Part shown: piece after piece, positions 1 through 18,862 of the stretch
Position numbering within the stretch: the stretch's first letter is position 1
Layout of the letters: each line of letters begins with the position of its first letter
Source: Pseudomonadota bacterium
GTDB taxonomy: Bacteria > UBA10199 > 2-02-FULL-44-16 > JBDRGF01
Direction of reading: 5' to 3'
DNA length: 18,862 nucleotides
Assembly (NCBI GenBank): GCA_043818055.1
Contig: JBDRGF010000022.1
Span: 1-18,862, forward strand
The notes under the pieces: model-generated
The model's database searches: none
What the model was told of the DNA's origin: nothing
The model's input: the letters and a program-made list of their open reading frames with translations, nothing else
Translations under genes and position numbers: made by a program

Positions 1-122
1 AGCAGCAATTCTCGGCGGAAAAATACAAGAGAGAAGACAAGGGTTTGCGGAGAATGAGAGAAAAAGTTTTCGTACAAATAGAGAGGGTCTTTTATAAAAT
101 CCGGTTAATTTTTGGTAAAGGA

Positions 123-226
123 GTATCAGATATCCACAAGAATCTATAATGGCGCCATATCAAGAGATCCTTGGTAAATCTCGACTGTGGCGCATCCTTT
201 TTATCATTCTTGTGGATATCTGATAC
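123..226. repeat. Perfect 21-bp inverted repeat enclosing a further stem (long hairpin inside the IS left end)
   Basis: GTATCAGATATCCACAAGAAT (123-143) is the exact reverse complement of ATTCTTGTGGATATCTGATAC (206-226). Inner pairings are GCGCCATA/TGTGGCGC and GAGAT/ATCTC. Confidence 0.9.
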
Positions 227-288
227 ATTTTTTCATATTAGGTCAAACCTTCCTCTCTATACCAGCTCATATGGAGCGAGTTAGGTTC

Positions 289-413
289 AGCTGTGGATTT
301 GTGGAAAAGCTGACACAATAGTTGTGGACAAAGCATGGAAAACAAAAGAGACGTTTTTCACCCTTTGCCCACAACTATTGTAAGCATGTCAACTTTCCCA
401 CAACCCCACAGCT
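289..413. repeat. Long imperfect hairpin rich in TGTGG/CCACA motifs upstream of the transposase
   Basis: AGCTGTGG (289-296) pairs with CCACAGCT (406-413); TTGTGGAAAAGCTGACA pairs with TGTCAACTTTCCCACAA; ACAATAGTTGTGGACAAAG (315-333) pairs with CTTTGCCCACAACTATTGT (363-381). Confidence 0.85.
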
Positions 414-491
414 ACGGCGGCCGATTTTTTTAATTTTTCAAAACCAAAAGAAGGCAAAAAATGGTATAGTTTCTCAAGGAGGGATGAAACT

Positions 492-1820
492 ATGCGAAAT
501 CCAAAGAAGCATCTAAGTTTTGAATCGCTGCGTTTAGTGATGGAGAAAGAATTAAGAGGAGTTAGTGATAAACGCAGAGTTAACCAGGTAAACTACAGTG
601 TGTATGATGTGATAATGAGTGGTTTTTCCATGATGTACTTTCAAGATTTATCAGTGTTACAATTTCAAGAGCGCATGAAAGAGGATCAACACCAGAGCAA
701 TATGGAGACGGTATTTAAAGTGTTGAATATACCGAAAGAGACTCAAATGCGTGAAGTTACGGATGAGGTGAATCGAAATATATTCAGGCCAATATTCAAA
801 GAGTATCTCAATCGGTTGCAACGCGGAAAGCATTTGGAATCGTATCAACTTTTTCCCGGGACGCACTATGTGGCAGTGGATGGGTCACAATATTTTGGGT
901 CTGAAAAAGTGGGATGTGATCACTGTTTGGAGCGTAAACATCGAGGAGGGAACGTAAGCTACAGTCATCATATATTACAGGCGGCCGTAATGCATCCTGA
1001 CAAGAATCAGGTATTGCCATTGATGCCGGAAGAGATACGCAATGAGGATGGTTATGAAAAGCAGGACTGCGAACTTAACGCCTGCAAGCGATTAATTTCA
1101 AACATTCGAAAGGATCATCCACGATTGGGCATCACTTTAGGTGGAGATGGTTTATATGCCAAACAGCCCATTGTGGAAGCGGCCAGGAGTCATGGAATGA
1201 ACTTTATATTAGTAGCTAAGCCGGACGATCACAAAATCATGATGGAATGGGTGAATGAGCAGAATCAAATGGGTGAGTTGCAGGTAAAAGAATTTCGGGA
1301 TGATAAAGGCCGTATCCATCGTTATGAATGGGTGAATCATATTCCACTCAATGGCAATGACAAGCCTGTTATAGTCAACTTTTTTCGTTATTTTCTAATC
1401 GTCAACAAGTCAGGAAAGAGCAAAGTGACTTACAAAAATAGTTGGGTGACGGATTTTGAAATTAGTGGACAAAATGTTGAGAAATTGGTGCGAGGGGGTA
1501 GATGTCGTTGGAAAATCGAGAACGAGTGTTTCAATACTTTAAAAAATCAGGGTTATAATATCGAGCACAACTACGGTCATGGCTCCAAAAATTTATCCTT
1601 TAATTTTCTACTGCTGACATTACTGGCCTTCTATTTTCATCAGATATTTGAACTGACTGATCACCTCTATCAGACAGCGCGCAAGAAATTAGGCTCTAAA
1701 CAGCATCTTTGGGAAAATTTGCGAAGTATATTCAGAATGTTCATCGTTAAGTCGTGGCAAGTGCTGCTTGAATGGATATTTGATCCATCGAGTCACACTC
1801 CCTCTACAGCATCGCCTTAA
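492..1820 (+). CDS. DDE transposase (DDE_Tnp_1-like; type often annotated ISNCY), 442 aa
   Basis: Candidate catalytic motifs VAVDGS, GGDGLY and GRCRWKIENECFNTLK (R-W-x-I-E signature), plus a CDHC motif. An AAGGAGG Shine-Dalgarno lies upstream. The ORF is inside the terminal inverted repeats. Confidence 0.9.
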   Translation: MRNPKKHLSFESLRLVMEKELRGVSDKRRVNQVNYSVYDVIMSGFSMMYFQDLSVLQFQERMKEDQHQSNMETVFKVLNIPKETQMREVTDEVNRNIFRPIFKEYLNRLQRGKHLESYQLFPGTHYVAVDGSQYFGSEKVGCDHCLERKHRGGNVSYSHHILQAAVMHPDKNQVLPLMPEEIRNEDGYEKQDCELNACKRLISNIRKDHPRLGITLGGDGLYAKQPIVEAARSHGMNFILVAKPDDHKIMMEWVNEQNQMGELQVKEFRDDKGRIHRYEWVNHIPLNGNDKPVIVNFFRYFLIVNKSGKSKVTYKNSWVTDFEISGQNVEKLVRGGRCRWKIENECFNTLKNQGYNIEHNYGHGSKNLSFNFLLLTLLAFYFHQIFELTDHLYQTARKKLGSKQHLWENLRSIFRMFIVKSWQVLLEWIFDPSSHTPSTASP

Positions 1821-2015
1821 GTGACCAAAGACTGTTACCACAAAATCTTATACTCTGTTTTGATTATTGAAGGCGTAACTGCGTTCGTATATCGCTGATT
1901 TTATCCAAAATAAAAGTTTTTTGAGCAATTTCTACACAACATTCCGAAGATCTCTCTTCAAAGAGATGTTTTTTCACTATTCCCCGCCATTTCTCGCATC
2001 CACCGAGAATTTCTG

Positions 2016-2653
2016 CAGTTACAGGAGAGGTCGATACAAATAAAATCACATCGGTTGAAGTCAACCAGATGCTCAAAAATAAATTTACGCCCGAAATCAT
2101 CAATCACCCGGGCTGCCGCATCGAATTCGGAGGAGAGGAGAAGAAGACTCAGGAGAGCATGACAAGTTTTTATATAGCGCTTGTGATAGCGCTGATTGCA
2201 ATATTCTTTTTGCTCGTGATCCTCTTCGATTCGTTTATTCAGGCTTTGATGGTTATGACGGCGATCCCATTTGCCCTCACCGGTGTCGTCATCGTATTCC
2301 TGACGCACGGACTTCCACTTGGATTTATTGCGATGATAGGCATTCTGGGATTGATGGGCGTTGTCGTGAATGACTCGATTGTCATGATCAGTTATCTCAA
2401 TGAAGTCTGTCAAAAGGAGGGGAGATCCTTTTTGTCCGCTGCAAAAGCTGCAAGCCAGAGGTTCAGGCCTGTAATATTGACAACCCTCACCACAGTTGCG
2501 GGACTTTTGCCGACAGCTTACGGAATAGGAGGAAGCCTCCCATTCATCCGTCCGATGGTGCTGGCTATGGCATGGGGCTTGATATTCGCGACGATGATCA
2601 CGCTTATCTTCATACCGCTTCTCTACACTATCATTGAACGTATTAAGGAGTAA
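2016..2653 (+). pseudogene. C-terminal fragment of an RND (AcrB/AcrD/AcrF-family) efflux permease, interrupted by the IS
   Basis: Motifs GILGLMGVVVNDSIVMI, RFRPVILTTLTTVAGLLP and PMVLAMAWGLIFATMITLIFIP are typical of the last RND transmembrane helices. The frame stays open upstream of Met 2069 back to the IS end (VTGEVDTNKITSVEVNQM). It covers only ~210 aa of a ~1000-aa family. Confidence 0.88.
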
Positions 2654-2760
2654 TTACTCCGATGTCATTCCAGTGTAGTCGGGGATTCAGAATATAGGTG
2701 AGGGTTTCAAACCTCCCATGCAAAAAATAATTTCAGGATGTATATATTAAAGAATTCAAG

Positions 2761-2789
2761 TTGCTGTCAAATCCCAATCATTGTATAAT
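2761..2789 (+). promoter_or_regulatory. Putative sigma70 promoter for the K+ channel gene (leaderless geometry)
   Basis: TTGCTG (2761-2766), 17 nt, TATAAT (2784-2789). The ATG at 2796 starts 6 nt after the -10 box and has no SD. Confidence 0.6.
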
Positions 2790-2795
2790 GCCAAA

Positions 2796-3497
2796 ATGTC
2801 AAAATGGATCCATGGCCCAAAGCATTATTGGACGATCTTGATTGCGCTCCTTTTTCTTATTTTCCTGACCGCTTTTATGGAGGAACACTCAGTTCTCTAC
2901 ATCCTCTTTGCTTTTTCACTTTTGTGGGTATTCGGATCTGTTATCTTTACGATTCGTAAAACACGCACAAGTGCCATTATTGCTATTATCAGTGGTGTCA
3001 TCGCTCTGATCAGCGGCTTTCTTTGGGCGGTACCAGGCGTGTCAGAGCTGCTGACCATTCATGCCTTCATCGTCTGCGCATTATCTTATGCAGTCTTCAT
3101 TTTCGTTGCCATTCTTTGTATCGTGCGTAGCGTCTTTTACGGTCAACGTGTAACGATGGACCGCATCGTTGGAAGTGTCTGTGGTTATCTTCTCGTAGGT
3201 TTGTGTTTTGCTTTTGTCTTTGCAGCACTTGATATCATCAATCCTTCATCATTTGATTTTGGTGGGAATGCCACGCACACGATCGAAAACTTTCGCGATT
3301 TTATATATTTCAGCTATTCGACTTTAGCGACCATCGGGTATGGGGATATGTTGCCGACATCACCGCTTACAAGAATACTATCGAGTCTTGAGGGGATTGT
3401 GGGTTCCATATATCTGGTCGTTATGGTTGCGCGGCTTGTTGGAATGCAGGTATCACAATCAGCACGAAATGCTTTAGATCAGATAGAAGAAAAATGA
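2796..3497 (+). CDS. Potassium channel family protein (Ion_trans_2 pore with extra N-terminal TM helices)
   Basis: Pore signature YFSYSTLATIGYGDMLP and several hydrophobic helices. Start placed at ATG 2796 because the TTG at 2781 overlaps the predicted promoter. Confidence 0.88.
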   Translation: MSKWIHGPKHYWTILIALLFLIFLTAFMEEHSVLYILFAFSLLWVFGSVIFTIRKTRTSAIIAIISGVIALISGFLWAVPGVSELLTIHAFIVCALSYAVFIFVAILCIVRSVFYGQRVTMDRIVGSVCGYLLVGLCFAFVFAALDIINPSSFDFGGNATHTIENFRDFIYFSYSTLATIGYGDMLPTSPLTRILSSLEGIVGSIYLVVMVARLVGMQVSQSARNALDQIEEK

Positions 3498-3513
3498 TTG
3501 AAGGGGGAAGTTT

Positions 3514-4434
3514 TTGAAAAAGGCATATCTATTTATTCTTTTTATTTTTCTTTTCTCTGTAAAATCAGTCGATGCTGCTGATAAGAGAAGGATATTGGAA
3601 CTCTTCCCTGAGGATCAACCGCTTGCCCATCTCTCATATACGTACAACAATTCTGCAAGGATAGAGAAGACAGCTGCGGGAAAAGTTACAGTGCACACTC
3701 TCGATGCCGGTGGCCAGTTTCCATTTCAACTCTCGGATAATTTCATACTGGCGCCTGGCACGACCTACTCGCTTCATCACTTCAGATTGAAAAATGTGGT
3801 CAACTATCTCAACGAGAACAGCATAAATGCGCATTATATCGCTATTCCCATCGACGCAATCTTTCTTTTCGGATCCGATTGGCTGCTGAATCTTAATTTC
3901 TCCCCTGCAATCTCGAGCGACTTGAAACAAATCGGCTATCATGATTTTCAGTTCAACGGCCGCCTCTTTGCGGGTTGGGCGTTTTCCGATATTGCAGCCC
4001 TCTACTTTGGTGTGAGCGTCAACAAGGAATTCTGGCGTTATATGCCATATCCCGTCCTGGGTTTTGTGGTGAGGCCAAAGGACTCCATCTTCGAATTTGA
4101 AATGATACTTCCCGCGTACATCAGGATGAATTTCAAAGTTGCGTCGTTTGTCAAACTCTTCATCAAAGGAGATTTTGAGGGCTACGTCTGGGATATGAAG
4201 GGTGATGGAATAGTGCCTAATCACTTTGCAAAAATGATCGATACTCATCTGGGCGGAGGAGCCCAGTTCAAGATTCGCGATGGATTCAATATTGAAGTGC
4301 TAAGCGGCATTAACCCGTTTCGGGAGTATGAATACCGTGACAACGCCAACAACAAATTCAAATCGCGACAGAGGATAAATTTCTTCGGAAGGCTCTCTCT
4401 GAACCTGACGCCTGAGATTTTATTGAATAGGTGA
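3514..4434 (+). CDS. Outer-membrane beta-barrel protein (DUF6268-like)
   Basis: Signal peptide (MKKAYLFILFIFLFSVKSVDA), alternating aromatic/hydrophobic beta-strand pattern, and PAISSD and PYPVLG motifs. TTG start preceded by AAGGGGGA. The family name is from recall. Confidence 0.7.
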   Translation: MKKAYLFILFIFLFSVKSVDAADKRRILELFPEDQPLAHLSYTYNNSARIEKTAAGKVTVHTLDAGGQFPFQLSDNFILAPGTTYSLHHFRLKNVVNYLNENSINAHYIAIPIDAIFLFGSDWLLNLNFSPAISSDLKQIGYHDFQFNGRLFAGWAFSDIAALYFGVSVNKEFWRYMPYPVLGFVVRPKDSIFEFEMILPAYIRMNFKVASFVKLFIKGDFEGYVWDMKGDGIVPNHFAKMIDTHLGGGAQFKIRDGFNIEVLSGINPFREYEYRDNANNKFKSRQRINFFGRLSLNLTPEILLNR

Positions 4435-4572
4435 CTACTATCTGGCATTTTGAACACCGGTACCTCATCAATTAAATTTTCTACACTGATGACCGGCACA
4501 AGTGCTCGTAACAATTTAATATTATCACATTGTCACTGGTGGAAATTAAATTGACGAAGCACTAGTAAGATA

Positions 4573-4600
4573 TTGACAAAAACCAAAGAGTTCCTTTAAT
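4573..4600 (+). promoter_or_regulatory. Putative sigma70 promoter of carAB
   Basis: TTGACA (4573-4578), 16 nt, TTTAAT (4595-4600). ATG 4609 follows 8 nt later with no SD. Confidence 0.55.
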
Positions 4601-4608
4601 AGCGCACG

Positions 4609-5679
4609 ATGCAAAATTCAGCAACTCAGAAAATGACCCTCGAACTCGCAGATGGAACGCGTTTCGAGGGTTTTTCTTTTGGGGCGGAGATTCCCGCCTC
4701 GGGCGAGGTCGTGTTCAACACAGGCATGGTAGGGTACCCGGAGAGCCTCACCGATCCATCATATCGCGGACAGATTCTCGTGCTCACATATCCGCTAATC
4801 GGCAATTATGGCGTCGCGAAGATGTATGCCGATTTTGAAAACTCCACATTCGAATCAGAGAGGATTCAAATTGCAGGTCTTGTCGTCTCGTCGGTGAGCC
4901 ACGATTTCAGCCACTTCAGCGCGATCAAAAGCCTCTCACAATGGCTCAAAGATCATAATATCCCAGCGATTGAAGGGGTTGATACGCGCGCCTTGACTAA
5001 GAGGCTCAGGGAATATGGAACCATTTCCGGGAGGTTTGTGACTGAGACAACTTCGGTCGATTTTCTGGATTACGGCTCGAAGAACTACGTTGCTGAAACG
5101 AGTTGCAAAGAGGTGAAGGATCACGGGGAAGGGAAAAAGCGGGTCGTACTAATCGACTGCGGCTGCAAAAACAATATCCTGAGGAATCTGAAGCGAAGAG
5201 GATTGGCCGTCACTCAGGTGCCGTGGGATTACGATTTCAATGCGCTAGGCTATGACGGCCTCTTCATATCAAACGGCCCAGGCGATCCCAAGTCATGCAC
5301 CACCACGATTAAAAATATCAGACAGGCATTCGAAAGGAATAAACCCATTTTCGGCATCTGCCTCGGCAACCAGCTGATGGCACTGGCAGCCGGTGCCGAT
5401 ACATACAAGCTCAAATATGGACACAGAAGCCAGAATCAGCCATGTGTCGAGGTCAACACAAAGCGCTGTTTTATCACATCGCAAAATCACGGCTACGCAG
5501 TAGAGGGAAAGAGCTTGCCGGGCGACTGGAAGGAGTGGTTTGTCAACGCCAACGACGCCACAAACGAGGGCATCAGACACGCCACAAAGCCCTTCTTCAG
5601 CGTCCAATTCCACCCCGAGAGCTACCCCGGCCCCAGCGATACTAATTACTTGTTTGATCATTTTGTGAAGTTACTATGA
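4609..5679 (+). CDS. carA: Carbamoyl-phosphate synthase small (glutaminase) subunit
   Basis: Motifs GEVVFNTGMVGYPESLTDPSY, SNGPGDP, PIFGICLGNQ (catalytic Cys), SQNHGY and QFHPE (His-Glu). Confidence 0.98.
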   Translation: MQNSATQKMTLELADGTRFEGFSFGAEIPASGEVVFNTGMVGYPESLTDPSYRGQILVLTYPLIGNYGVAKMYADFENSTFESERIQIAGLVVSSVSHDFSHFSAIKSLSQWLKDHNIPAIEGVDTRALTKRLREYGTISGRFVTETTSVDFLDYGSKNYVAETSCKEVKDHGEGKKRVVLIDCGCKNNILRNLKRRGLAVTQVPWDYDFNALGYDGLFISNGPGDPKSCTTTIKNIRQAFERNKPIFGICLGNQLMALAAGADTYKLKYGHRSQNQPCVEVNTKRCFITSQNHGYAVEGKSLPGDWKEWFVNANDATNEGIRHATKPFFSVQFHPESYPGPSDTNYLFDHFVKLL

Positions 5680-5709
5680 CGAATTTGGTACAAAACTTGC
5701 TTACCTTTT

Positions 5710-5746
5710 CCCCACACCGGGTGTAGGGGTGACACCCGGTGTGGGG
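5710..5746 (+). promoter_or_regulatory. Strong hairpin between carA and carB overlapping the carB ribosome-binding site
   Basis: CCCCACACCGGGTGT (5710-5724) and ACACCCGGTGTGGGG (5732-5746) form a perfect 15-bp stem. It can extend by U-G/U-A pairs over GGAGG (5746-5750), which lies 6 nt before ATG 5757. Confidence 0.7.
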
Positions 5747-5756
5747 GAGGCGAAAT

Positions 5757-8700
5757 ATGAAAAAAATACTTATTCTTGGGAGTGCGGCGTTAAAGATCGG
5801 TGAGGCGGGGGAGTTCGACTATTCGGGTTCTCAGGCGATAAAGGCCCTCAAAGAGGAGGGGCTGCATACTATCCTCATCAATCCAAACATCGCGACGATT
5901 CAGACTTCGGATAATCTTGCTGAGAGGGTCTATTTTTTGCCGGTGAATCCCCATTTTGTTGAGAGGGTGATTGAAAGGGAGAGGCCGGACGCCGTTCTCC
6001 TCAGCTTTGGTGGGCAGACTGCTCTCAACTGTGGAGTTGAGCTGTATAAAAAGGGAATTTTTGACAAGTTTAATGTAAAGGTTTTAGGGACACCCGTAGA
6101 GACTATCATCGAGACAGAAGATCGCGGTCTTTTTAAACAAAAGCTTGAAGATATAGATGTAAACACGCCTAAAAGTAGTACCGCCGAGACTAAAGAGGAT
6201 GCACTGGCTGTCGCGAGTCAGATCGGATATCCCCTCATGGTCAGAATCGCCTACGCGCTCGGTGGGCTCGGCTCCGGCGTATGCCGAAACGAGCATGAAT
6301 TTCTTCTCAAAATCGAAGAGGCCTTTTCATGCGCCTCCCAAATACTCATCGAGGAGTATCTCGAAGGGTGGAAAGAGATCGAATATGAAGTCGTCCGCGA
6401 TGCCTTCGATAATTGTATCACCGTCTGCAACATGGAGAACTTCGATCCGTTGGGGATTCACACAGGGGAGAGCATCGTCGTTGCGCCCAGTCAGACGCTC
6501 ACCGATGAGGAATATCACAAACTAAGGGAGATCTCGATCAGGGTGGTGAGGAGTTTAAAAATAGTCGGCGAATGCAACGTACAGTTTGCCCTCGACACGA
6601 AGTCGAGCGACTATCGCGTGATCGAGGTCAATGCGAGATTATCCAGAAGTTCCGCGCTGGCCTCGAAAGCAACAGGTTACCCGCTAGCATTCGTAGCTGC
6701 CAAACTCGCACTTGGAAAGAGCCTCGTCGATATCAAGAACATGGTGACCGGATCGACCAGCGCCTGCTTCGAGCCTGCCCTCGATTACATTGTCGTCAAG
6801 ATGCCGAGGTGGGATCTTCAGAAGTTTCGGATGATATCGAAGAAGATCGGCTCGTCGATGAAATCGGTCGGCGAGGTGATGGCCATCGGTCGGAATTTCG
6901 AAGAGGCCTTTCAGAAGGCGATCCGCATGCTCGCTATCGGTGCTCATGGACTCATCGGCGATGACGCCTTTCAGATCGACGATATAGAAGAGGAGCTCAA
7001 AAATCCGACCGACGAAAGAATTTTTGCCATTGCGCTGGCCTTCAAACACGGGATGGATCTTGAAAAGATTTATCAGCTTACTCACGTGAATCGCTGGTAT
7101 CTCACCAAGATGCGAGACATCGTCGATATGTATCGGCTCATCGAAGAGAAGGGGGAGAGCGGCATGACGCCTCAACTCATGCTCCAGGCGAAACAGATGG
7201 GTTTTTCCGATACGCAAATTTCCTTAGCGCTCGGCCTTCACAAGAATCAAGTCAGGGATTTAAGAAAGAGCTACAACATCACGCCAACGGTGAAGCAGAT
7301 CGACACGCTTGCTGCGGAGCATCCCGCTCGCACGAATTACCTCTACACGACATACAACGGGACTGAAAACGATGTAGAGTTTGGCGCCCCAAATTCGGTG
7401 ATCGTATTGGGATCCGGCGCGTACAAGATCGGCAGCTCAGTCGAGTTTGACTGGTGCTGTATGAACGCGGTTCAAACTTTGAAAAAGCTCAATTTAAAAA
7501 CGATAATGATCAACTATAATCCCGAAACCGTCAGCACCGACTACGATGAATGCGACCGACTCTACTTCGATGAACTCAGCTTTGAAACGGTCATGGATAT
7601 TTATGAAAAGGAAAATCCGCTCGGCATCCTGCTCTCGATGGGTGGACAGATATCAAACAACCTTGCACTCAAACTTCACAACGCAGGTGTGAGAATCTTG
7701 GGAACTTCGCCGAAGAGCATTGATACTGCGGAGGATAGACATAAATTCTCGCAGCTGCTCGACACCCTCGATATCGACCAGCCGCTTTGGAAAGAGCTGA
7801 AAGGTGTAGCCGACGCTAAAATTTTCGCGCGCGAGATAGGATATCCGGTGCTGGTCCGTCCATCCTATGTTCTTTCGGGAGCAGCTTTTGCGCTGGCGCT
7901 CAACGACGACGAGCTAGAGAGATTTTTAAAGAGGGCGGCCGCAGTCTCGTCGGAGTATCCAGTCGTCATCAGCAAATTTTTGATGAACGCCAAAGAGCTC
8001 GACATCGACGCAGTCGCGAAGGATGGCGTTGTGATAGCCTCTGTTATATCAGAACATGTCGAAAACGCCGGCGTTCATTCCGGAGATGCGACTGTCGTCG
8101 TCCCGCCACAGCGCACATATCTCGAGACGACGAGGAGGATAAATAAAATTACATCAGCGATCGCAAAGGCGCTCGATATAACAGGCCCCTTCAACATTCA
8201 GTTTCTGGCGAAGGGTAACGAGGTGAAGGTGATCGAGTGTAACTTAAGAGCCTCGCGCAGTTTTCCATTTGTATCAAAAGTGACAGGTGCAAATCTGATC
8301 GACATAGCTACGCGCGTGATGATGGGATATGGCTATGATGAGACAAAATTAAAACCGCTATGGGATCTCGATTATGTCGGCGTCAAGGCTCCACAGTTTT
8401 CATTCACGCGCCTCAAAGGCGCCGATCCGACTCTCTCTGTCGAGATGTCATCGACAGGAGAGGTTGCGTGTCTCGGTGACGACTTTGAGGAGGCATTTTT
8501 GAAGTCGATGATCTCAGTCGGGTACCGCGTGCCGATCAAAAAAATATTTCTCTCGACCGGACCTCTCGAGAGCAAGGTCGATTTTTTAGAGAGCGCGCGA
8601 TCTCTCATAAAGCTTGGCGTTGAGATCTACGCGACGGATGGCACCTCTAAATTTTTGACTGAGCATGGTGTTAAGAGCGAAAAACTCCATTGGCCGCTTG

Positions 8701-8945
8701 AAGATATCAACCCAAATTCCGCGGAGTATATAAAGAGGGGCGAGTTCGATCTCGTCATCAACATCCCGAAGAACTATCAGAAAGAGGAACTAACGAACGG
8801 TTATTTGATAAGACGCGCCGCAGCCGATCATCAGGTGCCTCTTCTCACCAACCTGCAGGTAGCCAAGAGATTCGTCGAAGCTCTTCAAAAGGTAAAGCTA
8901 GAAGATCTCTCTATCAAGGCGTGGGATGAATATTTGAATACGTGA
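5757..8945 (+). CDS. carB: Carbamoyl-phosphate synthase large subunit
   Basis: Motifs IGEAGEFDYSGSQA, IEVNARLSRSSALASKATGYPLA, IGSSVEFDWC, NPETVSTDYD and RPSYVLSG, with a C-terminal MGS-like domain. Start moved to ATG 5757, downstream of GGAGG. Confidence 0.98.
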   Translation: MKKILILGSAALKIGEAGEFDYSGSQAIKALKEEGLHTILINPNIATIQTSDNLAERVYFLPVNPHFVERVIERERPDAVLLSFGGQTALNCGVELYKKGIFDKFNVKVLGTPVETIIETEDRGLFKQKLEDIDVNTPKSSTAETKEDALAVASQIGYPLMVRIAYALGGLGSGVCRNEHEFLLKIEEAFSCASQILIEEYLEGWKEIEYEVVRDAFDNCITVCNMENFDPLGIHTGESIVVAPSQTLTDEEYHKLREISIRVVRSLKIVGECNVQFALDTKSSDYRVIEVNARLSRSSALASKATGYPLAFVAAKLALGKSLVDIKNMVTGSTSACFEPALDYIVVKMPRWDLQKFRMISKKIGSSMKSVGEVMAIGRNFEEAFQKAIRMLAIGAHGLIGDDAFQIDDIEEELKNPTDERIFAIALAFKHGMDLEKIYQLTHVNRWYLTKMRDIVDMYRLIEEKGESGMTPQLMLQAKQMGFSDTQISLALGLHKNQVRDLRKSYNITPTVKQIDTLAAEHPARTNYLYTTYNGTENDVEFGAPNSVIVLGSGAYKIGSSVEFDWCCMNAVQTLKKLNLKTIMINYNPETVSTDYDECDRLYFDELSFETVMDIYEKENPLGILLSMGGQISNNLALKLHNAGVRILGTSPKSIDTAEDRHKFSQLLDTLDIDQPLWKELKGVADAKIFAREIGYPVLVRPSYVLSGAAFALALNDDELERFLKRAAAVSSEYPVVISKFLMNAKELDIDAVAKDGVVIASVISEHVENAGVHSGDATVVVPPQRTYLETTRRINKITSAIAKALDITGPFNIQFLAKGNEVKVIECNLRASRSFPFVSKVTGANLIDIATRVMMGYGYDETKLKPLWDLDYVGVKAPQFSFTRLKGADPTLSVEMSSTGEVACLGDDFEEAFLKSMISVGYRVPIKKIFLSTGPLESKVDFLESARSLIKLGVEIYATDGTSKFLTEHGVKSEKLHWPLEDINPNSAEYIKRGEFDLVINIPKNYQKEELTNGYLIRRAAADHQVPLLTNLQVAKRFVEALQKVKLEDLSIKAWDEYLNT

Positions 8946-9013
8946 AACGTCCACCCGTGAAGCGTGAAACGTAAAAAAGGGATTTCTTGCGCTTTACGGG
9001 TGGACGTTTCACG
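8941..9013. terminator. 24-bp inverted repeat built from CGTGAAA-like heptamers between convergent genes; probable bidirectional terminator or repeat element
   Basis: CGTGAAACGTCCACCCGTGAAGCG (8941-8964) pairs with CGCTTTACGGGTGGACGTTTCACG (8990-9013), with one G-U pair. It overlaps the carB stop. Confidence 0.65.
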
Positions 9014-9039
9014 CGATCATGCTACATGCTGATTTTTTA

Positions 9040-9432
9040 TTATTGCTGAATTTCAATTTCAATCGTCATTTCATTTTTTTCGATCTCTTCGATGGGGTTG
9101 TGGTCGATGCTCTTTACAGAGAGATCTGAGAGTGAGAGGATCTCATCAGGATCGATGATATTGAAATTTTGTCTATTCCTGAAATCGATCGCTTTGGATT
9201 TGAAAAGGGAGTAGTGTCGCGGCGGTTTTATCGCCTCAGTTTCATCTTTTACCTCTACCTCTTCAACTTCGGCATTTTTAGCAGGCTTATTTTCCGTTAT
9301 TTTCTGGGCAGTTACTGTTGTTTTTTTGACGATGTCAGAATTTTGGACATTTCCCTTCAAAAATAGCACATTGATCAGGACTATAATAATTATGAAAATT
9401 GCGCCAATATAATACTTCTTAAGCCATTTCAT
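9040..9432 (-). CDS. Hypothetical protein with a single N-terminal membrane anchor
   Basis: Basic N-terminus, one hydrophobic helix (YYIGAIFIIIIVLINVLFL), then a charged soluble region. SD-like GGGGGA lies upstream on the minus strand. Confidence 0.7.
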   Translation of the reverse strand: MKWLKKYYIGAIFIIIIVLINVLFLKGNVQNSDIVKKTTVTAQKITENKPAKNAEVEEVEVKDETEAIKPPRHYSLFKSKAIDFRNRQNFNIIDPDEILSLSDLSVKSIDHNPIEEIEKNEMTIEIEIQQ

Positions 9433-9558
9433 ATCATTCCCCCGATGGCTTTACACTCACCAACTCATTTTGTTAGCATAAACCGTGCCGGAAATATTGA
9501 TTTGATAGAGAATTAGAGCAACATTTTCCACATTTCACCCGATAATGAAATTGAGCAT

Positions 9559-12500
9559 ATGACGAAATTACCAAAAATAGGTACGGGTTTGCCACCACTT
9601 CTGAGTGGTCAAACCACTTTAGAGTTGGGGGATAAATCACTTTTATCTTCGCCACGAATTGCAACTCGTCAGCAGGGATTTTTTACTGGCGTAGCCCATC
9701 AAATTTTAAATGAAGTTGTTGAAGGGGGTGGGCAATCACTTCAACAAGACATGAACTTTAACTTTTTGAACTTTGATGCATCTTATTCTTTTGTCCAAGG
9801 TGATTTTCGAATAGATAGCGGTACAAATCTGTATAAAACTGAATTTCTTTCTTCTGAAGAGGTGAAATTTTTAGCAGCCAAAAGGTCACAGGTATTGAGT
9901 TGGACCCCTGACCAAAATTGTATCAAATGGGCAAAACCCTATGTCGAATTTTCCCGAAAATTCGCAAGTTCAAAAGGTCTTTTGCACCATGAGTATGGCA
10001 CGCGACAGGTTAACAAGCCCGGAAGCGGAGAGGAGCTTCACAGCCTGCGTCAAGTTATGCCTGGGGAGACATATCAATTTCGCGACCTTATTCACTCGAA
10101 GCTTAGCAGAGGAGAGCTTGTAGTCCGCGAGCGCATGCGAAATAATGGGAAGTATATCGTTATAGCGATCAGAGGCTTACATATGCATAGACTTCTTCGT
10201 GAAAAAAAAGAAACATTTTATAAATCCCTCTCGCTTCTGGCGCGATTGCATCTCAATCAGGGAAACCATGTGACGCTCATGATGGATGATTATTTCCTTC
10301 CATTTACAGATCGTGAAAATCTGGATTATCTGATCGTTGCTAAGGCGATGGAACTGCGTCATTTCAGGTTGTGGGGTACTGAAAAAATCAATCTCAATAG
10401 AACTGTCACCGAGTTGCGCAAACGCTCTGCAGAGGTGCACTCTCTTTTTCCTGACATTGATACATATGAGTGGAACCAGGATCAAAAACTGCAAAAATTG
10501 CTTGAATTGAAAAGGATACCTTGCAGCTCTGTAGTTTTAAATCCAGGTAAGCTAACCAAGGAATACCAGCAAAAAAAATATATTTCGGACGATCTTGAAT
10601 TTGAAGTGGATGATGAATATTATGATGTCACCTCTCATCGTGAATTATCCAGAGAATCTGAAGAACAGCGCAGACGTTTACAAAAAGTGAGAGGATGTGT
10701 CTTGATGCCGGAGGGAAAGGATGATGCTGATGCGCTGAATGAATATAAAAAACTTCTGTTTTTTGTGCGTGGAAAGAACGTCCCTACACCTGGGATAGAG
10801 AAAAGCGTCGAGAAAATCCATGATAAGCTAGTGCATCTTCCAACTCATCATTCGACATTAGCTTTACACATGAATCCAACAGCAAATGATTTTGATCTAA
10901 TGTTCAGACTAGAGTTCTTTAGATGTATTGTGAGTGGCAATCTTCTATTCATAAATGAATTGTGGGAGATAGTAAAACATTTTGAAGAGACTCATCCGGG
11001 CACAGCCTCATCATTTAGAGGAGAGATGCCGTACGATGATTCTATGGAACAAAAACTGGAAAAGTTTTTGGAAAAACAATTTTCAACTCCAAAAGATAAA
11101 CTAGGGCTTCTTTGTGAAATTATTGTGCATCCGGGAGTAGATTCTGCAGGCTCCCGTGCTGCATCGAAGGTTTTGTTTAAGAGAATCGAAGAATTGGGAG
11201 GGGAAGAAAAGGTAAAGACGGAATTTTATCGATTGATGGGAGAACCCAGCTTATCAGGTTCTTCGTGCGATTATGCAGATTTGATAGCAAAGAATCTGAA
11301 TATATTCTGGGAATTGACATTTTTATCCGGGCCCTCTCCCGATTTCACAAGACGCTTTCAGGAAATTGCTAAAGTTCTAGAAAATGCTTTAAGCGTATAT
11401 TTTTTATTGAATCAATACAGGTCGCCTTCATCTTTTAATGGTCTTATACCATATCTAGGCAAAAGAAGGGTGTGGGAATTTGAATATGATTACCAAAACA
11501 ATGTACAAACAAATTATACATTCATTGTAGATGATAATAATGATACAGTTGAGCTTTGGAATGTAGAAAAAAAACCGTGTAATGCAAATACAACATCTCA
11601 TCTCGAAAGCCATTATAAAGAGAAAAAGAAATCAAAATTTGAAGGTTTAGGCCTCTCGTGGCTTATGAAGCAGGAACAAGATTCAGATACAAAAGACAAA
11701 ATTCATAAGATGTTAGGAAATTCATCCGCCTGTACTGGCATTGGGGTATCCGGCGCCTGTCGCGAAGAGAAGGACGAAATCAATATGTCGCGCATTCTCA
11801 TGGAGGCCGACCGTGATCTCAGTCCTCCAAGTAACTATTTTCCGATAGAGATTTCTGGAAGATTCGACCCGGTGCGCGGCGGCTTTTCAAAACTTGATGG
11901 AGTGAGTCATGATCAGTTTCTTTCTGGTGGAAAGAATCAGGTAAAAATCAAAAGCACAAATCCAACACTCATATACGAGGCATTTGGAAGGCCTTATCTC
12001 ACACCATTTCAAGGAAAACTCTCCCGTTCGCATGAAAATGAATTCACATTCTCTTTGAAGCGATCTGAATCATCGATGATGCGGGATTTCTTAGATCTTC
12101 CCATCGGAGAGTTTCAGAGGATGGGTAGAAAAGGGCGAGTGGTCGGCGGACTCTATGCACAATTGACTCAAACCACTAGCATAGCAGAACTCAATATTAG
12201 ACCTGAAATGAGAGATGCTGTAACTCAATTATTATCATCGCTGAACCAAATGACCGTGCGTCAGGCCATTGATGCAATATCGGGATTTGTCGGGCAATAT
12301 ATCACATATGGTAAATACACTGACGATGAGATCGATGAATTCAGCCGTTTAAAAGAGCTGGCTCAACATGGAAAACTCAACTACGCAGATTATTTGAGCT
12401 TCATCCTGAATCATCAAAAGGGGAAATGCGTTGAGATAAGTGCGCTCACTGCCTTTCTCATGAGAACGGCCGGCATTCCAACAGCAATGATGAAGTGCCA

Positions 12501-13449
12501 CACCGCATCGAGCGGCAGGTATGTGACAAATATGGGGCACGCTGTCTCGCTCGTTCTTGTAAAAGGAAATGGTGAAAAGTTTGATGCCCTTCCCGTCGAG
12601 AACGCAGTCTCTGCCCCATCGCTGAGCGAAGATAAGCATATCCCTTCGGTTGAGAAAAAGAAGCAGGAGGAGAGGGAGAGGGAGCGTAAGGCCCATGAAG
12701 AAGAGAAGAGGCGCCTCGCAGAGGCTGAAAAAGCAGCTAAAGAAGCCAGGCTTTTACAACAGATGGAAGAGGCCAAAAAAAGGAGTTTCCTGGGACTGGC
12801 CGTTGATAAAATTAGAAAATTAACCGATAAAAAAAGTTCAAAAGAAAAAAATGCCAGAAAAGAGGAAGAACGAAGAATAAAAGCAACTGAGGAGGAAGCA
12901 AAAAAAGCGGCTGCACTCAGAGAAGAAGCTGAAAAAGAGGCAAAACGTTTGGAGCTGCTTAAACAGTTGGAGGCGGAAAGAGTAGATCAGGGTAAAGGGG
13001 AGGAAGAACCTGAGTCAGAAGAGAATAAGAGGATAAAAGCTATTGTTGCAGAATTGAAAGGGGAAAAAGTTGCAGAAGATGACGACTATCCTGTGATAGC
13101 TGTTGAACCTAAAGAAGCTCCTTCATTAAGGCAGCTTGAATGGACCGATCTCACAATGCAAGAACAGCATTTCTGCCTGAGGGCGAAGTGGCTCTTGAAT
13201 TATATGCTCGAATTTAAGGATAGGGATTTTACTGCAAATCCAAAAAATCTTACACCTCTTAATCCTAAAGAGCTCGAAAAAATATGGAGCAAGGATCAAC
13301 TGGCAAAATCTGAACCTTTGAATGTTCCATTTATAATCACACATGAAAACTATCCAATTATTAAAGAGTGGTTTGAGTTTGTGAGGAATAAGATTCCTAA
13401 TAAGATTTTACAATATATCGTCATGACAACACTTCGACAGGGGTTGTAA
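9559..13449 (+). CDS. Large multidomain protein: DUF58-like N-terminal region, transglutaminase-like domain, Glu/Lys/Ala-rich coiled coil
   Basis: GSGEELHSLRQVMPGE...SRGELVVRER resembles the DUF58 signature. KGKCVEISALTAFLMRTAGIP...GHAVSLV resembles a transglutaminase core (Cys957, His994). An EKA-rich helical stretch lies near aa 1035-1170. The ORF is uninterrupted for 1296 codons. Confidence 0.75.
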   Translation: MTKLPKIGTGLPPLLSGQTTLELGDKSLLSSPRIATRQQGFFTGVAHQILNEVVEGGGQSLQQDMNFNFLNFDASYSFVQGDFRIDSGTNLYKTEFLSSEEVKFLAAKRSQVLSWTPDQNCIKWAKPYVEFSRKFASSKGLLHHEYGTRQVNKPGSGEELHSLRQVMPGETYQFRDLIHSKLSRGELVVRERMRNNGKYIVIAIRGLHMHRLLREKKETFYKSLSLLARLHLNQGNHVTLMMDDYFLPFTDRENLDYLIVAKAMELRHFRLWGTEKINLNRTVTELRKRSAEVHSLFPDIDTYEWNQDQKLQKLLELKRIPCSSVVLNPGKLTKEYQQKKYISDDLEFEVDDEYYDVTSHRELSRESEEQRRRLQKVRGCVLMPEGKDDADALNEYKKLLFFVRGKNVPTPGIEKSVEKIHDKLVHLPTHHSTLALHMNPTANDFDLMFRLEFFRCIVSGNLLFINELWEIVKHFEETHPGTASSFRGEMPYDDSMEQKLEKFLEKQFSTPKDKLGLLCEIIVHPGVDSAGSRAASKVLFKRIEELGGEEKVKTEFYRLMGEPSLSGSSCDYADLIAKNLNIFWELTFLSGPSPDFTRRFQEIAKVLENALSVYFLLNQYRSPSSFNGLIPYLGKRRVWEFEYDYQNNVQTNYTFIVDDNNDTVELWNVEKKPCNANTTSHLESHYKEKKKSKFEGLGLSWLMKQEQDSDTKDKIHKMLGNSSACTGIGVSGACREEKDEINMSRILMEADRDLSPPSNYFPIEISGRFDPVRGGFSKLDGVSHDQFLSGGKNQVKIKSTNPTLIYEAFGRPYLTPFQGKLSRSHENEFTFSLKRSESSMMRDFLDLPIGEFQRMGRKGRVVGGLYAQLTQTTSIAELNIRPEMRDAVTQLLSSLNQMTVRQAIDAISGFVGQYITYGKYTDDEIDEFSRLKELAQHGKLNYADYLSFILNHQKGKCVEISALTAFLMRTAGIPTAMMKCHTASSGRYVTNMGHAVSLVLVKGNGEKFDALPVENAVSAPSLSEDKHIPSVEKKKQEERERERKAHEEEKRRLAEAEKAAKEARLLQQMEEAKKRSFLGLAVDKIRKLTDKKSSKEKNARKEEERRIKATEEEAKKAAALREEAEKEAKRLELLKQLEAERVDQGKGEEEPESEENKRIKAIVAELKGEKVAEDDDYPVIAVEPKEAPSLRQLEWTDLTMQEQHFCLRAKWLLNYMLEFKDRDFTANPKNLTPLNPKELEKIWSKDQLAKSEPLNVPFIITHENYPIIKEWFEFVRNKIPNKILQYIVMTTLRQGL

Positions 13450-14274
13450 TCAAACAAACAATAATAAACTCACAGCCATAACGATCATGCCGGAAACGAG
13501 GCCATAGATCGAGAGATGATGTTCGCCATATTCCTTTGCAGCGGGTAGGAGCTCATCGAACGATATGAATACCATAATACCCGCGACGGATGCGAAGATA
13601 AAACCGAACGCCGTGTCGTTTAAGTATCTCAACAGAAAGACATAACCTAGGAGCGCGCCGGCTGGTTCGGCTAGTCCCGAGAGGAAAGAATAGATGAATG
13701 CCCGTTTTTTGTTTTTCGTGGCGTAATAGATCGGGACTGAGACGGCAACACCTTCAGGGATGTTGTGAATCGCGATAGCGACAGCGATCGGAATGCCAAG
13801 CTTTGGGTCTCTCAGTGCTGCGATGAATGTTGCAAGCCCCTCTGGAAAGTTGTGGATTGCAATAGCCAGTGCAACGAAGAGGCCTGTTCTCATCAATTTA
13901 ATTTGTTTGATATCGTCTCGTGACATCGCATGTGAAAAATCGCCGTGGCTGACCGAGTGCACCTCATGCGGATTCTCATATGATGGAATCATCTTGTCGA
14001 TGATCGCGATGAAAAACATGCCTGTGAAAAAAGCGACGACGGTCATCCACGAGCCCGTGCGTTCTCCCCATGCGCCAATGAGGGTCGTTCTTGCTTTAAA
14101 AAATATCTCGATCATCGAGATGTAGATCATGACACCCGCAGAAAATCCAAGTGCAACTGATAGGAATTTTTTATTCGTGGTCTTCGCGACAAATGCGATA
14201 AGGCTTCCAAAGCCTGTCGACAATCCGGCAAAGAGGGTGAGCCCAAATGCAAACCAAAAGTGATTCATATTCAA
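13450..14274 (-). CDS. zupT: ZIP-family zinc/divalent metal transporter ZupT
   Basis: Motifs [40 protein letters not shown] and DELLP, with a His-rich loop. The start may be ATG 14268 rather than TTG 14274. Confidence 0.93.
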
Positions 14275-14452
14275 GTCTTATCCCTTTTGATCTTTTCTTG
14301 GAAGTTTTGCATAATATTCTCTGCCTGATTTCTTATTTCGCATTGGTCATTTGTAACATAAAAAAATGGATTTGCCAGGATAAATTATGGATAGGGCAGC
14401 CGCAAAACAAAATATGAACTCTTGCAAATGTAAAAAATGATTTTAGTGTTGC

Positions 14453-14571
14453 TGCCTCCCCAACGGGATTGCAGAATTTGCTTAAGCAAATTCTTGGCGA
14501 ATGTTAAGGAAAATTACATTATAGTTGTTGCTTGTCTGCTAAAGCATACAAGCAACTGACATTTCGAACCC
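14453..14571 (-). repeat. Split duplicate of the tRNA-Glu 3' end (att-like remnant)
   Basis: 14453-14470 TGCCTCCCCAACGGGATT matches 14655-14672 at 17/18 positions. The continuation TTCGAACCC reappears at 14563-14571 after a ~92-nt palindrome-rich insert. Confidence 0.7.
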
Positions 14572-14613
14572 TGCTCACTTACGTTCGTTTGATTCGAATA
14601 CGAAGGAGAACTT

Positions 14614-14655
14614 ACAAAGCAAAAGGGCTGCCTTACGGCAACCCTTTTGCTTTGT
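14614..14655 (-). terminator. Hairpin/intrinsic terminator immediately 3' of tRNA-Glu
   Basis: Minus strand reads ACAAAGCAAAAGGGTTGCC-GTAA-GGCAGCCCTTTTGCTTTGT: a 19-bp stem with a GNRA loop and a U-rich 3' arm. Confidence 0.75.
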
Positions 14656-14656
14656 G

Positions 14657-14729
<73 letters not shown>

Positions 14730-14758
14730 GAAAAAGACAGCATTTACTGTCTTCCTTG

Positions 14759-14831
14759 TGAGCCGCCCGCGACTCGAACGCGGGACCCACGCCTTAAAAG
14801 GGCGTTGCTCTACCTACTGAGCTAGCGGCCC
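14759..14831 (-). tRNA. tRNA-Lys (TTT)
   Basis: Minus strand GGGCCGCTAGCTCAGTAGGTAGAGCAACGCCCTTTTAAGGCGTGGGTCCCGCGTTCGAGTCGCGGGCGGCTCA. Anticodon arm ACGCC-CT-TTT-AA-GGCGT. CCA is not encoded. Confidence 0.97.
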
Positions 14832-14883
14832 AACCTCTTAACTACTTGTTACTCGAACAAAATTTCAATAAACAAGTCGCAGC

Positions 14884-14978
14884 TTAATAGTTGCATAGCG
14901 TTGAAATGTCAAATTTTCTTTCAATCTCTTTTTTTAAAAATTTATTTAATTGACAAAGAGGGTGGTTTTGAGAAAAAT
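14884..14978. promoter_or_regulatory. Back-to-back putative promoters for the tRNA pair (-) and the histone gene (+)
   Basis: Minus strand: TTGACA (14912-14907), 17 nt, TATTAA. Plus strand: TTGACA (14950-14955), 17 nt, AAAAAT. An A/T tract separates them. Both -10 boxes are imperfect. Confidence 0.45.
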
Positions 14979-15016
14979 GCCGGAAGTTTTAGTTCTAACA
15001 ATCAAAAGGAGGGGAT

Positions 15017-15196
15017 ATGTCAAGTGAAACACTCGTAGTAGTATCAAAGGTGAAGGATTATGTGAAGGCGAAGGGTTGTCAGACATCTGAAACAGCAGTT
15101 GATTCTCTTTCCACTGCAGTTCGTGAACTCTTGGACAAGGCTATTAAGCGTGCCCAGGATAACGGCAGAGCGACCATCAAAGATCGCGACATCTAA
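15017..15196 (+). CDS. Bacterial histone (single histone-fold protein), 59 aa; not in the supplied ORF track
   Basis: Hand translation: MSSETLVVVSKVKDYVKAKGCQTSETAVDSLSTAVRELLDKAIKRAQDNGRATIKDRDI*. It has a strong SD (AAGGAGGGG), an N-terminal LVVxSKVK motif and a C-terminal RxTxxxxD histone motif, and is followed by hairpins. Confidence 0.92.
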   Translation: MSSETLVVVSKVKDYVKAKGCQTSETAVDSLSTAVRELLDKAIKRAQDNGRATIKDRDI

Positions 15197-15203
15197 TCAA
15201 GTT

Positions 15204-15228
15204 GTAGGGGCGGTTCGCGAACCGCCCT
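15204..15228. repeat. GTAG-type REP-like palindrome
   Basis: GTAG followed by the perfect palindrome GGGCGGTTCGCGAACCGCCC. Confidence 0.65.
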
Positions 15229-15245
15229 AATAAGTTGTGAGTTTA

Positions 15246-15274
15246 AAATAAGGGCGGATATTCCGCCCTTATTT
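15246..15274 (+). terminator. Intrinsic terminator after the histone gene (possibly bidirectional)
   Basis: AAATAAGGGCGGA-TAT-TCCGCCCTTATTT: a 13-bp perfect stem with A/T-rich flanks. Confidence 0.75.
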
Positions 15275-15311
15275 ATGTGCGCTTCACGAATGACGCTTCA
15301 CGGAGGTTAAT

Positions 15312-15872
15312 ATGGGAGTAAAATCTGACAAATGGATCAAAAGAATGGCCTCAGAGACAAAAATGATCGAGCCATTCGAACCGACGCAGGTGAGAAAGGG
15401 TATTTCTTTCGGCCTTTCTTCATACGGTTACGACTTCAGGATATCGGACGAGTTCAAGATCTTCAAACCATCTTCAGATATCAAAATCATCGACCCGAAG
15501 AAATTTGATGAGTCCCACTTTGAATCGATAAAGGCGGAGGAGTGCGTGATCCCGCCAGGGAGCTACGTGCTCACGAGGACAGTCGAGTATTTCAGAATTC
15601 CGCGTGACATCATAACGATCTGTTTTGGCAAATCGACATACGCCAGATCGGGCGTTCACATCAACGTCACGCCATTCGAGCCTGAGTGGGAGGGATACGC
15701 CACAATAGCCATCTCCAACATGACGAATCTTCCCGTCCGCATCTACGCAGGTGAAGGAATCGGCCAGCTGCTTTTCATCGAGGCCACCGAAGTCTGTGAA
15801 ACCTCATACGCTGACAAGAAGGGAAAATACCAGGCACAAAAAGCTATCACTATTGCAAAGGGAGAAGGATGA
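15312..15872 (+). CDS. dcd: dCTP deaminase
   Basis: Motifs [33 protein letters not shown] and [16 protein letters not shown] upstream. Confidence 0.96.
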
Positions 15873-15877
15873 TAGCT

Positions 15878-16067
15878 GAAATCCCAAATAACAAATCCCA
15901 AAACTCAAATAAGCTCCAAAAGGAAGTTCTGAATTTAATTGACGAGGCCGTCCAGTTAAAAAAGATATTTTCATCGATGTTAAAGTAAGCTGGAATAACA
16001 ATTTTTGATGTTTGTTTTTTGTTATTTATTTGTTATTTGTTATTTGTTTTTTGTTATTTGGAGTTTC
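15878..16067. repeat. ~190-bp element with inverted low-complexity heptamer arms (CAAATAA/TTATTTG)
   Basis: GAAATCCCAAATAACAAA (15878-15895) matches the reverse complement of TTTGTTATTTGGAGTTTC (16050-16067) at 16/18 positions. The right arm carries tandem TTATTTG-like units. Confidence 0.75.
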
Positions 16068-16075
16068 ATACATTT

Positions 16076-16987
16076 ATGAAAGATTACTACCAAACATTAG
16101 GTGTATCAAAGAGCGCGTCGGATGAGGAGATAAAGAAGGCCTATCGACGTTTGGCCAAGCAGTATCATCCTGATGCCAACAAGGGGAACAAGGATGCTGA
16201 GGAGCGCTTCAAGGAGATATCCGAGGCGTATAATACCCTTTCAGACAAAGATGCCCGGAAAAAATATGATCTCTTTACTCAGGGTGGCATGGGCGGGGGC
16301 GCGCCGGGTGGCTTTCACTGGGAGGGGGGCGGTGGTGCACCGGGGGCTGGTGATTTTGGTGACCTTGGCGATCTCTTCAGCCAGCTATTCAATATGGGTG
16401 GAGTAAAAAGGGGTCCATATACTCAGGATTGGACGGGTAAGACCGAGCGCCCTGTGAGCGGTCAGGACACAGTCGCGGATGTAGAAATAGGCTTTAATGA
16501 GGCGATAGAGGGTAGCCAGCGCAAGATATCTATCAAACGTGGGGATAAGGTCGAAAACCTCACTGTGAAGATCCCTGCGGGGGTAGATAACGGCTCCAAG
16601 GTGAGGATGGCCGGCAAGGGTCAGCCCGGGTTTGGCGGTGGCAAATCTGGGGATTTATACCTCAGAATCCGCGTATCCCCACACCCCAAATTCTGGCGCG
16701 AAGGGGCGGATATCTACACGGAAGTCCCCATAACCATATATAATGCCGTTCTTGGGGGCGAAGTGATGGTCCCAACGCTAACAGGTGAGGCCAAGATGAA
16801 GATCCCCTCCGGCACCGAGAGCGGTCAGAAGTTCAGATTGAAGGGTAAAGGGGCCCCAGAGCTCGGTAAAAAGGGAAAGATCGGAGACGAGTTCGTCATA
16901 GTCCAAATAACCCCTCCAAAAAAACCAAATTCAGCCTTCAAAAAGGCGCTCGAAGATCTTGCCAAAGAATATCCGTATGAACCGTGA
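16076..16987 (+). CDS. DnaJ class II / CbpA-like co-chaperone (J domain, G/F-rich linker, C-terminal domain, no zinc finger)
   Basis: [10 protein letters not shown]...YHPD...FKEISEAY J domain, Gly-rich linker, VKIPAGV and GDLYL motifs, no CxxCxGxG repeats. True start is ATG 16076; the track's upstream extension is translated repeat DNA. Confidence 0.93.
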
Positions 16988-16992
16988 AATCA

Positions 16993-17043
16993 GTATGTAG
17001 CATGTGACATGTAGTATGTAGGCAAAAACCTCAATAATCTGCC
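16993..17043 (+). repeat. ATGTAGC/ATGTGGC heptamer element, copy 1 (direct repeat of 18093-18142)
   Basis: GTATGTAGCATGTGACATGTAGTATGTAGGCAAAAACCTCAATAATCTGCC differs from the 18093 copy by 2 substitutions and 1 indel. Confidence 0.9.
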
Positions 17044-17054
17044 TCCAATGAGAT

Positions 17055-17262
17055 TTCCCTCTGAGCCCTTCACCCTTTGATGGGGGAAGGTGCCCTCAAT
17101 GACATTTTCCTCTGTGCCCTTCCCCCTTGACGGGGGAAGGTGCCCGTAGGGCGGAAGGGGGTGAGTGCTTTTGGGCGGAAGGGGGTGAGTGCTTTTGGGC
17201 GGAAGGGGGTGAGTGCTTTTGGGCAGAAGGGGGCGAGTGCTTTTGGGCGGATGGGGGTGAGT
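17055..17262 (+). repeat. Duplicated CCTTCCCCC/GGGGGAAGG hairpin followed by a 24-bp tandem repeat (~4.7 copies)
   Basis: ~40-bp imperfect direct repeat at 17055-17095 and 17106-17145, with a hairpin at 17118-17140. The unit GGGCGGAAGGGGGTGAGTGCTTTT starts at 17149, 17173, 17197, 17221 (2 changes) and 17245 (partial). Confidence 0.92.
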
Positions 17263-17274
17263 TTTTCACCATAT

Positions 17275-17405
17275 GGGTGTGTTGAAAAATACAAAAAATC
17301 TAAAAAGTGTCATTCTGAGCGTAGCGAAGAATCTTGTTATTTCGAATACTTAAGATCCTTCACTACGTTCAGGATGACAACAATAAGGTGTTTTTCAACA
17401 GACCC
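17275..17405. mobile_element. Miniature inverted-repeat element (MITE-like) with an ATAT target duplication and an inner palindromic element
   Basis: Ends GGGTGTGTTGAAAAATAC and GTGTTTTTCAACAGACCC are flanked by ATAT at 17271-17274 and 17406-17409. Inner inverted pair: TGTCATTCTGAGCGTAGCGAAGAATCTT (17308-17335) and AAGATCCTTCACTACGTTCAGGATGACA (17352-17379). Confidence 0.75.
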
Positions 17406-17446
17406 ATATACCACATGCTACATACCACATGTGCCTTTGCTTTTTT
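17403..17446 (-). repeat. Inverted copy of the ATGTAGC heptamer element
   Basis: The reverse complement AAAAAAGCAAAGGCACATGTGGTATGTAGCATGTGGTATATGGG aligns with 18077-18122 (AAAAAAGCAAAAAGCGTATGTAGCATGTGGCATGTAGTATGTGGG). Confidence 0.8.
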
Positions 17447-17481
17447 CGCTTGTTTCTATCCTTTAAATTTGCTATCGAAAA

Positions 17482-18078
17482 ATGACTATGAAATCCAAAA
17501 AGAAAAATACCTCAAAAACTTCTACTCGCAATTCACAGGAGAGGGTGATGACCGAGGGGAAGTTCATGTCGATATTTGAAGATATCAAAGACCTGATAAA
17601 ATCGACGGCCAAGGGAACTGAAAACGCTATCAGGGCAGACATGAAGAAGATGGAATCTTCGATCAGGAAAGAGCTTGGGAGTGATATTTCCACTTTGCAG
17701 TGCGCAGTCTCTGAACACTCGAAGATCATAAAGGATATGGATACCAGATTGACCAATGAAATTCAGGGTGTCCGGACGGAACTCAAGACCGAGATCCATG
17801 GTGTCAGGACCGAGCTGATAGACAGGATGGACAATGGTTTTGGCTCTCTCAAAACCGAGCTCAAGACCGAGATCCAGGGTGTCAGGACCGAGCTGATAGA
17901 CAGGATGGACAATGGTTTTGGCTCCCTCAGAACCGAACTCAAGACTGAGATCCAGGGTGTCAGGACAGAACTCAAAGCCGAAATTAGAGAAGTTGGCAAC
18001 AAGGTCGATAGACTGGAATCCCGTCTCGACGTCACGGAACCAAAGGTCGAAGTGCTCTTAAAAGAAAAAAGGGCATAA
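17482..18078 (+). CDS. Repetitive coiled-coil protein (apolipoprotein-like/hendecad repeats), function unknown
   Basis: 78-bp (26-aa) tandem unit TELKTEI[H/Q]GVRTELIDRMDNGFGSL[K/R] in register at 17782, 17860 and 17938. The start is uncertain: ATG 17548 behind AGGAGAGG is an alternative. Confidence 0.8.
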   Translation: MTMKSKKKNTSKTSTRNSQERVMTEGKFMSIFEDIKDLIKSTAKGTENAIRADMKKMESSIRKELGSDISTLQCAVSEHSKIIKDMDTRLTNEIQGVRTELKTEIHGVRTELIDRMDNGFGSLKTELKTEIQGVRTELIDRMDNGFGSLRTELKTEIQGVRTELKAEIREVGNKVDRLESRLDVTEPKVEVLLKEKRA

Positions 18079-18092
18079 AAAAAGCAAAAAGC

Positions 18093-18142
18093 GTATGTAG
18101 CATGTGGCATGTAGTATGTGGGCAAAACCTCAATAATCTGCC
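18093..18142 (+). repeat. ATGTAGC/ATGTGGC heptamer element, copy 2
   Basis: GTATGTAGCATGTGGCATGTAGTATGTGGGCAAAACCTCAATAATCTGCC, a direct repeat of 16993-17043. Confidence 0.9.
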
Positions 18143-18260
18143 ATTCACTCATTTTCCGACTCATTTTATAAATAATCAGCTATAATGCACTATTTATAAC
18201 ACTTTACCCTTGCATCAAATCATGACTGCAGATAAAGCATCTCAAACTGAGGAGGATGTC

Positions 18261-18862
18261 ATGGGAAATGATAATAGTCATAGGTTGTCGGTTGGGGGGA
18301 ATTTGGGCAATGAAATAGGAAATTCTAATTTTGAGCTGAATTATCGGCATTTTTGGAGAGTTAAACCAAATTTTAAGATAGGTTTTGGATTTGCCGCCGG
18401 GTTATCTCCTTTTCGATCCACTGAAGATGTTGATTCTACAGGTATTAAAAAAATCGAGTCAGATTATGAAAAAACGGGAATCACTACCTTCTTTGGAGAG
18501 AAAGATGGTTACTTTTCACTGACATCTAAACTTTCCTTAAAATGGTCTCTCCTTAAAGGCTCTTGGGGAGGTGTTCATTTTGGTTTTGGAGGTATTGTAG
18601 GTTATTTTTCTCGATGGGGACATTTCCTCGTCTACAAACCCGGTGATTATTCAGTTGTTCGACCCGGCCAGGCTGAAAAAATTGATCTATTTAAACCTTT
18701 CGAAAATGGTTATCTTGTTCAGGGTGTCAGAGCAGGGGGATATCTATTTTTAGAATATCTTTTTCCAACGCGGTCACGTATCGGCTTTTCAATAATTCTT
18801 AATATGGCTTTTCAAGGAGATATGCCGATTCAAAAAGAATACCCTGAAGGTTTTCATGCACT
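18261..18862 (+). CDS. Hypothetical beta-strand-rich protein, truncated by the window end; not in the ORF track
   Basis: GAGGAGG SD, then ATG 18261. The frame is open for 200 codons to the window end: MGNDNSHRLSVGGNLGNEIGNSNFELNYRHFWRVKPNFKIGFGFAAGLSPF...GGVHFGFGGIVGYF...RAGGYLFLEYLF...RIGFSIILNMAF. Confidence 0.8.
   Translation, partial: MGNDNSHRLSVGGNLGNEIGNSNFELNYRHFWRVKPNFKIGFGFAAGLSPFRSTEDVDSTGIKKIESDYEKTGITTFFGEKDGYFSLTSKLSLKWSLLKGSWGGVHFGFGGIVGYFSRWGHFLVYKPGDYSVVRPGQAEKIDLFKPFENGYLVQGVRAGGYLFLEYLFPTRSRIGFSIILNMAFQGDMPIQKEYPEGFHA

Follow-up and report, generated by a model that had tools for sequence, protein, structure and literature searches.

The gene at 15017–15196 and its surroundings

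The window analysed here is the whole of an 18,862-nucleotide contig (JBDRGF010000022.1) from a 2.93-Mb assembly that is 93.6% complete. On its forward strand, an open reading frame at 15017–15196 runs from an ATG start to a TAA stop and encodes a 59-residue protein, which we assign to the tailless alpha3 histones of face-to-face (FtF) type from R45, N49, R51, T53, D58 and the C-terminal I59. Against 15 equal-length orthologues from the same order the gene has a pN/pS of 0.13–0.27, an uncorrected value with synonymous sites close to saturation, and identity at codon positions 1, 2 and 3 among 16 histone genes is 0.84, 0.91 and 0.42; the reading frame is therefore a true protein-coding gene under purifying selection. 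Its product is present in the protein collection (P0001) together with 43 relatives at E ≤0.001, of which 37 are 75–88% identical. The preliminary description had called the gene unannotated, which is accurate for the track on which that description was based and not for the protein collection, where six of the 44 matches carry the source label 'histone H3/H4'. The closest titled relatives come from MAGs whose labels read Deltaproteobacteria or 'bacterium' or are inconsistent. One MAG with the label Anaerolineales has an orthologue of 81% identity on a 7-kb contig (L039), which is likely to reflect a misbinned contig or a mislabel.

The gene is preceded by a Shine-Dalgarno sequence (15005–15016, forward strand) that is complementary at 11 of 12 positions to the 3' end of the genome's own 16S rRNA. 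The resulting duplex, at −12.3 kcal/mol, is equalled or bettered by 4.5% of 1784 long open reading frames, each scored at its own best start, which bears out the strong Shine-Dalgarno signal first seen by eye; GGAGG or AGGAG lies upstream in 30 of 30 homologous loci. A likely sigma-70 promoter, TTGACA-17 nt-AAAAAT (10/12), is located at 14950–14978 on the same strand behind an A/T tract. A promoter scan by itself found two sites with 2.1 expected, which is no excess over chance, yet 27 of 30 homologous loci have a TTGAC no more than 150 nt upstream, as compared with 70 of 599 background windows, and this conservation sustains the candidate promoter that had been put forward.

Downstream of the gene, where a standard scan called no terminator, two hairpins are found (z = −4.8 for the region). 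The nearer one, at 15204–15231 (forward strand), is a GTAG-type palindrome of a family that we take to be REP-like. With several core variants it gives 244 relaxed-motif matches across the 2.93 Mb, so this copy is not gene-specific and can be ruled out as a dedicated terminator. Two Y1_Tnp matches, RAYT-like or IS200-like, lie on other contigs of the genome (G000:C141 and C61). The second element, at 15246–15276 (forward strand), consists of a GC stem (15252–15268) and a T-rich tail and is likely to be an intrinsic terminator: the hairpin has no second copy in the genome and satisfies a relaxed terminator test written for this analysis, which 26 of 30 homologous loci and 7 of 90 control windows also pass. 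The terminator claimed earlier is thus probably the second hairpin and not the nearest. With its own promoter, a strong Shine-Dalgarno sequence and a terminator, the gene is likely monocistronic and expressed from a separate, well-translated mRNA. In a groundwater metatranscriptome, a fraction of 0.35 of the sampled words of 14400–15900 is present, and because the matching part could derive from the tRNA genes, dcd or the repeat, we give this no weight as a sign of expression.

The neighbours of the gene are conserved. On the reverse strand, divergent from it, lie genes for tRNA-Lys(TTT) (14758–14831) and tRNA-Glu(TTC) (14656–14729), and a dCTP deaminase gene, dcd, with its own Shine-Dalgarno sequence follows on the forward strand (15312–15872). 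Sixteen of 30 loci, and 14 of 17 within the order, have a tRNA-Lys gene within 1.5 kb of the histone gene, and dcd lies within the same distance in 20 of 30. In relatives, an opposite-strand reading frame often lies just downstream and is of monofunctional transglycosylase type (PF00912) in 6/6 tested (L002, L005, L007, L012, L018 and L024); a convergent PF00912 gene is absent downstream of the histone gene in the window. Elsewhere in the window there are a 442-residue DDE transposase-like reading frame under the Pfam cut-offs (492–1820), a 1296-residue reading frame (9559–13449) with a sub-threshold transglutaminase-like match at residues 948–1004, a long charged stretch near the C-terminus and otherwise no Pfam family, a 33-bp tandem repeat that gives repeating peptides in several frames (17070–17290), and a 198-residue coiled-coil reading frame with internal repeats (17482–18078).

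Fold and subfamily of the protein

The 59-residue protein stays below the cut-off of every Pfam and NCBIfam model. Of the histone-fold families that the preliminary description had named for checking, DUF1931 (E 0.015) and CBFD_NFYB_HMF (E 0.085) match weakly, and searches of the PDB favour HLp. With the single sequence, phmmer places HLp (9QT0) first at 2.2e-11 in an ungapped alignment, followed by HBb (~1e-7) and HTkC (2.9e-6); with a 42-sequence profile the values become 8.8e-21, 4e-14 and 1.2e-11, and HMfA appears at 0.017. An AlphaFold2 monomer model (pLDDT 83.4, pTM 0.60) has helices at residues 9–18 and 25–48 and one C-terminal turn, which together with loops L1 and L2 make up the three-helix histone fold. 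Foldseek gives this model TM-scores of 0.82–0.88 to HLp, HBb and HTkC, the solved alpha3 histones, and of ~0.6 to HMf-type histones, in agreement with the histone fold that had been expected of the predicted structure.

Alpha3 histones have been defined by an alpha3 helix of 3–4 residues and a shortened alpha2 (PMC11390915). Here, the chain stops one residue past D58 after a single C-terminal helical turn, and alpha2 (25–48) leaves a four-residue gap relative to HMfA, in keeping with the 4–5 residues by which such helices fall short of nucleosomal ones. The motifs LVVxSKVK and RxTxxxxD, the chain end one residue past the Asp and the missing alpha2 His are all as first described: the protein contains no His, and D48 aligns with the HMfA His. 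The nucleosomal HMf class is further set apart by the short alpha2 and alpha3, the TM-score of ~0.6 and a score of 20.3 bits with NF043032, for which the cut-off is 50. Pseudodimers of the DUF1931 kind, ZZ histones and phage histones do not fit a single 59-residue domain that scores 16 bits with PF09123 (cut-off 21.8). The modelled monomer fold is thus that of an alpha3 histone, and sequence, profile, fold and signature residues agree on the non-nucleosomal character proposed for it. Fold does not separate HLp from HBb, identity (45–46%) and TM-score (0.86–0.88) being alike for both.

The distinction between these two rests on particular residues. FtF histones form toroidal tetramers with a conserved Arg, a conserved Asn and RxTxxxxD, in which the Arg makes a salt bridge to the terminal carboxylate, and bacterial dimer histones lack the tetramer Arg and Asn and have RKT (PMC11390915). 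The HLp tetramer is held by R49, N53, R55 and F63 and reportedly wraps ~60 bp (PMC12701072). In HTkC, mutation of the matching Arg yields dimers (bioRxiv 10.64898/2025.12.06.692711); since HTkC itself carries Glu where the Asn would be, the key residue is the Arg. The protein of the window carries the FtF signature in register (R45, N49, R51, T53, D58 and I59), with R45, N49, R51, D58 and I59 at the sites of HLp R49/N53/R55/D62/F63. Across 42 aligned homologues, R45, N49, R51, T53 and D58 do not vary. Arg and Asn thus stand at the end of alpha2, no Lys follows the Arg of RxTxxxxD (R51-A-T53...D58-I59 stop), and the free carboxylate falls on the residue after the Asp. The face-to-face class that had been suggested by eye is supported by sequence, profile, fold and these residues.

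A different reading is that this alpha3 histone acts as an HBb-like dimer that bends ~30 bp, with no tetramer wrapping. It can draw on the equal identity and TM-score to HBb and HLp, the missing tail and the low net charge, and it has to account for R45 and N49, for Ala at position 52 where RKT has Lys, for the end of the chain at D+1 and for the absence of HBb's extra L1 residue. These marks also co-vary across the phylum. Of 48 loci with R45 and N49, 41 are without K52 and stop at D+1. The RKT Lys is present in 44 of 44 other loci (with a partial row removed), 40 of which have a longer chain. We therefore regard an HBb-like dimer as improbable. With the known FtF residues present, and R45 and N49 absent from HBb, a DNA-wrapping tetramer is the likely form of the protein.

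Of 11 HLp residues that contact DNA, six are identical here, one is changed from Arg to Lys and four differ (A13 to V9, G29 to E25, K54 to G50 and T56 to A52). The net charge is +2, within a range of 0 to +4 across the order, and that of the HLp core is ~+3 by count. E25 and the small net charge do not, in our view, prove that the protein has lost the ability to bind DNA, given that HMfA is likewise acidic at position 25 (Asp) and that the HLp core is itself near +3.

Distribution, inheritance and earlier records

Within the phylum, 72 of 93 genomes, and 53 of the 63 of high quality, have an alpha3 histone match at E ≤0.01. A contig scan with the single protein gave no relative among 599 pattern matches, and a scan with the alignment found 38 loci. 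Of 93 histone matches, 92 (in 71 genomes) could be classified, one partial match being left out: R45 and N49 are present in 48 loci and absent from 44, so that 28 genomes have the FtF type only, 23 the dimer/ZZ type only and 20 both. The two types are distributed by family. Of the 22 genomes in the order to which the window belongs, 18 have exactly one match, and the 17 loci classified there are all of the tailless FtF type; the other four genomes (78–96% complete) gave no histone match, profile search included.

A tree of 114 rows and 59 columns, from which 13 likely duplicates, three partial sequences, HLp, HBb and HTkC were left out, separates FtF from dimer/ZZ sequences on one branch with support of 98/97, a split that is partly circular in that the type labels were drawn from two of these columns. 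The protein of the window falls on the FtF side of this branch, which with the same qualification counts further against a dimer of the HBb kind. The 17 sequences of the order group together at 96/84. This clustering and the conserved neighbourhood fit vertical inheritance at a housekeeping site, and on the same grounds we reject a recent horizontal gain. They also bear on whether the reading frame could have arisen by chance or contamination, or could encode a histone-fold protein that plays no part on DNA. The shortness of the protein and its scores below the curated family cut-offs leave room for such a view, to which we nevertheless give hardly any credence in light of the purifying selection, the conserved synteny and expression signals, the grouping of the order in the tree and the conserved DNA-contact residues.

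Some FtF histones of the phylum (L075–L090 and L097) bear Lys-rich N-terminal tails with a net charge of +7 to +11, mainly in families that also have a dimer-type histone, in contrast to the FtF-only families (L001–L030), which are tailless at 0 to +4. Among canonical FtF copies, a tail is present in 13 of 16 from genomes with both types and in 1 of 25 from FtF-only genomes, counts in which kin are not independent. The tailed copies lie mostly within one tree clade, and the association between tail and second histone may reflect shared descent. One could picture this uncultured phylum as a two-histone system in which an FtF tetramer wraps DNA and a dimer bends it, with lineages keeping one or both; the order of the window would then have lost the dimer and would rely on a tailless, near-neutral FtF tetramer as its main chromatin protein, the Lys-rich tail being tied to the presence of a second histone. 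We consider this picture speculative and rather doubtful; if true, it would amount to a natural experiment on what leads bacterial histones to acquire tails. Other forms also occur. Seven loci (L089, L092, L122, L123, L128, L129 and L136) combine R45 and N49 with RKT and a C-terminal extension of 3–5 residues, intermediate between the FtF and dimer types. Tandem alpha3 doublets of ~119 residues (L056, L058, L059, L063, L068 and part of P0045–P0078) are found in Peribacteria-labelled MAGs and in a large number of 50%-cluster representatives, some of which have ZZ-like Cys motifs at the N-terminus; a fused doublet of this kind would be a pre-formed dimer.

Relatives of this protein are already on record. 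Table S1 of Hocher 2023 (PMC10627809) contains singlet histones of Deltaproteobacteria MAGs, with dimer-type paralogues, and among them PIU58409.1 (84% identical over 55 residues), OGQ22999.1 (43/59) and PJA20838.1 (42/59) are orthologues, the latter two counts (73% and 71%) having been made by eye. The novelty that the preliminary description had implied for this lineage does not hold, with orthologues at 71–84% identity already entered as histones. The rows concerned give these by sequence, with no subfamily, and we found no experiments on the three. A full-text literature search returned no paper that pairs UBA10199, the probable name of the phylum, with histones; the 10 supplements of PMC10627809 that were covered do not contain this name, and the three of PMC11390915 that were covered contain neither it nor 'Deltaproteobacteria'. 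Given the Table S1 rows and the known structures, the family, its mechanism, two solved FtF structures and the clade's orthologues are already in print. To this, the present analysis adds the placement of the clade in the FtF class, the observation that the two histone types sort at family level, and the hint of a link between tails and a second histone.

Proposed role and comparison with characterised histones

We propose, with good confidence, that the gene encodes a minimal tailless FtF histone, a predicted ring homotetramer that likely wraps ~50–60 bp of DNA without sequence specificity and acts beside HU/IHF. By analogy with HLp and HTkC, two chains would form a handshake dimer through their antiparallel alpha2 helices. 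Two such dimers, meeting face to face, would then close the ring, R45 of one binding the C-terminal carboxylate of I59 in the opposite dimer, N49 bonding to R51, and an R51–D58 pair clamping loop L2. S10, K11, K13, K17, T23, T53 and K55 would form a band that contacts the DNA backbone, and homology suggests that this non-specific binding is made through alpha1, L1 and L2. Because both dimer interfaces would be occupied, the ring is not expected to extend into a hypernucleosome.

The genome contains five HU/IHF genes, in contrast to the Leptospira case (PMC12701072). A second histone was found neither by two profile HMMs run over 50,704 six-frame pieces of the 93.6% complete assembly (next best E 0.25) nor by PF09123. 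The earlier suggestion of histone-based chromatin is accordingly overstated: the histone gene stands, and it coexists with five genes for HU/IHF proteins. It is also conceivable that the protein is an FtF tetramer and yet a minor or weak nucleoid component, with HU and IHF organising most of the DNA. Along with the five genes, this would accommodate the finding that position 25 is acidic in 17 of 17 loci of the order and position 50 is Gly in 15 of 17, where HLp has G29 and K54, as well as the lack of a match in four of 22 genomes. A minor protein would not be expected to show a Shine-Dalgarno sequence among the top 5%, a conserved promoter and terminator and 71–83% identity over the order's full-length matches, and published FtF histones are described as highly expressed in most, although not all, cases (PMC11390915; bioRxiv 10.64898/2025.12.06.692711). 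We judge a minor role unlikely and retain the wrapping tetramer as the preferred reading.

The gene leaves the known picture unchanged and is an ordinary addition to a known family. Histones are reported from <2% of bacterial genomes, and HLp is given as the sole functionally characterised bacterial FtF histone (PMC12701072; bioRxiv 10.64898/2025.12.06.692711). The protein described here is a clean, tailless FtF example of 59 residues that should be easy to express. The phylum, with at least 72 of 93 genomes bearing alpha3 histones and the subfamilies sorted by family, should be useful for asking how wrapping, bending and HU/IHF divide the work.

Among characterised histones, HLp of Leptospira perolatii (PDB 9QT0/9QT1/9QT2; PMC12701072) is the closest, with an ungapped alignment, 46% identity and the best E-value. 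The two proteins share the tetramer Arg and Asn, the Arg–Asp clamp, the end at D+1 and six of 11 DNA-contact residues, and in neither genome was a further histone found. They differ in that the N-terminus here is four residues shorter and has no basic tail, that E25, G50 and A52 replace HLp G29, K54 and T56, that the host has five HU/IHF genes, and that the gene neighbours tRNA-Lys/Glu and dcd, whereas the HLp gene neighbours smc and map. HTkC of Thermococcus kodakarensis (PDB 9F2C) is likewise tailless and alpha3-truncated and has the same alpha2 Arg (TM 0.82–0.84), whereas its L1 is two residues longer, Glu occupies the N49 position and Lys position 52, identity is ~40%, and it coexists with nucleosomal histones. 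HBb (Bd0055) of Bdellovibrio bacteriovorus (8CMP, 8FVX) has the same alpha3-truncated fold (TM 0.84–0.88), the LVVxSKVK start and RxTxxxxD. However, it carries Ser and Asp at positions 45 and 49, RKT, one extra residue in L1 and a longer chain, and it works as a DNA-bending dimer.
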